Shown here piece after piece: positions 1 through 64,000 of a stretch of DNA of 64,000 nucleotides. The DNA is taken from the sequence record LR746311; one strand, given 5' to 3'. Origin of the DNA: Shigella phage vB_SsoM_113. The notes beneath the pieces are model-generated. The model had not been told where the DNA came from and ran no database searches. It worked only from the letters and a program-made list of their open reading frames with translations. The position numbers and the translations under genes are program-made. How positions within the stretch are numbered: position 1 is the stretch's first letter; every line of letters begins with the position of its first letter.

Positions 1-581
1 ATAAAATTAATAATAAAATTTATATTGGTGTGCATTCTACCGAAAATTTAGATGATGGATATATGGGTTCTGGTAAATTATTAAAACGAGCCCAAGATAA
101 GTATGGTATAGAAAATTTCTCTAAAGAAATATTAGAGTATTTTGATGATAAAGAATCTATGCTTGAAGCCGAGAAAAATATTGTTACAGAAGAGTTTTTA
201 AATAGACCAGATGTGTATAATTTAAAACTTGGCGGTGAAGGTGGATGGGACCATATAAATAATTATCCTATGACAGATCAGCAACGCGAATTAATTTCAT
301 TGGGTGTTAAAAAGGCACATTCTAATGGAAAATTAAAAGGATGGTCTTCAAATGGATTAATGAAGAATGGCTTTGCTGGTAAAACTCATTCTCAAGAAGC
401 TAAACGTAAAATAGCAAAAGCGAACGAAGCAAAAGTTTCTGCAGATGAAAGAAAAAGAAGAATAGAAATTTCTAAATTATATGATTTTTCTAAGCGCGGT
501 GAATTATCTAAATATGCTAAGCATATTGTCGTAAGTCATACTCAAGCAAAAAGAATTCTAAATCAAATTAACAATATATAA
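1..581 (+). CDS. segB: GIY-YIG homing endonuclease (SegB-like), 5' end outside window
   Basis: Open in frame from window edge to stop at 579-581; N-terminus KIYIGVHST...YMGSGKLL fits the YIG half of GIY-YIG; sits directly upstream of the tRNA cluster as recalled for T4 segB. Confidence 0.6.
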   Translation, partial: KINNKIYIGVHSTENLDDGYMGSGKLLKRAQDKYGIENFSKEILEYFDDKESMLEAEKNIVTEEFLNRPDVYNLKLGGEGGWDHINNYPMTDQQRELISLGVKKAHSNGKLKGWSSNGLMKNGFAGKTHSQEAKRKIAKANEAKVSADERKRRIEISKLYDFSKRGELSKYAKHIVVSHTQAKRILNQINNI

Positions 582-587
582 ATATTT

Positions 588-677
588 GGAGGCGTGGCAG
601 AGTGGTTTAATGCACCGGTCTTGAAAACCGGCAGTCGCTCCGGCGACTCATAGGTTCAAATCCTATCGCCTCCGCCA
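588..677 (+). tRNA. tRNA-Ser (anticodon UGA), class II, encoded CCA
   Basis: Acceptor GGAGGCG/CGCCTCC; anticodon stem CCGGT/ACCGG with loop CTTGAAA; long variable arm; T-arm TAGG-TTCAAAT-CCTA; 3' GCCA. Confidence 0.85.
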
Positions 678-682
678 GTTTT

Positions 683-758
683 GCTGATTTAGCTCAGTAG
701 GTAGAGCAACTCACTTGTAATGAGAAGGTCGGCGGTTCGATTCCGTCAATCAGCACCA
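683..758 (+). tRNA. tRNA-Thr (anticodon UGU), encoded CCA
   Basis: Acceptor GCTGATT/AATCAGC; D-arm GCTC-AGTAGGTA-GAGC; anticodon loop CTTGTAA; T-loop TTCGATT; 3' ACCA. Confidence 0.85.
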
Positions 759-759
759 A

Positions 760-834
760 GGCCCTGTAGCTGGAAGGTTCAAGCAAGCGACTCATAATCG
801 CCAGATGGTGGTTCAATTCCACCCAGGGCCACCA
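760..834 (+). tRNA. tRNA with CAU anticodon (Ile2-type if lysidine-modified, otherwise Met), encoded CCA
   Basis: Acceptor GGCCCTG/CAGGGCC; anticodon loop CTCATAA; T-arm GGTGG-TTCAATT-CCACC; T4 carries a CAU-type tRNA-Ile at the equivalent position (recalled). Confidence 0.75.
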
Positions 835-843
835 AATTAATTT

Positions 844-930
844 GGGGAGTTATCCCGTAGAGGTAGCGGTGTGGACTGTAAATCCATTGTCATTGCGACT
901 CGGGTGGTTCGACTCCATCACTCCCCACCA
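844..930 (+). tRNA. tRNA-Tyr (anticodon GUA), class II, encoded CCA
   Basis: Acceptor GGGGAGT/ACTCCCC; anticodon stem TGGA/TCCA with loop CTGTAAA; long variable arm; T-loop TTCGACT. Confidence 0.75.
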
Positions 931-934
931 ATTT

Positions 935-1009
935 GGATGTGTAGCTCAATGGCAGAGCGATCGCCTGTTAAGCGATTGGTTATAGGTTCGAATCCTATCA
1001 CGTCCGCCA
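935..1009 (+). tRNA. tRNA-Asn (anticodon GUU), encoded CCA
   Basis: Acceptor GGATGTG/CACGTCC; anticodon stem ATCGC/GCGAT with loop CTGTTAA; T-arm TAGG-TTCGAAT-CCTA. Confidence 0.8.
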
Positions 1010-1013
1010 AATC

Positions 1014-1089
1014 CGAGGCATAGCTCAGAAGGAAGAGCAAGGACCTTCTAAGTCCTAGGTCGTAGGTTCGATCCCTACTGCCTCGACCA
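1014..1089 (+). tRNA. tRNA-Arg (anticodon UCU), encoded CCA
   Basis: Acceptor CGAGGCA/TGCCTCG; anticodon stem GGAC/GTCC with loop CTTCTAA; T-arm GTAGG-TTCGATC-CCTAC. Confidence 0.85.
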
Positions 1090-1105
1090 ATTAAGTGAGG
1101 AAAAT

Positions 1106-1456
1106 ATGAAAGGTAATGTTTATTTAGTAGTTCATGATTTAACATTCTATTTTAATCATAATGACACTGTTATTTCTGAACGTGTAATTAATTTGCTTTA
1201 TCAGCATGCAGATTATGTTTATGTCGAAAACGAATATGGTCATTGGCAATTTCTCAAAAATCGTTCATTTGGTTTAGATGGTTACGAATATTTTGAACGT
1301 AAAGACCTTTTAGATAAAATTCCGTTATCTACACAATATCAAAATCACAAGTCTTTATATAAATGCCGTCCAATTCGAAATGCTGAATCTGCGTATGAAG
1401 CAATTGATTTATGGCGTAAACGCCGTGAACAGATTGATGCTTTAAAAGAATATTAA
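1106..1456 (+). CDS. hypothetical protein (116 aa)
   Basis: ORF track; SD GAGG 7 nt upstream of ATG; immediately follows tRNA-Arg. Confidence 0.6.
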   Translation: MKGNVYLVVHDLTFYFNHNDTVISERVINLLYQHADYVYVENEYGHWQFLKNRSFGLDGYEYFERKDLLDKIPLSTQYQNHKSLYKCRPIRNAESAYEAIDLWRKRREQIDALKEY

Positions 1457-1767
1457 GAAACCGGGTCGCTACCGGTAAGTCGTCGGACTGATGTTCCCTG
1501 GGTAAGGACTGGCATTAACAAATCTTTATGATCTGTTAATGTCCCCTTACATCACAGCAGAAACGGCGCGCAGAATTATCGATTCGAGGAAATATTTTTG
1601 CCGTAAGCCGAGTAGCGTTTTTGACGGAACGTTCGGATATGGTCGAGATATGGCCTTTTAAAAATATTGAGTAGCGTCAACTGCTTAATAACCGGGTTCG
1701 AATCCCGGCGTTTCGTACAAACACTTGCCTTAGCAGGTGGAACCCCGACAAGGTTGCCGCAAGGCTT
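1457..1767 (+). ncRNA. candidate small stable RNA(s) downstream of tRNA cluster
   Basis: About 310 nt with no ORF, tRNA-like T-arm CCGGG-TTCGAAT-CCCGG near 1690-1707, ends at a strong terminator; T4 has two stable RNAs (rnaC, rnaD) beside its tRNAs (recalled). Confidence 0.3.
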
Positions 1768-1796
1768 AGCCCCGACCGAAAGGTTGGGGCTTTTTA
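1768..1796 (+). terminator. rho-independent terminator (10-bp stem, GAAA loop, T-run)
   Basis: AGCCCCGACC-GAAA-GGTTGGGGCT followed by TTTTT. Confidence 0.7.
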
Positions 1797-1797
1797 G

Positions 1798-1805
1798 TAT
1801 AAATA
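1798..1805 (+). promoter_or_regulatory. T4-type late promoter box TATAAATA
   Basis: Exact TATAAATA about 40 nt upstream of the first CTS-protein gene. Confidence 0.6.
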
Positions 1806-1845
1806 CAGTAGTATATTAAATCCACGAATTAAAACAGGAAATAAG

Positions 1846-2319
1846 ATGAAATCATATGCTCAATTTTTAAATGAAGCGGTGTTAAATGAAGCATCTAGCA
1901 CCGAAATTCAAGCTGTCGCAAAAGCAGCCATTGCAGCGGGTAAATATTCCTATAAAGATGCTTCTGACGAATCACGATTCCAGTTTGCTCGCGACATGAA
2001 AGCAGAAGGATTTACGGGAAATGCAGTTAGTATGGCCTGGAAAAGTTTAGTTGCTACTGGCGCTGCTTTTGCAAAGGCTTCGGGTAAACCTGCTCCTAAA
2101 GCAGATCCTAAAGCTACACAAGAAAAAAATATCGTTAAAGGAATTATCGCTAAATATGAAGCTATCCTTAAAGAGCTTTTAGTAATCAAAACCGAAGGCC
2201 AAAAGTTAGCCCGTGCTTATAGTTTCAAAGATAATCCGCATGTTCACTCTCTTGAGTATGTTGAAGACATCCAAAAAATTATTAAAGACCGCATTTGGTC
2301 TGCTAAACAAATCAAATAA
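1846..2319 (+). CDS. internal head protein-like (capsid targeting sequence at N-terminus)
   Basis: N-terminus MKSYAQFLNEA matches the T4 internal-protein targeting pattern MKTYQEFIAEA (recalled); late promoter upstream; terminator downstream. Confidence 0.7.
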   Translation: MKSYAQFLNEAVLNEASSTEIQAVAKAAIAAGKYSYKDASDESRFQFARDMKAEGFTGNAVSMAWKSLVATGAAFAKASGKPAPKADPKATQEKNIVKGIIAKYEAILKELLVIKTEGQKLARAYSFKDNPHVHSLEYVEDIQKIIKDRIWSAKQIK

Positions 2320-2327
2320 CATTCTTA

Positions 2328-2355
2328 ACCCCAGCCGAAAGGTTGGGGCTTTTTA
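2328..2355 (+). terminator. rho-independent terminator, near-duplicate of 1768-1796
   Basis: ACCCCAGCC-GAAA-GGTTGGGGCT plus TTTT; 3' half identical to the terminator at 1778-1798. Confidence 0.7.
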
Positions 2356-2444
2356 GTTTGAATCACTCGGATAACGCTGTTACGGATAATAACAAAGTAA
2401 TAAATAATTAATAACCAACCGATAGATTATTTCAAGGATTTTAA

Positions 2445-3008
2445 ATGAAAACCTATGCCGAATTTTTAACCGAAGCAGCAAAATTACCATCTGAAGCAGA
2501 TCTTACTAAAGTATTCTTCCACTTGGACCCAAAAGACCGCGGCGATTTTCTTAAGTGGAAAGCTAAAGCTATTGAAATGTACAACATCGATAATAGTTCT
2601 TTTACAATGAGTCAAGAAAATAAATTCAATAAAGCATTTTTCAAAATTTCTAAGAAATTGGCATCTGGCGCTCAGGTTCCTAAATCTGTATTAGCTACTC
2701 CTGAACGTGCACCTGTTAAAATTTCTAAGAATATGTTCGACACTAAAAAATACGTTAATGCTTTGAATAAAGCTCTTGATGCATTGGATGATGCAAAGAA
2801 GGCAGCCCGCGATCTTCAAGACGTGTACACCGATTTTGACCGCAAAACTAAAGGTTCTATTTCAAATAGCGAACGCAATAGTGTAAGTGTTTATTCTGAT
2901 AGCCTTGATGTTCTTGGCGATGCGTATACTGAAATTAAAAATCGTATTAACACTGCATCTAAGCTAAAAGCTGCTGCAGAAGCTATAATAACTAAACTAG
3001 GTAAATAA
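2445..3008 (+). CDS. internal head protein-like (capsid targeting sequence at N-terminus)
   Basis: N-terminus MKTYAEFLTEAAKLP; basic and Lys-rich; terminator hairpin follows. Confidence 0.7.
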   Translation: MKTYAEFLTEAAKLPSEADLTKVFFHLDPKDRGDFLKWKAKAIEMYNIDNSSFTMSQENKFNKAFFKISKKLASGAQVPKSVLATPERAPVKISKNMFDTKKYVNALNKALDALDDAKKAARDLQDVYTDFDRKTKGSISNSERNSVSVYSDSLDVLGDAYTEIKNRINTASKLKAAAEAIITKLGK

Positions 3009-3016
3009 TTTTAAAT

Positions 3017-3041
3017 CCCTATCTAAATGATAGGGCTTTTT
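3017..3041 (+). terminator. rho-independent terminator
   Basis: CCCTATC-TAAAT-GATAGGG followed by CTTTTT. Confidence 0.6.
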
Positions 3042-3164
3042 GGTATTTAGGCCTTTCTGGACCTCTCTAGGCATCATTTAGTTTATACCCTTTATAATAT
3101 ATTATCCTATCCTTTAATTGCCCATCCCTGCCCTAGAATTCCCTAAAAATTTTTTCACAAAACT

Positions 3165-3194
3165 GTTTACATCTCTGTTCTTCCATGGTACTAT
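3165..3194 (+). promoter_or_regulatory. T4-type early promoter (GTTTAC ... TGGTACTAT)
   Basis: A/T-rich upstream TTTTTCACAAAA, -35 GTTTAC, 18-bp spacer, extended -10 TGGTACTAT; part of a cassette repeated elsewhere. Confidence 0.7.
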
Positions 3195-3237
3195 ACAACT
3201 ATCAACTACTGATATAGAAAACAACTTGGAGAATGAA

Positions 3238-3501
3238 ATGGATAATTACGGCGAACTGTTCAACTTCTTTATGAAATGCGTTTCAGAAGATTTCGGTCGT
3301 ACAGTGAATGATATTAAAGTTATCGGTCCTGATCATCCGATGTTTGAAACTTACGCAGTAATGGGTAATGAAGACGGTCAGTGGTATACTGTAAAAGTTG
3401 TGATTAATATGTTCACAGCAGAAGGTTATGTTAAACTGTCTTCTAAAGTTTACCACGATAACGACGAAATCGCAGAAGAATATTTCAATAATATGAAATA
3501 A
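3238..3501 (+). CDS. hypothetical protein (87 aa)
   Basis: ATG at 3238 with GGAG 6 nt upstream; the track ORF from 3118 would run through its own promoter. Confidence 0.6.
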   Translation: MDNYGELFNFFMKCVSEDFGRTVNDIKVIGPDHPMFETYAVMGNEDGQWYTVKVVINMFTAEGYVKLSSKVYHDNDEIAEEYFNNMK

Positions 3502-3502
3502 G

Positions 3503-3531
3503 TTTACACAGGCTCATGATTGAGATATTAT
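3503..3531 (+). promoter_or_regulatory. T4-type early promoter with flanking 10-bp dyad
   Basis: GTTTAC at 3503-3508, -10 TATTAT; perfect inverted repeat ACAGGCTCAT / ATGAGCCTGT at 3508-3517 and 3530-3539. Confidence 0.6.
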
Positions 3532-3556
3532 GAGCCTGTAACTTGAGGAGAACATT

Positions 3557-3892
3557 ATGAAACGTAACTTTAGTAAAGCTTTTTGTAATCGAAATTATTA
3601 TCCCGAAGAGCTTTTTGAATCTAAGGAATTTAAAGAGTTTAACGAACGCTCTCAAAACATGCCTGTACAGTGGGTATTGGATTATGCTAACCGTATCTTT
3701 GAAGGTGTACGTTTCGTTGGCCCTGATGATGAAGCTCCTTATTTTAAAAAGGCTTGGGAACTTGCTAACCAAGCATATATCAATGCTTTAGAATCTTCTA
3801 AAGGCACTGACGATGATTTTACTTTATTGGCTATCAATGATGCCGTTATCGAGGCCATTGACGTCTTTATCGATGAGATAGACGAAGAATAA
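3557..3892 (+). CDS. hypothetical acidic protein (111 aa)
   Basis: ORF track; SD GAGGAG upstream; promoter upstream. Confidence 0.65.
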   Translation: MKRNFSKAFCNRNYYPEELFESKEFKEFNERSQNMPVQWVLDYANRIFEGVRFVGPDDEAPYFKKAWELANQAYINALESSKGTDDDFTLLAINDAVIEAIDVFIDEIDEE

Positions 3893-3922
3893 GTTTACAA
3901 TCTATTAAAAACGTGATATTAT
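3893..3922 (+). promoter_or_regulatory. T4-type early promoter
   Basis: GTTTAC at 3893-3898, about 18-bp spacer, -10 TATTAT. Confidence 0.55.
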
Positions 3923-3949
3923 CTAATTGTATCAACCTAAGGAAATACT

Positions 3950-4543
3950 ATGAACACACTGAAGAAAATTGTTGAGTTTATTCGCACTAAACTTGGTTCT
4001 GCTATGGCTAAAAATTTATCTGTTGAAGAACAGTATACTGCTGCGGCAGCAAAACTACTTGATAAAATTAAAGATCTAAAAACTGCTTCTGTTAAATCTA
4101 TTAATGAAGAAAAACGTATTCGTGAACTTATTGTCGAAAAGAATCGACAGGCTGAATCAAAAGAGCGTGAAATTCGTAAACTTCTTTCCGAAGGTCAAGA
4201 TGTAACAATGCATGCTAAACTTGGTTTACTATATCGTCGAACAGCTGAGCAGTTGACTACTAAGGCTGACGGTTATGCTGAAATGCGAATTGAAATCGCC
4301 AAGAAAGTAGTTGAGTTAGATGATGCTCGTCAAGAGCTTGCAGTTAAATTGGAATATATCCGTGAAACTCGTGCGGCAAATGCCCTTGGAATTAGTACTG
4401 CAGATGATGTAGTTGAAATTGCAGCACTGACTAAGGTTGATATTGAAGATACCCTTGCTCGAGTTGAAACCTTTAATGGTAATATTTCTGGGGTTGAAAC
4501 TACCTCTGCCGATGTTCAGGAATACATTAATTCTCTGAAATAA
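3950..4543 (+). CDS. coiled-coil protein, possibly PspA/IM30-like (197 aa)
   Basis: Long heptad-rich helical sequence with a layout resembling E. coli PspA (recalled); SD AAGGAA upstream; PspA assignment is tentative. Confidence 0.6.
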
Positions 4544-4546
4544 TGA

Positions 4547-4566
4547 TAAGGGGCTTCGGCCCCTTA
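4547..4566 (+). terminator. terminator-like hairpin (weak U-tract)
   Basis: AAGGGGC-TTCG-GCCCCTT; trailing U-run is poor. Confidence 0.4.
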
Positions 4567-4584
4567 TACTTGGAGTAAATAGGA

Positions 4585-5559
4585 ATGAAAATGAAAATGC
4601 AAAGTGATTTCAATTCAATGTTTGAAGAGTTCCAAAGACAGGTTGATGTTCCAGACCAATTACTAAATGCTCTTAAACGCATGGCAGAAGGACGTAATTA
4701 CTATTGGGGGTCTTCATATGAAACCGATGAAAGCCTTTCCGGAAGATTTTCTAGAGGTAAAAAGTCTTTAATACGTCCTGGAATACTCATTAACAGTATT
4801 GAATCAATTCATTCATTGATGTGTGATTTTGATGTTGAATTTACTGATTTCATTTCTCCTGAATGGACGGTTTGTTATTTAAACGACGATTATGATTATC
4901 TTGGCGTTTATAGTTTAAGTGATGCATGGTTTAAACGTAATTTACAAAAATCAAATTTATTTTATATTGATACTACGGTAAAATTTCAGGGAAAGAAATA
5001 TTTCTTTACTCTTATAGTTGACTCTGAAACAAAATATGAAAATAAGCGTATTCTTAGTAAAAAGAATATCTTAACTATTGTTGATGATCTTTTTGATAAA
5101 TTCGTAGAAAATCCCAATTTTGAAAGCGATTTATTATTAGAAAATTTGTTAAGGAATGTAGAGAATATGTCAAAGCCATCACTATACCTTCCAAGTAAAC
5201 CTGTGAAGTATGAACCAAAGCGTCAGCTAATTTCTACTGATGTGTTAATAGGTCCTGTGGTAGCTGTATCATTTGTGATTTTGGTGATTGCTGGAATGGT
5301 TATAGACGTTATGACTGATATTGAATCTGGTGTAATATTTGGAGCAACACTAATTCTTCCATTGGTAGTTCCGCTTTTATTAGTACCTGTAAATTGGGTA
5401 GGATACTGGTATCAAGGAAGACATTATCGTAAACGTGTACGTGATTGGAAAGCTCAGTGTAAAAAGATTAAAAAGGAACACCAGCTTAAGCTAGATATGT
5501 ATGAATTTGATGAAATTATGAAATTTGTTAAGGAATCACGATGCAAAAGCCAAAACTAA
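4585..5559 (+). CDS. membrane-anchored protein (324 aa), C-terminal TM segments
   Basis: ORF track; hydrophobic stretches near residues 210-270; charged tail containing Cys. Confidence 0.65.
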   Translation: MKMKMQSDFNSMFEEFQRQVDVPDQLLNALKRMAEGRNYYWGSSYETDESLSGRFSRGKKSLIRPGILINSIESIHSLMCDFDVEFTDFISPEWTVCYLNDDYDYLGVYSLSDAWFKRNLQKSNLFYIDTTVKFQGKKYFFTLIVDSETKYENKRILSKKNILTIVDDLFDKFVENPNFESDLLLENLLRNVENMSKPSLYLPSKPVKYEPKRQLISTDVLIGPVVAVSFVILVIAGMVIDVMTDIESGVIFGATLILPLVVPLLLVPVNWVGYWYQGRHYRKRVRDWKAQCKKIKKEHQLKLDMYEFDEIMKFVKESRCKSQN

Positions 5560-5903
5560 ATAAAGTCAAATATTCGTTTCCTGAGGCACTATTAATTCTT
5601 GCTGTATCAGTATTTGCAGCTCTTGCGGGTAGTCTTATTGGATTGTTAATTGACTGTTTTATTTTAAACATCGATAGTTCAGCAATTATAACAGATGTTT
5701 GGAGTGAACTTCGTTTTACTATAGCGATTTCATTATTTTCATTCTTTGGTACCATGTTATATTTTCATTATGATAATTTTAAAATAAATTGGCAAAGAAA
5801 AAAGGATTACAAAATACAATTAAAGGAATATAATAGCTATATGTCTTATATTGAAAAAGAATCAATGGAAGAGTTTGTGAGTGATTGTAGGAAAATTAAA
5901 TGA
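5541..5903 (+). CDS. small membrane protein (120 aa)
   Basis: ORF track; two hydrophobic helices; tail ...CRKIK resembles neighbours. Confidence 0.6.
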   Translation: MQKPKLNKVKYSFPEALLILAVSVFAALAGSLIGLLIDCFILNIDSSAIITDVWSELRFTIAISLFSFFGTMLYFHYDNFKINWQRKKDYKIQLKEYNSYMSYIEKESMEEFVSDCRKIK

Positions 5904-6388
5904 TTTTAAAAACTCGCTGGTATGATTTAGATGATGGGGACGATGGCATTTCAGTTGATAGAGTTGACTGGAGCGGCTGTTCTGAAGATACAAAGAAACG
6001 ATTAATTAGGGAGTTTAGAATGGGATATCAAGCAGTTAAGCCATCTACTGTAACAGATGATAAATTCGTGTGTATTCATAATGGTCGTGCTAAGTTAACG
6101 AATGCTGAATGGTTCACAGATAAGATTATGATTCTGTGGTATATCATTAGTCTTCCTGTGTCATCATTCGTATTTTACTTTTTTATAAAAAATCCAATGG
6201 ACAGAATAGGAGATTGGATTCTTTTAACCATACTTGTTAATATTTTTACAGCATCAATATTATCAGGAATATGGTACATGTTCATTGAAATGCCATGGCG
6301 GATGCGCAGACAACAAAAGATTTTTGATGAAAAGAAATATGCTCAAAATTTAAATAATTTTATCACTGAATGCAGGAAATTAAAATGA
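5900..6388 (+). CDS. membrane protein (162 aa)
   Basis: ORF track; two hydrophobic helices; tail ...ECRKLK. Confidence 0.6.
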   Translation: MILKTRWYDLDDGDDGISVDRVDWSGCSEDTKKRLIREFRMGYQAVKPSTVTDDKFVCIHNGRAKLTNAEWFTDKIMILWYIISLPVSSFVFYFFIKNPMDRIGDWILLTILVNIFTASILSGIWYMFIEMPWRMRRQQKIFDEKKYAQNLNNFITECRKLK

Positions 6389-6825
6389 AAACATTATCAG
6401 CTGGTATTATCTTTATGACAGAAGATAAAGATTTATTTATGGGACGAGTTACCGGTTCTCGTAAACCTGGAATGATGGCACATCGCTGGGATATTCCAAA
6501 GGGGCGTGTAGAAAGTTCTGATTTGAATGCACTGGAAGCTGCAAAAAGAGAATGCTCAGAAGAGACTGGTTTTATCGATTATAATCCAGACCTTCTAGAA
6601 GACTTAGGTGTATTTAAATATTCTAGTAATAAAGACTTACAGTTATTTTATTATACGATTCCAGTAGAGCATGAGATGTTTAGAAATTGCCATTGCGAGT
6701 CTTATTTTGAAAATAAAGATGGCGTTATGATTCCAGAGATGGATGCTTTTGCTCTTATTCCTCGTACTCAGTGGCAATATGTGATGGGTCCTTCACTTTA
6801 CCGAATAATGAACAACCTCTTTTAA
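6385..6825 (+). CDS. nudE: Nudix hydrolase
   Basis: Nudix box GRVESSDLNALEAAKRECSEETGF; immediately upstream of e, as T4 nudE (e.1). Confidence 0.75.
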   Translation: MKTLSAGIIFMTEDKDLFMGRVTGSRKPGMMAHRWDIPKGRVESSDLNALEAAKRECSEETGFIDYNPDLLEDLGVFKYSSNKDLQLFYYTIPVEHEMFRNCHCESYFENKDGVMIPEMDAFALIPRTQWQYVMGPSLYRIMNNLF

Positions 6826-7356
<531 letters not shown>

Positions 7357-7363
7357 AGCTATT

Positions 7364-7392
7364 TACTTTCTCCTAGAATTGTGATAGTATAT
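7364..7392 (+). promoter_or_regulatory. early promoter-like element upstream of denV
   Basis: -35-like ATTTAC, 17-bp spacer, TGTGATAGTAT extended -10. Confidence 0.5.
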
Positions 7393-7415
7393 TCACAGTT
7401 ACTTGGAGGGATAAA

Positions 7416-7832
7416 ATGACTCGTATTAATTTGACTTTAGTATCTGAACTTGCTGATCAACATTTAATCGCAGAATACCGTGAATTGCCGCGTGTTTTTG
7501 GTATAGTTCGTAAGCATGTGGCAAACGGTAAGCGCGTTAAAGATTTTAAAATATCTTCTAAATTTATTTTAGGTTCTGGTCATGTTACTTTCTTTTACGA
7601 TAAGTTAGAATTTTTGCGAAAGCGTCAATCGGACATTATAACGGAATGCTTAAAACGCGGGTTCAGTATAAAAGATACTGAAGTTCCTGACATCAGCGAT
7701 ATTCCAGTAGAATGGAAAAATGATTATAATCCATGCAAATCAGCTATTAAGTTGAGTCAACAACGACTCGATGAAAAAATTTTAATGAAGCCACACTGGT
7801 ATAAGTATTACGGCAAAAATATTTACATTTAA
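7416..7832 (+). CDS. denV: endonuclease V (pyrimidine dimer DNA glycosylase)
   Basis: 138 aa; N-terminus [17 protein letters not shown]...[10 protein letters not shown] matches recalled T4 endoV. Confidence 0.95.
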
Positions 7833-7929
7833 ATAACATGGGAATAACCTGGACCTCATGATTCTGTGAGGGATTCCCACCAACCTGTAATAAGGTCGAG
7901 CCCAAGTGCGGTAATGGGTAAATACAGAA

Positions 7930-8517
7930 ATGGACAATTCATGCGCCATGGAATGGCCCAAATTTAGAGAGAATAAAATGAGAACATTTTTAACTGGTCC
8001 TTATCTATCCCTGATGAATGCTTTTACACACCATTCTGATGCTAGAGTAGAAGAAATTTGTAAAAACGAATATATCCTGCCATTTGAAGACTTGCTTAAA
8101 CAGTATTGCACACTTCGACTAGACGGTGGACGTCAATCTGGTAAATCAATTGCTGTGACTAACTTTGCTGCTAATTGGTTGTATGATGGCGGAACAGTTA
8201 TTGTTCTTTCTAATACTTCAGCTTACGCTAAAATTTCTGCAAATAACATTAAAAAGGAATTTTCACGTTATTCTAATGATGATATACGTTTTCGTTTATT
8301 TACTGATTCTGTACGCAGTTTTATTGGTAATAAAGGAAGCAAGTTCAGAGGTTTATCGCTTTCGCGAATTTTGTATATAATTGATGAGCCTGTCAAATCT
8401 CCTGATATGGATAAGATTTACGATATTCATATTGAAACTGTGCAACACTGCTGCAATAGTAAATGCTGCATTGGCGGTATTACTCGTCCGCAGTTTTTCG
8501 TAATTGGAATGCAATGA
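7930..8517 (+). CDS. hypothetical protein with P-loop-like GGRQSGKS and C-terminal Cys cluster
   Basis: ORF track; start may instead be ATG at 7978; Walker-A-like GxxxxGKS; CCNSKCC near C-terminus. Confidence 0.55.
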   Translation: MDNSCAMEWPKFRENKMRTFLTGPYLSLMNAFTHHSDARVEEICKNEYILPFEDLLKQYCTLRLDGGRQSGKSIAVTNFAANWLYDGGTVIVLSNTSAYAKISANNIKKEFSRYSNDDIRFRLFTDSVRSFIGNKGSKFRGLSLSRILYIIDEPVKSPDMDKIYDIHIETVQHCCNSKCCIGGITRPQFFVIGMQ

Positions 8518-8843
8518 TGACAGATACGCAACTTTTCGAATATCTTTATTTTTCGCCAAAAACTATTAAAAATAAATTGGTGAATCATTTTGAAATTTTG
8601 GCAAATAACAACGTCTTGAGCGAATTTTATCCCAAGCAATACAAATTACAAAAAGGTGTATTCAAAGGATGCAGAGTTTTGTGCACTGCTCCTAATGCAA
8701 GATTAATGAATAAAATTCCATATTTTACCATGGAATTTATTGATGGACCATTTAAAGGATTAATTACTCAAAGTTTAATGGCATATGATTCTGAGCCATT
8801 TTTAATTAAAGAACAATCTTGGATAAAATTATTTTCTAATTGA
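8514..8843 (+). CDS. hypothetical protein (about 110 aa)
   Basis: ATGATG start overlapping the preceding stop; the track ORF begins upstream at 8463. Confidence 0.5.
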   Translation: MMTDTQLFEYLYFSPKTIKNKLVNHFEILANNNVLSEFYPKQYKLQKGVFKGCRVLCTAPNARLMNKIPYFTMEFIDGPFKGLITQSLMAYDSEPFLIKEQSWIKLFSN

Positions 8844-8849
8844 GGTTAT

Positions 8850-9212
8850 ATGAAAGCATATCAAATTCTTGAAGGCACACATAAAGGTACTATTTATTTT
8901 GAAGATGGTATTCAAGCACGAATTATTGTCTCTAAAACCTTTAAAGTGGACTCTTTTGTAGACCCAGAAATTTTCTACGGTTTGCATGCCCGTGAAATTG
9001 AAATTGAGCCACAGCCTACAGTTAAAATTGAAGGTGGTCAACACCTGAACGTTAACGTTCTGCGTCGTGAAACTCTGGAAGATGCAGTTAAGCATCCGGA
9101 AAAATATCCGCAGCTGACCATCCGTGTATCCGGTTATGCAGTTCGCTTTAACTCTCTGACTCCGGAACAGCAGCGCGACGTTATCGCTCGTACCTTTACT
9201 GAGAGCTTGTAA
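8850..9212 (+). CDS. autonomous glycyl radical cofactor (GrcA/YfiD-like)
   Basis: C-terminal 60 aa [60 protein letters not shown] matches recalled E. coli GrcA with glycyl-radical motif RVSGY; host-like codons in 3' half. Confidence 0.85.
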
Positions 9213-9433
9213 TGGCAAAGATAATTATTGAAGGTTCTAAAGATGTGTTAAATGCTTTCGCCGAGTGGTTTAGTAATTCAGGCGAACAGCAATTTAATGA
9301 AGCGTGGACCATGGGTGATATTGATGGAATTTATCCTACGACAGAAATTTCTGTTCAAGGATATGGCATTCATGAACCTATTCGTTTAGTTGAATATGAT
9401 TTATGTACTGGTGAGGAAGTCAAATATGATTGA
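9212..9433 (+). CDS. hypothetical protein (73 aa)
   Basis: ORF track; tightly packed. Confidence 0.5.
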   Translation: MAKIIIEGSKDVLNAFAEWFSNSGEQQFNEAWTMGDIDGIYPTTEISVQGYGIHEPIRLVEYDLCTGEEVKYD

Positions 9434-9692
9434 AGATATTAAAGGTTATAAGCCACATACCGACGAAAAAATCGGTAAAGTAAATGCTATTAAAGACGCT
9501 GAAGTTCGTTTAGGACTTATCTTTGATGCTTTATATGATGAATTCTGGGAAGCACTAGATAATTGCGAAGACTTTGAACTCGCGAAGAATTATGCTGAAA
9601 GCCTCGATCAGTTAGCTATTGCTAAAACGAAACTCAAAGAAGCCAGTATGTGGGCTTGTCGTGCTGTGTTCCAACCAGAGGAAAAATACTAA
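9426..9692 (+). CDS. hypothetical protein (88 aa)
   Basis: ATG at 9426 with GGAAG upstream; track ORF starts at 9390. Confidence 0.5.
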
Positions 9693-9970
9693 TGGCTCAA
9701 TTAAGCGCAGGGTTTGGTTATGAGTATTATACTGCCCCTCGTCGTGTGTCTGCTGCTCCTAAGAAAATTCAAAGTCTTGATGACTTCCAGGAAGTAGTCC
9801 GTAACGCTTTCCAGGACTATGCACGGTATCTTAAAGAAGATTCACAGGACTGTCTCGAAGAAGATGAAATTGCTTACTATACGCAGCGTCTTGAACAGCT
9901 CAAAAATCTACATGAGGTTCGTGCAGAAGTTTCAAAGTCTATGAATAAATTGATTAGATTTAAAGAATAA
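9692..9970 (+). CDS. hypothetical protein (92 aa)
   Basis: ATG overlapping preceding stop (TAATG); track ORF starts at 9650. Confidence 0.5.
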
Positions 9971-9973
9971 CTG

Positions 9974-10002
9974 TTTACTTTTCCTCTTGACTGTGGTATA
10001 AT
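9974..10002 (+). promoter_or_regulatory. T4-type early promoter with flanking dyad
   Basis: GTTTAC, 17-bp spacer, TGGTATAAT; inverted repeat CTCTTGACTG / CAGTTAAGAG brackets the -10. Confidence 0.7.
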
Positions 10003-10029
10003 TTTTCTATCAGTTAAGAGGAGAACAAC

Positions 10030-10491
10030 ATGACTATCAATACAGAAGTTTTTATCCGTCGAAATAAGCTTCGTCGTCATTTTGAGTCGGAGTTTCGTCA
10101 AATTAACAATGAGATTCGTGAGGCATCAAAAGCAGCAGGAGTCTCATCGTTTCATCTAAAATATTCTCAACATCTTCTTGATCGTGCAATTCAACGGGAG
10201 ATTGATGAGACATATGTTTTTGAATTATTCCATAAAATAAAAGACCATGTTTTAGAAGTTAATGAATTCCTGAGTATGCCTCCGCGTCCTGACATTGACG
10301 AGGATTTTATTGATGGGGTTGAATATCGTCCTGGACGTTTAGAAATCACAGATGGAAATCTTTGGCTTGGATTTACGGTTTGTAAGCCTAATGAGAAGTT
10401 CAAAAACCCGTCACTTCAATGCAGGATGGCAATTATCAACAGTCGTCGTTTACCAGGAAAGGCTTCTAAAGCAGTAATTAAAACTCAATGA
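10030..10491 (+). CDS. regB: RegB endoribonuclease
   Basis: 153 aa; matches recalled T4 RegB in length and N-terminus MTINTEVFIRRNKLRRHFESEF. Confidence 0.85.
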   Translation: MTINTEVFIRRNKLRRHFESEFRQINNEIREASKAAGVSSFHLKYSQHLLDRAIQREIDETYVFELFHKIKDHVLEVNEFLSMPPRPDIDEDFIDGVEYRPGRLEITDGNLWLGFTVCKPNEKFKNPSLQCRMAIINSRRLPGKASKAVIKTQ

Positions 10492-10498
10492 GGTAAGC

Positions 10499-11044
10499 AT
10501 GAGAAAAGCACTACTCGCTGGTCTATTGGCCATTTCAATGATGGCACATAGCTCCGAGCATACTTTCAGTAATGTCCAACTCGATAACATGCGTTACGCA
10601 TATCAATTCGGGGAACAATTTTCTAAGGATGGAAAATATAAAACACACAAAAATATCCACAAGAGCGGATTAGGTCATATAATGGCTGCTATTTTGTGGC
10701 AAGAAAGCTCTGCCGGAGTTAATTTAAAATCTAAACCAAAGCATCATGCCTATGGAATGTTCCAAAATTATTTGCCTACTATGCGAGCAAGAGTTAAGGA
10801 ACTTGGTTATAATATGACCGATGCTGAAATAAAAAGAATGTTGAATAAACGGTCCAATTCAGCTTCCTGGGCGTACATTGAACTTTCTTATTGGTTAAAT
10901 ATACATAAGGGCGATATAAGAAAGGCGATATCCTCTTATAATTCGGGATGGAATGTTAAAGCAGGTTCTAAATATGCTTCTGAAGTCCTAGAAAAGGCTA
11001 ATTACCTTAAAAATAATAAACTTTTGGAAATAGTAAATGACTAA
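10499..11044 (+). CDS. secreted protein with signal peptide (Vs.1-like position)
   Basis: N-terminal signal peptide MRKALLAGLLAISMMAHS; 181 aa. Confidence 0.6.
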   Translation: MRKALLAGLLAISMMAHSSEHTFSNVQLDNMRYAYQFGEQFSKDGKYKTHKNIHKSGLGHIMAAILWQESSAGVNLKSKPKHHAYGMFQNYLPTMRARVKELGYNMTDAEIKRMLNKRSNSASWAYIELSYWLNIHKGDIRKAISSYNSGWNVKAGSKYASEVLEKANYLKNNKLLEIVND

Positions 11045-11384
11045 AATTTTGGTTTTATGTATAGGATTAATTTCATTTTCTGCTTCTGCGTTAGCAGATA
11101 CATCATATACTGAAATTAGAGAGTATGTAAACCGTACTGCCGCGGATTATTGTGGGAAAAATAAAGCATGCCAAGCTGAATTTGCGCAGAAATTAATATA
11201 TGCATATAAAGACGGAGAAAGAGATAAATCAAGCAGATACAAAAATGATACATTGTTAAAACGATATGCTAAAAAGTGGAATACCTTAGAATGTTCAGTT
11301 GCGGAGGAGAAAGATAAAGCCGCTTGTCATTCAATGGTTGACCGTTTAGTAGATTCTTATAATCGAGGATTGAGTACTAGATGA
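11037..11384 (+). CDS. vs: valyl-tRNA synthetase modifier-like (115 aa)
   Basis: 115 aa as recalled for T4 Vs and in the regB/tk interval; identity not verified. Confidence 0.45.
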   Translation: MTKILVLCIGLISFSASALADTSYTEIREYVNRTAADYCGKNKACQAEFAQKLIYAYKDGERDKSSRYKNDTLLKRYAKKWNTLECSVAEEKDKAACHSMVDRLVDSYNRGLSTR

Positions 11385-11860
11385 TTGTAAAATATATCAA
11401 GGGCGATATTGTCGCCCTATTTCTTCAAGGTAATATTATTGCGCACGGGTGCAATTGCTTCCACACAATGGGCTCTGGCGTAGCGGGTCAATTAGCAAGA
11501 GCCTATCCCAAAATTTTAGAAATAGATAAAACCACTACCGAGTACGGTTCTCGTGATAAATTAGGCGATATGTCTATTGTTTTTAAACATAGTCCTACGG
11601 GATTTGGTATATGCTATAACCTGTATACACAATACGAACCGGGTCCTAATCTTGATTATGGTGCTTTAGTAAACTGCATGATAGAATTAAATCTACAGGC
11701 AGAAACCCTTTTGTTTAAACCAGTAATTTACATTCCACGTATAGGTTGCGGTATTGCTGGCGGCGATTGGGATAAGGTTTCTAAATTAATCGACATGTTT
11801 ACTCCTGATATTGATTTAATAGTGGTGGATTATGAAAGTACATTACCCGCATCCGTTTGA
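11381..11860 (+). CDS. macro domain protein (ADP-ribose binding/processing)
   Basis: Macro-domain glycine-rich motifs NIIAHGCNC...GSGVAG and IGCGIAGG; 159 aa. Confidence 0.7.
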   Translation: MIVKYIKGDIVALFLQGNIIAHGCNCFHTMGSGVAGQLARAYPKILEIDKTTTEYGSRDKLGDMSIVFKHSPTGFGICYNLYTQYEPGPNLDYGALVNCMIELNLQAETLLFKPVIYIPRIGCGIAGGDWDKVSKLIDMFTPDIDLIVVDYESTLPASV

Positions 11861-12044
11861 TCCTAAAAACAAAGTGGAAATTATTCGTCAATGGGAACGC
11901 ATTTGCCGTACTAAATGCCCAATTAATAGTCCACATGGTGTAGATAAAGACTATATTGGAACATTCGTTGAATATACCTTTATTGATAAGAAAGGTCGTA
12001 AACAACACGTAGAAGAATATTGTTTAAAGGTTACATGGTTATGA
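11832..12044 (+). CDS. hypothetical protein (70 aa)
   Basis: ORF track. Confidence 0.45.
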   Translation: MKVHYPHPFDPKNKVEIIRQWERICRTKCPINSPHGVDKDYIGTFVEYTFIDKKGRKQHVEEYCLKVTWL

Positions 12045-12247
12045 GCCAAACAAGTATTCTTAAAAATGCCCACTGCGAAAAGTGTGAATGGCCAGTTGTT
12101 TTTGCTTTATGTAATGATGAAATGGCTTGTGATTTCGATTATTGGTGCTATTGTTCTAATAAAGGATGCATCAATCATAAAGGTGAAGGATTTTATTCAG
12201 GATTTTATCCTTATCCCGATTTCGTTAAAGAAGGTAAACCAAAATGA
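12020..12247 (+). CDS. hypothetical Cys-rich small protein
   Basis: ORF track; CxxC pairs (CEKCEW, CYCSNKGC) suggest metal binding; start uncertain. Confidence 0.45.
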   Translation: MFKGYMVMSQTSILKNAHCEKCEWPVVFALCNDEMACDFDYWCYCSNKGCINHKGEGFYSGFYPYPDFVKEGKPK

Positions 12248-12417
12248 ATAGTTTTGAGTTACAATATGAAGTGTTATGTGAGCTTGATAATTTAATTGAA
12301 CTCGCTGTCAATAAAGGTTTTGCCATTGGAATCGGTCAAAAAGATACTGGTCATTTAACTATGGAAATATTTAAGCAAAAGCGAATTATTTTAAAACTCC
12401 TGGAAATTAATATATGA
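12244..12417 (+). CDS. hypothetical small protein (57 aa)
   Basis: Hand-translated ORF MNSFELQYEVLCELDNLIELAVNKGF..., start overlapping preceding stop; below the track's 60-aa cut-off. Confidence 0.4.
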   Translation: MNSFELQYEVLCELDNLIELAVNKGFAIGIGQKDTGHLTMEIFKQKRIILKLLEINI

Positions 12418-12599
12418 GTCTGAGTAAAGAACAAAAAGATAAATTGTTTGAGCTTATCCATGAACTTCTAGATGAGCATACAGAAGCAAACACCTTTTAT
12501 GATGAATGCGGCCCGCTATCTCCCGATCAGCAAGAAGAATTTGCTGATCGGTTTGATAAGAAAGAAAACGAATTAATAGCTTATGTGAATACGCTTTAA
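12414..12599 (+). CDS. hypothetical small helical protein (61 aa)
   Basis: ORF track; shares the N-terminal pattern of the 14230-15331 array. Confidence 0.5.
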   Translation: MSLSKEQKDKLFELIHELLDEHTEANTFYDECGPLSPDQQEEFADRFDKKENELIAYVNTL

Positions 12600-12608
12600 G
12601 AAGGTGAT

Positions 12609-13190
12609 ATGGCGAGTTTAATTTTTACTTACGCAGCAATGAATGCTGGAAAATCTGCTTCTCTTTTGACTGCTGCACATAATTATAAAGAACGCGGAAT
12701 GGGTGTATTAGTTCTTAAGCCTGCTATTGATACTCGCGATTCTGTCTGTGAAGTCGTTTCTCGCATTGGAATTAAGCAGGAAGCGAATATTATTACGGAT
12801 GATATGGATATTTTTGAGTTCTATAAATGGGCTGAAGCACAAAAAGATATTCATTGTGTATTTGTAGATGAAGCCCAGTTTTTAAAAACTGAACAGGTGC
12901 ATCAATTAAGCCGAATTGTTGATACATATAATGTTCCTGTTATGGCTTATGGACTAAGGACTGATTTCGCTGGAAAATTATTTGAAGGTTCTAAAGAACT
13001 TTTGGCGATTGCAGATAAACTTATTGAACTAAAGGCAGTTTGTCATTGTGGTAAAAAAGCTATTATGACAGCTCGATTAATGGAAGATGGAACACCAGTT
13101 AAAGAAGGTAATCAAATCTGTATTGGTGATGAAATTTATGTTTCTTTGTGTAGAAAACATTGGAATGAATTAACTAAAAAGCTCGGTTAG
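12609..13190 (+). CDS. tk: thymidine kinase
   Basis: 193 aa; P-loop MNAGKSASLL; matches recalled T4 Tk. Confidence 0.95.
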   Translation: MASLIFTYAAMNAGKSASLLTAAHNYKERGMGVLVLKPAIDTRDSVCEVVSRIGIKQEANIITDDMDIFEFYKWAEAQKDIHCVFVDEAQFLKTEQVHQLSRIVDTYNVPVMAYGLRTDFAGKLFEGSKELLAIADKLIELKAVCHCGKKAIMTARLMEDGTPVKEGNQICIGDEIYVSLCRKHWNELTKKLG

Positions 13191-13200
13191 TGTAAAAGTT

Positions 13201-13208
13201 ATAAATAG
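13201..13208 (+). promoter_or_regulatory. late promoter box TATAAATA
   Basis: Exact TATAAATA about 25 nt upstream of ORF 13233. Confidence 0.55.
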
Positions 13209-13232
13209 GTTTATCTAACTAAAGGGGTATAT

Positions 13233-13445
13233 ATGCTACAATTAACTGAAAAGCAACTTCGCAATCTTACTGTTCTTCAATTAGATGAAATTCGTAGGGA
13301 AGTTGGAAATATCATTTCAGCTTTGCGTCGAGAAGTATCACTCAACCAATCTCCGGCAGACTATACTAGATTGCGAAATTTTGAAAAATACCTTGATAAA
13401 GTTAAGGCCGTGCATCGGCATAAAGTAAATACAGGACAAAAATGA
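13233..13445 (+). CDS. hypothetical protein (70 aa)
   Basis: ORF track; SD AAAGGGG upstream. Confidence 0.55.
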
Positions 13446-13457
13446 TAGGAGGCCTTT

Positions 13458-13751
13458 ATGGCCTTAAAAGCAACGGCACTATTTGCCATGCTAGGATTAG
13501 CGTTTGCTTTATCTCCACCAATTGAAGCGAATGTCGATCCTCATTTTGATAAATTTATGGAATCTGGTATTAGACACGTTTATATGCTTTTTGAAAATAA
13601 AAGCGTAGAATCATCTGAACAGTTCTATAGTTTTATGCGAACGACTTATAAAAATGACCCGTGCTCTTCCGATTTTGAATGTATAGAGCGAGGCGCGGAG
13701 ATGGCACAATCATACGCTAGAATTATGAACATTAAATTGGAGACTGAATGA
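13458..13751 (+). CDS. rI: lysis inhibition regulator RI
   Basis: 97 aa with N-terminal signal-anchor; MALKATALFAMLGL...NVDPHFDKFMESGIRHVYMLF matches recalled T4 RI. Confidence 0.9.
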   Translation: MALKATALFAMLGLAFALSPPIEANVDPHFDKFMESGIRHVYMLFENKSVESSEQFYSFMRTTYKNDPCSSDFECIERGAEMAQSYARIMNIKLETE

Positions 13752-14134
13752 AATTCAGCGACTTTTCACAAAGTGGAAAACCTTCAAAGGCAGATGAATA
13801 CTTAGGTTTATTAATGGCTGCACAAGCTTATTTTCATTCTGCACATTTTGAAACTAAAAGTTATGCTAGACACAAAGCATACGATTTTATTTTCTCTGAA
13901 TTGCCAGATTTGATTGATAAATTTGGTGAGCAATATTTGGGGTATTCTGGTAGAAAATACACGCCTTCTATTCCAGATGCCAGTAAACTTCCTACCGATA
14001 CAATTAAAATGATTGATCACATACTAGATCAATCTAACAGCATTTATAAAGAAATGCCTCCAGCCATTCAAAGCACGATAGATGATATCACTGGGATGTT
14101 TTACCAGAGTAAATATCTTCTTTCCCTCGAATAA
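13748..14134 (+). CDS. hypothetical protein (128 aa)
   Basis: ORF track; start overlaps rI stop. Confidence 0.6.
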
Positions 14135-14138
14135 CATT

Positions 14139-14162
14139 AGTCTCCTTCGGGAGACTTTTTTC
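14139..14162 (+). terminator. rho-independent terminator
   Basis: AGTCTCC-TTCG-GGAGACT followed by TTTTTT. Confidence 0.75.
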
Positions 14163-14171
14163 ATTTTACCG

Positions 14172-14201
14172 GTTTACTTTCAATTTGAGCTGTGATACTA
14201 T
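14172..14201 (+). promoter_or_regulatory. T4-type early promoter
   Basis: GTTTAC, 18-bp spacer, TGATACTAT. Confidence 0.65.
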
Positions 14202-14229
14202 ACAACCATCGGATAAAGAGGAGAACAAC

Positions 14230-14418
14230 ATGAAAATTGAAGCACTCAATCAAGAAGGAAATATCTACGTCATCATTAATGGTGATTTTTTCGTCGACAT
14301 GGATGAAGTTACTAGTGAAGAACTTGTAGAACTTCTTAAGAAACGTTATGATATGTGTGATGAAGCTGCAACTCATATGGCGTGTGCAATATTCTCTCTT
14401 TCATATGTGGTGGAATAA
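14230..14418 (+). CDS. small helical protein (62 aa), member of tandem small-ORF array
   Basis: ATG at 14230 with GAGGAG upstream. Confidence 0.55.
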
Positions 14419-14621
14419 TGACTAGAATTGAACAAGCAGATAAAATTAAAGAATTGGTAGCTTTAATTCGCAAAGCAGATGAGGAACTTAGTGACTTTGC
14501 TTGGTTTTCGGCAGGCATTGCAAATAAAGGTATTGAAAAATTTGAAGCTAAAGTTAATAATGCTGTAGAAGCTTTAGATATGTTTCTTGATGAAATTATC
14601 GATCATAATACGAGAGTTTAA
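14418..14621 (+). CDS. small helical protein (67 aa), array member
   Basis: ATG overlapping preceding stop; [17 protein letters not shown]... Confidence 0.55.
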   Translation: MTRIEQADKIKELVALIRKADEELSDFAWFSAGIANKGIEKFEAKVNNAVEALDMFLDEIIDHNTRV

Positions 14622-14623
14622 GT

Positions 14624-14818
14624 ATGCTGACAAGTGAACAGTTTGAAAAAATCATTAAATTAGCACGTGATATTGAAATAGATTCATACCAATTAGCAGT
14701 TGAGCATTGTGAAGGATACTCATACGATGGTATAGAAGCAGCTAAAAAGGATTTGGATAAATCCAAAGCTAAGTTAGTTCAATATCTTGAAATGATTAGG
14801 TGGAATAATGAAAACTGA
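14624..14818 (+). CDS. small helical protein (64 aa), array member
   Basis: ORF track; MLTSEQFEKIIKLARDI... Confidence 0.55.
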   Translation: MLTSEQFEKIIKLARDIEIDSYQLAVEHCEGYSYDGIEAAKKDLDKSKAKLVQYLEMIRWNNEN

Positions 14819-14982
14819 AAAGCAGATGTTTTTAATGAAGCTAATTGAAGAATATGCTAATGCAGTTTCTGACTATGAGTATTCTGCTCGGGAAAGAGGT
14901 ACAGCTTTCGCAAAGGAAGAAATGAAAATCATGGTTGATGCTCACACAAAGCTTCAGAATTTTATTGAAAACGTCATTTAAT
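14809..14982 (+). CDS. small helical protein (57 aa), array member
   Basis: Hand-translated ORF MKTEKQMFLMKLIEEYANAV... Confidence 0.4.
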
Positions 14983-14983
14983 G

Positions 14984-15013
14984 GTTTACAAGTTGGCAAG
15001 GTTATGGTATAGT
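14984..15013 (+). promoter_or_regulatory. T4-type early promoter with imperfect flanking dyad
   Basis: GTTTAC, 18-bp spacer, TGGTATAGT. Confidence 0.65.
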
Positions 15014-15145
15014 AATCTTGTCAACTGCCAAGGAGAAGAGAATGAAAGTTTTGTTTGTTGTGTATGTGATGATTCAATACAATTACCCAATGTTTACTTA
15101 TAATCTGGTGAACAACATTATTGATATTATTCAAAGGAGCATGTA

Positions 15146-15331
15146 ATGACAGATGAACAAGCTTTTAAGTTAAGAGAATTAATTGAGACTTATAGTAAAG
15201 CTGTTCGTGCATCAACAATTATTGATGAATCAGCTTTCTCCGGACACGCTAATAAGATTAAATACAAAACTCTTATGGAAGAAGCTAAAGTAAATCTTGA
15301 TTCTTATATTAAAACTTTAATTGGTAAATAA
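15146..15331 (+). CDS. small helical protein (61 aa), array member
   Basis: ORF track; SD AAGGAG upstream; MTDEQAFKLRELIETY... Confidence 0.55.
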   Translation: MTDEQAFKLRELIETYSKAVRASTIIDESAFSGHANKIKYKTLMEEAKVNLDSYIKTLIGK

Positions 15332-15332
15332 T

Positions 15333-15875
15333 ATGAAAGCTATTATTGAAACAACTGATTTGTTCGGTGATCTAGTTATCGAAAAACGTGGTAATGTATA
15401 CGTTCTGACACAGGAAGACGATAGTATTACTATTCTTCCTATGGAACTAGCTGCGATTTTATCTTATACTCCCCCAGGAGTTACCAGTGTAACTAATATC
15501 ACAGGCGACCTCCAAGTTCGTTTTTATCGTGGCACTCACGGTGGTAATATTGAAACTGAACTTGTGTGTCTTTCTATCAATAATTGGGCAACATTCGTTG
15601 TTAAGGTGAAAGAATTCTTGGAATCTGAATCAGCCGAAACATCTGAAAAGGCTAAACTTCAATGGGCTAAAGATCGCAGTGCTAGCATTATTAATCCAGT
15701 AGCTGCAAACTATACTACGACTTTGGATGTCAAAACTTCTTATGAAGATGGTGATGTCGTACTTGTTCGCCAAATTGATGATTCTCGAGCACATATTGTC
15801 ACATTTACCAAAGACGAAGCTATTGCGCTAAAGACTTATCTCGATTCTGTCATTCCAACTATGATTTCAAAGTGA
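15333..15875 (+). CDS. hypothetical protein (180 aa), paralog of next gene
   Basis: ATG at 15333; C-terminus DEAIALKTYLDSVIPTM resembles SEAEAMIKYLTTVTPSM of the next ORF. Confidence 0.6.
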   Translation: MKAIIETTDLFGDLVIEKRGNVYVLTQEDDSITILPMELAAILSYTPPGVTSVTNITGDLQVRFYRGTHGGNIETELVCLSINNWATFVVKVKEFLESESAETSEKAKLQWAKDRSASIINPVAANYTTTLDVKTSYEDGDVVLVRQIDDSRAHIVTFTKDEAIALKTYLDSVIPTMISK

Positions 15876-15881
15876 GGAAAT

Positions 15882-16403
15882 ATGTTTATTTCAAGTGAAA
15901 GCGGTTTAATTCGTGTTGAATTTAAAAATGACATCTTTCTTATTCAAGGAGATGATATTATTAAAATGAGTTATGATGAAATCAAGAAAATTTGTCATGC
16001 TCTTGAAAGTCATGGAAAAGTGAACGCTGTTATTGATATAGGTGATTTATGGGTGACACTTTATGAAGTATCCGAAGGATTTAACATTGAAGATGAAAAC
16101 AACATCTTAGCTATTGACAAAAGAAGTGATTTGTTTGATGTGTTAAAAGTTTATGAACAGTCAAACGGTGGAAGAAAAGCTGCATTGATTTATCAAAAAC
16201 CACATTCATGTGGAACTGCTTCAATCATTTCAGATATTGAAGATGAAACTGATACTTATATGTGTGTTTTAAAAGCTGGTGGTGACCGTCATCCGGATTT
16301 TATTTCTATTCGTCAAAACAATGGAGAAATTTCATTATCAAAATCAGAAGCTGAAGCTATGATTAAGTATTTAACAACTGTTACACCTTCAATGAAAGGA
16401 TGA
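15882..16403 (+). CDS. hypothetical protein (173 aa), paralog of previous gene
   Basis: ORF track; SD GAGGAA upstream. Confidence 0.6.
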   Translation: MFISSESGLIRVEFKNDIFLIQGDDIIKMSYDEIKKICHALESHGKVNAVIDIGDLWVTLYEVSEGFNIEDENNILAIDKRSDLFDVLKVYEQSNGGRKAALIYQKPHSCGTASIISDIEDETDTYMCVLKAGGDRHPDFISIRQNNGEISLSKSEAEAMIKYLTTVTPSMKG

Positions 16404-16873
16404 TTATAATTATGGTTATTAATGAAAACTCTTGGCATTATAAATTATTCAAAATGTTTAACGACGAATGGAAACGACCTAAGACACTTTGTGCATATTT
16501 TTGGTCTATTGTTATCCCTACATTTTTCGTTTCTTTTTTCGGATGTACTATACTCGCAGGTCTAACTATTATCTGTGCAGAAATCATACAGAAATGGCTT
16601 ATTTTTGGTAGTTTATGGACTCTTATTCCATCAGCATTTATACTTGCCATTTTGCTTGTTTTACTTATTATTGGTTCATTTGTTATTCCTGCACAACTAC
16701 ATGAAAAATATAAAGATTATAAATGGAAAAAGGATTATGCTTTACATGTAGAAAATATTGATAGGGCGTATAAAGGTTTACCTCCTATTCAACCCAAGAA
16801 ATCTATTATCGTCGAATTTTTAAAAGCGCGTAAAGCTAAAGTATGTCCTGTTATTGAATATAAGGCTGAATGA
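16400..16873 (+). CDS. membrane protein (157 aa, about three TM helices)
   Basis: ORF track; hydrophobic segments. Confidence 0.6.
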   Translation: MIIIMVINENSWHYKLFKMFNDEWKRPKTLCAYFWSIVIPTFFVSFFGCTILAGLTIICAEIIQKWLIFGSLWTLIPSAFILAILLVLLIIGSFVIPAQLHEKYKDYKWKKDYALHVENIDRAYKGLPPIQPKKSIIVEFLKARKAKVCPVIEYKAE

Positions 16874-17883
16874 TGAAAACAGTAATGAAAAGCTATTTTG
16901 GTAGTCATCTTTATGGAACTTCTACTCCAGAATCTGATGTAGATTTTAAAGAAATCTTTGTTCCTCCTGCTCGCGATATTCTTATCGGAAATGTTAAAGA
17001 GCATATGAGTAAAAACACTAACAACACATCATCTAAAAACACTAAAGATGATATTGACCATGAACTATATAGTCTTAAGTATTTCTTTAAATTAGCTGCA
17101 GATGGTGAAACTGTAGCATTGGATATGCTCCACACTCCACCGGAACTAGTGGTTAAATCTGATTTGCCTGATGTATGGAAGTTTATTCAAGACAATCGTT
17201 CTCGTTTTTATACGACTAACATGAAATCCTATTTAGGATATGTTCGCAAGCAAGCTTCTAAATACGGTGTTAAGGGTTCTCGTTTGGCCGCATTACGTGA
17301 TGTATTGAAAGTAGTTAATCAAATCCCTGAGCAATGGGTTGATTACCAAGAAGACGGTTCCATTAAGCAGCGTCGAACTAAAGTTGAAGATATTAAGCAT
17401 CGTCTTCCAGAGAACGAATTCTGTGAATGGGTATTCCATAATCATGAGAAAACAGGCCCACAAACGTTCTACACCGTGTTGGGTCGTAAATATCAAACAA
17501 TGCTTTCTCTTATCGAGCTTAAGCAATCTTTGAATAAACTTGATGCTGAATACGGCGAACGCGCTCGTAAGGCCGAAGCTAATGAGGGCATTGACTGGAA
17601 AGCTCTGAGTCATGCTTGCCGTGGTGGACTCCAACTATTGGAAATTTACAAAACTGGTGACTTAGTCTATCCACTTCAAGATGCTCCATTTATTCTCGAC
17701 GTGAAGTTGGGTAAACATCCATTTAAAACTGTTCAAGAGTTTTTGGAAGATGTGGTCGATCAAGTAGAAGCAGCATCCATTGAAGCTTCTAAGAACGGTA
17801 TGCAGCAAAAAGTAGACATGGGTTTCTGGGATGACTTCCTTGAGAGGGTTTATCTTGAAAACCACCGAAGTTATTATAAATGA
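16870..17883 (+). CDS. Pol-beta superfamily nucleotidyltransferase-like protein (337 aa)
   Basis: N-terminal YFGSHLYGTSTPESDVDF fits the GS-x10-DxD nucleotidyltransferase signature; about 230-aa helical C-terminal extension. Confidence 0.65.
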   Translation: MMKTVMKSYFGSHLYGTSTPESDVDFKEIFVPPARDILIGNVKEHMSKNTNNTSSKNTKDDIDHELYSLKYFFKLAADGETVALDMLHTPPELVVKSDLPDVWKFIQDNRSRFYTTNMKSYLGYVRKQASKYGVKGSRLAALRDVLKVVNQIPEQWVDYQEDGSIKQRRTKVEDIKHRLPENEFCEWVFHNHEKTGPQTFYTVLGRKYQTMLSLIELKQSLNKLDAEYGERARKAEANEGIDWKALSHACRGGLQLLEIYKTGDLVYPLQDAPFILDVKLGKHPFKTVQEFLEDVVDQVEAASIEASKNGMQQKVDMGFWDDFLERVYLENHRSYYK

Positions 17884-17885
17884 TA

Positions 17886-17909
17886 GGGAGCCTTCGGGCT
17901 CCCTTTTTT
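17886..17909 (+). terminator. rho-independent terminator
   Basis: GGGAGCC-TTCG-GGCTCCC followed by TTTTTT. Confidence 0.8.
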
Positions 17910-17933
17910 ATTTCAAAATTTTTTCACAAAACG

Positions 17934-17963
17934 GTTTACAAGCATAAAGCTTTATGGTACTAT
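17934..17963 (+). promoter_or_regulatory. T4-type early promoter (repeated cassette)
   Basis: TTTTTTCACAAAACGGTTTACA ... TGGTACTATACAACTATCAACT, near-identical to cassettes at 3151 and 45311. Confidence 0.7.
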
Positions 17964-17997
17964 ACAACTATCAACTGATACGGATTTGGGGAATAAA

Positions 17998-18147
17998 ATG
18001 AAAACTACGTTAATTGAAGTAAAAAAGTTGATTGACACAGAAGAAATTTCAGCTTATTTTGAAAATTTCTTAGAAGATGCAACTGAAGATAACGCAGTTT
18101 ATCTCGCTCAGAAAATTATAGAAACATATTTGGAGCAGAATCAATGA
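17998..18147 (+). CDS. hypothetical small acidic protein (49 aa)
   Basis: Hand-translated ORF with SD GGGG upstream and cassette-type leader; below the track cut-off. Confidence 0.4.
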   Translation: MKTTLIEVKKLIDTEEISAYFENFLEDATEDNAVYLAQKIIETYLEQNQ

Positions 18148-18407
18148 CAGTTTACGTAGATGTTTTAATGAATCATGGATGGAAACTTCGCGGTCATCCA
18201 ACTAAAAATTGTCATATGTTCACTGATGGAGATATTGAAGAGCTTCATAAAATGGCAGAAGCAATAGGAATGAAACGTTCTTGGTTTCAAGATAAACGCA
18301 TTAAACATTATGACTTACATGCTCGCCGACGCCAAAAAGCCGTAGAACTTGGAGCTGTAGAAGTATCTCGTCGCGAAGCAGTAAAAATTTGGCAAACATT
18401 AAAATAA
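18144..18407 (+). CDS. DUF4031-like small protein (87 aa)
   Basis: MTVYVD...HYDL pattern recalled for the DUF4031 family; assignment tentative. Confidence 0.5.
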   Translation: MTVYVDVLMNHGWKLRGHPTKNCHMFTDGDIEELHKMAEAIGMKRSWFQDKRIKHYDLHARRRQKAVELGAVEVSRREAVKIWQTLK

Positions 18408-18410
18408 ATT

Positions 18411-18440
18411 GTTTACAGTAGGGTAGTAGTGTGATACTAT
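18411..18440 (+). promoter_or_regulatory. T4-type early promoter with flanking dyad
   Basis: GTTTAC at 18411-18416, -10 TACTAT; inverted repeat TAGGGTAGTAG / CTATTACCCTA. Confidence 0.6.
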
Positions 18441-18476
18441 TACCCTATCAAAACAAATGTGAAATTGGAGAATAAA

Positions 18477-19445
18477 ATGAAAACTGTAACTATCAATAAG
18501 GGTATCTACTTCGGTAAAGAAATCTCTGGAACTTTTGAGCTCTTAGGCGAATGGTTCCCAGATAATGCTCCGGTAGATGCACAAGGAGATGGTAAAGTTT
18601 TTGTTGAAATTGACGGTAAACGTCGCGGTGTTTGGGTTTACAAATCAGATATTTCATATGATGGTGTAAAAGTTGAAGAAGTTAAAGAATCGTATGAAGA
18701 TATGAAAACCCGCATTAATAAAAGATTTAATGTTATGGGAATGATGACGAATGGTATTATTAATGGAAATATTCGTTCATTGATTATCTCTGGTGCAGCA
18801 GGTATTGGTAAAACGTATTCTTTAGATAAAGCTTTGAATAAAGCAAATGATATTGGATACATTGAATATAAAAGCATTAATGGTAAAATCTCTGGTATTG
18901 GTCTTTATGAGCAGCTTTGGAATAATCGTGAAGAGAATTCTGTCCTTTTGATTGATGATGTGGATGTTTTCTCTGATATGGATATTCTTAATCTTCTAAA
19001 AGCCGCTCTGGACACTGGAGAGACCCGTAAAGTCTGCTGGAGCACTGCGTCTTCTTACTTAGAAGAAAAAGGCATTGAGCGTGAGTTTGAATTTAAAGGA
19101 ACGATTGTTTTTATCACAAACGTTGACATTGACCGCGAATTAGACCGTGGTACTAAACTTGCTCCACATTTACAAGCATTAGTGTCCCGCTCGGTTTATT
19201 TAGATTTGGGTGTTCACACTAATGAAGAAATTATGGTCAGGGTTGAAGATGTTATTCTTTCAACTGACATGATGCAAAAGCGCGGTCTTTCTGATGAAGA
19301 AACTTATAAAGCATTATCATGGATGAAAGTTAATGTTAATCGTTTACGCAATGTTTCACTGCGTACTGCTCTTTATCTTGCTGACTTTATTATGACCGAC
19401 AAAAACGGTTGGGAAGAAATCGCTGAGGTTACTCTTCTGAAATAA
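18477..19445 (+). CDS. AAA+/P-loop ATPase (322 aa)
   Basis: Walker A GAAGIGKT, Walker B LLIDDVD, sensor-like FITNVD; ATG at 18477 with GGAG upstream. Confidence 0.7.
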   Translation: MKTVTINKGIYFGKEISGTFELLGEWFPDNAPVDAQGDGKVFVEIDGKRRGVWVYKSDISYDGVKVEEVKESYEDMKTRINKRFNVMGMMTNGIINGNIRSLIISGAAGIGKTYSLDKALNKANDIGYIEYKSINGKISGIGLYEQLWNNREENSVLLIDDVDVFSDMDILNLLKAALDTGETRKVCWSTASSYLEEKGIEREFEFKGTIVFITNVDIDRELDRGTKLAPHLQALVSRSVYLDLGVHTNEEIMVRVEDVILSTDMMQKRGLSDEETYKALSWMKVNVNRLRNVSLRTALYLADFIMTDKNGWEEIAEVTLLK

Positions 19446-19546
19446 TTCATAAGAGGACTTCTATGACAAAAAGGCAGTTCAGAAATAGATTATATGGACT
19501 GCCATTAAAAAGATGACTAGAATTAAACTGGTGAATGGAGGTAGTG

Positions 19547-19849
19547 ATGTTATACTCAAAGGCTCGTGAAATTTACGAAACTAAAATTAAAGAAGCAGTA
19601 TTTCAGTTCGCAACGACAATGCGATGGACAAATGACTGGGAGTATTCAAAAAATCATAAGAAGCCCATGGTGACAAGAAAGGCTCATATGTTAGTGTTAA
19701 TAGACCGTGAGCAGATTAAAGCCCGAGAAGCCCTCCAGAATCATAAAAAGGCTGCCTTTGAATGGTTTATGGATAACACTGCTCCTGAGACCAAGAAAGC
19801 GGTAAGTGCATGGTTCAGTGGAAAAAATTGTGAAAGAAGTTTCTTTTAG
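19547..19849 (+). CDS. hypothetical protein (100 aa)
   Basis: ATG at 19547 after GGAGG; track ORF starts at 19535. Confidence 0.5.
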   Translation: MLYSKAREIYETKIKEAVFQFATTMRWTNDWEYSKNHKKPMVTRKAHMLVLIDREQIKAREALQNHKKAAFEWFMDNTAPETKKAVSAWFSGKNCERSFF

Positions 19850-19851
19850 TG

Positions 19852-19881
19852 GTTTACAAGACTGTTCCTCTGTGGTACTAT
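19852..19881 (+). promoter_or_regulatory. T4-type early promoter (repeated cassette)
   Basis: GTTTACAAGACTGTTCCTCTGTGGTACTATACAACTATCAACT, identical over about 45 bp to 45324-45366. Confidence 0.7.
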
Positions 19882-19909
19882 ACAACTATCAACTACGGAG
19901 GAACACAAA

Positions 19910-20437
19910 ATGAACGCTAAAGATATTTTCAACTTGGTAAATTACAACGATGGTAAATTTAAATCTGAGGCACAAAGCAAGTTCTTTAATGACATCTCAA
20001 TCGGAGGTGAAATCACTGTTGATGGAGGACAAATTTACAAATCCCGTTGGAATTGGATCGTTATTATTGATGAGATCGGTATTGTAGAAATTTACAAAAA
20101 TACGAATAAAAATCGTACATTACACTGGTCTCGTGATACTAACGAACAGTACAAAAAGGATAAAGCATCTAAATTATCTCGTGTAACTCAAGAAGATATT
20201 GAGTTCATCAAGAAAGATATTTTAATGTATGATAACTTAATTGCTGAAGAGCAAGCTGTTATTGATAAATTTGACGAGATTAAAGCTTCTCGTGAAATTC
20301 CTGATTTTATGAAAGAATCAGTAAATGAACGATACACTCTCATTTCAGAGCGTATTGAAACTTACAAAAAGCAAAGAGCTGAACGCCAAAATACTCTTCG
20401 GAAGTTTGAAGAACGGTTAAAGACGGTACTCGCATAA
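19910..20437 (+). CDS. hypothetical protein (175 aa)
   Basis: ORF track; SD GGAGG upstream. Confidence 0.6.
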   Translation: MNAKDIFNLVNYNDGKFKSEAQSKFFNDISIGGEITVDGGQIYKSRWNWIVIIDEIGIVEIYKNTNKNRTLHWSRDTNEQYKKDKASKLSRVTQEDIEFIKKDILMYDNLIAEEQAVIDKFDEIKASREIPDFMKESVNERYTLISERIETYKKQRAERQNTLRKFEERLKTVLA

Positions 20438-20440
20438 CCG

Positions 20441-20463
20441 CTTTATACCAAGGATGGTATAAT
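20441..20463 (+). promoter_or_regulatory. extended -10 promoter-like element inside a palindrome
   Basis: TTATACC-AAGGAT-GGTATAAT: TGGTATAAT extended -10 within a 7-bp inverted repeat; no clear -35. Confidence 0.35.
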
Positions 20464-20492
20464 GGTTCTAAGCCCTTTTAATTGAGATTATT

Positions 20493-20900
20493 ATGAAACA
20501 GTTGATAATTAAAAGATTGAATTTATTGATATGTTGTTTATGTGTAGTAGTTGCATATGGTTATTACGCAATTAATGATTATATGCATTATAAAGATTAT
20601 GATGTTACTGTAGTTAATACCATTACAGGAACACAAGGAAAAGGGTCTAGTTTATCGTTTATTGCCGTATATGAACTCAAAGATGGTTATAGATTTAGTG
20701 AATATATTTCCCCAGAGATGTATTCTTCAATAGAAAAAGGTGATAATATTACTGTAAGTTTACGTCCTTTCGACGTAAAACAGACATTGTTTGATAATAT
20801 TGTTTGGTTCTTTGGAATGGTATTAGTTCAATCTGTGTGTGGTGCTTATATAGTCTGTTCCATCTTATTCTGTATATTTAGTAAAATTGAAATTGAGTGA
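20493..20900 (+). CDS. membrane protein (135 aa)
   Basis: ORF track; N- and C-terminal hydrophobic helices. Confidence 0.6.
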   Translation: MKQLIIKRLNLLICCLCVVVAYGYYAINDYMHYKDYDVTVVNTITGTQGKGSSLSFIAVYELKDGYRFSEYISPEMYSSIEKGDNITVSLRPFDVKQTLFDNIVWFFGMVLVQSVCGAYIVCSILFCIFSKIEIE

Positions 20901-20907
20901 GGAAAAT

Positions 20908-21798
20908 ATGTCAGTAGTAATTAATAATGTCAATGCAGTAATTAAATCTTTAGTTAATAAAAAAATGATGAATGAATGGACTGTATTTCGCAGTGCAGAG
21001 CCAGATAAATTTTTTCATAGATTTAACCCAACTTTGGATTTGAATGTTATTGACAGAGATGTTCATGCAGAAATTTTAGATAAGTTTAAAGTTGATATTG
21101 GATTTGGATTAGAAAAACATTTGCAGCGAACAAACGGATCTGGAATGAGTTTATCTAATCGCATTATGAAAGCCCTTAATAAAATTGGAGCATTGTCTCG
21201 TATTAACGCGAGTGAAATCCTTCGTAATTATAATAAAGGATATGACCTTTATGGTCGACTAATGCCAAAATTATCATTCGATCAAATGATTGCGGATTTG
21301 TGGGAAAATCAAAGACGATTATTAGCATTAGGCGCTCGATTAGCTAAAGGTCTAGATAAACAAATGATTTTTAAGACCAATAATACAGAAGACCTTAAAT
21401 GCTTTAAATTTAGTATTCGTGGCGATGATTATTATATCAGAGCTCGCTCTACAGATTATGTCAATATGGGGCATCATCTCTGTTTAGCTTTTGAAGTTTT
21501 AAAAGAAGCTGGAACATTAGAATATTCATCTGGTGCAAAATGCCCTATTGGTTCAAGTTGTATTTTAATTTATCGCCCGGATGAATCCAGTTCAACTACA
21601 TTGCCTACGAAACCTGTATCAGTTCGTAGTAACGAAAAACATTCTGAACAAATTGATTATTTTAATAAACAGATTGAAGAGCTGAATATTTCTATTCAAC
21701 AATATGATGATGAAATTTTCAGACTATCTGGACTGAGTAGTAAAGCTAAATCTGAGCGTGAAAAGTTAATTAAAATTGTCGATTTACTTAAATCTTAA
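20908..21798 (+). CDS. paralog family member A, C-terminal coiled coil (296 aa)
   Basis: ATG at 20908 after GAGGAAAA; helical tail EQIDYFNKQIEELNISIQQYDDEIFRL... Confidence 0.65.
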   Translation: MSVVINNVNAVIKSLVNKKMMNEWTVFRSAEPDKFFHRFNPTLDLNVIDRDVHAEILDKFKVDIGFGLEKHLQRTNGSGMSLSNRIMKALNKIGALSRINASEILRNYNKGYDLYGRLMPKLSFDQMIADLWENQRRLLALGARLAKGLDKQMIFKTNNTEDLKCFKFSIRGDDYYIRARSTDYVNMGHHLCLAFEVLKEAGTLEYSSGAKCPIGSSCILIYRPDESSSTTLPTKPVSVRSNEKHSEQIDYFNKQIEELNISIQQYDDEIFRLSGLSSKAKSEREKLIKIVDLLKS

Positions 21799-21806
21799 GG
21801 AATACC

Positions 21807-22829
21807 ATGAAAACTCGTTCTCAAATTGAAGATATGGTTCGTAATGCCAGCTATACTCGTGATGCTATGACGTTTTTGTGTGAAAATAATTTAGACCTTG
21901 GTAAAGTTAATTGTTCCATTCATGCCTTTAAACATCTGAACAGCAGTGAATGGGTGCGCAATTTTAACCAAGCAGGATATATTACACAAATGACGGCTCG
22001 TGAGCAGCTCACTGATTTCTGTAAAACTATTGATTATAAAAATCCTCTATTTGTTCAAGGTGTTGGCCAAAGTAAGGTCGATTTATCATCTGGATTTTTC
22101 AATCCAAATCATTATCGTATTGAATGGAGATTTATTGCTCTATTCCGTAAACAATTAAAACAAATTTTATCAATTGCGAGTCGATTAAAAGGTTCTGATA
22201 TTAACTTAAAGAATCTGAAATTTGATGGTTATACTCTTCAGATGGAAGTAAGACCATTAAAAGAAAATAACAGAACTGCGCGAATTAGCTTTAAACCTAA
22301 TACAAAAAATTCTCTTTCAATTTGCGAATGCCTTAAATCACAGTTGACAGAAGCATTTAAGTATATGGATGTTGTTGCCGCTGTTCAGTCTAAGATTTTA
22401 CCTCATTTTGAGCGAAATTGGGAACATACAACAACGTATGAACTTGATATGATCGTTTCATTTAAATACGATTTTTTGAGAAAGGACGAAGTCCCACAAG
22501 AGAAAAAGCAGGAAGTGCAAGATAACTTAAATTTATCCAATTACTCATCAAACGATCCTAAATTTTGGATGTATAGTTCAAGTAATAAAGATGCATGGAA
22601 ATTCAATAAAGTGAATTTTCTTCCTGTTGAAAATCCGAGTCTTAAACCTGTTGAAAAATGGCATGCGGATGCGATTGAGAAGTCTATCAAGGCAGTAGAT
22701 GATGAACTCGTTAAAGCAACTAATGAAGTGTTAGAAGCTGAAAAGATGCTAGAAAAAGCTCAAGAAAAAGTCAAAAATCTTACGAAGCAACGTTCTAAAC
22801 TGAACAATGCACTAAATGCACTAAACTAG
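21807..22829 (+). CDS. paralog family member B, C-terminal coiled coil (340 aa)
   Basis: ORF track; internal motif WRFIALFRKQLKQILSIASRL shared with member C; coiled-coil tail. Confidence 0.65.
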   Translation: MKTRSQIEDMVRNASYTRDAMTFLCENNLDLGKVNCSIHAFKHLNSSEWVRNFNQAGYITQMTAREQLTDFCKTIDYKNPLFVQGVGQSKVDLSSGFFNPNHYRIEWRFIALFRKQLKQILSIASRLKGSDINLKNLKFDGYTLQMEVRPLKENNRTARISFKPNTKNSLSICECLKSQLTEAFKYMDVVAAVQSKILPHFERNWEHTTTYELDMIVSFKYDFLRKDEVPQEKKQEVQDNLNLSNYSSNDPKFWMYSSSNKDAWKFNKVNFLPVENPSLKPVEKWHADAIEKSIKAVDDELVKATNEVLEAEKMLEKAQEKVKNLTKQRSKLNNALNALN

Positions 22830-22859
22830 TTTACTTTGCCACAAGGATGTGGTATAATG
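22830..22859 (+). promoter_or_regulatory. T4-type early promoter
   Basis: GTTTAC, 18-bp spacer, TGGTATAAT. Confidence 0.65.
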
Positions 22860-22886
22860 TTCTTACTTTCTACTGAGGAGATTAAT

Positions 22887-23888
22887 ATGACTCGTAACGA
22901 ATATATCAAATCATTCAATAGCGTTATTGATGATAAAGTTAAGACTGTGTCTAGTCAGAATAGTGTTATTTCCATTATCAATCAATGGCTCAATAATACT
23001 GATGCAAGTATTGTTTCTTCAAGCAAATTTATTCATGAAGTTCATAAAATTTCTAGTCGCGAATATAAAGATGATATTAAGGAAACTTTTAAAGGTTCTC
23101 GTCTTCTTTCATATTTAGTTAATCAAGATATTCTTGGTAAATTTGGGAAAGAAATTAAACGAACTAAAGATGTAGTAGGATACAGTTGGTTCGGTGATGT
23201 TAATTCTTATCATCTTAATAATAAAGAAGACCCTGAGAATATTTTTACTCGTCGTTGGATTAGTAATTTTAGACTTTTCAAGAAGCAAATTCTAAAATCA
23301 GCTTCTAAATTATGCTATGGTGATTATCGTCAAATCCATCCTTGGGCTTCTGATATGATTATCATAAAAGAATATGAGCTTGATAAAAATAAAGCAGCTA
23401 TTTTTGTGAATTATGAATTTTTTACACCAGAAGCTAATCAAAAGAACATTAATAAATTTTTCTCAATTGCTAGCGATATAACTCGTCAGTTAGAGACCGC
23501 ATTACTTTGTATGGAAACAGTAGAAAATATTCATACTTATCCTTTTAAGAATATATGCGGTTGGGAAGGATATAAAATTGTAGTTAGTCTCCGTGAAGTA
23601 AAGTGTGCGTACTCACCGACTGATAAAGAAATTTACCAACAAAAATGTGATGAAATTGTGAATACTCCTAAAGAAGAAACTACCCTTGAGGAACTAATGG
23701 AATGTCTTGACGATTCACCTGAACCGGTAGAAATTCGTCCAGAAGTTATTGCACTAGAAAAAGCTTATAAAGAAGTTCTAGAAATTTCTAATAAAGCGCA
23801 GAAAGATTATGAGCAGGCTAAAAGGATTTGGGAAGAATCTGTTAATCGCCTGGATCGTCTTGAACAAGCTTTACAGTTAATTAAGTAA
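22887..23888 (+). CDS. paralog family member C, C-terminal coiled coil (333 aa)
   Basis: ATG at 22887 after GAGGAG; internal motif WISNFRLFKKQILKSASKL; coiled-coil tail. Confidence 0.65.
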   Translation: MTRNEYIKSFNSVIDDKVKTVSSQNSVISIINQWLNNTDASIVSSSKFIHEVHKISSREYKDDIKETFKGSRLLSYLVNQDILGKFGKEIKRTKDVVGYSWFGDVNSYHLNNKEDPENIFTRRWISNFRLFKKQILKSASKLCYGDYRQIHPWASDMIIIKEYELDKNKAAIFVNYEFFTPEANQKNINKFFSIASDITRQLETALLCMETVENIHTYPFKNICGWEGYKIVVSLREVKCAYSPTDKEIYQQKCDEIVNTPKEETTLEELMECLDDSPEPVEIRPEVIALEKAYKEVLEISNKAQKDYEQAKRIWEESVNRLDRLEQALQLIK

Positions 23889-23940
23889 TTTAAAGCCAAG
23901 GATGGCTCGGAGTATAAATCATTAACCAAGTGAGAAGAAC

Positions 23941-24867
23941 ATGAAAACTCGTAAACATTATATTGATTATTTTGACAGCCTTATTACTAAACACCGTAAT
24001 TATCAGATCGGACACAGAGCAGTAATCAATAATATTCTTCGTGATTTTTTAGACTATATTGGATGGGAAAACCATATTTGTAAAGATACACAAAATGCAT
24101 ATTCACATTCTCTTGGTTCTTTGCTAGAGTGGTTCAAACGTTCCCGATTACTATCTTCTGTAATAGCTGTTAATAATGTTAAAAAATTTATGTATCCAAG
24201 CTACATTGAGACTAATGTATCAAATGCTAATGTTGTTACATTTAATATTATTAATGACGTGAAAAGAACTTATTTAGAAGAATGGTTTTCTAAAAATAGT
24301 AAAGAAAAATTCGCTAGTGAGTTTTCAGGTGAATTTAATGAGAACGTTAATATGCTTTTTAAGCATTCTCGTAGACTGTTTTGTCATGGTGATAATCGTA
24401 CTATTAATGTGAATGTAAAAGACTGGGTTACTGCTAAATTCACTCCATCATCCCAGAATGGACAATTTGAATTATCAATTATCATTTGTGCTCCGCACGA
24501 GATATATAAAAATCTTCCGTATATGAAACCGCACGAAGCTAATAAACACAATGAAACTATTAGTTCTTTGGCTTATAATTTGCGTGAGTTATTATCTAAT
24601 ATGGATGTAGTTAAATCCTTTGATGATAATACGAATTATGGTCTTTCACTGTTTGAAACTAAATTTGTTATTAAGTTAAAGGACCCCAGCGAATTTAAAC
24701 CTACACCAAAGCACAATCATGGGAATGATACTATGAAAGAAGAACGTGAATATCTCAGTGCTCGTTTGATTGAAGTTGAAAAACAGATTGAAGAGCATAC
24801 TAAAGTTCTTAAGGCTTTAACCGCCAAAGCAGATGGTTTACGTGATGCTATTGAGGTGCTGAAATGA
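23941..24867 (+). CDS. paralog family member D, C-terminal coiled coil (308 aa)
   Basis: ORF track; SD GAGAAG upstream; coiled-coil tail EEREYLSARLIEVEKQIEEHTKVLKAL... Confidence 0.65.
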   Translation: MKTRKHYIDYFDSLITKHRNYQIGHRAVINNILRDFLDYIGWENHICKDTQNAYSHSLGSLLEWFKRSRLLSSVIAVNNVKKFMYPSYIETNVSNANVVTFNIINDVKRTYLEEWFSKNSKEKFASEFSGEFNENVNMLFKHSRRLFCHGDNRTINVNVKDWVTAKFTPSSQNGQFELSIIICAPHEIYKNLPYMKPHEANKHNETISSLAYNLRELLSNMDVVKSFDDNTNYGLSLFETKFVIKLKDPSEFKPTPKHNHGNDTMKEEREYLSARLIEVEKQIEEHTKVLKALTAKADGLRDAIEVLK

Positions 24868-25181
24868 AAAAGCGTCTATTAGAAGATATTGCAGCTTCAA
24901 GTAATTCCAGTCTAATTAAAATTATTATGGCTGGTGAAGAAGACGATTTGGAAATGCGTGGAAAGATTCATGGTTGTGACGATTTAGATTTTAAACCTCC
25001 AGCTTGGGATGCCATTATGGCTATGGTTGAACGTCGCGAAAGGGCTTCTAAAAACGTTCCTAATTGTCCTGAATGCGGTACTGAACAGGTACAATTAGTT
25101 CATTGGCAAACTAGTAATCTTCGTTATAAATGTCGTCATTGTAAACACCGATTTGAGAGAGAAGAAAATGTCCAAGCGTAA
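24864..25181 (+). CDS. zinc-ribbon protein (105 aa)
   Basis: C-terminal CPECG...CRHCKH four-Cys motif. Confidence 0.6.
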
Positions 25182-25419
25182 AGAATATATGAAGACTGCT
25201 GAAATGGCAGTCCGCGAATTAGCAATAGCTTATTATTATGAACATGGTAAATTTCCTGATAGATACAGCGTGCTTAAATCTGCTTTAACTCGTTCATATA
25301 AAAATATGCTATCAGAAGTAAGTGATATTATATACAAACATAAAGAACAAACGGGCCAAAGTCTTGATTACGACGAGACTTTTAAACAAGTACTAGGAAT
25401 TAAGGAATATTATGTTTAA
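25168..25419 (+). CDS. hypothetical protein (83 aa)
   Basis: ATG at 25168; track ORF starts at 25153. Confidence 0.5.
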
Positions 25420-25675
25420 AGTATATGGTTATGATAGCAGTATCCATAAATGCGTGTATTGTGATAATGCAAAACGTCTTTTGACTGTGAAGAAACAGCC
25501 GTTTGAATTTATCAACATTATGCCGGAAAAAGGTGTTTTTGATGATGAGAAAATCGCTGAGCTTCTGACGAAACTAGGTCGTGATACTCAAATTGGTTTG
25601 ACAATGCCGCAAGTATTTGCTCCTGATGGAAGTCATATTGGTGGATTTGACCAATTGCGGGAATACTTTAAATGA
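25412..25675 (+). CDS. nrdC: glutaredoxin/thioredoxin NrdC
   Basis: 87 aa; [23 protein letters not shown] with CVYC active site matches recalled T4 NrdC. Confidence 0.9.
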
Positions 25676-25887
25676 TGCTCGAAGGAACTGATTATATCCA
25701 TGACTACCGCGGAAGCGCGGTATATGTAGGTGATGAGGTTGCAGTTTATTATGGGTATGGAACTTTGATGACAGCAAAGGTTATTCAAATTAAAAATAAT
25801 CGTGCTAAACTCGAAGTTTATTATTCTAATGGTGAAAAGTCTATTTCTAAATGGAAATATGGCGATTGTATGGTCAAACTGGGGTAA
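25672..25887 (+). CDS. hypothetical protein (71 aa)
   Basis: ORF track. Confidence 0.5.
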   Translation: MMLEGTDYIHDYRGSAVYVGDEVAVYYGYGTLMTAKVIQIKNNRAKLEVYYSNGEKSISKWKYGDCMVKLG

Positions 25888-25889
25888 AT

Positions 25890-26060
25890 ATGATTTACGA
25901 TATTAGCGTATCAAGAACTCCGTCAATGGTTACTATTCCTGCTGAAGAATTAGATCGTCTTCAGAAAATTGAAGAACTTCTTTGGGAAATTGAATCTGAT
26001 TTGCCATCAGGACTAGAATCCTGGATTGATTATGAAGAACTTAATAAATTGCGAAATTAA
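25890..26060 (+). CDS. hypothetical small protein (56 aa)
   Basis: ATG at 25890; track ORF starts at 25851. Confidence 0.4.
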   Translation: MIYDISVSRTPSMVTIPAEELDRLQKIEELLWEIESDLPSGLESWIDYEELNKLRN

Positions 26061-26070
26061 TTGGTGAAAA

Positions 26071-26391
26071 ATGACTATTGAAAATAAATTAGATGTTGAT
26101 GCAGTTCTGAGTGAAATCATCGAAGACCATGATGCATTTTCAGAAAATTATGATTTCGATTTTTCGGATTATCTTAAACCTGTCGAAATAGAAGATTGGG
26201 TACAAGATGGCAAATGCCAATATCGTCAGTGTGTTTATTTTAGTCCAAAACATAACGTTCATGTGTCTGTAAATGAAACTCGCTCAGGTTCTTACCATTC
26301 TGACTGGTATTATGCAGTTCCGACTGTTGAACTAGTCGAGCCCCATGAACGTGTAGTAACTCAGACAATACGAGAATGGATTACGCTATAA
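26071..26391 (+). CDS. hypothetical acidic protein (106 aa)
   Basis: ORF track. Confidence 0.55.
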   Translation: MTIENKLDVDAVLSEIIEDHDAFSENYDFDFSDYLKPVEIEDWVQDGKCQYRQCVYFSPKHNVHVSVNETRSGSYHSDWYYAVPTVELVEPHERVVTQTIREWITL

Positions 26392-26514
26392 AACCTTGGT
26401 GGGCGGCTAGATGGGAAACTGTAGAGCCAGAGCCGGAAGAACCGGTTTACACTGATGAAGAAACAGTATATAATGAACCAACGATAAACGACTTAATTGA
26501 TATGGAGATGGGAT

Positions 26515-26961
26515 ATGATTGCAGTAGATAAGTGGTTTAAAATTAATCGTGCTGATAAAGAGCTGTGTAATTACTGGCCGGAACTTGGTGCAGGTACTGT
26601 CTTTAAAGTTCGTGAACTTGTAAAAGAATGTGAAGATGATATAGAACCTGATACTGGAATTATTGAAATTGAACTTTCTGGTGGAAAGATTATTAACATC
26701 TACGATAAGCCAACTGCCTATTGGTGCTTATGGAATACTGAATCAGTAGAAAATGGCGAAATTGAAGAGGTCGTAGAACGAGTTGATCAAGTTATTCATA
26801 AACCTAAAGCCGCTTTTCAAGGTGAACGCATTTCATATGCATTAGCTAAATTAGCTGCACAAGAAAATAACGATGGTTATGAAGGAAATTTGATGCAAGC
26901 TGCGGCAGAATATATTGAATGGCTTGAAACTCAAAATTCTTTTTCTGACCGAGCGTTTTAA
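26515..26961 (+). CDS. hypothetical protein (148 aa)
   Basis: ATG at 26515 after GGAGATGGG; position upstream of gene 49. Confidence 0.55.
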   Translation: MIAVDKWFKINRADKELCNYWPELGAGTVFKVRELVKECEDDIEPDTGIIEIELSGGKIINIYDKPTAYWCLWNTESVENGEIEEVVERVDQVIHKPKAAFQGERISYALAKLAAQENNDGYEGNLMQAAAEYIEWLETQNSFSDRAF

Positions 26962-27137
26962 TGAAAACCGAATTAATTTATACTGAAAAGTTAAATGGTG
27001 GTAAAGTCTGGAAACTTTTTATTAAAGGAAGTCCTACTGACCCTAATATGACCACTTGTGTAGGAACTTATTCTCGTCCTACTAAAAAGATGATTCGACA
27101 ATATAAGCGATTGCATCGAATGTTTTACAATACTTGA
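26961..27137 (+). CDS. hypothetical small basic protein (58 aa)
   Basis: Hand-translated ORF starting at TAATG overlap. Confidence 0.35.
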   Translation: MKTELIYTEKLNGGKVWKLFIKGSPTDPNMTTCVGTYSRPTKKMIRQYKRLHRMFYNT

Positions 27138-27178
27138 AAATAATAAATACCCTTATCTATTTAAGGTAAGGGTTTATT

Positions 27179-27652
27179 ATGTTATTGACTGGCAAATTAT
27201 ATAAAGAAGAAAAACAGAAATTTTATAACGCACAAAACGGTAAATGCTTAATTTGCCAACGAGAACTAAATCCTGATGTTCAAGCTAATCACCTTGACCA
27301 TGACCATGAATTAAATGGACCAAAAGCAGGAAAGGTACGTGGATTGCTCTGTAATCTTTGCAATGCAGCGGAAGGTCAAATGAAACATAAATTTAATCGT
27401 TCTGGCTTAAAGGGACAAGGCGTTGATTATCTTGAATGGTTAGAAAATTTACTTACTTATTTAAAATCCGATTACACCCAAAATAATATTCACCCTAACT
27501 TCGTTGGAGATAAATCAAAGGAATTTTCTCGTTTAGGAAAAGAGGAAATGATGGCTGAGATGCTTCAAAGAGGATTTGAATATAATGAATCTGACACTAA
27601 AACACAATTAATAGCTTCATTTAAGAAGCAGCTTAGAAAGAGTTTAAAATGA
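27179..27652 (+). CDS. 49: endonuclease VII (Holliday junction resolvase)
   Basis: 157 aa; Cys-rich N-terminus CLICQRELNP...HLDHDHELNG matches recalled T4 gp49. Confidence 0.9.
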   Translation: MLLTGKLYKEEKQKFYNAQNGKCLICQRELNPDVQANHLDHDHELNGPKAGKVRGLLCNLCNAAEGQMKHKFNRSGLKGQGVDYLEWLENLLTYLKSDYTQNNIHPNFVGDKSKEFSRLGKEEMMAEMLQRGFEYNESDTKTQLIASFKKQLRKSLK

Positions 27653-29466
27653 CAATTGAAAAAGAAATTGAAGGATTGATTCATAAAACTAATAAAGACC
27701 TTTTAAACGAGAATGCTAATAAAGATTCTCGTGTTTTTCCAACTCAACGGGACCTTATGGCTGGTATTGTGTCTAAACACATTGCCAAAAATATGGTCCC
27801 GTCTTTTATTATGAAAGCGCATGAAAGCGGAATTATCCATTTCCATGATATTGATTATTCCCCTGCTCTTCCATTTACTAATTGCTGTTTAGTAGATTTA
27901 AAAGGAATGCTTGAGAACGGATTTAAGCTCGGTAATGCGCAGATTGAAACTCCTAAATCAATCGGCGTTGCTACTGCAATTATGGCACAAATTACTGCAC
28001 AGGTTGCTTCTCATCAATATGGCGGAACGACTTTTGCGAATGTAGATAAAGTACTTTCTCCTTATGTTAAACGCACCTATGCAAAACATATTGAGGACGC
28101 AGAAAAATGGCAAATCGCTGATGCGTTGAATTATGCCCAATCTAAAACAGAAAAAGACGTATACGATGCATTCCAAGCTTATGAATATGAAGTAAATACT
28201 CTCTTTAGTTCAAACGGACAAACGCCTTTTGTAACAATTACATTTGGTACGGGAACTGACTGGACTGAACGAATGATTCAGAAAGCAATTCTGAAAAATC
28301 GTATTAAAGGTCTTGGTCGCGATGGGATAACTCCTATTTTCCCTAAGCTTGTTATGTTCGTTGAAGAAGGTGTTAATCTTTATAAAGACGATCCAAACTA
28401 TGATATTAAGCAGCTTGCTCTAGAGTGTGCAAGCAAAAGAATGTATCCTGATATTATTTCAGCTAAGAACAATAAAGCTATCACCGGTTCATCTATTCCT
28501 GTTTCTCCAATGGGTTGCCGTAGTTTCTTGAGCGTATGGAAAGATTCGACTGGTAATGAAATTCTTGATGGACGTAATAATCTTGGCGTTGTAACACTGA
28601 ATCTTCCTCGCATTGCGTTAGATTCTTATATTGGAACACAGTTCAATGAACAGAAATTTGCTGAATTGTTCAATGAACGAATGGATTTGTGTTTTGAAGC
28701 TTTGATGTGTAGAATTAGTTCCTTAAAAGGAGTTAAAGCGACTGTTGCTCCTATTCTTTACCAAGAAGGTGCATTTGGGGTTCGTCTTAAACCTGATGAC
28801 GACATAATTGAGTTATTTAAAAACGGTAGAAGTTCAGTGTCCTTAGGATACATTGGTATTCACGAATTGAATATTCTTGTCGGTCGTGATATTGGACAGG
28901 AAATTTTAACTAAAATGAATGCTCGTCTTAAGCAGTGGACTGAAAGAACCGGTTTTGCTTTTAGCTTGTATTCTACTCCTGCTGAAAACCTGTGCTATCG
29001 CTTCTGTAAACTTGATACTGAGAAATATGGAAGTGTAAAGGATGTTACTGATAAAGGCTGGTACACTAACAGTTTCCATGTTTCAGTAGAAGAAAATATC
29101 ACTCCGTTTGAAAAGATTTCTCGCGAAGCCCCATATCATTTCATTGCGACAGGTGGTCACATTTCTTATGTTGAACTTCCTGATATGAAAAATAACCTAA
29201 AAGGTCTTGAGGCTGTATGGGATTATGCTGCACAACATTTAGATTATTTTGGTGTTAATATGCCGGTAGATAAATGTTTTACATGCGGAAGTACCCATGA
29301 AATGACTCCTACTGAAAACGGGTTTGTTTGTTCTATTTGTGGAGAAACTGATCCTAAAAAGATGAACACAATAAGAAGAACTTGTGGCTATTTGGGAAAT
29401 CCGAATGAACGCGGATTTAATCTTGGAAAAAATAAAGAAATCATGCATAGGGTTAAACACCAATGA
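27649..29466 (+). CDS. nrdD: anaerobic ribonucleoside-triphosphate reductase
   Basis: 605 aa, continuous (no intron); C-terminal Zn-ribbon and glycyl-radical region; matches T4 NrdD length. Confidence 0.92.
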   Translation: MTIEKEIEGLIHKTNKDLLNENANKDSRVFPTQRDLMAGIVSKHIAKNMVPSFIMKAHESGIIHFHDIDYSPALPFTNCCLVDLKGMLENGFKLGNAQIETPKSIGVATAIMAQITAQVASHQYGGTTFANVDKVLSPYVKRTYAKHIEDAEKWQIADALNYAQSKTEKDVYDAFQAYEYEVNTLFSSNGQTPFVTITFGTGTDWTERMIQKAILKNRIKGLGRDGITPIFPKLVMFVEEGVNLYKDDPNYDIKQLALECASKRMYPDIISAKNNKAITGSSIPVSPMGCRSFLSVWKDSTGNEILDGRNNLGVVTLNLPRIALDSYIGTQFNEQKFAELFNERMDLCFEALMCRISSLKGVKATVAPILYQEGAFGVRLKPDDDIIELFKNGRSSVSLGYIGIHELNILVGRDIGQEILTKMNARLKQWTERTGFAFSLYSTPAENLCYRFCKLDTEKYGSVKDVTDKGWYTNSFHVSVEENITPFEKISREAPYHFIATGGHISYVELPDMKNNLKGLEAVWDYAAQHLDYFGVNMPVDKCFTCGSTHEMTPTENGFVCSICGETDPKKMNTIRRTCGYLGNPNERGFNLGKNKEIMHRVKHQ

Positions 29467-29933
29467 ATTATGATAGATTTTATCCTTGTGATTTTGTGAA
29501 TGGCCCTGGATGCAGGGTCGTTCTTTTCGTTACAGGTTGTTTGCATAAATGCGAAGGGTGTTATAATAAATCAACATGGAATGCTAGAAATGGCATTCCA
29601 TTCACTGGTGAAACACTGGAACAATTAATTGAATGTTTGAATAATGATTATATAGAAGGATTAACTATAACTGGAGGAGACCCTCTCTATCCTGATAACC
29701 GAGATGTTGTTCATTGCATTGTTCAAACAGTAAAAAATCTTTATCCAAATAAAAGCATTTGGTTGTGGACAGGATATAAGTTTGAGGATATTAAACAACT
29801 AGAAATGCTTAAATATGTTGATGTTATTATTGATGGGAAGTATGAGAAAAATCTTCCGACTAAAAAGCTGTGGCGAGGATCAGATAATCAGCGACTTTGG
29901 TCAAATACCGATGGGGTGTGGAAACATGATTAA
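29463..29933 (+). CDS. nrdG: anaerobic RNR activating enzyme (radical SAM)
   Basis: 156 aa; Cys-rich radical-SAM-type N-terminus CLHKCEGC; overlaps nrdD stop. Confidence 0.88.
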   Translation: MNYDRFYPCDFVNGPGCRVVLFVTGCLHKCEGCYNKSTWNARNGIPFTGETLEQLIECLNNDYIEGLTITGGDPLYPDNRDVVHCIVQTVKNLYPNKSIWLWTGYKFEDIKQLEMLKYVDVIIDGKYEKNLPTKKLWRGSDNQRLWSNTDGVWKHD

Positions 29934-30048
29934 ATTGAATTATATTATGGACACTATAAATGATATGATTTTTCATTTTGGTCCAGAATTTTATTCGCAA
30001 TATAGTTTAGTGCTTATCAATGCTTGGTTAATCAATTAAGGGTAAAAT

Positions 30049-30261
30049 ATGTATAAATTTCGCAAAGGTTTAGCTGATTTTCTTACAACTGTAACATTCT
30101 TTCTGTTTATGGCAGTTGGAGCTATTTTCCTTATTCCTTTTATTGTTATATTTTTCGTGATTAGTTTGATTTCTCCAGAAAAAGGACTGTCTTCTAGCGA
30201 GTTCAATGAGCGTCTGGATAAAATTACTAATAAGCTGAATGCTGCTCTTAGTAAGGAATAG
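30049..30261 (+). CDS. small membrane protein (70 aa)
   Basis: ORF track in clear intergenic gap; one long hydrophobic helix. Confidence 0.5.
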   Translation: MYKFRKGLADFLTTVTFFLFMAVGAIFLIPFIVIFFVISLISPEKGLSSSEFNERLDKITNKLNAALSKE

Positions 30262-30263
30262 TT

Positions 30264-30572
30264 GTGAAACAAAACAAGATTGAAGTCTATGGAATTCCAG
30301 ATGAAGTAGGTCGTTGTCCTGGATGTCAATCAGTTACAAAACTTCTAAAGGAGCTCAATGCTCCTTTTACTTTCTATAAAGTTCTTACAAATAATGGTAA
30401 GATTGAGTATGATCGTCCACTGATTGTATCTCTTGCTAAACGATCTGGATTCACATCTCTTAACATTCGTTATCCAGTCATTTTCATCAATGATTCTAGA
30501 CAAAAGAACATTAAACACTTCAAAGAAACTCTCATTTCACTTGGATATGATAGAGATATCATAGAAGATTAA
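30264..30572 (+). CDS. nrdH: glutaredoxin-like protein (NrdH-like)
   Basis: 102 aa; CPGC redox motif; GTG start after AAGGAA; position after nrdG. Confidence 0.65.
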   Translation: MKQNKIEVYGIPDEVGRCPGCQSVTKLLKELNAPFTFYKVLTNNGKIEYDRPLIVSLAKRSGFTSLNIRYPVIFINDSRQKNIKHFKETLISLGYDRDIIED

Positions 30573-30576
30573 GACG

Positions 30577-30597
30577 GGCCCTCTGGGCCTTTCTTTC
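30577..30597 (+). terminator. terminator-like hairpin
   Basis: GGGCC-CTCT-GGGCC... followed by TTTCTTTC. Confidence 0.5.
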
Positions 30598-30670
30598 TCA
30601 CATTCTGTATATTACCATTCTAAGCTATCGTTCCCTTCTTATCGTTCCCTAAAATAATTTTCACAAAGTT

Positions 30671-30700
30671 GTTTACAACAAGTTCAAACTGTGGTATTAT
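30671..30700 (+). promoter_or_regulatory. T4-type early promoter
   Basis: TTTTCACAAAGTTGTTTACA, 18-bp spacer, TGGTATTAT. Confidence 0.65.
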
Positions 30701-30730
30701 TAACATATGAATTGCCTTTGAGGATTTGAT

Positions 30731-30913
30731 ATGGTTGTGGTTGATAAAGAAATTAAAAAGGGACAATATTATTTTATTAATGGTAATGTTGTTCGTGTTA
30801 CTTACGTAAACGGTTTTGAAGTTTATTATCTTATACTCAAGTTACATAAACAGATGATTTGTGACCGTGCTGTATTTAGTTCAGTTGCTAAGGAAATTAA
30901 ACTCCATGGGTAA
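30731..30913 (+). CDS. hypothetical protein (60 aa)
   Basis: ORF track; SD GAGG upstream. Confidence 0.5.
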   Translation: MVVVDKEIKKGQYYFINGNVVRVTYVNGFEVYYLILKLHKQMICDRAVFSSVAKEIKLHG

Positions 30914-31199
30914 AACGTATCGTCGTAAAGATTTAAAAGTACGTGATTATGACTATTTCGGAAAGCGTAAAGCTCCTGATGGTGTAAGTCATAAAGATAT
31001 GGTTGAAAACATTTTTCGCTCTGATAAATGGCGTAGAATGAAAGGCATCGATTCAGAAGTTAAAGATGAGCTAAATCGCCAATTACGTGGTGAAGTAAGA
31101 AAGTTGAAAAAATCAGTTTACATTGATGATGATTTTGATTATAATACTTCTCAACGAGTTGCTAAGCGTAAATCAAACGAGTGCTATCGTTACAGCTGA
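30906..31199 (+). CDS. hypothetical basic protein (97 aa)
   Basis: ATG at 30906; Arg/Lys-rich, possible nucleic-acid binder. Confidence 0.5.
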   Translation: MGKTYRRKDLKVRDYDYFGKRKAPDGVSHKDMVENIFRSDKWRRMKGIDSEVKDELNRQLRGEVRKLKKSVYIDDDFDYNTSQRVAKRKSNECYRYS

Positions 31200-31206
31200 G
31201 GAAAAT

Positions 31207-31338
31207 ATGAATATCAAACGCATGCTTTTTAAACAAGGATTATACACTTTAAATGTTGCTCCAAAGGGCGATACGACCAAGTGGTCAGTAAATGACTGGA
31301 TTAAATTTATTGATGAAAATGGTAACTGGAAAATTTAA
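31207..31338 (+). CDS. hypothetical small protein (43 aa)
   Basis: ATG after GAGGAAAA; short. Confidence 0.35.
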   Translation: MNIKRMLFKQGLYTLNVAPKGDTTKWSVNDWIKFIDENGNWKI

Positions 31339-31539
31339 ATGAATCCTGAATCTAAATTATCGCAACGAATTTCTGAAGCTCGTCGTCAGTTCTTTGAAAA
31401 TATGATAGCCCAAGGTATTGATGACGAAGTTTTTCTAAACTGGTTTTGGAATCACAAATATTCAAGTTGCTCAGGAGCGATATTAATATCAGCCGCAATG
31501 ATGTACGAAGGCTGGAAGGGTGCCAAACGGTTTAGCTAA
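31339..31539 (+). CDS. hypothetical protein (66 aa)
   Basis: ORF track; followed by terminator. Confidence 0.5.
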   Translation: MNPESKLSQRISEARRQFFENMIAQGIDDEVFLNWFWNHKYSSCSGAILISAAMMYEGWKGAKRFS

Positions 31540-31560
31540 GGGCTTCGGCCCTTTTTTTGG
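31540..31560 (+). terminator. rho-independent terminator
   Basis: AGGGC-TTCG-GCCCT followed by TTTTTTT. Confidence 0.8.
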
Positions 31561-31593
31561 ATAATAAAATTTTAATGCAATTGAGGATAATGT

Positions 31594-31899
31594 ATGACTA
31601 TTCAAATTAAAAACGCCATCAATTCTTACGCATATGATAAAGTAGTTTCTTTGCTAGAAAAAGGCGATATTGTAACTCCTCAAATTTTGGATAAATGGGA
31701 AAAAGAGCTTCATCAGACGATGAAACAGAATGATCAGAAGATTGGGCGCAATACTGTCCGTGAATTGTTGGTTCAATATATCTTGTCAGAATTTGATGTT
31801 AAAGCTTTTGGCGTAGAATCTAAAGCTTATCAAAAGCATGAAATTTCCGATAAAACTATTCGTCGTATGAAAAATCAACGCAAGAAAAAAATTTGCTGA
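31594..31899 (+). CDS. hypothetical protein (101 aa)
   Basis: ORF track; SD GAGGA upstream. Confidence 0.55.
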   Translation: MTIQIKNAINSYAYDKVVSLLEKGDIVTPQILDKWEKELHQTMKQNDQKIGRNTVRELLVQYILSEFDVKAFGVESKAYQKHEISDKTIRRMKNQRKKKIC

Positions 31900-31917
31900 T
31901 CTGAAAATTGCTAAGGT

Positions 31918-32139
31918 ATGAATATGAACGAAGCTCTTATTAACGATTTACGTCTTGCCGGATATGAAGTAAATACAAATGGCATTGGTTTAACTCAAAT
32001 TGAAGGAAATGGATTCATCCTTGAGTATGAATTTAGCCAATGGTGGTTATACGCTAATTACGGCGAATTGATTGAATATGTTGACCAGTTTGATTCACTA
32101 GATGCAGCTCTTGAAGCGGCTAAGTTGATGAATGTATGA
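31918..32139 (+). CDS. hypothetical protein (73 aa)
   Basis: ORF track. Confidence 0.5.
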   Translation: MNMNEALINDLRLAGYEVNTNGIGLTQIEGNGFILEYEFSQWWLYANYGELIEYVDQFDSLDAALEAAKLMNV

Positions 32140-32405
32140 AATTAATTAATATTTCTATTGCTATTGAAAATTTTGGTATTTTCTATGTTGACCAATACAT
32201 GAAAATTTCATTTTTCCCAAATAAAACTGGTGTTGGATATTGGGAAAGCCATGTTTCTGAATTAAATGAAAGTAAATATTCTAATACCCATAAAAAGTTT
32301 TTAGACTTTTTATATCGCGCTGATATTACTGAACATTATATAGATATTCATGAATTTAAAAAGATGATGGAGAAAGTGTTCCAAGCATACTGCTTACTTA
32401 GATAA
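32136..32405 (+). CDS. hypothetical protein (89 aa)
   Basis: ORF track. Confidence 0.5.
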   Translation: MKLINISIAIENFGIFYVDQYMKISFFPNKTGVGYWESHVSELNESKYSNTHKKFLDFLYRADITEHYIDIHEFKKMMEKVFQAYCLLR

Positions 32406-32418
32406 CTGATATCCTCTA

Positions 32419-32462
32419 TGCTTTAAGATAGATCTTCAAATATTATGATATAATAGATCTAT
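32419..32462 (+). promoter_or_regulatory. MotA-box-like motif and -10-like elements inside an 8-bp dyad, upstream of gene 55
   Basis: TGCTTTA at 32419-32425; TATAAT at 32449-32454; inverted repeat ATAGATCT / AGATCTAT; spacing not ideal for a canonical middle promoter. Confidence 0.3.
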
Positions 32463-32483
32463 GAATTGAGCTAAGAGGTGAAA

Positions 32484-33041
32484 ATGTCAGAAACTAAGCC
32501 TAAATATAATTACGTAAACAATAAAGAGCTTTTACAAGCTATTATTGATTGGAAAACAGAATTAGCAAATAATAAAGACCCAAATAAAGTAGTTCGTCAG
32601 AATGATACTATCGGATTAGCCATTATGCTTATTGCAGAAGGCTTATCTAAACGTTTCAACTTTTCAGGATACACCCAATCCTGGAAACAAGAAATGATTG
32701 CAGATGGTATAGAAGCTTCTATTAAGGGGCTTCATAATTTTGATGAAACGAAATATAAAAACCCACATGCATATATAACTCAAGCTTGTTTTAATGCATT
32801 CGTCCAACGTATTAAAAAAGAACGTAAGGAAGTTGCAAAGAAATACAGTTACTTCGTTCACAATGTCTATGACAGTCGTGACGACGATATGGTTGCGTTA
32901 GTAGATGAAACTTTTATTCAAGACATCTACGATAAAATGACGCATTACGAAGAATCAACCTATAGAACACCGGGGGCTGAAAAGAAAAGTGTTGTAGACG
33001 ATTCTCCTAGTTTGGATTTTTTATATGAGGCTAACGATTAA
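32484..33041 (+). CDS. 55: late-transcription sigma factor gp55
   Basis: 185 aa; [24 protein letters not shown] matches recalled T4 gp55; ATG at 32484 after GAGG. Confidence 0.9.
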
Positions 33042-33243
33042 CCTCTCCGGATTCTTGGAAGAAATACCTGAAGTTGAAGCTATTCCCTATTTACTTAAAA
33101 TGTATCTCAGGGAAGTTTTAGCTCTTGACATTGATATTGATCCAGAAAATCCGTATGATACCGCTTTTAAATCTAACGGTGTAGAATTAAACTATCGGTA
33201 TCATTTAACAGATGATGATTTTTATTTTATATTAGAGAAATAA
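33025..33243 (+). CDS. hypothetical protein (72 aa)
   Basis: ORF track. Confidence 0.45.
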
Positions 33244-33244
33244 T

Positions 33245-33562
33245 ATGACTGATAAACCCGAAATTAATGATGAAGTGGAAAAGCTTATTTCTTCTATTGA
33301 AGAAAAGAACCGTCTTGAAGCAGAAAGAAAAGCAAATAAGTTATTGTCTAAAAACAAACGTGAACTGAACCGTCTTTATAAGTACGCTCAGATTGCAGCT
33401 GAAAACAATAATTTTGCTCAATACGAATACGCTATCAAGAAAAGTCGGGATATTCTAAAACAGCCATATAACGATGAACTCATTAGTATTCTTTGGAAGA
33501 CTACTAGATCGCAGATTGAGGATATGATTGATGCTTACACACGTAAAATTCAAGCGTCTTAA
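33245..33562 (+). CDS. hypothetical protein (105 aa)
   Basis: ORF track. Confidence 0.55.
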   Translation: MTDKPEINDEVEKLISSIEEKNRLEAERKANKLLSKNKRELNRLYKYAQIAAENNNFAQYEYAIKKSRDILKQPYNDELISILWKTTRSQIEDMIDAYTRKIQAS

Positions 33563-33737
33563 AATTAATGCAGGATTTACTGAATCTTTGAATGGTCATC
33601 TTTGTGTGAAAATTTCTGAAAAAGAATACCATGATAGTTCAATTAAAGAAGTTAATCCTCCTATTGTAAGAGCAGACCCTAATATGAAAGTGTGGGTTGA
33701 TTCTTATCAAGTTAAAAAATGGTGGCAACTGTGAAAG

Positions 33738-33911
33738 ATGAACGCCCAGACTTGTGAAATAGATTATAATAAAATTCGTTCCTCTAAAGTAGAAATGATG
33801 AGGCGCTTTAAAGAGTCTCATGATAAAGCTAAAGCAGAAGGAACTATAACACATAAACGTATAAAATTTAGAAGCTCTAACGAGCCTCTGTATGGTGTAT
33901 TATGCGGATAG
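33738..33911 (+). CDS. hypothetical small protein (57 aa)
   Basis: Hand-translated ORF; ends just before a GGAGC-TTCG-GCTCC hairpin. Confidence 0.35.
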   Translation: MNAQTCEIDYNKIRSSKVEMMRRFKESHDKAKAEGTITHKRIKFRSSNEPLYGVLCG

Positions 33912-33929
33912 GAGCTTCGGCTCCTATAT

Positions 33930-33953
33930 TGCTTTATAAATTTTTGGTAAAAT
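33930..33953 (+). promoter_or_regulatory. candidate MotA-dependent middle promoter for a-gt
   Basis: MotA box TGCTTTA, about 11-bp gap, -10 TAAAAT. Confidence 0.45.
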
Positions 33954-33977
33954 AAACCAAAACAATGAGGATATTAA

Positions 33978-35180
33978 ATGAAAGTATGCATTTTTATGGC
34001 TCGAGGTCTTGAAGGTTGTGGCGTAACTAAATTTTCTCTTGAGCAGCGTGATTGGTTTATTAAAAATGGTCATGAAGTAACTTTGGTTTATGCTAAAGAT
34101 AAATCATTTACCCGTAATTGCGCGCATGATTATAAATCATTTTCAATTCCGGTTTTATTGGCAAAAGAATACGATAAAACACTTAAGCTGGTAAATGATT
34201 GTGATATTCTAATTATCAATTCAGTTCCTGCTACTTCAGTAGAAGAAGACACTATTAATAACTATAAAAAAATTATTGATAACATTAAACCTTCGGTTCG
34301 TGTTGTAGTTTATCAACATGACCATTCTTCTCTTTCTTTGCGCCGAAATTTGGGATTAGAAGAAACTGTTCGTCGAGCTGATGTTATTTTTAGTCATTCT
34401 GATAATGGTGATTTTAATAAAGTTCTGATGAAAGAATGGTATCCAGAAACAGTTTCTCTGTTTGATGATATTGAAGAAGCACCGACTGTATACAACTTTC
34501 AGCCTCCTATGGATATTGCGAAGGTTCGATCAACCTACTGGAAAGATGTTTCTGAAATTAACATGAATGTCAACCGTTGGATTGGTCGTACGACTACATG
34601 GAAAGGTTTTTATCAGATGTTTGATTTTCACGAAAAACATCTTAAACCTGCAGGACTAAGTACTATTATGGAAGGTCTGGAACGTTCTCCAGCGTTCATT
34701 CCTATTAAAGAAAAAGGAATTCCATACGAGTATTATCGTCTTCATCAAGTAGACCAAATTAAAATTGCTCCTAATTTGCCGACGCAAATTCTCGACCGTT
34801 ATGTAAATAGCGAAATGCTTGAACGCATGAGTAAATCCGGATTTGGTTATCAGTTGAGTAAGTTGGACAAAAAATATCTACAACGTTCTTTAGAATATAC
34901 TCATCTCGAGCTTGGTGCATGTGGAACAATTCCAGTATTTTGGAAATCTACTGGCGAAAATTTAAAATTCCGTGTTGATAATACTCCGTTAATTTCTCAT
35001 GATAGCGGTATCGTTTGGTTTGATGAAAATGACATGGAATCAACATTTGAACGTATTAAAGAACTGTCATCTGACCGAGCTCTTTATGACCGTGAACGCG
35101 AAAAAGCTTATGAATTTTTGTATCAGCATCAAGATTCAAGCTTCTGCTTTAAAGAACAGTTTGACATTATTACAAAATAA
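33978..35180 (+). CDS. a-gt: DNA alpha-glucosyltransferase
   Basis: 400 aa; MKVCIFMARGLEGCGVTKFSLEQRDWFIKNGHEVTLVYAKDKSF matches recalled T4 alpha-gt. Confidence 0.92.
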   Translation: MKVCIFMARGLEGCGVTKFSLEQRDWFIKNGHEVTLVYAKDKSFTRNCAHDYKSFSIPVLLAKEYDKTLKLVNDCDILIINSVPATSVEEDTINNYKKIIDNIKPSVRVVVYQHDHSSLSLRRNLGLEETVRRADVIFSHSDNGDFNKVLMKEWYPETVSLFDDIEEAPTVYNFQPPMDIAKVRSTYWKDVSEINMNVNRWIGRTTTWKGFYQMFDFHEKHLKPAGLSTIMEGLERSPAFIPIKEKGIPYEYYRLHQVDQIKIAPNLPTQILDRYVNSEMLERMSKSGFGYQLSKLDKKYLQRSLEYTHLELGACGTIPVFWKSTGENLKFRVDNTPLISHDSGIVWFDENDMESTFERIKELSSDRALYDREREKAYEFLYQHQDSSFCFKEQFDIITK

Positions 35181-35194
35181 AGGGCTTCGGCCCT
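35181..35194 (+). terminator. terminator-like hairpin (weak U-tract)
   Basis: AGGGC-TTCG-GCCCT immediately after a-gt stop. Confidence 0.45.
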
Positions 35195-35356
35195 TTAGCT
35201 TTATACGGAGTTTGATATAATGATATTTCTTGGATATGTGATACTTTTTCTCGCATTTTATCTATTCACTAGAGCATGTTGGATTGGGTTCTTTAGCACT
35301 CCGGACGGATTTATTTCAATAATTTTATTTTGCATTTCAATGACGGTTCTTGATAT

Positions 35357-35980
35357 ATGAAAAAATATATAACTTATTTAACAATATATAGTGGAGATAA
35401 ACTTCCTCCTTTTTATATTGGATCTACGTCTTTAGATAGGCATTTAGCTGGATATCATGGTTCAGTTTTATCTAAAAAGTATAAGAAAATTTATAATAAA
35501 GAGCTTTCAGATAATCCTCACTTATTTGATTCATGCATTTTAGCTGAATTTGATACGCGTGAAGAAGCTATTAAATGCGAGTTATATTATCAACGATTGC
35601 ATGATGCAGTTAAAAATCCATTATTCTTTAATATGTCATATGCTGCTCCAAAAGGTTCATTTGGAAGAGATAATAAAGGACAAAATCATCCATTATATGG
35701 TTCTCATAATTGTAAAGGAAATATACATTCACATGATCCATTAACAGGAAAATCTGCCTTTTTGCCTTATATTCCAGAAGGTTATGTAAAAGGAAGGTCA
35801 AATAAATTTAAAGCTTCATCACATAATAAAGGTAAAAAATGGTATAATAACGGAGTTAAGCAAATGTTGTGTCATGAACCTCCTGGTCCTGAATGGACAA
35901 AAGGAAAAATTAAAGAACTGGTTTCAAAAGCAGCTAAATTAGGATGGAAAAGACACCATGAAAATACTAAACTTGGGTGA
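35357..35980 (+). CDS. GIY-YIG homing endonuclease-like protein (seg/mob-type)
   Basis: N-terminal ITYLTIYSGDK...FYIGSTS GIY-YIG-like motif; Gly/His/Lys-rich NUMOD-like repeats; wedged between a-gt and 47 and overlapping the 47 start. Confidence 0.65.
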   Translation: MKKYITYLTIYSGDKLPPFYIGSTSLDRHLAGYHGSVLSKKYKKIYNKELSDNPHLFDSCILAEFDTREEAIKCELYYQRLHDAVKNPLFFNMSYAAPKGSFGRDNKGQNHPLYGSHNCKGNIHSHDPLTGKSAFLPYIPEGYVKGRSNKFKASSHNKGKKWYNNGVKQMLCHEPPGPEWTKGKIKELVSKAAKLGWKRHHENTKLG

Positions 35981-36977
35981 TTGGCATTTAGGCGTTAAAG
36001 CTGATGATGAGTGGATTCGCGGTATTCAAATTGATGGAATTAAGCAAGCGATAGAATATTCTAAGAAAAATGGAATTACTGTATGGATTCAATATGGTGA
36101 TATTTTTGATGTGCGAAAAGCAATCACACATAAAACTATGGAGTTTGCCCGTGAAATAGTTCAAATGCTTGATGGTGCTGGAATCACATTACATACTATT
36201 GTAGGAAATCACGATCTCCACTACAAAAATGTAATGCATCCAAATGCTTCTACTGAGCTTTTGGCTAAATATCCTAATGTTAAAGTATATGATAAGCCTA
36301 CTACAGTAGATTTTGACGGATGTTTGATTGATTTAATTCCTTGGATGTGCGAAGAAAATACTGGTGAAATTCTTGAACACATCAAAACTTCATCTGCTTC
36401 TTTTTGTGTTGGTCACTGGGAACTGAATGGATTTTATTTTTATAAAGGAATGAAATCTCACGGTCTTGAACCTGATTTCCTTAAGACTTATAAAGAGGTG
36501 TGGTCTGGTCACTTCCATACTATCTCTGAGGCTGCTAACGTCAGATATATTGGGACACCATGGACACTAACTGCGGGTGACGAGAATGACCCTCGTGGGT
36601 TCTGGATGTTTGATACAGAAACAGAACGAATGGAATTTATTCCAAACAACACCACCTGGCATCGTCGAATTCAATATCCATTTAAGGGGAAAATTGACTA
36701 TAAAGATTTTACAAATCTATCAGTACGTGTTATAGTAACTGAAGTAGACAAAAATCTAACGAAGTTCGAATCTGAACTAGAAAAAGTTGTGCATTCATTA
36801 CGAGTTGTGTCAAAGATTGATAACTCTGTCGAGTCAGATGATAGTGAAGAAGTTGAAGTTCAATCTCTTCAGACATTGATGGAAGAATACATTAATGCAA
36901 TTCCAGACATCACTGATTCTGACCGTGAAGCACTTATTCAATATGCAAATCAGTTATATGTAGAGGCAACACAATGA
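35958..36977 (+). CDS. 47: recombination endonuclease subunit gp47 (Mre11-like)
   Basis: 339 aa; phosphoesterase motifs LGDWHLG, GDIFD, GNHD. Confidence 0.92.
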   Translation: MKILNLGDWHLGVKADDEWIRGIQIDGIKQAIEYSKKNGITVWIQYGDIFDVRKAITHKTMEFAREIVQMLDGAGITLHTIVGNHDLHYKNVMHPNASTELLAKYPNVKVYDKPTTVDFDGCLIDLIPWMCEENTGEILEHIKTSSASFCVGHWELNGFYFYKGMKSHGLEPDFLKTYKEVWSGHFHTISEAANVRYIGTPWTLTAGDENDPRGFWMFDTETERMEFIPNNTTWHRRIQYPFKGKIDYKDFTNLSVRVIVTEVDKNLTKFESELEKVVHSLRVVSKIDNSVESDDSEEVEVQSLQTLMEEYINAIPDITDSDREALIQYANQLYVEATQ

Positions 36978-37237
36978 CTTTTGATGAATTTAAAAATGTT
37001 ATGATGAGTCAGCATTTTGAATGCGAAGTAAAAGATGATATTGGGCATAAAGAAATTATTGAATATTGGTTTGAACCGCTAGAGGTTGAAGATAATTGTA
37101 TTAAAAAGGTTACGGTCTGCACTGACTGGGCTGTATCTTTTAACTTCAACATTTTAGATAATGACACACCTAAATCATTACAAGATATGGCTGTATCTTG
37201 TATTAAGGATGCATACTGTGAAGTTTTTGACATTTGA
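36974..37237 (+). CDS. hypothetical protein (87 aa)
   Basis: ORF track; between 47 and 46. Confidence 0.5.
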   Translation: MTFDEFKNVMMSQHFECEVKDDIGHKEIIEYWFEPLEVEDNCIKKVTVCTDWAVSFNFNILDNDTPKSLQDMAVSCIKDAYCEVFDI

Positions 37238-37424
37238 CCTTAACGATGAATTCATAGCAAATATTGATTACACTGAAGAAGATTCTAGATATGTTGGAAT
37301 AATTTATATCACATCAAAAGCAGCACAAGGTGTTGTTTGCATGGCTGAATTTGATGAATACTTTTTAGATTATGATGATATGATAGAATGGTCTAAAAGA
37401 TACATTAAAAGGAATCTTTTGTGA
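37209..37424 (+). CDS. hypothetical protein (about 71 aa, start uncertain)
   Basis: Track ORF 37161-37424; internal ATG at 37209 chosen; acidic. Confidence 0.35.
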   Translation: MHTVKFLTFDLNDEFIANIDYTEEDSRYVGIIYITSKAAQGVVCMAEFDEYFLDYDDMIEWSKRYIKRNLL

Positions 37425-39103
37425 AGAATTTTAAATTAAACCGAGTTAGGTATCAAAATATAATGTCAGTAGGTGGAAATCCTATTGACATTCAACTAGA
37501 TAAGTTTCAAAAAACTCTTATTACTGGACGAAATGGCGGTGGTAAGTCTACTATGTTAGAAGCCATCACATTTGGGCTTTTTGGCAAGCCATTTCGTGAT
37601 GTAAAGAAAGGTCAATTAATAAACAGCACAAATAAGAAAGAACTTTTAGTTGAACTGTGGATGGAATATGATGAAAAAAAGTACTATATCAAAAGAGGAC
37701 AAAAACCGAATGTTTTCGAAATCACCGTTAACGATACACGTCTTAATGAATCTGCCAGCAGTAAAGATTTCCAAGCAGAATTTGAACAGCTTATCGGAAT
37801 GTCATACGCCAGTTTCAAACAGATCGTCGTACTCGGCACGGCTGGATATACCCCTTTTATGGGCTTATCCACTCCTGCAAGAAGAAAACTCGTCGAAGAC
37901 CTGCTCGAAGTAGGAACATTAGCTGAAATGGATAAGCTCAATAAAGCACTAATACGTGAATTAAATTCACAAAACCAAGTGCTTGATGTTAAAAAAGATA
38001 GTATTATCCAACAAATTAAAATATATAATGATAACGTTGAACGCCAGAAAAAATTAACTGGTGATAACCTTACTCGTCTACAGAATATGTATGATGATTT
38101 GGCAAAAGAAGCCAGAACGCTAAAATCGGAAATAGAAGAAGCTAATGAAAGATTAGTTAATATTGTTTTGGATGAAGACCCGACTGATGCATTTAATAAA
38201 ATCGGTCAAGAAGCATTTTTAATTAAATCAAAAATTGACTCGTATAATAAAGTCATTAATATGTATCACGAAGGTGGATTATGTCCAACCTGTTTGTCAC
38301 AATTAAGTTCCGGTGATAAAGTTGTTTCTAAAATTAAAGATAAAGTTTCTGAATGCACACATTCGTTTGAACAGCTTTCAACACATCGTGATAATTTAAA
38401 AGTTCTCGTTGATGAATACCGAGATAATATTAAAACCCAGCAGACGTTGGCGAATGATATTCGCAATAAAAAGCAATCTCTAATCACGACGGTAGATAAA
38501 GCTAAAAAAGTTAAAGCAGCTATAGAAAAAGCATCATCCGAGTTTATTGACCATGCTGATGAAATAGCACTGCTTCAAGAAGAACTTGATAAAATTGTTA
38601 AGACAAAAACTAATTTAGTAATGGAAAAATACCACAGAGGAATTTTGACTGATATGCTCAAAGATTCTGGTATTAAAGGTGCTATTATTAAAAAGTACAT
38701 TCCATTATTTAATAAGCAAATTAACCATTATCTTAAAATAATGGAAGCGGATTATGTGTTTACATTAGATGAAGAATTTAATGAGACAATTAAATCCCGT
38801 GGTCGCGAAGATTTTAGTTATGCTTCATTTAGTGAAGGTGAAAAAGCACGAATCGATATTGCTCTTTTATTTACTTGGCGTGATATTGCTTCTATCGTAT
38901 CTGGTGTTAGTATTAGTACATTAATTCTTGATGAAGTGTTTGATGGGTCATTTGATGCCGAAGGTATTAAAGGTGTAGCTAATATTATAAATTCAATGAA
39001 AAATACTAATGTTTTTATAATTTCGCATAAAGACCATGACCCGCAAGAATATGGTCAGCATCTTCAAATGAAGAAAGTTGGTCGATTTACTGTAATGGTT
39101 TAA
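37421..39103 (+). CDS. 46: recombination endonuclease subunit gp46 (Rad50-like ATPase)
   Basis: 560 aa; Walker A GRNGGGKST, long coiled coil, CPTC zinc hook, signature/Walker B near C-terminus; GTG start. Confidence 0.92.
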   Translation: MKNFKLNRVRYQNIMSVGGNPIDIQLDKFQKTLITGRNGGGKSTMLEAITFGLFGKPFRDVKKGQLINSTNKKELLVELWMEYDEKKYYIKRGQKPNVFEITVNDTRLNESASSKDFQAEFEQLIGMSYASFKQIVVLGTAGYTPFMGLSTPARRKLVEDLLEVGTLAEMDKLNKALIRELNSQNQVLDVKKDSIIQQIKIYNDNVERQKKLTGDNLTRLQNMYDDLAKEARTLKSEIEEANERLVNIVLDEDPTDAFNKIGQEAFLIKSKIDSYNKVINMYHEGGLCPTCLSQLSSGDKVVSKIKDKVSECTHSFEQLSTHRDNLKVLVDEYRDNIKTQQTLANDIRNKKQSLITTVDKAKKVKAAIEKASSEFIDHADEIALLQEELDKIVKTKTNLVMEKYHRGILTDMLKDSGIKGAIIKKYIPLFNKQINHYLKIMEADYVFTLDEEFNETIKSRGREDFSYASFSEGEKARIDIALLFTWRDIASIVSGVSISTLILDEVFDGSFDAEGIKGVANIINSMKNTNVFIISHKDHDPQEYGQHLQMKKVGRFTVMV

Positions 39104-39158
39104 TTTATAAGAGATTATGCTTTAATTTATTAGAGTATAATCTCTATGGAGGAAAAAC

Positions 39159-39347
39159 ATGGAATATTCAACTGGACAGCATCTATTAACTATTCCTGAA
39201 ATAAAACGATATATTCTGAGAAATAATTTTTCTAATGAAGAGCATATAGTTACTGAATCTATGCTTAAGAATGCATTTAAAGCAGAATATACGAAAATAA
39301 TGTCCAACAGAAATGAAGCTTGGACTGTTACTGATTATTATGACTAA
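39159..39347 (+). CDS. hypothetical protein (62 aa)
   Basis: ORF track; SD GGAGG upstream. Confidence 0.55.
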   Translation: MEYSTGQHLLTIPEIKRYILRNNFSNEEHIVTESMLKNAFKAEYTKIMSNRNEAWTVTDYYD

Positions 39348-39356
39348 AGGTGTATT

Positions 39357-39746
39357 ATGACTAAAATTACTGTGAATTATACTGTTGATGTAAAAGATAT
39401 TCAGCCAAAACACGTGCGTTCTGATTCAAATCCACAAAACCAAAATAAAATTCGTCGAGCATGGGTTTTGTCTCTTTCTGATAACGCGATGGAAGTTATT
39501 CAGAACAAAATTAAATCTGCACCTGCTCGTCATGCGTATTATGAAGCTATCGATCGTGAAGTAAGTAATAAATGGATTGAACTAATGCGCAAACATACGA
39601 CAGAATCTTTAAATGCTGGTGCTAAATTTATTATGACTTCATGTGGTGAGCGCCTTGAAGATGATTATTGTGGTAATGCAGATGAACGTCTAATTGTTGC
39701 TGCTCAAATTGTTGCGGAAACAATTGCTGCCGATTTTAATCGTTAA
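39357..39746 (+). CDS. rpbA: RNA polymerase binding protein RpbA-like
   Basis: 129 aa, located immediately upstream of gene 45 as T4 rpbA (recalled); not verified. Confidence 0.55.
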
Positions 39747-39772
39747 TTGCTTTATTAAATTAGTTATAAAAT
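39747..39772 (+). promoter_or_regulatory. candidate MotA-dependent middle promoter for gene 45
   Basis: MotA box TTGCTTTA at 39747-39754, 12-bp gap, -10 TAAAAT. Confidence 0.55.
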
Positions 39773-39801
39773 TAAATCTCATTTGAATTGAAGGAAATTA
39801 C

Positions 39802-40488
39802 ATGAAACTGTCTAAAGATACTACTGCTCTGCTTAAAAATTTCGCTACTATTAACTCTGGTATTATGCTTAAATCTGGTCAATTTATTATGACTCGCGCA
39901 GTTAATGGTACAACTTATGCGGAAGCAAATATTTCTGACACTATTGATTTTGATGTAGCAATTTACGATTTGAACGGTTTTCTCGGTATTCTGTCCCTAG
40001 TTAATGACGATGCAGAAATTTCCCAGTCAGAAGATGGAAATATTAAAATTGCTGATGCTCGTTCAACAATTTTTTGGCCAGCAGCTGATCCGAGCACAGT
40101 AGTGGCTCCTAATAAACCAATTCCATTCCCGGTAGCATCTGTTGTTACTGAAATTAAAGCTGAAGACCTTCAACAACTGTTGCGTGTATCTCGTGGTCTG
40201 CAGATTGATACAATTGCTATCACAGTAAAAGAAGGTAAAATCGTAATTAACGGTTTTAATAAAGTAGAAGATTCTGCTTTGACCCGTGTTAAATATTCTT
40301 TGACTCTTGGTGATTATGATGGTGAAAATACATTTAATTTCATTATCAATATGGCAAATATGAAAATGCAACCAGGAAATTATAAACTTCTGCTCTGGGC
40401 AAAAGGTAAACAAGGTGCTGCTAAATTTGAAGGTGAACACGCGAATTATGTAGTAGCTCTTGAAGCTGATTCTACCCACGATTTTTAA
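39802..40488 (+). CDS. 45: sliding clamp gp45
   Basis: 228 aa; MKLSKDTTALLKNFATINSGIMLKSGQFIMTRAVNGTTYAEANISD matches recalled T4 gp45. Confidence 0.96.
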   Translation: MKLSKDTTALLKNFATINSGIMLKSGQFIMTRAVNGTTYAEANISDTIDFDVAIYDLNGFLGILSLVNDDAEISQSEDGNIKIADARSTIFWPAADPSTVVAPNKPIPFPVASVVTEIKAEDLQQLLRVSRGLQIDTIAITVKEGKIVINGFNKVEDSALTRVKYSLTLGDYDGENTFNFIINMANMKMQPGNYKLLLWAKGKQGAAKFEGEHANYVVALEADSTHDF

Positions 40489-40490
40489 TA

Positions 40491-40506
40491 AAGGGCTTCG
40501 GCCCTT
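40491..40506 (+). terminator. terminator-like hairpin (no clear U-tract)
   Basis: AAGGGC-TTCG-GCCCTT right after gene 45 stop. Confidence 0.4.
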
Positions 40507-40537
40507 AAATTTACACTAAAACTTGAATGAGGAAATT

Positions 40538-41497
40538 ATGATTACTGTAAATGAAAAAGAACACATTCTTGAACAGAAATATCGTCCATCTACTATCGAT
40601 GAATGTATTCTTCCCGCCTTTGATAAAGAAACCTTTAAATCTATTACAAGTAAAGGTAAAATTCCACATATTATTCTTCATTCTCCTTCTCCAGGAACAG
40701 GTAAAACAACTGTAGCAAAAGCATTGTGTCATGATGTAAATGCTGATATGATGTTTGTGAATGGATCAGACTGTAAAATTGATTTCGTTCGTGGTCCTTT
40801 GACTAATTTTGCTAGTGCAGCTTCATTTGATGGTCGTCAAAAAGTAATCGTTATTGATGAATTTGACCGTTCAGGGCTAGCAGAGTCTCAACGACATCTT
40901 CGTTCCTTTATGGAAGCTTATAGTTCAAACTGTAGTATTATTATTACTGCTAACAATATTGATGGTATTATTAAACCGCTTCAGTCACGCTGCCGAGTTA
41001 TTACGTTCGGTCAACCGACTGATGAAGATAAAATTGAAATGATGAAGCAGATGATTCGTCGATTGACTGAAATCTGTAAGCATGAAGGAATTGCTATAGC
41101 TGATATGAAAGTTGTAGCAGCTTTGGTTAAAAAGAATTTTCCTGATTTTCGTAAAACTATTGGTGAGCTCGATAGTTATTCATCTAAAGGTGTTTTGGAT
41201 GCTGGTATTTTATCACTGGTTACTAACGATCGTGGTACTATTGATGATGTTCTTGAATCTCTCAAAAATAAAGATGTTAAACAGCTCAGAGCTTTAGCGC
41301 CAAAATATGCAGCTGATTATTCGTGGTTCGTAGGTAAACTTGCCGAAGAAATCTATACACGTGTAACTCCGCAAAGTATTATTCGTATGTATGAAATTGT
41401 TGGTGAAAATAACCAGTATCATGGAATTGCGGCTAATACGGAATTACATTTAGCATATCTTTTCATTCAATTAGCATGCGAAATGCAGTGGAAGTGA
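40538..41497 (+). CDS. 44: clamp loader large subunit gp44
   Basis: 319 aa from ATG 40538; Walker [11 protein letters not shown]; matches recalled T4 gp44. Confidence 0.95.
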
Positions 41498-41498
41498 T

Positions 41499-42062
41499 AT
41501 GAGCTTATTTGAAGATGATATTCAATTAAACGAGCATCAAGTTGCTTGGTATTCAAAAGATTGGACAGCTGTCCAATCTGCTGCTGATTCTTTCAAGGAA
41601 AAAGCTGAAAATGAATTTTTTGAAATAATTGGAGCTATTAATAATAAAACTAAATGCTCTATTGCTCAAAAAGATTATTCAAAATACATGGTTGAGAATG
41701 CATTATCACAATTTCCTGAATGCATGCCAGCTGTATATGCTATGAATTTAATTGGATCAGGTTTAAGCGATGAAGCCCATTTTAATTATCTGATGGCTGC
41801 CGTTCCTCGGGGTAAAAGATATGGTAAATGGGCAAAACTGGTCGAAGATTCTACCGAAGTATTGATTATTAAGTTACTTGCTAAGCGGTATCAAGTTAAT
41901 ACAAATGATGCAATTAACTATAAATCAATTCTTACTAAAAATGGAAAACTTCCTTTAGTATTAAAAGAACTAAAAGGTTTAGTCACGGATGATTTTTTGA
42001 AAGAAGTGACTAAGAACGTAAAAGAACAGAAACAACTCAAAAAACTAGCATTGGAATGGTAA
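41499..42062 (+). CDS. 62: clamp loader small subunit gp62
   Basis: 187 aa; immediately after 44; matches T4 gp62 size and position. Confidence 0.9.
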
Positions 42063-42063
42063 A

Positions 42064-42432
42064 ATGATTGAAATTACTCTTAAAAAACCTGAAGATTTTC
42101 TGAAAGTAAAAGAAACTTTGACTCGTATGGGAATTGCTAATAATAAAGATAAAGTTTTGTATCAGTCCTGCCACATTCTTCAGAAAAAAGGACTATACTA
42201 TATCGTCCATTTTAAAGAAATGCTTCGTATGGATGGTCGCCAGGTTGAAATGACAGAAGAAGATGAAGTTCGCCGTGATTCGATTGCGTGGCTGTTAGAA
42301 GATTGGGGACTGATTGAAATCGTTCCTGGTCAAAGAACTTTTATGAAAGATTTAACCAATAACTTCCGAGTTATTTCTTTTAAACAAAAACATGAATGGA
42401 AACTCGTTCCAAAATATACGATTGGTAATTAA
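42064..42432 (+). CDS. regA: translational repressor RegA
   Basis: 122 aa; MIEITLKKPEDFLKVKETLTRMGIAN matches recalled T4 RegA. Confidence 0.92.
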   Translation: MIEITLKKPEDFLKVKETLTRMGIANNKDKVLYQSCHILQKKGLYYIVHFKEMLRMDGRQVEMTEEDEVRRDSIAWLLEDWGLIEIVPGQRTFMKDLTNNFRVISFKQKHEWKLVPKYTIGN

Positions 42433-42434
42433 GC

Positions 42435-42452
42435 AAGGGGCTTCGGCCCCTT
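42435..42452 (+). terminator. terminator-like hairpin after regA
   Basis: AAGGGGC-TTCG-GCCCCTT; weak U-tract. Confidence 0.4.
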
Positions 42453-42473
42453 ATTTGGAGTATAATATATTAA

Positions 42474-42510
42474 GAGCCTAATAACTCGGGCTATAAACTA
42501 AGGAATATCT
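42474..42510 (+). promoter_or_regulatory. gene 43 translational operator hairpin plus SD
   Basis: GAGCC-UAAUAACUC-GGGCU hairpin just upstream of SD AAGGAA; matches the gp43 autoregulatory operator recalled from T4. Confidence 0.7.
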
Positions 42511-45207
42511 ATGAAAGAATTTTATATCTCTATCGAAACAGTCGGAAATAACATTGTTGAGCGCTATATTGATGAAAACGGAAAGGAACGTACTCGTGAA
42601 GTAGAATATCTTCCGACTATGTTTAGGCATTGTAAGGAAGAGTCAAAATACAAAGACATTTATGGTAAAAATTGTGCTCCTCAAAAATTTCCATCAATGA
42701 AAGATGCACGAGACTGGATGAAGCGGATGGAAGACATCGGTCTCGAAGCTCTCGGTATGAACGATTTTAAACTCGCTTATATCAGTGATACATATGGTTC
42801 AGAAATTGTTTATGACCGAAAATTTGTTCGTGTAGCTAACTGTGACATTGAGGTTACTGGTGATAAATTTCCTGACCCAATGAAAGCAGAATATGAAATT
42901 GATGCTATCACTCATTATGATTCAATTGATGATCGTTTTTACGTCTTTGATTTGTTGAATTCAATGTACGGTTCAGTATCAAAATGGGATGCAAAGTTAG
43001 CTGCTAAGCTTGACTGTGAAGGTGGTGATGAAGTTCCTCAAGAAATTCTTGACCGAGTAATTTATATGCCATTTGATAATGAGCGCGATATGCTCATGGA
43101 ATATATTAATCTCTGGGAACAGAAACGACCTGCTATTTTTACTGGTTGGAATATTGAGGGATTTGACGTTCCGTATATCATGAATCGTGTTAAAATGGTT
43201 CTCGGTGAACGTAGTATGAAACGCTTCTCTCCAATCGGTCGAGTAAAATCTAAACTAATTCAAAATATGTACGGTAGTAAAGAAATTTATTCTATTGATG
43301 GCGTATCTATTCTTGATTATTTAGATTTGTACAAGAAATTCGCATTTACTAATTTGCCATCGTTCTCTTTGGAATCAGTTGCTCAACATGAAACCAAAAA
43401 AGGTAAATTGCCGTACGATGGTCCTATTAATAAACTTCGTGAGACTAATCATCAACGATACATTAGTTATAACATCATTGACGTAGAATCAGTTCAAGCA
43501 ATTGATAAAATTCGTGGGTTTATCGATCTAGTTTTAAGTATGTCTTATTACGCTAAAATGCCTTTTTCTGGTGTAATGAGTCCTATTAAAACTTGGGATG
43601 CTATTATTTTTAACTCGCTGAAAGGTGAACATAAGGTTATTCCTCAACAAGGTTCGCACGTTAAACAGAGTTTTCCGGGTGCATTTGTATTTGAACCTAA
43701 ACCGATTGCTCGTCGATACATTATGAGTTTTGACTTGACGTCTCTATATCCTAGCATTATTCGTCAGGTTAACATTAGTCCTGAGACTATTCGTGGGCAG
43801 TTTAAAGTTCATCCAATTCATGAATATATCGCAGGAACAGCTCCTAAGCCAAGTGATGAATATTCTTGCTCTCCGAATGGATGGATGTATGATAAGCACC
43901 AAGAAGGTATCATTCCAAAGGAAATCGCTAAAGTATTTTTCCAGCGTAAAGATTGGAAAAAGAAAATGTTCGCGGAAGAAATGAATGCCGAAGCTATTAA
44001 AAAGATTATTATGAAAGGCGCAGGGTCTTGCTCAACTAAACCAGAAGTTGAACGATATGTTAAGTTCAGTGATGATTTCTTAAACGAATTATCGAATTAC
44101 ACCGAATCTGTTCTTAATAGTCTGATTGAAGAATGTGAAAAAGCTGCTACACTTGCTAACACAAATCAGCTGAACCGTAAAATTCTTATTAACAGTCTTT
44201 ATGGTGCTCTTGGTAATATTCATTTCCGTTACTATGATTTGCGAAATGCTACTGCTATCACAATTTTCGGTCAAGTCGGTATTCAGTGGATTGCTCGCAA
44301 AATTAATGAATATCTGAATAAAGTATGTGGAACTAATGGTGAAGATTTCATCGCAGCAGGTGATACTGATTCAGTATATGTTTGTGTAGATAAAGTTATT
44401 GAAAAAGTAGGTCTTGATCGCTTTAAAGAACAAAATGATTTAGTTGAATTCATGAATCAGTTTGGTAAGAAAAAGATGGAACCTATGATTGATGTTGCAT
44501 ATCGTGAGTTATGTGATTATATGAATAACCGCGAGCATCTGATGCATATGGACCGTGAAGCTATTTCTTGCCCTCCGCTTGGTTCAAAGGGTGTTGGTGG
44601 ATTTTGGAAAGCGAAAAAACGTTATGCTCTGAACGTTTATGATATGGAAGATAAGCGATTTGCCGAACCGCATCTAAAAATCATGGGTATGGAAACTCAA
44701 CAAAGTTCAACACCAAAAGCAGTACAAGAAGCTCTCGAAGAAAGTATTCGTCGTATTCTTCAGGAAGGTGAAGAGTCTGTTCAAGAATACTACAAGAACT
44801 TTGAGAAAGAATATCGTCAACTTGATTATAAAGTTATTGCTGAAGTAAAAACTGCGAATGATATAGCGAAATATGACGATAAAGGTTGGCCAGGATTTAA
44901 ATGCCCGTTCCATATTCGTGGCGTACTAACTTATCGTCGAGCTGTTAACGGTTTAGGCGTAGCTCCAATTTTGGATGGAAATAAGGTAATGGTTCTTCCA
45001 TTACGTGAAGGAAATCCATTTGGTGATAAGTGCATTGCTTGGCCATCGGGCACAGAACTTCCAAAAGAAATTCGTTCTGACGTACTGTCTTGGATTGACT
45101 ACTCAACTTTGTTCCAAAAATCGTTTGTTAAACCACTTGCTGGTATGTGTGAATCGGCAGGTATGGACTATGAGGAAAAAGCTTCGTTAGACTTCCTGTT
45201 TGGCTGA
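42511..45207 (+). CDS. 43: DNA polymerase gp43 (family B)
   Basis: 898 aa; exonuclease motifs and polymerase motifs YGDTDS and KKRYA present. Confidence 0.97.
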   Translation: MKEFYISIETVGNNIVERYIDENGKERTREVEYLPTMFRHCKEESKYKDIYGKNCAPQKFPSMKDARDWMKRMEDIGLEALGMNDFKLAYISDTYGSEIVYDRKFVRVANCDIEVTGDKFPDPMKAEYEIDAITHYDSIDDRFYVFDLLNSMYGSVSKWDAKLAAKLDCEGGDEVPQEILDRVIYMPFDNERDMLMEYINLWEQKRPAIFTGWNIEGFDVPYIMNRVKMVLGERSMKRFSPIGRVKSKLIQNMYGSKEIYSIDGVSILDYLDLYKKFAFTNLPSFSLESVAQHETKKGKLPYDGPINKLRETNHQRYISYNIIDVESVQAIDKIRGFIDLVLSMSYYAKMPFSGVMSPIKTWDAIIFNSLKGEHKVIPQQGSHVKQSFPGAFVFEPKPIARRYIMSFDLTSLYPSIIRQVNISPETIRGQFKVHPIHEYIAGTAPKPSDEYSCSPNGWMYDKHQEGIIPKEIAKVFFQRKDWKKKMFAEEMNAEAIKKIIMKGAGSCSTKPEVERYVKFSDDFLNELSNYTESVLNSLIEECEKAATLANTNQLNRKILINSLYGALGNIHFRYYDLRNATAITIFGQVGIQWIARKINEYLNKVCGTNGEDFIAAGDTDSVYVCVDKVIEKVGLDRFKEQNDLVEFMNQFGKKKMEPMIDVAYRELCDYMNNREHLMHMDREAISCPPLGSKGVGGFWKAKKRYALNVYDMEDKRFAEPHLKIMGMETQQSSTPKAVQEALEESIRRILQEGEESVQEYYKNFEKEYRQLDYKVIAEVKTANDIAKYDDKGWPGFKCPFHIRGVLTYRRAVNGLGVAPILDGNKVMVLPLREGNPFGDKCIAWPSGTELPKEIRSDVLSWIDYSTLFQKSFVKPLAGMCESAGMDYEEKASLDFLFG

Positions 45208-45220
45208 TAGAATAAATCTA

Positions 45221-45241
45221 GGGACCTCCGGGTCCCTTTTT
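45221..45241 (+). terminator. rho-independent terminator
   Basis: GGGACC-TCCG-GGTCCC followed by TTTTT. Confidence 0.8.
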
Positions 45242-45323
45242 CATACAAGTAATATAAATCTATACTTAAGAAAAATAGATGATTCTAGGTCCTGTAAATT
45301 CATTAAAAATTTTTCACAAAACT

Positions 45324-45353
45324 GTTTACAAGACTGTTCCTCTGTGGTACTAT
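45324..45353 (+). promoter_or_regulatory. T4-type early promoter (repeated cassette)
   Basis: TTTTTCACAAAACTGTTTACAAGACTGTTCCTCTGTGGTACTATACAACTATCAAC. Confidence 0.7.
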
Positions 45354-45387
45354 ACAACTATCAACCAATACAAATTTGGAGAATGAA

Positions 45388-45768
45388 ATGAAAATTGCTA
45401 TTTTGGTTATTGCATTAGGTCTTACTGGTTGTGTAGCTCAAGGACCGGTAGTAAATCAGTCTGATGCAGGAAAAATTGTAAACTGTTCAAGCAAATTTTA
45501 TAATCCTAACGTCAAGTGTTATAAAGAGGCTCCAAAACAGACAGTAGAACAAATGCAGGCGAATTTTGACGAAGCTATTCGTCCAGACGAATCTGCTCAA
45601 GCATATCGTAATTCGGATGTAATTACACGCGAAGAAAAAATTGAAAACTACTGCGCCGAACTTTGGGCTAATTGGGCTAATAATTACCAATGGCGTACTG
45701 GTAAAAACGCTCCGATGGAGTATGTAGTGAATTCTTATAATTCATGCGTAAAAAATTTGACTAAGTGA
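45388..45768 (+). CDS. predicted lipoprotein (126 aa)
   Basis: Signal peptide with lipobox LTGC; ATG at 45388 after GGAGAATGAA. Confidence 0.65.
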   Translation: MKIAILVIALGLTGCVAQGPVVNQSDAGKIVNCSSKFYNPNVKCYKEAPKQTVEQMQANFDEAIRPDESAQAYRNSDVITREEKIENYCAELWANWANNYQWRTGKNAPMEYVVNSYNSCVKNLTK

Positions 45769-45775
45769 GGAAAAG

Positions 45776-46027
45776 ATGGAAACTTTAGTAGCAGGTTCAA
45801 TTTTTATGGTTTTAGTTTCAGGCGTGTTGGCTATTATTATATACATGCTTCCGTGGTTCATCGCCTTGATGCGTGGGTCAAAATCGACAGTAGGAATCTT
45901 TTTCACGTCTTTACTGTTTAATTGGTCAATTATTGGTTGGTTTATTACATTTATTTGGTCAATTGCGGGTGAAACTAAAAAATCCGCACAACCAAATCAA
46001 GTAATTATCATCAGAGAGAAGGAATGA
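45776..46027 (+). CDS. imm: immunity to superinfection membrane protein
   Basis: 83 aa, two TM helices; position between 43 and 42 as T4 imm. Confidence 0.8.
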   Translation: METLVAGSIFMVLVSGVLAIIIYMLPWFIALMRGSKSTVGIFFTSLLFNWSIIGWFITFIWSIAGETKKSAQPNQVIIIREKE

Positions 46028-46173
46028 AAAGCAAAATTTTAGCAGTATTGCTTTTAATCTTGATGATTATAATAAGTATATACTATAGCGTAACGGTTCC
46101 TTGTATGATTCCGACACTTATTATAGGTTGGGGTTTATTACTGTTACAAGTTAAATATGAATGCATCAATTGA
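46024..46173 (+). CDS. small hydrophobic membrane peptide (49 aa)
   Basis: Hand-translated ORF overlapping imm stop. Confidence 0.35.
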   Translation: MKSKILAVLLLILMIIISIYYSVTVPCMIPTLIIGWGLLLLQVKYECIN

Positions 46174-46180
46174 GGTTTAA

Positions 46181-46921
46181 ATGATTAACGATTATATGAC
46201 AGTTGAAGAAATCCGTCTTGATTTGGGTCTTGCATTAAAGGAAAAAGATTTCGTAATTGATAAAACTGGTGTTAAAACTATTGAAATTATTGGTGCATCA
46301 TTTGTAGCAGATGAACCTTTTATTTTTGGCGCTCTTAATGATGAATACATTCAGCGTGAACTTGAATGGTATAAGTCTCAAAGTCTGTTTGTTAAAGATA
46401 TTCCAGGTGAAACACCGAAGATTTGGCAACAGGTAGCATCTTCTAAAGGCGAAATTAACTCAAATTATGGTTGGGCCATCTGGTCAGAAGATAACTATGC
46501 CCAGTATGATATGTGTTTAGCTGAACTTGGTCAAAATCCTGATTCTCGACGTGGTATCATGATTTATACTCGTCCATCTATGCAGTTTGACTACAATAAA
46601 GATGGTATGTCAGATTTCATGTGTACGAATACCGTACAGTATCTGATTCGTGACAAGAAAGTCAATGCAGTTGTTAATATGAGAAGCAATGACTGCTGGG
46701 CAGGCTATCGTAATGATTATGCATGGCAAAAATACGTACTAGATAAATTAGTATCTGATTTGAATGCAGGCGACCCATCGCGGCAATATAAAGCAGGTTC
46801 TATTATATGGAACGTTGGAAGTCTTCATGTGTACGAAAATCAGTTTTATTTAGTTGACCATTGGTGGAACACTGGTGAAACTCATATTGCTAAAAAGGAT
46901 TATACTGGAAAATGGAAGTAA
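46181..46921 (+). CDS. 42: dCMP hydroxymethylase
   Basis: 246 aa; thymidylate-synthase-like fold sequence matching recalled T4 gp42. Confidence 0.95.
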   Translation: MINDYMTVEEIRLDLGLALKEKDFVIDKTGVKTIEIIGASFVADEPFIFGALNDEYIQRELEWYKSQSLFVKDIPGETPKIWQQVASSKGEINSNYGWAIWSEDNYAQYDMCLAELGQNPDSRRGIMIYTRPSMQFDYNKDGMSDFMCTNTVQYLIRDKKVNAVVNMRSNDCWAGYRNDYAWQKYVLDKLVSDLNAGDPSRQYKAGSIIWNVGSLHVYENQFYLVDHWWNTGETHIAKKDYTGKWK

Positions 46922-47553
46922 ATGTGCCACATGTTTATAAGTATAAACATCCTAAAACTAAAAAGTGGTATATAGGAAGTCATGATGGTCACAACCCAAA
47001 TTATGATGGTTCGGGTGTAGTTTGGCAACATGCTAAAAAGAAATATGGAATAAAATCCTTTAATAAAGAAATATTATATGAAGGACCAATGTTTAGACAG
47101 GTTGAAGAAATTATTTTAACTTGTTTAGATGCTGCTAATTGTCCGGATTCATATAATTTAAAGAATGAAGCATGGGGAGGAAGTTTTCCAGGCAAATTAA
47201 ATGGAATGTACGGTAAAAAACTATCTCCAGAAGAAAGATATAAGTGCGGAAATGCCTTTCGTGGAATCAAGCGTCCTGATCATTCTAAAAGAATGAAAGG
47301 CGAAGGTAATCCAATGTATGGTAAAAATGAGCAGGCATATGGAATTATAAATCGAGCAAAGGAAAATTCTGGTAAAACTTATGAAGAAATTTTTGGCGCA
47401 GAAAAAGCTAAAATAATTAAAGAAACGATGTCTAAAAATCGTAAAGGAAAACCTCATAATTTGATAGAAAAAATATGTCCGCATTGCGGACTAAAAGGAC
47501 GTGGGCCAAATATGACAAGATACCATTTTGACAAATGTAAGGCACTTAAATGA
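46912..47553 (+). CDS. GIY-YIG homing endonuclease-like protein (seg-type)
   Basis: N-terminal HVYKYKHPKTKKWYIGSHDG...YDGSG GIY-YIG motif; NUMOD-like GKK repeats; C-terminal CPHCG zinc knuckle; between 42 and the glycosyltransferase. Confidence 0.7.
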   Translation: MEVNVPHVYKYKHPKTKKWYIGSHDGHNPNYDGSGVVWQHAKKKYGIKSFNKEILYEGPMFRQVEEIILTCLDAANCPDSYNLKNEAWGGSFPGKLNGMYGKKLSPEERYKCGNAFRGIKRPDHSKRMKGEGNPMYGKNEQAYGIINRAKENSGKTYEEIFGAEKAKIIKETMSKNRKGKPHNLIEKICPHCGLKGRGPNMTRYHFDKCKALK

Positions 47554-48392
47554 TTCAATTCGTAATTCCAAGCTATCAACGCGTAGGGGCAGTTTCTGCC
47601 CTTGATATGTTTCCATCTGATTATGAACCACATATTGTAGTACGTAAACATGAAGAAAAAGCTTATTATGATGCTTACGGGTCTAGAGCCAAAATTATAA
47701 CTATTCCTGATGATGTCAATGGAATTGCTGGTACTCGTAAAGCAATTACTGATATGTATGCAGGTCAACGAATTTGGATGATTGATGATGATACTACTAT
47801 TCGTATGAGTTCAATGCGAAAAAGAGATGATCGTCGCTGCGTAGATAAAATTAATCAGTTAACTCGTGAACAGTTCTATGAATTGATTCAATACGTCGAA
47901 GATGCCATGGATTGTGGGTATTATCACGGTCATGCTCGTCTACCTATTTTTAAAATTACTTCATCTTGGGGTAATTATCGTGAAAATTCATATGGATTCA
48001 CGAATACTTGGTATGACCTCGGGAAACTTACAACAGAACAAATTGGATATGGAAAAATTGATTTATGCGAAGATATGTATGCATTTCTCAATTTAATTAA
48101 TCAAGGTTATCCGCATTTGGCCTTGTTCAAATATCTGGTTGTATCTGGAAAAGCGCAAGCTCCAGGCGGATGTAGTTCAATTCGTAGTAATTCAAAACAT
48201 AATAGAGCTCTTGAGCAAATCAATAGAGAGTTTCCAGAGCAAGCTCGTTGGAAAACATCGAATATTGAAAAGAGAAAATCGTTGGGTGAAGAAGACGAGC
48301 CATTAAAGGTTCTTCGCATGTGTGTTTCGCGCAAAGAAAAATCAGAAGCGTTTCATAAGTTTAATGCTATTCATCCAATAGCAGTTGATTAA
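47550..48392 (+). CDS. glycosyltransferase, not T4 beta-gt-like (280 aa)
   Basis: N-terminal VIPSYQR and WMIDDD (DxD) motifs typical of GT-A glycosyltransferases; occupies the beta-gt locus. Confidence 0.65.
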   Translation: MIQFVIPSYQRVGAVSALDMFPSDYEPHIVVRKHEEKAYYDAYGSRAKIITIPDDVNGIAGTRKAITDMYAGQRIWMIDDDTTIRMSSMRKRDDRRCVDKINQLTREQFYELIQYVEDAMDCGYYHGHARLPIFKITSSWGNYRENSYGFTNTWYDLGKLTTEQIGYGKIDLCEDMYAFLNLINQGYPHLALFKYLVVSGKAQAPGGCSSIRSNSKHNRALEQINREFPEQARWKTSNIEKRKSLGEEDEPLKVLRMCVSRKEKSEAFHKFNAIHPIAVD

Positions 48393-48469
48393 TGCCTAAA
48401 TTTATTGTGTTATAATTACTTTATCTTTAACCAGTGAGGAAAATATAATGATGCCTATGGAAAAAATGA

Positions 48470-49651
48470 ATGTCTATTGCAGATTTAAAATCCCGTTTGA
48501 TTAAAGCTTCCACTTCTAAAATGACTGCTGAACTGACTACATCTAAATTCTTTAATGAAAAGGATGTAATCCGTACAAAAATCCCAATGCTTAATATCGC
48601 TATTTCTGGTGCAATTGATGGTGGTATGCAGTCTGGTTTAACCATTTTTGCAGGTCCTTCTAAACACTTTAAATCAAATATGTCTTTGACTATGGTTGCG
48701 GCGTATTTGAACAAATATCCTGACGCGGTATGTCTATTCTATGATAGCGAATTTGGTATTACTCCAGCTTATTTGCGATCCATGGGAGTTGACCCGGAAC
48801 GAGTAATTCATACACCAATTCAGTCAGTTGAACAGCTGAAAATTGATATGGTGAATCAGCTTGAAGCTATTGAGCGTGGTGAAAAAGTTATTGTATTCAT
48901 CGACTCAATTGGTAATATGGCTTCTAAGAAAGAAACGGAAGATGCCTTGAATGAAAAATCTGTGGCAGATATGACTCGTGCTAAATCACTGAAGTCATTA
49001 TTCCGTATTGTTACTCCTTATTTTAGTATTAAAAACATTCCGTGTGTTGCGGTTAACCATACAATTGAAACAATTGAAATGTTTAGTAAAACCGTGATGA
49101 CAGGTGGTACAGGCGTAATGTATTCGGCTGATACTGTGTTCATTATCGGTAAGCGCCAGATTAAAGATGGTTCTGATCTTCAGGGGTATCAATTTGTTCT
49201 AAATGTAGAAAAATCTCGTACCGTTAAAGAAAAAAGTAAATTCTTTATTGATGTTAAATTTGACGGTGGCATCGATCCTTATTCTGGATTGTTAGATATG
49301 GCTCTTGAATTAGGATTTGTGGTAAAACCTAAAAATGGCTGGTATGCTCGTGAATTTCTTGACGAAGAAACCGGTGAGATGATTCGCGAAGAAAAATCTT
49401 GGCGTGCAAAAGATACCAATTGCACTACATTCTGGGGTCCTTTATTTAAGCATCAGCCATTCCGAGATGCTATTAAACGCGCTTATCAGTTAGGTGCTAT
49501 TGATAGTAATGAAATTGTTGAAGCTGAAGTTGATGAATTGATTAACTCAAAGGTTGAAAAATTTAAATCTCCAGAAAGTAAAAGTAAATCAGCAGCTGAT
49601 TTAGAAACTGACCTAGATCAGTTAAGTGATATGGAAGAATTTAATGAATAA
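48470..49651 (+). CDS. uvsX: recombinase UvsX (RecA-like)
   Basis: 393 aa; Walker A GPSKHFKS; DLKSRLIKASTSK N-terminus matches recalled T4 UvsX. Confidence 0.95.
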   Translation: MSIADLKSRLIKASTSKMTAELTTSKFFNEKDVIRTKIPMLNIAISGAIDGGMQSGLTIFAGPSKHFKSNMSLTMVAAYLNKYPDAVCLFYDSEFGITPAYLRSMGVDPERVIHTPIQSVEQLKIDMVNQLEAIERGEKVIVFIDSIGNMASKKETEDALNEKSVADMTRAKSLKSLFRIVTPYFSIKNIPCVAVNHTIETIEMFSKTVMTGGTGVMYSADTVFIIGKRQIKDGSDLQGYQFVLNVEKSRTVKEKSKFFIDVKFDGGIDPYSGLLDMALELGFVVKPKNGWYAREFLDEETGEMIREEKSWRAKDTNCTTFWGPLFKHQPFRDAIKRAYQLGAIDSNEIVEAEVDELINSKVEKFKSPESKSKSAADLETDLDQLSDMEEFNE

Positions 49652-49988
49652 AGATGATTTAGATTTAGATCTAGAAATTATTGATGAATCCCCCTCTTCG
49701 GAGGGGGAAGAAGAAAGAAAAGAACGTCTTTTTAATGAATCTCTTAAGATAATTAAATCTGCCATGGAAAATGTTATCCAGGAGATTGTCATTAAACTAG
49801 AAGATGGTTCTACACACATTGTGTATGTGACAAAATTAGATTGGGTTGATGGAAAAGTCGTAATGGACTTTGCTGTTCTTGACCAAGAAAGAAAAGCTGA
49901 GTTAGCTCCTCATGTAGAAAAATGTATTACAATGCAACTACAAGATGCATTTAATAAAAGGTCAAAGAAAAAATTTAAATTCTTTTAA
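49644..49988 (+). CDS. 40: gp40-like head assembly protein
   Basis: 114 aa from ATG 49644; between uvsX and 41 as T4 gene 40. Confidence 0.6.
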   Translation: MNKDDLDLDLEIIDESPSSEGEEERKERLFNESLKIIKSAMENVIQEIVIKLEDGSTHIVYVTKLDWVDGKVVMDFAVLDQERKAELAPHVEKCITMQLQDAFNKRSKKKFKFF

Positions 49989-49997
49989 GGAGTAAGT

Positions 49998-51425
49998 GTG
50001 GTAGAAATTATTCTTTCCCATCTCATATTTGATCAAGCTTATTTTTCAAAAGTTTGGCCATATATGGATTCAGAATATTTTGAAAGTGGTCCAGCTAAAA
50101 ATACATTCAAATTAATTAAATCTCATGTTAATGAATACCATAGCGTTCCATCTATTAATGCGTTAAATGTTGCATTAGAAAATAGTTCATTTACTGAAAC
50201 AGAATATTCTGGTGTAAAAACACTTATTTCAAAACTGGCCGATTCGCCAGAAGACCACAACTGGTTAGTAAAAGAAACAGAAAAATATGTTCAGCAAAGG
50301 GCGATGTTTAATGCTACGTCTAAAATAATTGAAATTCAAACTAATGCTGAGCTTCCTCCAGAAAAACGAAATAAGAAAATGCCAGATGTAGGTGCTATTC
50401 CTGACATCATGCGCCAAGCATTATCAATTTCATTTGATAGTTACGTTGGTCATGATTGGATGGATGACTACGAAGCACGTTGGCTATCTTATATGAATAA
50501 AGCTCGTAAGGTTCCATTTAGACTCAAAATTCTAAATAAAATTACTAAAGGTGGAGCTGAAACTGGAACACTGAACGTTTTAATGGCTGGTGTTAACGTC
50601 GGTAAGTCATTAGGTCTGTGTTCATTGGCAGCAGATTATTTGCAGCTCGGACATAATGTTCTTTACATTTCCATGGAAATGGCAGAAGAAGTCTGTGCTA
50701 AGCGTATTGATGCTAATATGCTTGATGTTTCTCTTGATGACATTGATGATGGGCATATTTCTTACGCTGAGTATAAAGGAAAAATGGAAAAATGGCGTGA
50801 GAAATCTACTCTTGGACGTTTAATCGTTAAACAGTATCCTACTGGTGGAGCAGACGCTAATACATTCAGGTCTCTCTTGAATGAATTGAAGCTCAAGAAG
50901 AATTTTGTTCCAACAATCATTATTGTTGACTATCTGGGTATTTGTAAATCTTGCCGCATCAGAGTTTATTCAGAAAATAGTTACACAACTGTTAAAGCTA
51001 TCGCAGAGGAATTGCGTGCTCTGGCTGTTGAAACCGAAACTGTTCTTTGGACCGCAGCACAGGTTGGTAAACAAGCTTGGGACTCTTCTGATGTTAACAT
51101 GAGCGATATTGCAGAATCTGCCGGCCTTCCAGCAACAGCCGATTTTATGCTTGCGGTCATTGAAACCGAGGAGCTAGCAGCTGCTGAACAACAACTCATT
51201 AAGCAAATCAAATCACGATATGGTGATAAGAATAAATGGAATAAGTTTTTGATGGGTGTTCAAAAAGGAAATCAAAAATGGGTAGAAATTGAGCAAGATT
51301 CTACTCCAACCGAAGTGAACGAAGTAGCAGGTTCACAGCAGATTCAGGCTGAACAGAATCGCTATCAAAGAAACGAATCCGCTCGAGCTCAGTTAGATGC
51401 TTTGGCAAATGAATTAAAATTTTAG
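49998..51425 (+). CDS. 41: replicative DNA helicase gp41
   Basis: 475 aa; GTG start; Walker A GVNVGKS; matches recalled T4 gp41 N-terminus MVEIILSHLIFDQAYFSKV. Confidence 0.95.
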   Translation: MVEIILSHLIFDQAYFSKVWPYMDSEYFESGPAKNTFKLIKSHVNEYHSVPSINALNVALENSSFTETEYSGVKTLISKLADSPEDHNWLVKETEKYVQQRAMFNATSKIIEIQTNAELPPEKRNKKMPDVGAIPDIMRQALSISFDSYVGHDWMDDYEARWLSYMNKARKVPFRLKILNKITKGGAETGTLNVLMAGVNVGKSLGLCSLAADYLQLGHNVLYISMEMAEEVCAKRIDANMLDVSLDDIDDGHISYAEYKGKMEKWREKSTLGRLIVKQYPTGGADANTFRSLLNELKLKKNFVPTIIIVDYLGICKSCRIRVYSENSYTTVKAIAEELRALAVETETVLWTAAQVGKQAWDSSDVNMSDIAESAGLPATADFMLAVIETEELAAAEQQLIKQIKSRYGDKNKWNKFLMGVQKGNQKWVEIEQDSTPTEVNEVAGSQQIQAEQNRYQRNESARAQLDALANELKF

Positions 51426-51454
51426 TTTACAAGCCGACAAGACTATGGTATAGT
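51425..51454 (+). promoter_or_regulatory. T4-type early promoter with 12-bp flanking dyad
   Basis: GTTTAC, -10 TGGTATAGT; inverted repeat CCGACAAGACTA / TAGTCTTGTTGG. Confidence 0.65.
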
Positions 51455-51483
51455 AGTCTTGTTGGTTAAATGAGGAGATTGTT

Positions 51484-51666
51484 ATGGAATTGGTAAAGGT
51501 AGTTTTTATGGGGTGGTTTAAGAACGAAAGCATGTTTACTAAAGAGATCACAATGATGAAAGATGACGTTCAATGGGCTACTACTCAATATGCTGAAGTT
51601 AATAAAGCGCTAGTTAAAGCTTTCATTGATGACAAGAAGGTATGTGAAGTGGATTGCCGAGGATAA
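51484..51666 (+). CDS. dmd: Dmd, inhibitor of RnlA/LsoA toxins
   Basis: 60 aa; MELVKVVFMGWFKNESMFTKEI... matches recalled T4 Dmd (gene 61.5). Confidence 0.9.
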   Translation: MELVKVVFMGWFKNESMFTKEITMMKDDVQWATTQYAEVNKALVKAFIDDKKVCEVDCRG

Positions 51667-51667
51667 T

Positions 51668-51925
51668 ATGCATATCGTTTTATTTAAACCTACTCCGTAT
51701 AATGTCAGGAAAAATACTCAATTCAAAGCACTTATTGCAGATACGTGGGAATTAGTATTAGATATTCCGGCAGAAGAAAGCCCTCCATTTGGTCGAGTGG
51801 AATTTATTAAGTTTGTTGTGCGCCCTACAAAGCGACAGATTCGTCAATGCAAAAGATACTTTCGTAAAATCGCCAAGTTAGAGAAACAGTTTGTAACATG
51901 TGATTATGCAGAAGTTTTAAAATAA
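51668..51925 (+). CDS. hypothetical basic protein (85 aa), T4 61.4 position
   Basis: ATG at 51668 after GAGGA. Confidence 0.55.
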   Translation: MHIVLFKPTPYNVRKNTQFKALIADTWELVLDIPAEESPPFGRVEFIKFVVRPTKRQIRQCKRYFRKIAKLEKQFVTCDYAEVLK

Positions 51926-51927
51926 CT

Positions 51928-51957
51928 GTTTACTTTTATTGGAAATTGAGATACTAT
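51928..51957 (+). promoter_or_regulatory. T4-type early promoter
   Basis: GTTTAC, 18-bp spacer, -10 TACTAT. Confidence 0.6.
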
Positions 51958-51985
51958 ATAAACATAAACTACTGAGGAGATTATC

Positions 51986-52279
51986 ATGAAAAAATTTATC
52001 TTTGCTGCAATTTTTGCTTTATCTTCTTGCGCTGCTCAGCCTGCTATGGCGGGTTATGACAAAGATTTGTGCGAATGGTCTATGACTGCAGATCAGACTG
52101 AAGTTGAAATTCAAATTGAAGCGGATATTATGAATATCGTTGAACGTGATCGTCCTGAAATGAAAGCTGAAGTGCAAAAACAACTTAAATCTGGTGGTGT
52201 AATGCAGTATAATTATGTTCTGTATTGCGATAAAAACTTTAATAATAAAAATATCATCGCTGAAGTGGTAGGTGAGTAA
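51986..52279 (+). CDS. sp: Spackle-like periplasmic protein
   Basis: 97 aa with signal peptide MKKFIFAAIFALSSCAAQPAMA; position matches T4 sp (61.3). Confidence 0.7.
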   Translation: MKKFIFAAIFALSSCAAQPAMAGYDKDLCEWSMTADQTEVEIQIEADIMNIVERDRPEMKAEVQKQLKSGGVMQYNYVLYCDKNFNNKNIIAEVVGE

Positions 52280-52291
52280 TTAGAGGTTAGT

Positions 52292-52648
52292 ATGTATAGT
52301 TCTGAATTTTCATATTTAAAAATGGAAAAAATTTCATACGATTTTATAGATGAAAAGGTTTATTACAGCTTCCATGAACCACGTTTTAATAGTGAGGTTG
52401 GGTTTATTATAGTAAAAGACAATTTCATTTTAAAAATATATTCGGCATTAAAGGATTTTCACTACGAAAATATTAACCTAAAATTTGATAAAGAAAACGT
52501 TCGTAATTGCGCAGTAACAATTACAGGAAATAAAGGTACATGCGTTATGCTATCTGATGAAATTAATGATTTGTTAAATGATGTAGAAAAAGTTGCTATT
52601 CCATCGATTGATGACCAAATTTTTAATGCTTTTATGAATAGAGGTTAA
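52292..52648 (+). CDS. hypothetical protein (118 aa), T4 61.2 position
   Basis: ORF track; SD GAGG upstream. Confidence 0.55.
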   Translation: MYSSEFSYLKMEKISYDFIDEKVYYSFHEPRFNSEVGFIIVKDNFILKIYSALKDFHYENINLKFDKENVRNCAVTITGNKGTCVMLSDEINDLLNDVEKVAIPSIDDQIFNAFMNRG

Positions 52649-52649
52649 T

Positions 52650-52814
52650 ATGAAAACATATAAAGAATTTATTAAAGAAGATATGGTAGCTGGAGATTCA
52701 GGTGGTAATCCTGAAAATATCTCCACTGGAACAACGTCAGGTGCTGTAGTAAATAAAGGTCCTGAACAGATTCCTAAAAAGAAAAAAGAGGAATCTAAAG
52801 AAAAAGAAGAGTAA
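52650..52814 (+). CDS. small protein with capsid-targeting-sequence-like N-terminus (54 aa)
   Basis: Hand-translated MKTYKEFIKEDMVAGDSGG...KKKKEESKEKEE; SD GAGG upstream; ends 2 nt before the gene 61 start. Confidence 0.5.
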   Translation: MKTYKEFIKEDMVAGDSGGNPENISTGTTSGAVVNKGPEQIPKKKKEESKEKEE

Positions 52815-52816
52815 AA

Positions 52817-53845
52817 ATGTCATCAATACCTTGGATTGATAATGAGTTTGCATACCGTGCATTGGCTCATTTACCTAAATTCGCACAAGTAAATAATAGT
52901 TCAACTTTTAAATTACGGTTTAGATGTCCTGTTTGTGGAGATTCAAAAACCGACCAAAATAAAGCCCGTGGATGGTATTATGGTGATAATAATGAAGGAA
53001 ATATTCACTGTTATAACTGTAACTATCATGCACCAATCGGAATATATTTAAAGGAGTTTGAACCTGATTTATATCGTGAGTATATCTTTGAAATAAGAAA
53101 AGAAAAAGGTAAAAGTCGTCCAGTAGAAAAACCTAAAGAACTTCCTAAACAACCTGAGAAGAAAATAATTAAATCTCTTCCGTCATGCATTAGATTAGAT
53201 AAACTGGCGGAAGACCATCCAATTATAAAATATGTAAAAGCTCGTTGTATTCCAAAGGATAAATGGAAATATCTTTGGTTTACAACCGAATGGCCTAAAT
53301 TAGTTAATAGTATAGCGCCAGGAACATATAAAAAGGAAATACCTGAGCCTCGTCTTGTTATTCCAATTTATAATGCTAACGGAAAAGCTGAGTCTTTTCA
53401 AGGACGTGCATTAAAGAAAGATGCTCCTCAAAAATATATCACCATCAAAGCTTATCCTGAGGCAACAAAAATTTATGGAGTCGAACGAGTCAAAGATGGT
53501 GATGTATATGTTCTAGAAGGACCTATAGATTCACTTTTTATTGAAAATGGTATAGCTATTACGGGTGGTCAATTAGACCTAGAAATTGTTCCATTTAAAG
53601 ATAGACGTGTGTGGGTTTTAGATAATGAACCTCGTCACCCTGACACTATTAAACGAATGACTAAATTGGTTGATGCAGGAGAAAGGGTTATGTTTTGGGA
53701 TAAATCTCCCTGGAAATCAAAAGATGTTAATGATATGATTAGAAAGGAAGGTGCAACCCCTAAACAAATTATGGAATATATGAAAAATAATATTGCCCAA
53801 GGGTTGATGGCTAAAATGCGGCTATCTAAATATGCTAAGATTTAA
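52817..53845 (+). CDS. 61: DNA primase gp61
   Basis: 342 aa; N-terminal Zn-ribbon CPVCGDSK...CYNCNYH and TOPRIM region. Confidence 0.93.
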   Translation: MSSIPWIDNEFAYRALAHLPKFAQVNNSSTFKLRFRCPVCGDSKTDQNKARGWYYGDNNEGNIHCYNCNYHAPIGIYLKEFEPDLYREYIFEIRKEKGKSRPVEKPKELPKQPEKKIIKSLPSCIRLDKLAEDHPIIKYVKARCIPKDKWKYLWFTTEWPKLVNSIAPGTYKKEIPEPRLVIPIYNANGKAESFQGRALKKDAPQKYITIKAYPEATKIYGVERVKDGDVYVLEGPIDSLFIENGIAITGGQLDLEIVPFKDRRVWVLDNEPRHPDTIKRMTKLVDAGERVMFWDKSPWKSKDVNDMIRKEGATPKQIMEYMKNNIAQGLMAKMRLSKYAKI

Positions 53846-54042
53846 ATTAACCCAACTAAAGCAAATGCTAAATCTACGAATGTATCAAGAGTAATTACTG
53901 GAATATTAACGCCATGAGCAATAGCAATTGGCGATAAAACAAAATTCCAGAGTAAAATTCCTACCATAGCAGAAATAGTAAAAGCTATACGTTTTTTATT
54001 ACCTTTTATGGCATTAACAAGTGCCATTAATTTTTGTACCAT
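53842..54042 (-). CDS. small hydrophobic membrane protein (66 aa) on the opposite strand
   Basis: Only non-overlapped minus-strand ORF in the window; SD AAGGAGG 4 nt upstream of ATG; two predicted TM helices. Confidence 0.5.
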   Translation of the reverse strand: MVQKLMALVNAIKGNKKRIAFTISAMVGILLWNFVLSPIAIAHGVNIPVITLDTFVDLAFALVGLI

Positions 54043-54055
54043 ATGTCCTCCTTAT

Positions 54056-54079
54056 TGCTTTATATATTTATTGTATAAT
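54056..54079 (+). promoter_or_regulatory. candidate MotA-dependent middle promoter for gene 56
   Basis: MotA box TGCTTTA, 11-bp gap, TATAAT. Confidence 0.5.
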
Positions 54080-54113
54080 TAATCTACTAACCCATGAATT
54101 GAAAGGAAAAATA

Positions 54114-54632
54114 ATGGCTTACTTTAATGAATGTAGTCAACTGATTGAAGGCGCTGATAAAGCTCAAAATGAATACTGGGATATTCTCGGCGATGAAAAA
54201 GACCCGCTGCAGGTTATGCTTGATATGCAGAAATCTCTGCAGGTTCGTTTAGCTAAAGATAAACCTGAATATAACCGTCATCCTGATGATTTGGCTACTG
54301 CAGGTGAAGTTGTTGATTGGCTGCGTAATCAGAAAGATTATATTGATGATGAATTCCGCGAACTTCTGACTTCTCTTGGTGGTATGAGCAATGGCGAAAA
54401 AGATGCATCTGCTGTATGGAAGCCTTGGAAGTCGCAACACGGTGAACGTCGTGAAACTCTGATTACTGATTTGTCTCCACAAGACCAGTTGGAAATTAAA
54501 TTCGAAATGATTGATATTCTTCATTTCGTTCTGAACATGTTCCAAGGCCTCGGTCTTACGGCTGAAGAAATCTTTAAACTTTATTATCTGAAAAATGCTG
54601 AAAACTTCGCTCGTCAAGACCGAGGTTATTAA
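54114..54632 (+). CDS. 56: dCTPase/dUTPase gp56
   Basis: 172 aa from ATG 54114 with SD AAAGGAAAA; MAYFNECSQLIEGADKAQNEYWDILG matches recalled T4 gp56. Confidence 0.9.
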   Translation: MAYFNECSQLIEGADKAQNEYWDILGDEKDPLQVMLDMQKSLQVRLAKDKPEYNRHPDDLATAGEVVDWLRNQKDYIDDEFRELLTSLGGMSNGEKDASAVWKPWKSQHGERRETLITDLSPQDQLEIKFEMIDILHFVLNMFQGLGLTAEEIFKLYYLKNAENFARQDRGY

Positions 54633-54856
54633 TGGCTCGTTTAAATAAACGCCAGCTTAAGAAAGCCCACAAGAAACGTATTGACCAGCTATTTAAAAAT
54701 TATGACAAGGAGCTCACATACGAGCTCTTATCTAATCAGCTTCGTGCAGTTGATTGGGGTGTAGAAGAAGGTCTTGATGAAATTTTTGTCAGTAAAGAAG
54801 CCTTAAAATTAATTATAGAGCATTCAAATGAAAATATCCAAAGAAGAATTTATTAG
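54632..54856 (+). CDS. hypothetical protein (74 aa)
   Basis: ORF track; start overlaps gene 56 stop. Confidence 0.55.
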   Translation: MARLNKRQLKKAHKKRIDQLFKNYDKELTYELLSNQLRAVDWGVEEGLDEIFVSKEALKLIIEHSNENIQRRIY

Positions 54857-55001
54857 ACGACAAAAAGCTTTAATTAATTTATACGAGTGGTATGCCTATC
54901 AACTTAAAGTAGATAGCTCTAATATAAATGCTGTAATGGCTTTATATAAACAAATTCAAGATGAACACGAATTCCTGGCACAAGTTTTCATTGAAGACTG
55001 A
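54828..55001 (+). CDS. hypothetical small protein (57 aa)
   Basis: Hand-translated ORF. Confidence 0.35.
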   Translation: MKISKEEFIRRQKALINLYEWYAYQLKVDSSNINAVMALYKQIQDEHEFLAQVFIED

Positions 55002-55009
55002 TATAAATA
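55002..55009 (+). promoter_or_regulatory. late promoter box TATAAATA upstream of soc
   Basis: Exact TATAAATA about 30 nt upstream of soc. Confidence 0.65.
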
Positions 55010-55040
55010 CACCTGTAATTAAACAATAAAGGAGTTTATT

Positions 55041-55277
55041 ATGGGTGGTTTCGTTAACATCAAGACCTTTACTCATCCAGCGGGTGAAGGCAAAGAAGTT
55101 AAAGGTATGGAAGTTTCTGTTCCGTTTGAAATTTATTCTAACGAGCATCGTATCGCAGATTCTCATTATCAAATCTTTCCGTCAGAAAAAGCAGCTTATT
55201 CTGATGTAGTTTCCGATGCAGCAACTTGGAAAACTAAGAATACTGCAATGTTTACGCCTACAGAAATAGGTGGTTAA
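55041..55277 (+). CDS. soc: small outer capsid protein Soc
   Basis: 78 aa; MGGFVNIKTFTHPAGEGKEVKGMEVSVPFEIYSNEHRIAD closely resembles recalled RB69-type Soc. Confidence 0.88.
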   Translation: MGGFVNIKTFTHPAGEGKEVKGMEVSVPFEIYSNEHRIADSHYQIFPSEKAAYSDVVSDAATWKTKNTAMFTPTEIGG

Positions 55278-55285
55278 AATTCAAG

Positions 55286-55310
55286 GACTCCTTCGGGAGT
55301 CCTTTTTTCA
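55286..55310 (+). terminator. rho-independent terminator
   Basis: GGACTCC-TTCG-GGAGTCC followed by TTTTTTC. Confidence 0.8.
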
Positions 55311-55319
55311 TTTTACCTG

Positions 55320-55349
55320 TTTACTTTCCAAAATGAGTATGGTATAATA
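55320..55349 (+). promoter_or_regulatory. T4-type early promoter
   Basis: GTTTAC, 18-bp spacer, TGGTATAAT. Confidence 0.7.
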
Positions 55350-55374
55350 GAATTATCTTACAGAGGAGAGCACT

Positions 55375-55581
55375 ATGTTAAATCGCTGGATTAAACCAAA
55401 TGAAGATTTAGATATTATCATTTCACGGCATGTAATGAAGAAATATGAACTACAGCCATGGTCTACAGAAGTTGTTGTGCATTCATTTATGATGTACGCA
55501 GATGGTTCTGTCGAATTTAATGCAGAGATTCGATATGATTATGGCGAGAAGCAAGTTGAATTCAAAAGAGGCTTTTTGTAA
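55375..55581 (+). CDS. hypothetical protein (68 aa)
   Basis: ORF track; SD GGAGAG upstream. Confidence 0.55.
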   Translation: MLNRWIKPNEDLDIIISRHVMKKYELQPWSTEVVVHSFMMYADGSVEFNAEIRYDYGEKQVEFKRGFL

Positions 55582-55919
55582 TGTTTATCTTTAATTGGTT
55601 TAAAAGTTTCTTTACGGATTTTTTCTCTACGACTCCCGGAGAAGGTGTAGTTCCTATTTCAAATGACTACCTTCCTTTAACTGTAGTTGAATATGTTTAT
55701 ATGGGAGATGGAACAGTAGAAGCAGTTACTATGACTTATGAAGAAGCCCAGGAATATTATAAAAATCCTTGGCGTTGGTCAACACCTACATCATCTAATA
55801 CGCAGAATACACAGTCTAGTTCTGATTCATATGATACTAATGTTCCTGTTCATGTGTGGACGGGCGATTCATGTGGAAGTTCTTGTGATTCTAGTTGTTC
55901 ATCTACATCTTGTGATTGA
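55581..55919 (+). CDS. hypothetical protein with Ser/Cys-rich C-terminal tail (112 aa)
   Basis: ORF track; tail [18 protein letters not shown]. Confidence 0.55.
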
Positions 55920-55927
55920 GGAAAATT

Positions 55928-56413
55928 ATGGAAGCAATTTTGTTTGAAATGTATATTAGCAGTGATAGCATGGCGTTTGCTAAAGATATTCCAATTACAG
56001 TAGCAGTAATAATTGATAAAAGATATGATAATAACATGTATCTAGTAGAAGATTTTATTTCAATGCCAGTTCCAGAAGATGTTGAAATAAAACTTAAAAA
56101 GATCGGAATTATTGAAACTGTACGAAATTCTCCATTTATGTCAATTCAAGCATTTACTAAATCTAACTATATTGATGTTGCTGAATCATATTATAACAAT
56201 AAACCATTGCCATTATATTCATATGATTCAGTATATGACTGGAAAATAGATAAAGGAAATAAATTTATAATTACGGAAGAAAATGCGCTGTCATATTTTA
56301 TTACCTCTTTATGGAATAGTTTAAATCCAAATTTGCTAAAAATTCATAAATTTGACGATGCTCCTACTATTGTTTTAGGTAAAACAAATGAAAGTTCTGA
56401 AGAAGATGCTTGA
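55928..56413 (+). CDS. hypothetical protein (161 aa)
   Basis: ATG at 55928 after GAGGAAAA. Confidence 0.55.
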
Positions 56414-56591
56414 ATGGTTCAATAGACCAAACTCAATGTATATTGATGATGGTTGGGTTGAACAAGCAAATAAAGAAATGCAGAACGAATCGGAAGAATG
56501 GATGAAATCAATGATTAGTGCTGAGAAAGAAAAGAAATTAGAACGCTCAGCGCTTAAATTGATGAGAGACATCTATGGGGATAAATCATGA
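56388..56591 (+). CDS. hypothetical protein (67 aa or shorter)
   Basis: ORF track; start uncertain. Confidence 0.4.
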
Positions 56592-56744
56592 ACAGAGATA
56601 TGACATTAGAAGAGGCTAAAGCTAAAGCAAATGAAGCAATGGATTTGCTTCTTAAAATTGGCAGTAAAATGATGGAAGAAAATGAGAAATATATCCAGGA
56701 AAACAAAATTCCTGACGGTCCATTAGTAGGCAAAAGGAAATCAC

Positions 56745-57215
56745 ATGATTGAAGTAGCAAAACATTATTCAATAGAATTTATGTCTAAAGAAGGTAAATC
56801 AGTAAATGCACTTGATAAAAAATGCTCATTAATTATTCCTTTAGTAGAAAATCCGGATCTTTTAATTAAAGATATAAAAGAAAGAAAATATCCAGAAAAT
56901 GTTATTCTAATTATAAAGCATACTGAAGATATTTTACAGAATACTGATTCACCGTTTTCTTCTTCTGAAGCTTTAACTATTAAAGGCTATAAAAGAGCCC
57001 ATGAATATGGTCTTTTTGACCTGTTTGAAGACGATAAAGTTAAATTAGCGAGTCAACCTTCTAAAAGTAAAACATTCATTATTGAAGATATTAAAGATAT
57101 AAATGCATTTGTTAAGATGGTCTGGGCTCATTTTGACGTTGGACTACGCTGGAGAATATCCGAAGAAGAAAGAAAGATTATTGAAGCTAATCGTTATTTT
57201 GGTTTTTATCGCTAG
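56745..57215 (+). CDS. hypothetical protein (156 aa)
   Basis: ORF track; line-numbering reads 1 nt off the track here. Confidence 0.55.
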
Positions 57216-57223
57216 GAATTAGT

Positions 57224-57406
57224 ATGGATTTATTTGAGATGTTAGAAGATAATCATTCTACGAATATCCAGAATGATTCTAGTGATTATAAGAAAGAGTA
57301 CCGTATAGTATTACAGAATTATGGAATTGAAGCCCCAGATGCTCTTCTAGAAGAACTAGCTTCATACCATCTTGACCCTCCGCCTTGGGCTCCCTGGGCA
57401 AAATAA
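57224..57406 (+). CDS. hypothetical acidic protein (60 aa)
   Basis: ORF track. Confidence 0.5.
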   Translation: MDLFEMLEDNHSTNIQNDSSDYKKEYRIVLQNYGIEAPDALLEELASYHLDPPPWAPWAK

Positions 57407-57417
57407 TTCAAAAAGTT

Positions 57418-57447
57418 GTTTACTTTCCTTCCTAACAATGATATGAT
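57418..57447 (+). promoter_or_regulatory. T4-type early promoter
   Basis: GTTTAC, 18-bp spacer, -10 TATGAT. Confidence 0.6.
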
Positions 57448-57473
57448 AGCTTCTGAAGTATATGGAGGCTATC

Positions 57474-58097
57474 ATGATTATTAATCTCGCAGATGTTGAA
57501 CAGTTATCTATAAAAGCTGAAAGTGTTGATTTTCAATATGATATGTACAAAATGGTCTGTGAAAAATTTACTGACTTTGAACAGTCAGTTCTTTGGCAGT
57601 GTATGGAAGCCAAAAAGAATGAAGCTCTTCATCGGCAGTTGAATAAAATCGTTAAAAAGCATTTAACTAAATCGCCTTATCAGCTATATCGTGGTATATC
57701 AAAATCGACAAAAGAACTCATTAAAGATTTACAAGTTGGAGAAGTGTTTTCAACGAACAGAGTAGATTCATTTACTACTAGTTTGCACACAGCATGTGGT
57801 TTTTCTTATGTTGAATATTCCACTGAAATAATATTTCGCTTAAAAACTGACAAAGCTTTTAATTATTCTGACCATATCAGCGATATTATACTTTCTTCTC
57901 CTAATACTGAGTTTAAGTATACATATGAAGATACTGATGGATTAGATTCAGAACGTACTGATAACTTAATGATGATTGTACGTGAACAAGAATGGATGAT
58001 TCCAATTGGAAAGTATAAAATAACTTCTATTTCAAAAGAAAAATTACACGATTCATTTGGAACATTTAAAGTGTATGATATTGAGGTAGTTGAATGA
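57474..58097 (+). CDS. modB: ADP-ribosyltransferase ModB-like
   Basis: 207 aa from ATG 57474 after GGAGG; paralog of next ORF; size and order match T4 modB then modA (recalled). Confidence 0.7.
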   Translation: MIINLADVEQLSIKAESVDFQYDMYKMVCEKFTDFEQSVLWQCMEAKKNEALHRQLNKIVKKHLTKSPYQLYRGISKSTKELIKDLQVGEVFSTNRVDSFTTSLHTACGFSYVEYSTEIIFRLKTDKAFNYSDHISDIILSSPNTEFKYTYEDTDGLDSERTDNLMMIVREQEWMIPIGKYKITSISKEKLHDSFGTFKVYDIEVVE

Positions 58098-58696
58098 AAT
58101 ATTCAGCAATGCAATTAAAAGATTTTAAAATAAAATCAATGGATGCATCGGTGCGTGCTTCTATTCGTGAAGAATTACTTTCTGAAGGATTTAATTTATC
58201 CGAAATTGAACTTTTAATTCATTGTATTACTAATAAGCCAGACGATCATTCTTGGTTAAATGAAATAATCAAATCTCGTTTGGTTCCAAACGATAAACCT
58301 CTTTGGAGAGGTGTTCCAGTTGAGACTAAGAAGGTGTTAAATCAAGGAATTGATATTATTACATTTGATAAAGTAGTATCAGCTTCATATGATAAAAATA
58401 TAGCTCTACATTTTGCTTCTGGATTAGAATACAACACACAAGTTATTTTTGAATTCAAAGCTCCTATGGTGTTTAATTTCCAGGAGTATGCTATAAAAGC
58501 TTTACGTTGTAAAGAATATAGCCCGAGTTTTAAATTTCCGGATAGCCATCGTTATCGTAATATGGAATTAGTTTCAGATGAACAAGAAGTAATGATACCA
58601 GCTGGAAGTGTATTTAGAATTGCGGATAGATACGAGTATAAAAAGTATTCAACATACACTATCTATACTCTTGATTTTGAAGGATTTAATCTATAA
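58094..58696 (+). CDS. modA: ADP-ribosyltransferase ModA-like
   Basis: 200 aa; paralog of preceding ORF (shared LWRGV/LYRGI and EQEVMIPAG/EQEWMIPIG segments). Confidence 0.7.
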   Translation: MKYSAMQLKDFKIKSMDASVRASIREELLSEGFNLSEIELLIHCITNKPDDHSWLNEIIKSRLVPNDKPLWRGVPVETKKVLNQGIDIITFDKVVSASYDKNIALHFASGLEYNTQVIFEFKAPMVFNFQEYAIKALRCKEYSPSFKFPDSHRYRNMELVSDEQEVMIPAGSVFRIADRYEYKKYSTYTIYTLDFEGFNL

Positions 58697-58751
58697 TGGA
58701 AGGACTTAGATTCATTATACCATGAAAGTTTTAAAGCATTTTCATAAAGTT

Positions 58752-58781
58752 GTTTACAAGTTGAAGTAAAAATGTTATAGT
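58752..58781 (+). promoter_or_regulatory. T4-type early promoter
   Basis: GTTTAC, 18-bp spacer, -10 TATAGT. Confidence 0.6.
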
Positions 58782-58810
58782 ATAAGTAGTTAACCGTCCG
58801 TGAGAAAAAT

Positions 58811-59557
58811 ATGAAACTGTCTAAAAATCAAATTCGTAAAATTACACGTCGTCTAGAGCATACCCAGGCATCTGCTAAAAGACGTTCTAAAGATTTTAAC
58901 TTAGACTTCAATTACATTAAGAACATTTTAGATCAGAAAGTTTGCGCTTACTCGGGAGAACCTTTTGATAATCGTATTGAAGGAGAGAAATTATCATTAG
59001 AACGTTTTGATAATAACGTTGGATACATTAAAGGGAATGTTATTGCAGTAAAGAAAAAGTACAATACATTTCGTTCTGATTATACTTTAGAAGAGTTGAT
59101 TGAAAAGCGTGATTTATTTGCTTTGCGAATTGGTCGTTCATCTGCGAAAAAAGTTCATAAACTAAATTTAGATGAAAAGAAATGGGCTAAAATCAAAAAG
59201 ACTTATAATCAAATTAAAGCTATACAGAAAAAACGTGAAAACCGAATTGAGCACATTTCTCAGCTTTCTAAATCAAAACAGACCTCTGACGTTAAGCTAA
59301 CGATTGTAGCACTCAAAGCTCGTATTGATGGTTCTCGTATAGCAGAAGGTGCTGAAGTTGTTAAATTGAACGTTCTTCTTAAAGGCTCTGATTGGAAAAC
59401 TGTGAAAAAGTTGTCAGAAGCAGAAATGCAATATGATATGTGTGATAAAATTATTCAAGGTGTAGAGCGGTATCAAAACTTGTCTTTTATTGATAAACTT
59501 AAACTAAAAAGAGGATATCCGCTAAATTGTTCAATTTTTAAACTTATCCGAGGATAA
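58811..59557 (+). CDS. srd: Srd-like protein (248 aa)
   Basis: Size and position between modA and dda match T4 srd (recalled); sequence not verified. Confidence 0.45.
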   Translation: MKLSKNQIRKITRRLEHTQASAKRRSKDFNLDFNYIKNILDQKVCAYSGEPFDNRIEGEKLSLERFDNNVGYIKGNVIAVKKKYNTFRSDYTLEELIEKRDLFALRIGRSSAKKVHKLNLDEKKWAKIKKTYNQIKAIQKKRENRIEHISQLSKSKQTSDVKLTIVALKARIDGSRIAEGAEVVKLNVLLKGSDWKTVKKLSEAEMQYDMCDKIIQGVERYQNLSFIDKLKLKRGYPLNCSIFKLIRG

Positions 59558-59558
59558 T

Positions 59559-59870
59559 ATGTTTTATGTATATGCGATAGTGTATAGAGACAAAGATGGA
59601 TTTGCAGTGCCTGTTCCTCTTGATGAACACCGCCCTGCTGTATTTTTTGAAAGGGAGATTGCTGATAAAGTATTTACCACTCTTAAAGAGCAGTATCGAC
59701 TAGCTTTGGGTATGGGAATTCCGAGATTAGTTGAGACTCCACGTAAGTTTTGGTTTAATAAAATAGAAGTTAAACATGTTAAGCCTGATGTAGACACGCA
59801 AAGATTATATCGGCGAATTTTAGATACTGGGCGTATTGTTAGTATACCAATTGCAGGGAATTTACGATGA
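59559..59870 (+). CDS. hypothetical protein (103 aa), dda.1 position
   Basis: ORF track; overlaps dda start. Confidence 0.55.
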   Translation: MFYVYAIVYRDKDGFAVPVPLDEHRPAVFFEREIADKVFTTLKEQYRLALGMGIPRLVETPRKFWFNKIEVKHVKPDVDTQRLYRRILDTGRIVSIPIAGNLR

Positions 59871-61186
59871 CATTTGATGATTTGACCGAAGGCCAGAAAA
59901 ATGCCTTTAACATCGTTATGAGGGCTATTAAAGAAAAGAAACATCATGTAACTATTAATGGACCTGCTGGTACTGGTAAGACTACTCTTACTAAGTTCAT
60001 CATTGAAGCTTTAATATCTACAGGCGAAACTGGCATTATTTTAGCAGCTCCTACTCATGCAGCTAAAAAGATTCTTTCAAAACTATCAGGGAAAGAAGCG
60101 AGTACTATTCACAGTATTCTCAAAATTAACCCGGTAACATATGAAGAAAACGTTCTTTTTGAACAAAAAGAAGTACCGGATTTAGCTAAATGTAGAGTAT
60201 TAATCTGCGACGAAGTGTCAATGTATGATAGAAAGCTATTTAAAATTCTGCTTTCAACTATCCCGCCGTGGTGTACTATAATTGGAATAGGCGATAATAA
60301 GCAAATTAGACCTGTTGACCCAGGAGAAAACACTGCTTATATCAGTCCATTCTTTACACACAAAGATTTTTATCAGTGTGAACTCACTGAAGTTAAACGC
60401 AGTAATGCTCCTATTATTGATGTAGCTACTGATGTTCGCAACGGTAAGTGGATTTATGATAAAGTTGTTGACGGGCATGGAGTACGTGGATTTACTGGTG
60501 ATACCGCTTTACGCGATTTTATGGTAAATTATTTTTCAATCGTAAAATCACTAGATGATTTGTTTGAAAATCGCGTAATGGCATTTACGAATAAATCTGT
60601 CGACAAGTTAAATAGCATTATTCGCAAAAAGATTTTTGAAACTGATAAAGATTTTATTGTCGGTGAAATTATTGTAATGCAGGAACCATTAATTAAAACA
60701 TATAAAATTGATGGAAAGCCTGTGTCAGAAATTATTTTTAATAACGGACAATTAGTTCGTATTATAGAAGCAGAGTATACATCAACATTTGTTAAAGCTC
60801 GTGGTGTTCCTGGAGAATATCTAATTCGTCATTGGGATTTAACAGTAGAAACTTACGGCGATGATGAATATTATCGTGAAAAGATTAAAATAATTTCATC
60901 TGATGAAGAGCTGTATAAGTTTAACTTATTTTTAGGTAAAACGGCAGAAACTTATAAAAATTGGAATAAAGGTGGAAAAGCTTCATGGAGTGATTTTTGG
61001 GATGCTAAATCACAGTTTAGTAAAGTGAAAGCACTTCCTGCATCAACATTCCACAAAGCTCAGGGCATGTCTGTAGACCGTGCTTTCATCTATACACCTT
61101 GTATTCATTATGCAGATGCTGAATTGGCTCAGCAGCTTCTTTATGTTGGTGTCACTCGTGGTCGTTATGATGTGTTTTATGTGTGA
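59867..61186 (+). CDS. dda: Dda DNA helicase (SF1B)
   Basis: 439 aa; Walker A GPAGTGKTT; MTFDDLTEGQKNAFNIVM matches recalled T4 Dda. Confidence 0.96.
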   Translation: MTFDDLTEGQKNAFNIVMRAIKEKKHHVTINGPAGTGKTTLTKFIIEALISTGETGIILAAPTHAAKKILSKLSGKEASTIHSILKINPVTYEENVLFEQKEVPDLAKCRVLICDEVSMYDRKLFKILLSTIPPWCTIIGIGDNKQIRPVDPGENTAYISPFFTHKDFYQCELTEVKRSNAPIIDVATDVRNGKWIYDKVVDGHGVRGFTGDTALRDFMVNYFSIVKSLDDLFENRVMAFTNKSVDKLNSIIRKKIFETDKDFIVGEIIVMQEPLIKTYKIDGKPVSEIIFNNGQLVRIIEAEYTSTFVKARGVPGEYLIRHWDLTVETYGDDEYYREKIKIISSDEELYKFNLFLGKTAETYKNWNKGGKASWSDFWDAKSQFSKVKALPASTFHKAQGMSVDRAFIYTPCIHYADAELAQQLLYVGVTRGRYDVFYV

Positions 61187-61192
61187 GGATAT

Positions 61193-61453
61193 ATGATTAA
61201 CATCAATTCAAAATATTTAAATCGTCTAATAGATGGTATAAAGAAGCATACTGATAAGCAAGATAACCTCAGTGTTATGATAACAGGAGCTGAGCTCCTT
61301 TATAAGCTTAATCTTATAAGTGATACTATACTAGCAATTAAACGAATTGAAAAACAATCATATCATAGTAATACAGACACGGTAATTACGCTAGATGAAA
61401 GTGTCTGTAAGCTGCTGATTAAATTTGAGGAAGCTATTCGTGGAAATAACTAA
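61193..61453 (+). CDS. hypothetical protein (86 aa)
   Basis: ORF track; SD GAGGA upstream. Confidence 0.55.
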   Translation: MININSKYLNRLIDGIKKHTDKQDNLSVMITGAELLYKLNLISDTILAIKRIEKQSYHSNTDTVITLDESVCKLLIKFEEAIRGNN

Positions 61454-61685
61454 AGATCAGTTTTATCTTCTTCAAGATAAAGTAAGCGAAATTTATGAAA
61501 TATCTTATAGTAAAAATTATGAAACTGTAAAAATTGAGTCTAGTAAGTTAATGCTTCAATTGGAAGAAATTGAACGAGATTTGACTGCGTTAGAATTCTT
61601 TTGCGGTAGAGTGAAAACTGTCACAATCAGTGATTATATTTTAGGTGAAATTAGCCATCTTTATAAGGCGATTATTAATGTTTGA
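61425..61685 (+). CDS. hypothetical protein (86 aa)
   Basis: ORF track. Confidence 0.5.
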   Translation: MRKLFVEITKDQFYLLQDKVSEIYEISYSKNYETVKIESSKLMLQLEEIERDLTALEFFCGRVKTVTISDYILGEISHLYKAIINV

Positions 61686-62361
61686 TTTTATTATAGATTT
61701 TGAAACAATGGGAAGCGGTGAAAAGGCAGCTGTTATTGATTTGGCTGTTATTGCCTTTGACCCTAATCCAGAAGTAGTTGAAACATTTGATGAATTAGTT
61801 TCACGTGGCATTAAAATCAAATTTGATTTAAAAAGCCAAAAAGGACATCGTCTTTTTACTAAAAGCACTATCGAATGGTGGAAAAATCAGTCTCCTGAAG
61901 CTCGAAAAAATATTGCACCATCAGATGAAGATGTAAGCACCATCGATGGTATTGTAAAATTTAATGATTATATCAATGCACATAACATCGATCCTTGGAA
62001 ATCTCAGGGCTGGTGCCGTGGAATGTCGTTTGATTTTCCAATTTTAGTCGATCTCATTCGCGATATTCAACGTCTTAACGGCGTTTCCGAGAATGAGCTT
62101 GACACATTTAAGTTAGAACCTTGTAAATTCTGGAATCAGCGTGATATTCGTACCAGAATTGAAGCACTTCTGCTTGTTCGTGATATGACCACATGTCCTC
62201 TTCCAAAGGGAACTTTAGATGGATTCGTTGCACATGATTCTATTCATGACTGTGCGAAAGACATCCTGATGATGAAGTATGCTTTGCGGTATGCTATGGG
62301 TCTTGAAGATGCTCCGTCAGAGGAAGAGTGCGATCCTCTGTCTCTTCCAACAAAACGATAA
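61678..62361 (+). CDS. dexA: exonuclease A (DnaQ-like 3'-5' exonuclease)
   Basis: 227 aa from ATG 61678; N-terminal FDFIIDFET acidic exonuclease motif; position after dda. Confidence 0.8.
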   Translation: MFDFIIDFETMGSGEKAAVIDLAVIAFDPNPEVVETFDELVSRGIKIKFDLKSQKGHRLFTKSTIEWWKNQSPEARKNIAPSDEDVSTIDGIVKFNDYINAHNIDPWKSQGWCRGMSFDFPILVDLIRDIQRLNGVSENELDTFKLEPCKFWNQRDIRTRIEALLLVRDMTTCPLPKGTLDGFVAHDSIHDCAKDILMMKYALRYAMGLEDAPSEEECDPLSLPTKR

Positions 62362-62384
62362 AAAGTAGCTATTTTGAATTAATA

Positions 62385-62414
62385 GTTTACAAACTCTTGG
62401 GACCAGAGTATAAT
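62385..62414 (+). promoter_or_regulatory. T4-type early promoter with perfect 7-bp flanking dyad
   Basis: GTTTAC, -10 TATAAT; inverted repeat GGGACCA / TGGTCCC. Confidence 0.65.
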
Positions 62415-62458
62415 GGTCCCGTGGAGTATAAAATCTTTTTAACAAGTGAGAGATAACT

Positions 62459-62956
62459 ATGATTATTAATATTGGTGAAATTGCTCGTGTATCTGATAAA
62501 TCCCGTTCTAAAGCAACAGGAAAATTGGTTGAAATTGTAAGCATTCAGCTTAAACATGGTGTTAAAGATGAAGATTCTGAAGTAAAAGTGCGTATCATTC
62601 CTAAAGATGGAAAGTCTAAACCTCAGTTTGGCTATGTTCGTGCGAAATTTCTTGAATCTGCGTTTTTGAAAGCTGTTCCTGCTAAAGGAATTGAAACGAT
62701 TGATACTTCGCACGTAGGTGTAGACTTTAAGTGGAAACTCGGTCAAGCTATTAAGTTCGTTGCTCCTTATGAATTCGAATTTACTGAAGATGAGGAAGGG
62801 GTTGTTCAAAAACACCGTACTCGCGCTATGTGTGCATACATTACCGATCAGTGGGTAGAAGATGGCGTTAAGTTGTACAACGCGGTATTTTTAGGAACAT
62901 ACAAAGTCATTCCTGAAAGTTGGATTAAACACTATAGCAAAGCCCGCTATGCATAA
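62459..62956 (+). CDS. hypothetical protein (165 aa)
   Basis: ORF track; SD GAGAGA upstream. Confidence 0.6.
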   Translation: MIINIGEIARVSDKSRSKATGKLVEIVSIQLKHGVKDEDSEVKVRIIPKDGKSKPQFGYVRAKFLESAFLKAVPAKGIETIDTSHVGVDFKWKLGQAIKFVAPYEFEFTEDEEGVVQKHRTRAMCAYITDQWVEDGVKLYNAVFLGTYKVIPESWIKHYSKARYA

Positions 62957-62980
62957 AGTTTAAAATTTTTTCATAAAACT

Positions 62981-63010
62981 ATATACATCGGTAGTTGATT
63001 ATGGTACTAT
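62981..63010 (+). promoter_or_regulatory. early promoter cassette variant with degenerate -35
   Basis: ATATAC in place of GTTTAC, then TGGTACTAT; leader near-identical to the 3195-3240 leader. Confidence 0.45.
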
Positions 63011-63053
63011 ATCAATATCAACTACTGATACAGAAAACAACTTGGAGAATAAA

Positions 63054-63323
63054 ATGGAAAATTTAATTATCATCGAACAATCTTTCAACGATTATGGTAT
63101 GGCTTACGGTTATCGTGCGATAATGGAAGATTCTCGTGGATGTGTTATCGATATTGCAGAATGCAAAGATTTACTGCAGCTTTTGAAGATTGTTCGCAAA
63201 AATTGGGATTGTGAAAACATTAAAGCTCGTGTTGTAACGGAAGAAGAAACTGTTTTTCATGATGTAAAATTCGCCAAAGGTGCTGCTACTCTTCTGAAAC
63301 GCATCGCTCCACTGTTCAATTAA
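63054..63323 (+). CDS. hypothetical protein (89 aa)
   Basis: ATG at 63054 after GGAGAATAAA, same leader as ORF 3238. Confidence 0.55.
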   Translation: MENLIIIEQSFNDYGMAYGYRAIMEDSRGCVIDIAECKDLLQLLKIVRKNWDCENIKARVVTEEETVFHDVKFAKGAATLLKRIAPLFN

Positions 63324-63336
63324 TGAGGAAATTGTA

Positions 63337-63552
63337 ATGAAACGTAAAACTGTTCAGAAATGCACTAATGACGAATTTGAAGATGTATTATTCGATCCAG
63401 ATTTGGTAGTAGTTCAAAAGGAACACACTGCTAAGTTTACTCACTTGACTTCGGTTTATGTGTATGAAAAGGTTGGTGATAAACACCCTATTTACGGTGT
63501 ATTCCGTGAAATTACTGAAGATGGCACAACTTACTGGAAGGAAATTTATTAA
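63337..63552 (+). CDS. hypothetical protein (71 aa)
   Basis: ORF track; SD GAGGAAA upstream. Confidence 0.55.
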
Positions 63553-63965
63553 TGGCTATTAAATTTGAAGTTAATAAATGGTATCAATTTAAAAATAAAC
63601 AAGCTCAAGAAGCTTTTATTGAAGACCATGCTGAGAATAAAATTTATGCAAAACGTTTAGGTATGCAACCTTTTAAAATCTTGGATGTTGATTCTCTTCA
63701 AACTCCAACTAAAATTATGACATCTAACGAAACACTATTTTTATATAGAGATACTTGCGATGAAAATTATATTTGTCTTTTAGCGGACGATGCAGAGTTC
63801 TTTGATGAAGTGGAAAATCCATATCAGGCAGCTGAAGAGCAAGAGCAGGAAGAGCAAGAACAAATAGAAGATTTCACAGAATTTCCTGTCATGAAAGTTA
63901 CTATTGAAAATAATGAACAGGCATGGTCCTTGTATCAGATGTTGAAAGCACACTTTAAGGAATAA
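63552..63965 (+). CDS. hypothetical acidic protein (137 aa)
   Basis: ORF track; [10 protein letters not shown] acidic tract. Confidence 0.55.
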
Positions 63966-64000
63966 TTATGCCAATGTATGATTATAAATGCCAATCCGAA

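Follow-up and report, generated by a model that had tools for sequence, protein, structure and literature searches.

In the internal protein IPIII of bacteriophage T4, positions 4 and 7 of the capsid-targeting sequence (CTS) serve targeting and positions 8 and 10 serve processing (PMC9026906), and ten CTS residues suffice for the packaging of foreign proteins (PMC9026906, PMC9958956). Read directly from the T4 genes, ipII and ipIII start with MKTYQEFIAE and ipI starts with MKTFKEF. The prohead protease gp21 cleaves after L/I-X-E (PMC9026906); it removes the 65-residue propeptide of gp23, the major capsid protein, after Glu65 (PMC9546572, PMC7136217) and cuts the 10-residue N-terminal propeptide of gp24 between L-R-E and S (PMC9546572). 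The processed capsid protein, gp23*, carries an "unusual 25-residue N-terminal N-fist" (PMC9958956), which is internal and disordered in unexpanded heads and on expansion moves outside, touches four subunits and helps to form the Soc site (PMC9546572). The head-length mutations A66D, A94V and G97S lie in this segment of gp23 (PMC9546572). The localisation of proteins to the T4 scaffolding core is still called "mysterious" (PMC9958956). Gene 61.1 has been known as a hypothetical gene, and its resemblance to gp23 has been caught only by automatic naming, sometimes wrongly. Our literature search found no paper assigning a function to gp61.1, and none that describes it as a CTS joined to an N-fist paralogue, distinguishes its two forms or connects the CTS with the maturation site of gp23.

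The window analysed here, a 64,000-nucleotide stretch of Shigella phage vB_SsoM_113 (LR746311), is a T4-type (Tequatrovirus) segment that shows 98.9% identity at this locus to phages PBM-1 and EPIMAM01. Its gene order, 41 - dmd - 61.4 (DUF7279) - sp - truncated 61.2/AdfA - 61.1 - 61, is that of T4. The 61.1 ortholog occupies 52650..52814 on the plus strand (54 codons and a TAA), an assignment based on identity to the T4 protein, the match to PHROG 1823 and the dN/dS ratio. Direct translation gives MKTYKEFIKEDMVAGDSGGNPENISTGTTSGAVVNKGPEQIPKKKKEESKEKEE, and T4 gp61.1 (NP_049649), which reads MKTFKEFIKEDMVAGDSGGNPENISIGTTSGAVVNKGPEQIPKKKKEESKEKEE, has the same 54-residue length and differs from the window protein only by F4Y and I26T. 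A Shine-Dalgarno sequence, GAGG, can be read at 52641..52644 (plus strand), 5 nt before the ATG. The stop of the upstream ORF, the truncated 61.2/AdfA, lies at 52646-52648, only 1 nt before the 61.1 ATG, so that the two genes are tightly packed. On the other side, the TAA (52812-52814) is followed by AA and by the ATG at 52817 of gene 61, the conserved DNA primase neighbour (52817..53845, plus strand), and the final 61.1 codons GAAGAG (52806-52811) double as a purine-rich ribosome-binding site for gene 61. The preliminary description of this DNA had proposed the ORF, its translation, its Shine-Dalgarno sequence, the 2-nt gap to gene 61 and the T4 61.1 position, and all of these hold, the last by gene order and by the 52/54 identity to the T4 protein.

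The surroundings differ from T4 in some respects. The gene at the 61.2 position (52292..52648, plus strand) encodes 118 aa, compared with 208 aa for T4 gp61.2, and its product matches only the C-terminal half of the Pfam family AdfA (anti-DarT factor A; profile positions 113-211). The phage thus has an N-terminally truncated AdfA, and the ability to counter DarTG may or may not remain. Unlike in T4, no dam methyltransferase gene is present between gene 61 and the dCTPase gene 56 (53846..54110); all that this interval contains is a 66-aa ORF on the minus strand (53842..54042) and a hairpin resembling a terminator (54008..54027). The window opens with a GIY-YIG (Seg-like) homing-endonuclease ORF (30..581, plus strand), which adjoins the tRNA/internal-protein region.

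The 61.1 product can be divided into three parts, all encoded on the plus strand: a CTS-like leader with a gp21-type I-K-E end (residues 1-10, MKTYKEFIKE; 52650..52679), a paralogue of the gp23 N-fist and the start of the N-arm corresponding to gp23 66-93 (residues 11-38, DMVAGDSGGNPENISTGTTSGAVVNKGP; 52680..52763), and a lysine-rich charged tail read from the sequence (residues 39-54, EQIPKKKKEESKEKEE; 52764..52811).

The leader is identical to the T4 IPII/IPIII leader MKTYQEFIAE at 8 of 10 positions and keeps all four mapped CTS positions (Y4, F7, I8 and E10), and its I8-K9-E10 fits the L/I-X-E rule. Identity to the leaders of the window's own internal-protein genes is 7/10 (2445..3008) and 5/10 (1846..2319). 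Of the window's 230 ORFs that start with ATG and have 40 aa or more, only 61.1 and these two genes have a start of the form [FY]xx[FL][LIVM]xE. Further afield, among short-form homologues of divergent clusters, 23 of 31 have CTS-like aromatic leaders. Given the 8/10 identity, the retention of the key positions, the uniqueness in the window and the fit to the cleavage rule, we consider the CTS resemblance real and specific. The internal-protein-like N-terminus noted in the preliminary description is thus confirmed, and the coincidental resemblance that it offered as an alternative is unlikely, since the key positions are kept, the leaders recur in 23/31 short forms and F-I-K-E falls on F-L-T-E65 of gp23 (see below). 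The P1' residue of 61.1 is Asp, and verified gp21 sites have Ala or Ser (gp23 E65/A, IPII and IPIII E10/A, gp24 E10/S; the slash marks the cut).

Both internal-protein genes of the window lie on the plus strand and carry canonical CTS leaders, MKSYAQFLNE/A (1846..2319) and MKTYAEFLTE/A (2445..3008); the mature parts of their products differ from T4 IPI, IPII and IPIII, as expected for a hypervariable class. At the nucleotide level, the 61.1 leader codons of the window are identical to those of T4 ipII/ipIII at 26 of 30 nt, and T4 61.1 (L001, 1967-2131) and T4 ipI (L023) are identical over the first 22 nt (ATGAAAACATTTAAAGAATTTA) and 7 residues (MKTFKEF). This sharing of 22-26 nt could reflect codon preference or the exchange of a leader cassette; as identical residues together with AT-rich codon preference can explain it, we make no claim of recombination.

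The preliminary description had recognised the T4 61.1 position and the CTS-like start and had missed that the rest of the protein is a paralogue of the gp23 N-fist. In BLASTP, residues 2-38 align with T4 gp23 57-93 without a gap (43% identity, E 1e-8), and a search of 177,635 distinct PDB sequences with the family profile returned T4 gp23 entries only (best 6uzc, E 1.2e-5). Using an alignment of gp23 N-termini assembled from annotated records of T4, KVP40-like, Aeromonas, Acinetobacter and Pseudomonas phages, hhalign gave a probability of 97.7% for the family (E 2.1e-12) and of 98.2% for its long forms (E 3.3e-14, gp23 residues 48-100). Glu10 is paired with Glu65 of gp23, the residue after which the prohead protease cuts, so that F-I-K-E of the leader falls on F-L-T-E65 and residues 11-35 fall on the 25-residue N-fist of gp23*. 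The two proteins have the signature GD.G.N..NI..G.TSGAV...GP in common, and several family members read L-x-E-A-E-[IV]-x-G-D or G-Y-D exactly like gp23. By these alignments, gp61.1 residues 2-38 are homologous to gp23 57-93 with Glu65 in exact register. Furthermore, the sequence before the gp23 cut, A-F-G-S-F-L-T-E, and the CTS have the common pattern [FY]xxF[LI]xE, and gp61.1 thus unites both signals in a single peptide. Across six pairs, 61.1 shows only a weak signal of co-variation with the N-fist of the cognate gp23 (12/720 permutations by identity, 42/720 by BLOSUM), with two of the pairs matched only at genus level and the signal driven by two lineages.

Pfam and NCBIfam contain no family for the 54-aa protein, and the Pfam Gp23 family also gave no match. 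In PHROGs, by comparison, family 1823 matches the window protein from end to end (residues 1-54, E 7e-34) and family 2086, the long form, matches residues 8-53 (E 2.6e-16). With the window sequence as query, tblastn located the family in 1,432 phage records, and with the family consensus in 1,516; among the host genera are Escherichia, Klebsiella, Shigella, Aeromonas, Acinetobacter, Enterobacter, Vibrio and Yersinia. The consensus motif hit 2,949 places in these 1,516 records, or almost two for each genome: nearly every sampled record had two places, the best being the 61.1 homologue in most sampled rows and the major head protein in two. A profile search of 1.84 billion cluster representatives yielded 50 clusters (at 50% identity) of 50-251 aa. 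The N-fist motif is missing from the gp23 of cyanophage S-MS29 and of Stenotrophomonas phage Yut3, and at the sensitivity of tblastn no cyanophage appeared among the 61.1 matches in the top-ten genera and the sampled rows; there are 380 Synechococcus phage records with gp23.

The gene lies directly upstream of the primase gene in T4, RB49, VH7D, Aeromonas 65.2, Acinetobacter DP45, JS98, KP185 and X20, and in Aeromonas 65.2 and VH7D it is the sole gene between helicase and primase. The distance that couples 61.1 to gene 61 varies among relatives, and when fused proteins were sought, no family member was seen joined to a primase, helicase or capsid domain. Gene 61.1 is thus near-universal in Straboviridae and adjoins the primase gene. 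Its dN/dS (Nei-Gojobori) against T4 is 0.09 (5 synonymous and 2 non-synonymous differences), with 0.10 for JS98 against ECML-359, 0.14 for ECML-359 against KP185 and 0.07-0.14 in other Tevenvirinae pairs with estimable dS, synonymous sites being saturated in most pairs and the ratio estimable for the remainder only. Across divergent homologues 18 positions are invariant, and the core does not vary in the family. The gene is under purifying selection with a dN/dS of about 0.1 and, in view of the PHROG 1823 match, the spread over some 1,500 records and this low ratio, is more than a chance ORF.

Homologues are labelled 'major capsid (domain-containing) protein' in GenBank and UniProt, although neither Pfam nor NCBIfam gives a capsid match to the window protein. 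Such labels on homologues of 55 to about 165 aa include OM337877 (KP185), PQ657791 (Roth17), ON515458 (BL02), MW250785 (UPEC03), MW629017 (PF-CE2) and others. As the similarity is to the N-fist, we regard them as over-annotations.

Two forms make up the family. In the short one (T4, JS98, KP185, RB49 and many metagenomic clusters), a leader of 4-18 residues precedes the motif. Long forms (PHROG 2086, about 145-165 aa) are present in 563-579 phage records and include the proteins of KVP40-like phages, Aeromonas 65, Acinetobacter phages, CC31, RB43, Cronobacter phages and the Tevenvirinae phage X20; with about 570 records that reach even into Tevenvirinae, the short form is likely to represent the derived state. 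For the N-domain of the long forms, about 95-100 residues in length, a helical structure is confidently predicted (AlphaFold pLDDT 80-98), the motif region falls below a pLDDT of 50, and the search for structural neighbours of the N-domain found none that was informative. We also considered whether 61.2 and 61.1 represent a split long form and rejected this, as the N-domain and gp61.2/AdfA align with an hhalign probability of 0.1%.

A Glu in register before the motif is present in all 62 of the family members compared, and P3 is L/I in 41 and L/I/V/M/F in 57 of the 62. Directly ahead of the motif, 3 of 32 long forms show a CTS-like pattern, against 23 of 31 short forms, and the leader and the N-domain therefore look like substitutes for one another; the distribution suggests that a 10-residue leader and a domain of about 100 residues are alternative solutions to the same task. 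The preliminary description had held that T4 61.1 homologues without the MKTY.EF motif would speak against its proposal. About 570 long-form records are formally of this kind, but they keep the hydrophobic-x-Glu in register, and so the idea of processing survives.

The predicted mature part of the window protein (44 residues) has 7 Lys and 9 Asp/Glu by direct count, a net charge of about -2, and its AlphaFold model has a mean pLDDT of 59.5 and a pTM of 0.18. Such low confidence for the motif in both forms is to be expected if, as in gp23, the segment orders only on docking (PMC9546572). A K/R-rich tail is found throughout the family, and in long forms the alignment of the tail with gp23 extends up to R100. 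In T6-type variants (P0002 and P0004; 62 aa), a frameshift converts the tail from KKKKEESKEKEE to the all-basic KKKKRNLKKKKSKNVINTLD, which runs into gene 61, indicating that the acidic end of the tail is dispensable or plastic. In the metagenomic relatives P0040, P0054 and P0058, an additional C-terminal domain of about 100 residues follows the basic tail and opens with a further stretch resembling a CTS (MNEVSNFKQFVEG, MTEMVDFKQFVES); a fusion to a downstream gene or a third architecture may account for it. The long-form model also aligns, at 23-47% identity, with the longer BFVD proteins A0A411BBR2 (672 aa), A0A1B1IT15 (913 aa), A0A6J7WVK5 (396 aa) and A0A7S5R3P1 (387 aa), which may be true fusions or products of faulty annotation.

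Directly upstream of the internal-protein gene at 1846 lies a late promoter TATAAATA at 1798..1805. On the plus strand between 13200 and 55002 this motif is absent, and hence there is none between genes 41 and 61. The Soc-like small outer capsid gene (55041..55277, plus strand), 2.2 kb downstream of 61.1, has its own TATAAATA at 55002..55009; as the N-fist helps to form the Soc site (PMC9546572), an N-fist paralogue is thus located near soc, which may be a coincidence. A MotA-box-like site lies inside sp at 52013, and a sigma-70 scan performed no better than on shuffled sequence. In time-resolved omics of T4, the 61.1 RNA falls in the early class, and LC-MS did not detect the protein (PMC9697503, supplementary file 4). 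The T4 genes ipI, ipII, ipIII, 40 and hoc are classed as "early RNA / late protein" (PMC9697503), and the early RNA class is thus no bar to a role in the head. The T4 head mass spectrometry supplement searched contains no mention of gp61.1, and our search found no paper that reports the protein in virions. In CRISPRi-ART, T4 61.1 scored 'Not Fit' (PMC11879866), and transposon insertions were recovered at 13/13 of its TA sites, with the call 'Non-essential' (bioRxiv 10.1101/2025.11.20.689424). The HIDEN-SEQ main text, which covers defence systems and clinical strains, has 0 mentions of a 61.1 phenotype, and one comparison was non-significant. T4 61.1 is therefore dispensable in the laboratory.

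In order to accommodate these observations, we tentatively favour, with a probability of roughly 0.45, the reading that gp61.1 is a prohead-targeted, gp21-cleaved mimic of the gp23 N-fist. The protein would be made from the early/middle replication transcript and persist until head assembly, when the leader, or contacts like those of the gp23 N-terminus, would draw it into the scaffolding core. Cleavage by gp21 after Glu10 would then release a disordered, N-fist-like peptide of 44 residues with the neo-N-terminus DMVAGDSGG... (in T4, DMVAGDSGGNPENISIGTTSGAVVNK), which presumably folds only on docking. This peptide might occupy, or compete for, the N-fist docking surfaces of the shell and in this way tune maturation, expansion or stability; alternatively, it may stay with the DNA through its basic patch. 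Since scaffold fragments escape through capsomer openings (PMC9546572), a peptide of 4.6 kDa could, by analogy, also simply leave by this route. In long-form relatives, targeting, here the task of the 10-residue leader, would fall to the helical domain of about 100 residues. A function in the head is favoured by the CTS leader, the register of E10 with E65, the homology to the N-fist, the conserved Glu, the apparent substitution of leader and N-domain for one another and the co-distribution with the N-fist motif, and the early cluster has precedents for head genes in gene 40 and in soc at 55041. It is weakened by the missing late promoter, the undetected protein, its absence from the virion mass spectrometry material searched, the Asp at P1', the long forms that have no such leader, the dispensability of the gene, the weak co-variation and the chance that so small a peptide would escape from the head.

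The same homology to gp23 can be read differently. A cytoplasmic decoy or regulator, made early and never packaged, might mimic the N-terminal segment that nascent or unassembled gp23 exposes and thereby tie up a host sensor, protease or chaperone, or a phage factor, to which this segment is a recognition signal, for example as an anti-defence protein or as a brake on premature gp23 polymerisation. We consider this unlikely, yet it is the rival to be taken most seriously: the gene is transcribed early, its neighbours dmd, sp and 61.2/AdfA are accessory or anti-defence genes, and a gene that is non-essential on laboratory K-12 and nevertheless under purifying selection has the usual profile of a conditionally useful accessory. 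The gp23 segment matched by gp61.1 also abuts the Gol region (gp23 93-122), which triggers the Lit protease; the similarity, however, ends at gp23 ~93-101 and does not cover Gol. Nor does the HIDEN-SEQ main text give a conditional 61.1 phenotype on the defence systems and clinical strains tested, and the decoy leaves unexplained why a CTS-like leader is specific to short forms. Hosts that range from Vibrio to Acinetobacter, moreover, argue for a phage-internal partner over a single host sensor.

The position of the gene invites a different reading again, that of a replication accessory which acts in the primosome with its lysine-rich tail on DNA, the similarity to gp23 being an evolutionary leftover. 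The gene order directly upstream of gene 61 stays the same in T4 and in KVP40-like, Aeromonas 65-like and Acinetobacter phages, helicase and primase have 61.1 as the sole gene between them in Aeromonas 65.2 and VH7D, 61.1 and gene 61 are closely packed and share a transcript, and the basic tail is found throughout the family. We judge such a role improbable. The close packing could even mean that the ORF is functionless, either a decaying fragment of a capsid duplication or a mere translated leader that feeds ribosomes to gene 61: it is very short, its end codons serve as the ribosome-binding site of gene 61, whose ATG follows the stop after 2 nt, its protein has so far escaped detection and the gene is dispensable. 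Against this stand a dN/dS of 0.07-0.14, a core with 18 invariant positions where synonymous sites are saturated, a spread over 50 clusters and about 1,500 phage genomes, and a coupling distance to gene 61 that is not conserved. The selection data already disfavour this reading, to which we give very little credence.

If gp61.1 is indeed a processed N-fist mimic, the implications extend beyond this gene. The CTS and the cleavage-proximal motif of gp23 might be one and the same core-docking and protease signal, with gp61.1 as a dedicated 'free N-fist' peptide delivered to proheads; this more far-reaching proposal is speculative and, as a whole, doubtful. Were it correct, a free N-fist cut by gp21 would dock or compete near gp24 or portal vertices or at Soc sites, and a mimic of a capsid arm would constitute a new class of head accessory factor. 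What can be described now is a dispensable, near-universal gene in which an internal-protein-type leader is followed by a copy of the cleavage site and N-fist of gp23. This arrangement suggests the CTS to be an imitation of the signal by which the N-terminus of the capsid protein docks and is processed, and it makes gp61.1 a 54-residue handle on this idea. The comparison also corrects the recurrent mis-annotation of the 61.1 ORF as 'major capsid protein', and it is of relevance to the engineering of T4 nanoparticles, which uses the CTS and the N-fist/Soc sites.

Among described proteins, the window product is the ortholog of T4 gp61.1 (NP_049649, UniProt P39228, PHROG 1823), with 52/54 identical residues and the same place between 61.2 and 61. 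With the T4 internal proteins IPI, IPII and IPIII it has in common a leader of the form M-K-T-[YF]-x-E-F-[IL]-x-E with its L/I-X-E end; unlike them, it is encoded in the 41-61 replication cluster rather than at the variable ip locus, has no late promoter, has Asp instead of Ala at P1', and has a mature part that is 44 residues long, predicted to be disordered and net -2 instead of folded and basic. Its long-form relatives (PHROG 2086; KVP40-type, Aeromonas 65, CC31, RB43) have the same core, hydrophobic-x-Glu, basic tail and locus, but a helical N-domain of about 95 residues instead of the 10-residue CTS-like leader.

With gp23 (PDB 6UZC, 7VS5, 5VF3), the likeness covers residues 57-93 (48-100 in long forms) without gaps and with the cleavage Glu in register. 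The HK97-fold body of gp23 (A, P and I domains; PF07068) and the first ~55 residues of its propeptide have no counterpart in gp61.1, paralogue-specific residues separate the two (MVAGD.GG and VVNKGP in gp61.1, IGGDHGY and VTQIGP in gp23), and gp61.1 ends in a lysine-rich tail where gp23* continues as the N-arm. A precedent for the duplication of a capsid gene in T4-like genomes is provided by the vertex protein gp24, itself a gp23 paralogue; gp24, however, is a complete, late-expressed HK97-fold shell protein without the N-fist, whereas gp61.1 consists of the cleavage site and the N-fist only.

Follow-up and report, generated by a model that had tools for sequence, protein, structure and literature searches.

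T-even phages encode several small proteins of the inner membrane or periplasm, among them the antiholin RI (a SAR anchor followed by a periplasmic domain), the superinfection exclusion proteins Imm and Sp, and the holin T. T and RI have an N-in orientation and a single membrane segment, with periplasmic parts of ~160 and ~70 residues, respectively. Here we analyze an open reading frame (ORF) of Shigella phage vB_SsoM_113, found in a 64-kb stretch of the genome (record LR746311, hereafter the window), that very probably represents a real, late-expressed gene for a small inner-membrane protein. The orientation and single segment that we propose for its product are those of T and RI, but its periplasmic part would comprise only ~24 residues. 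Its product has no detectable homology to RI, Imm, Sp or T, and Imm and Sp further differ from it in being encoded by early genes on the other strand.

In genetic layout, a described counterpart is soc, a T4 late gene situated in the early region ~1 kb away. Both soc and the ORF are short, carry their own TATAAATA-type box some 20-30 nt 5' of the ATG and a strong Shine-Dalgarno (SD) sequence, and look like dispensable accessory genes near gene 56. However, soc lies on the early-gene strand and encodes a soluble capsid decoration protein (small outer capsid protein), whereas the ORF lies on the opposite strand, has an A(-13) variant of the box, encodes a predicted membrane protein and shows no sequence similarity to soc. 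Small hydrophobic membrane toxins, of the type I kind or others, resemble the ORF product in size, hydrophobicity and overlap with opposite-strand transcription. Unlike them, the ORF belongs to a strictly lytic phage, has a dedicated predicted late promoter and encodes invariant W-N/P/G/P positions, and no dedicated antisense RNA gene is evident.

Results

The ORF is the only credible minus-strand gene in the window

The first-pass annotation had described an ORF for a 66-aa protein with a strong SD sequence at a 4-nt spacing and a 3' end abutting the primase stop codon, and all of these elements are present, together with an ATG start (Table 1). Before this ATG the frame stays open for just three codons (six-frame segment 53845-54051) and offers no other start. 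At the other end, the stop codons of the ORF and of gene 61 overlap within a TTAA palindrome, which leaves no intergenic space. The same 4-nt overlap is found in T4 and in the Mosig-, Gapriver-, Dhaka-, Kanagawa-, Marfa-, Moon- and Gelderlandvirus loci.

Table 1. Features of the locus between genes 61 and 56, in window coordinates.
Feature	Position	Strand	Details	Basis
Gene 61 (DNA primase)	52817..53845	+	convergent neighbour	
Overlapping stop codons, TTAA	53842..53845	.	ORF stop 53842-53844 (-); primase stop 53843-53845 (+)	
ORF, PHROG 2024 member	53842..54042	-	66 aa; ATG start, TAA stop	ORF list
Juxtamembrane loop and C-terminal tail	53845..53916	-	codons 43-66 (G44, P48, D53, G64)	alignment
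Conserved transmembrane helix (predicted)	53917..53988	-	codons 19-42; W32-N33 at 53944-53949, P38 at 53929-53931, A40	hydropathy, alignment
Terminator-like hairpin	54008..54037	+	ATGGCATT/AGTGCCAT then TAATTTTTGT; within ORF codons 2-12	terminator scan
Shine-Dalgarno AAGGAGG	54047..54053	-	4-nt spacer (ACAT) to ATG	sequence
Middle-type promoter of gene 56 (predicted)	54056..54079	+	TGCTTTA 54056-54062, 11 nt, TATAAT 54074-54079	pattern search
Late-promoter box (predicted)	54065..54072	-	AATAAATA; consensus TATAAATA, A at -13	motif and conservation
Gene 56 (dCTPase/dUTPase)	54114..54632	+	divergent neighbour	

The description of the ORF as the lone minus-strand ORF outside the plus-strand genes holds in substance. 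Among the minus-strand ORFs of at least 40 codons in the window, it is the only one with both a strong SD and an ATG, the sole other candidate having a weak AAGGA, and it is the only credible minus-strand gene there. The remaining minus-strand ORFs in apparent plus-strand gaps were set aside as having GTG or TTG starts or as lying antisense to tRNA genes (694-822). A minus-strand ORF at 14161..14376, which overlaps a small plus-strand ORF (14185..14418) and has no PHROG match, was likewise rejected.

The reading frame is conserved and under purifying selection

Comparison of 36 Tequatrovirus pairs gave a summed pN/pS of 0.18 for the ORF frame, the lowest among the six frames (0.30-1.8 for the other five), and this was the sole frame never interrupted by a stop. 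Between genera, DNA identity falls to ~57%, with saturated pS (0.66-0.79) and a pN of 0.32-0.35. At A42, a GCA to GCT change that is silent in the ORF gives rise to a TGA (53915-53917) in the frame running on from the primase stop, indicating that the constraint acts on the minus-strand frame. A read-through extension past the primase stop was also considered and rejected: its frame is broken by a TGA in the window, and its pN/pS is higher. A tblastn search matched 692 phage records; in 686 of them an intact frame spans 80% or more of the protein, far beyond what chance would give. Conservation of the frame in relatives had been proposed as a test of a real gene, and the ORF passes it: together, these comparisons mark it as an authentic coding gene of T4-like phages, with purifying selection acting on it in about ten genera.

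The product belongs to a known family of hypothetical phage proteins

The gene's existence is already known, through PHROG 2024 and as 'hypothetical' entries in hundreds of genomes. Residues 2-66 of the window protein match positions 1-65 of the 65-position PHROG 2024 profile (E 5.4e-31), and all five diverse members compared, the window protein included, match it at E 4e-15 to 5e-31 (4e-15 to 3e-27 for homologues from other genera). This end-to-end match places the window protein in the same family as the proteins annotated RB69ORF029w, RB32ORF030w and VR7ORF033w; the RB51 record mentions the RB69 homologue. Database entries labelled 'hypothetical protein', AEK12294.1 among them, are identical to the window protein. 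Homologues of 61-69 aa, convergent with gene 61, occur in Tequatro-, Mosig-, Gapriver-, Dhaka-, Kanagawa-, Moon-, Gelderland- and Marfavirus and in a Klebsiella group, and Gaprivervirus carries two diverged tandem copies. In all, a copy adjoining the primase 3' end in convergent orientation was seen in T4 and in loci of ten other groups. One Karamvirus and one Krischvirus genome were examined, and neither has the gene beside gene 61. T4 carries the ORF at 17738..17938, where the records NC_000866, AF158101 and KJ477684 lack an annotation, as does the T2 RefSeq record. Although T4 is the reference organism of the group, the records checked thus lack a gene retained by about a thousand relatives.

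Alignment revealed invariant residues at W32, N33, P38, G44, P48 and G64 and a near-invariant A40, and a GGAGG, GGAGA or GGAGGT run resembling an SD stands at the equivalent place in all 16 family members aligned. An HMM search of 1.84 billion representatives returned seven matches, all to the same family or its fragments; a 1255-aa match at E 3e-4 was judged spurious. When an 11-member alignment was used as the query against 5.8 billion proteins, we obtained 88 matches, all of 33-74 aa (56-74 aa for the full-length ones) and mostly on T4-like phage-sized contigs. The labels 'DNA packaging ATPase', 'dCTP pyrophosphatase' and 'Holin' among them were treated as mislabels. A scan of IMG/VR found only seven loci. 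Within the window, a profile search of the six-frame ORFs found the ORF itself and no similarity to any other, sp (51986-52279) included.

Four diverse members had no match in Pfam or NCBIfam at E <= 10, and PADLOC gave no family match at E <= 1. An AlphaFold2 model matched no structure in the PDB, and in BFVD it matched the family itself plus two weak 63-aa phage proteins and nothing more. One PDB sequence-profile match, to the membrane subunit NqrE (E 0.06), was rejected as compositional. The sources examined attach no function, expression class or topology to PHROG 2024. Literature searches found no paper under the ORF names and no T4 Ribo-seq study, and the transposon and CRISPRi papers contain nothing on the locus.

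A predicted late promoter precedes the ORF

T4 early and middle transcripts share one polarity, and only late transcripts occur in either (PMC2988020). All early and middle transcripts would thus run opposite to the ORF, which makes it almost certainly a late, gp55-dependent gene, and the only gene on the late-only strand in this 64-kb early-gene block. The upstream sequence agrees with this assignment. T4 late genes are marked by a TATAAATA-type box spanning -13 to -6 and require no -35 element, and the ORF is preceded by such a box, AATAAATA. Among the 50 T4 late promoters listed in PMC2988020, the variant seen most often is the A(-13) that this box carries. In every lineage, NATAAATA or ATTAAATA is found 12-22 nt before the ATG, within unrelated flanks. 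The Dhakavirus box is a perfect TATAAATA; that of T4 and T2, a putative promoter, has a rarer deviation, G at -13 (GATAAATA).

The heptamer ATAAATA is depleted in the window (12 copies vs 40.3 +/- 6.4 expected), and the one at 54065-54071(-) is among just three minus-strand copies in the 64 kb. Neither of the other two (6434 and 8891) is followed by an SD or an ATG. As an internal positive control, TATAAATA was recovered at 55002-55009(+) just 5' of soc, whose ATG is at 55041. From the position of the box, transcription of the ORF would start near 54059 and yield a leader of ~17 nt. For T4, a dRNA-seq study is reported to have detected 22 start sites in antisense orientation.

The predicted late box is nested in the putative middle promoter of gene 56

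A pattern search for a MotA box with a -10 element found 19 matches in the window against 6.4 +/- 2.6 expected, and the match at 54056..54079 is perfect. By visual alignment it corresponds to the sequence 5' of gene 56 in T4. The earlier placement of a candidate gene 56 middle promoter at the 5' region of the ORF is borne out by this MotA-box-like element and TATAAT, which adjoin that region, and the late box of the ORF lies inside the promoter's spacer on the opposite strand. The associated idea that sense and antisense expression would collide does not follow. The two predicted promoters would drive transcription away from each other, with inferred late transcription proceeding leftwards from near 54059 and gene 56 transcription rightwards from about 54086; what they share is recognition space. 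The sole convergent transcription is early or middle read-through from gene 61, which would be separated in time from that of the ORF because the latter has a late promoter.

Since the late box falls within the gene 56 promoter spacer, occupancy of the two promoters should be mutually exclusive. The window lacks dam, whereas in T4 and T2 dam and other genes lie between the ORF and gene 56. Promoter overlap therefore stands for the window but not as a general feature, being limited to phages without dam, in which mutually exclusive occupancy would give a simple temporal hand-over. If late expression of the ORF is true, the locus illustrates cleanly how a late promoter can lie within a middle promoter of the opposite strand.

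The product is predicted to span the inner membrane once

The window protein contains hydrophobic stretches at residues 19-42 (mean Kyte-Doolittle value 1.8) and 45-66 (1.85). A helix hydropathy of 1.3-2.4 and a net-positive N-terminus are found in all 16 homologues. The tail, by contrast, has a hydropathy of 1.85 in the window protein but of 0.6-1.6, with E, H, K or R residues, in other genera; although short, it carries a conserved acidic residue (D53 here). AlphaFold2 placed helices at residues 2-13, 16-42 and 52-63, with a mean pLDDT of 73 and about 78-81 for helix 16-42. The two hydrophobic helices originally described can both be seen in the window protein, but other family members do not keep the second as a membrane span; codons 43-66 may possibly form a second or re-entrant helix in the window protein's subfamily. 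By hydropathy and the positive-inside rule, we infer an inner-membrane protein with a basic cytoplasmic N-terminus and one conserved helix. The conserved part of the protein is the outer half of this helix together with the juxtamembrane stretch, which suggests that the protein acts through contact with a further membrane protein, or with a second copy of itself, in the periplasmic leaflet.

Discussion

The ORF could be a chance, untranslated frame in a conserved non-coding spacer made up of the gene 61 3' UTR or terminator and the gene 56 promoter. Consistent with this, a terminator-like hairpin on the early strand (fold -10.3 kcal/mol, z -2.15) lies within its first codons, and the curated T4 and T2 reference records leave the ORF out. 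However, the hairpin, at whose place the Yersinia phage fPS-2 record has a terminator annotated, is found in Tequatrovirus only and is not kept in Mosigvirus or Gaprivervirus; the idea that the region is kept for the sake of an early-strand terminator was rejected on this ground. Moreover, Rfam has no match for the region, and the pN/pS values, intact frames, alignment and PHROG matches all indicate coding. We regard a chance ORF as extremely improbable and as effectively refuted by the comparative data. A late transcript acting mainly as an antisense RNA that silences primase gene 61 and early read-through RNA late in infection, with the peptide secondary, would fit the overlapping stops, the convergence with gene 61 kept in all examined genera that have the gene, and the lack of an intrinsic minus-strand terminator for at least 3.3 kb 3' of the ORF. 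It leaves unexplained the purifying selection on amino acids, the conserved SD and ATG, the invariant residues at 57% DNA identity and the two diverged protein copies of Gaprivervirus, and Rho would probably terminate RNA left untranslated past the stop. As a main function we consider antisense silencing very unlikely; it could come in addition, though not as all that the locus does.

Another reading is a holin, pinholin or membrane-depolarising toxin. The product is small, hydrophobic, probably late and probably strongly translated. The window subfamily has D53 and D57 (i, i+4) in its second hydrophobic stretch, and one UniProt entry labels a 63-aa variant 'Holin'. That label is a single submitter name against hundreds of 'hypothetical' entries, and holin families are absent from the Pfam and NCBIfam results given above. 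While the membrane span of a holin is present, its charged hydrophilic C-terminal domain is not: the protein ends in a hydrophobic stretch (…AFALVGLI) and carries its basic cluster at the N-terminus. The second hydrophobic stretch also fails as a conserved span, and T4-type phages already own the holin T, the antiholin RI and spanins. We find this assignment quite unlikely, and the original proposals of a toxin, a superinfection-exclusion factor or a lysis modulator are still guesses, no homology to such families having been found. Alternatively, residues 1-42 could be a long cleavable signal peptide that signal peptidase I cuts after A-I-A (40-42), releasing a ~24-residue peptide, HGVNIPVITLDTFVDLAFALVGLI, at the periplasmic face late in infection. 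In all 16 members a Pro occupies -5, Ala or Leu occupies -3 and the -1 residue is Ala, Ser or Thr, ahead of a conserved [HQNY]-Gly; all have a positively charged N-region; and the strongest conservation clusters around residues 42/43. On the other hand, a pre-sequence of 38-47 residues with a hydrophobic core of 17-19 exceeds the usual size of signal peptides in E. coli and better resembles an anchor that stays uncleaved. The core holds the invariant W32-N33, although signal peptides normally keep no invariant residues, and an Asp in one paralogue type; the -1 residue is Thr, a poor signal-peptidase residue, in 5 of 16. Cleavage therefore strikes us as unlikely, though less so than a holin. 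A more elaborate version, in which P-x-A-x-A/[HQNY]-G is cut at the slash by the host signal peptidase, the ~24-residue peptide acts outside the cytoplasm late in infection as a possible periplasmic or extracellular cue (e.g. in lysis inhibition or interaction between infected cells) and the late mRNA possibly doubles as an antisense silencer of the primase, is a long shot. If true, such a peptide cue would be a kind of factor undescribed for T-even phages.

We favor an uncleaved, late inner-membrane protein. RNA polymerase carrying gp55 and gp33 and activated by the gp45 sliding clamp would start near 54059 on the minus strand, and the resulting short-leader mRNA would be translated efficiently. 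The product would then enter the inner membrane, with the invariant Trp-Asn pair and a Pro kink in its helix and the ~24-residue tail at or in the periplasmic face. Tentatively, and with considerable reservation, we suggest an accessory envelope role late in infection, in lysis timing, lysis inhibition or the handling of superinfecting phages. If late membrane expression is true, the protein would be an unstudied addition to the T-even envelope proteins concerned with lysis, lysis inhibition and superinfection. The immediate neighbours of the ORF are replication and nucleotide genes, not lysis genes.

The finding alone reveals no new mechanism, and its practical value at present lies in a correction to the T4 and T2 annotations and in a well-defined knockout target.

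The ORF is a conserved minus-strand gene

The window is a segment of a Tequatrovirus (T4-like) genome, and across 53700-54250 it matches Escherichia phage ECp13 at 100% identity and hundreds of further T-even-type phages at 97-99%. Here a minus-strand ORF lies between the primase and dCTPase genes (see the table), with an unambiguous start, since only three more open codons precede its ATG. The first-pass annotation had described it as the lone minus-strand ORF not buried in a plus-strand gene, with a strong Shine-Dalgarno (SD) sequence, a 66-residue product and a 3' end abutting the primase stop. This description proved accurate: among minus-strand ORFs of 40 codons or more across the 64 kb, it alone combines a strong SD with an ATG, and the two stops overlap. 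The other minus-strand ORFs in apparent gaps of the plus-strand map are antisense to tRNA genes, have GTG or TTG starts, or lie over a small plus-strand ORF. One such gap holds a plus-strand ORF at 14185-14418, 62 aa long if read from the ATG at 14230 within it. The minus-strand ORF that overlaps it (14161-14376, 71 aa) has neither a PHROG match nor an SD and is probably spurious.

Coordinates of features at the ORF locus (window positions)
Feature	Position	Strand	Remark
66-residue ORF	53842-54042	minus	ATG start
Primase gene 61	52817-53845	plus	one flank of ORF; convergent
dCTPase gene 56	ATG at 54114	plus	other flank of ORF; divergent
SD AAGGAGG	reverse complement of 54047-54053	minus	4 nt before ORF ATG
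Palindrome TTAA	53842-53845	both	common to ORF and primase stops
Terminator-like hairpin and T-run	54008-54037	plus (early strand)	within ORF codons 2-12
Candidate middle-type promoter of gene 56	54056-54079	plus	perfect pattern: TGCTTTA, 11 nt, TATAAT
Candidate late box	54065-54072	minus	wholly within the 11-nt spacer
Slot between ORF and gene 56	54043-54113		empty; no dam methyltransferase gene

Across nine distinct Tequatrovirus alleles, the summed pN/pS was 0.18 in the ORF frame and 0.30-1.8 in the other five, and the ORF frame alone among the six was stop-free in all nine. The second-best frame continues past the primase stop on the plus strand (53846-54042) and is open for about 200 nt in T4. 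In the window, this frame is broken by a TGA at 53915-53917, which arises from a GCA to GCT change at Ala42 that is synonymous in the ORF; therefore, it is the minus frame, not the plus frame, that selection acts on. A read-through extension of the primase, which showed no sign of conservation, was accordingly rejected. Conservation across T-even genomes, which the first-pass annotation had left to be checked, was evident in a tblastn search with the ORF protein: coverage was at least 80% in 686 of the 692 phage records found, with identities of at least 90% in about 500 and of 48-56% in about 190. Between genera the protein is still kept, with DNA identity down to only about 57% and synonymous sites saturated. 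Together, these sequence comparisons indicate that the ORF is a true gene.

A family spanning T4-like genera

To find more distant members, we traced the primase gene into other genera and inspected its 3' end for a small opposite-strand ORF. Such an ORF was present in Mosigvirus, Gaprivervirus, Dhakavirus, Marfavirus, Kanagawavirus, Moonvirus, Gelderlandvirus and a large group of Klebsiella phages, and every diverse member tested matched PHROG 2024 ("unknown function"). In Gaprivervirus VR25 the gene is present twice in tandem (L012 1495-1901), as diverged copies of 65 and 66 aa separated by 8 nt; one is T4-like and one Dhakavirus-like. VR25's relative TH40 (L013 1495-1810) has lost most of the second copy. 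The gene was missing beside the primase in the single Karamvirus locus and the single Krischvirus locus inspected; not all T4-like phages have this accessory gene, and those that do infect Enterobacterales. Two larger searches, an exhaustive HMM search covering 1.84 billion representatives and a profile search against 5.8 billion proteins, yielded nothing but small proteins, mostly on contigs the size of T4-like phages; none carried a Pfam domain or a name that could be trusted.

Predicted membrane topology

Residues 1-18 are basic (net charge +5 in the window protein, +1 to +6 across homologues) and residues 19-42 are hydrophobic in all members (Kyte-Doolittle 1.3-2.4). The tail after G44 scores 1.85 in the window protein, where it includes D53 and D57, and 0.6-1.6 in most other genera, where it bears E, H, K or R. 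Because the span is hydrophobic in all members and the tail mostly less so, the family is predicted to cross the membrane once, with its N-terminus inside and a short tail lying at the periplasmic face. The two hydrophobic helices originally described thus hold for the window protein, but the second is particular to its subfamily. With a shallow alignment as input, AlphaFold2 placed helices at 2-13, 16-42 and 52-63 (mean pLDDT 73).

In a 16-sequence alignment, W32, N33, P38, G44, P48 and G64 were invariant and A40 nearly so, and 15 sequences had an acidic residue at the D53 position. Conservation is concentrated in the span's outer half and in the juxtamembrane stretch. Asn residues inside membrane helices are well known for making helix-helix contacts, and since N33 is invariant, the likeliest mode of action would be through a partner protein or self-association. 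Cleavage by signal peptidase I would fit the Pro at -5, Ala/Leu at -3 and Ala/Ser/Thr at -1 before [HQNY]-Gly in all members, but the long hydrophobic core and the invariant residues within it point to an uncleaved anchor, so we keep cleavage as an unlikely rival reading.

A conserved candidate late box, nested in the putative gene 56 promoter

Every first-in-line copy of the gene has a T4-type late box 12-22 nt before its ATG, despite unrelated upstream sequence; in VR25 it precedes the first copy only. The box reads AATAAATA in the window and Mosigvirus, GATAAATA in T4 and T2, CATAAATA in Gaprivervirus, Kanagawavirus (KLB31, Entb_45) and the Klebsiella group, ATTAAATA in Moonvirus and Gelderlandvirus, and TATAAATA in Dhakavirus, a perfect match to the T4 late-promoter consensus at -13 to -6 (PMC2988020). 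Of the 50 T4 late sites listed there, 32 match the consensus perfectly, nine carry A at -13, and a variant with TA changed to AT has also been recorded (PMC2988020). ATAAATA occurs 12 times in the 64-kb window against 40.3 ± 6.4 expected, an approximately three-fold depletion consistent with selection against stray late promoters. Nine copies are on the plus strand, including one just upstream of soc (55003-55009), and of the three on the minus strand only that of the ORF is followed by an SD and ATG. All early and middle transcripts of T4 run in a single direction, and those of the opposite polarity arise only late (PMC2988020); the ORF has the late-only polarity. Given this polarity and the conserved box, we infer that it is a late gene. 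A dRNA-seq study reports 22 antisense start sites in T4.

As first noted, the 5' region of the ORF overlaps the candidate middle promoter of gene 56, and the window has about three times the expected number of such patterns; the SD lies 3 nt from the MotA-box-like element. In Mosigvirus the late box lies just beyond the MotA-like box, in Gaprivervirus the two overlap, and in T4 the late box is separated from the gene 56 promoter by about 0.9 kb that includes dam. Since its distance to the ORF ATG is constant and its position relative to the gene 56 promoter varies, the box belongs to the ORF. The collision of sense and antisense expression proposed earlier is not expected here: the two putative promoters are back to back and would fire apart, competing for the same DNA without polymerases colliding. 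The early-strand hairpin occurs in Tequatrovirus only, and the annotation of one Yersinia phage labels it a terminator; it would stop transcription of gene 61 shortly before the gene 56 promoter is reached. On the ORF's own strand there is no intrinsic terminator for at least 3.3 kb downstream; the late RNA would either be ended by Rho or run antisense into gene 61, and a secondary antisense effect is conceivable.

The upstream sequence is entirely different from lineage to lineage, as the space separating the ORF from gene 56 acts as an insertion hot spot. In T4 (compared over L001 2787-3738) it holds dam, in T2 (L014) dam plus a 181-aa ORF, in Yersinia phage fPS-2 a homing endonuclease, and in Kanagawavirus, Marfavirus and Moonvirus a mazG-like gene or small ORFs. 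The slot is bounded by two fixed points, the ORF start and the gene 56 promoter.

Possible function and novelty

We found no similarity to holins, antiholins, Imm, Sp, defence or anti-defence families or solved structures, and no paper naming the ORF. As its product would be late, probably abundant and membrane-located, and the gene is accessory and restricted to phages of Enterobacterales, our tentative best guess is a late envelope role in lysis timing, lysis inhibition or superinfection handling. A holin, or a membrane toxin as initially suggested, ranks below this and seems quite improbable, since the protein showed none of their defining features that were tested.

As a sequence feature the ORF was already known: hundreds of records, the window's closest match among them, list it as a "hypothetical protein", and it is catalogued as a PHROG. 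T4 (17738-17938, plus strand) and T2 also carry it, without annotation in NC_000866, AF158101, KJ477684 or the T2 RefSeq record, and the exact T4 protein sequence occurs only in raw assemblies, with no protein database entry. Its presence in T4 and T2, the breadth of the family (about ten genera, one of them with the tandem duplication), the putative late box conserved family-wide, and the nesting of that box in the candidate gene 56 middle promoter in phages without dam all appear not to have been on record before. The ORF thus offers a neat lead, open to testing in the best-studied of phages, and not a demonstrated new mechanism.

Elsewhere in the window, six tRNA genes lie in a row on the plus strand at 588-1089 (Ser-TGA, Thr-TGT, Met-CAT, Tyr-GTA, Asn-GTT, Arg-TCT), a set that differs from the eight of T4 (Gln, Leu, Gly, Pro, Ser, Thr, Ile, Arg). 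The plus-strand ORF at the T4 gene 61.2 position (52292-52648) encodes 118 aa versus 208 aa in T4 (19132-19758), a short form annotated "similar to gp61.2" in RB51.
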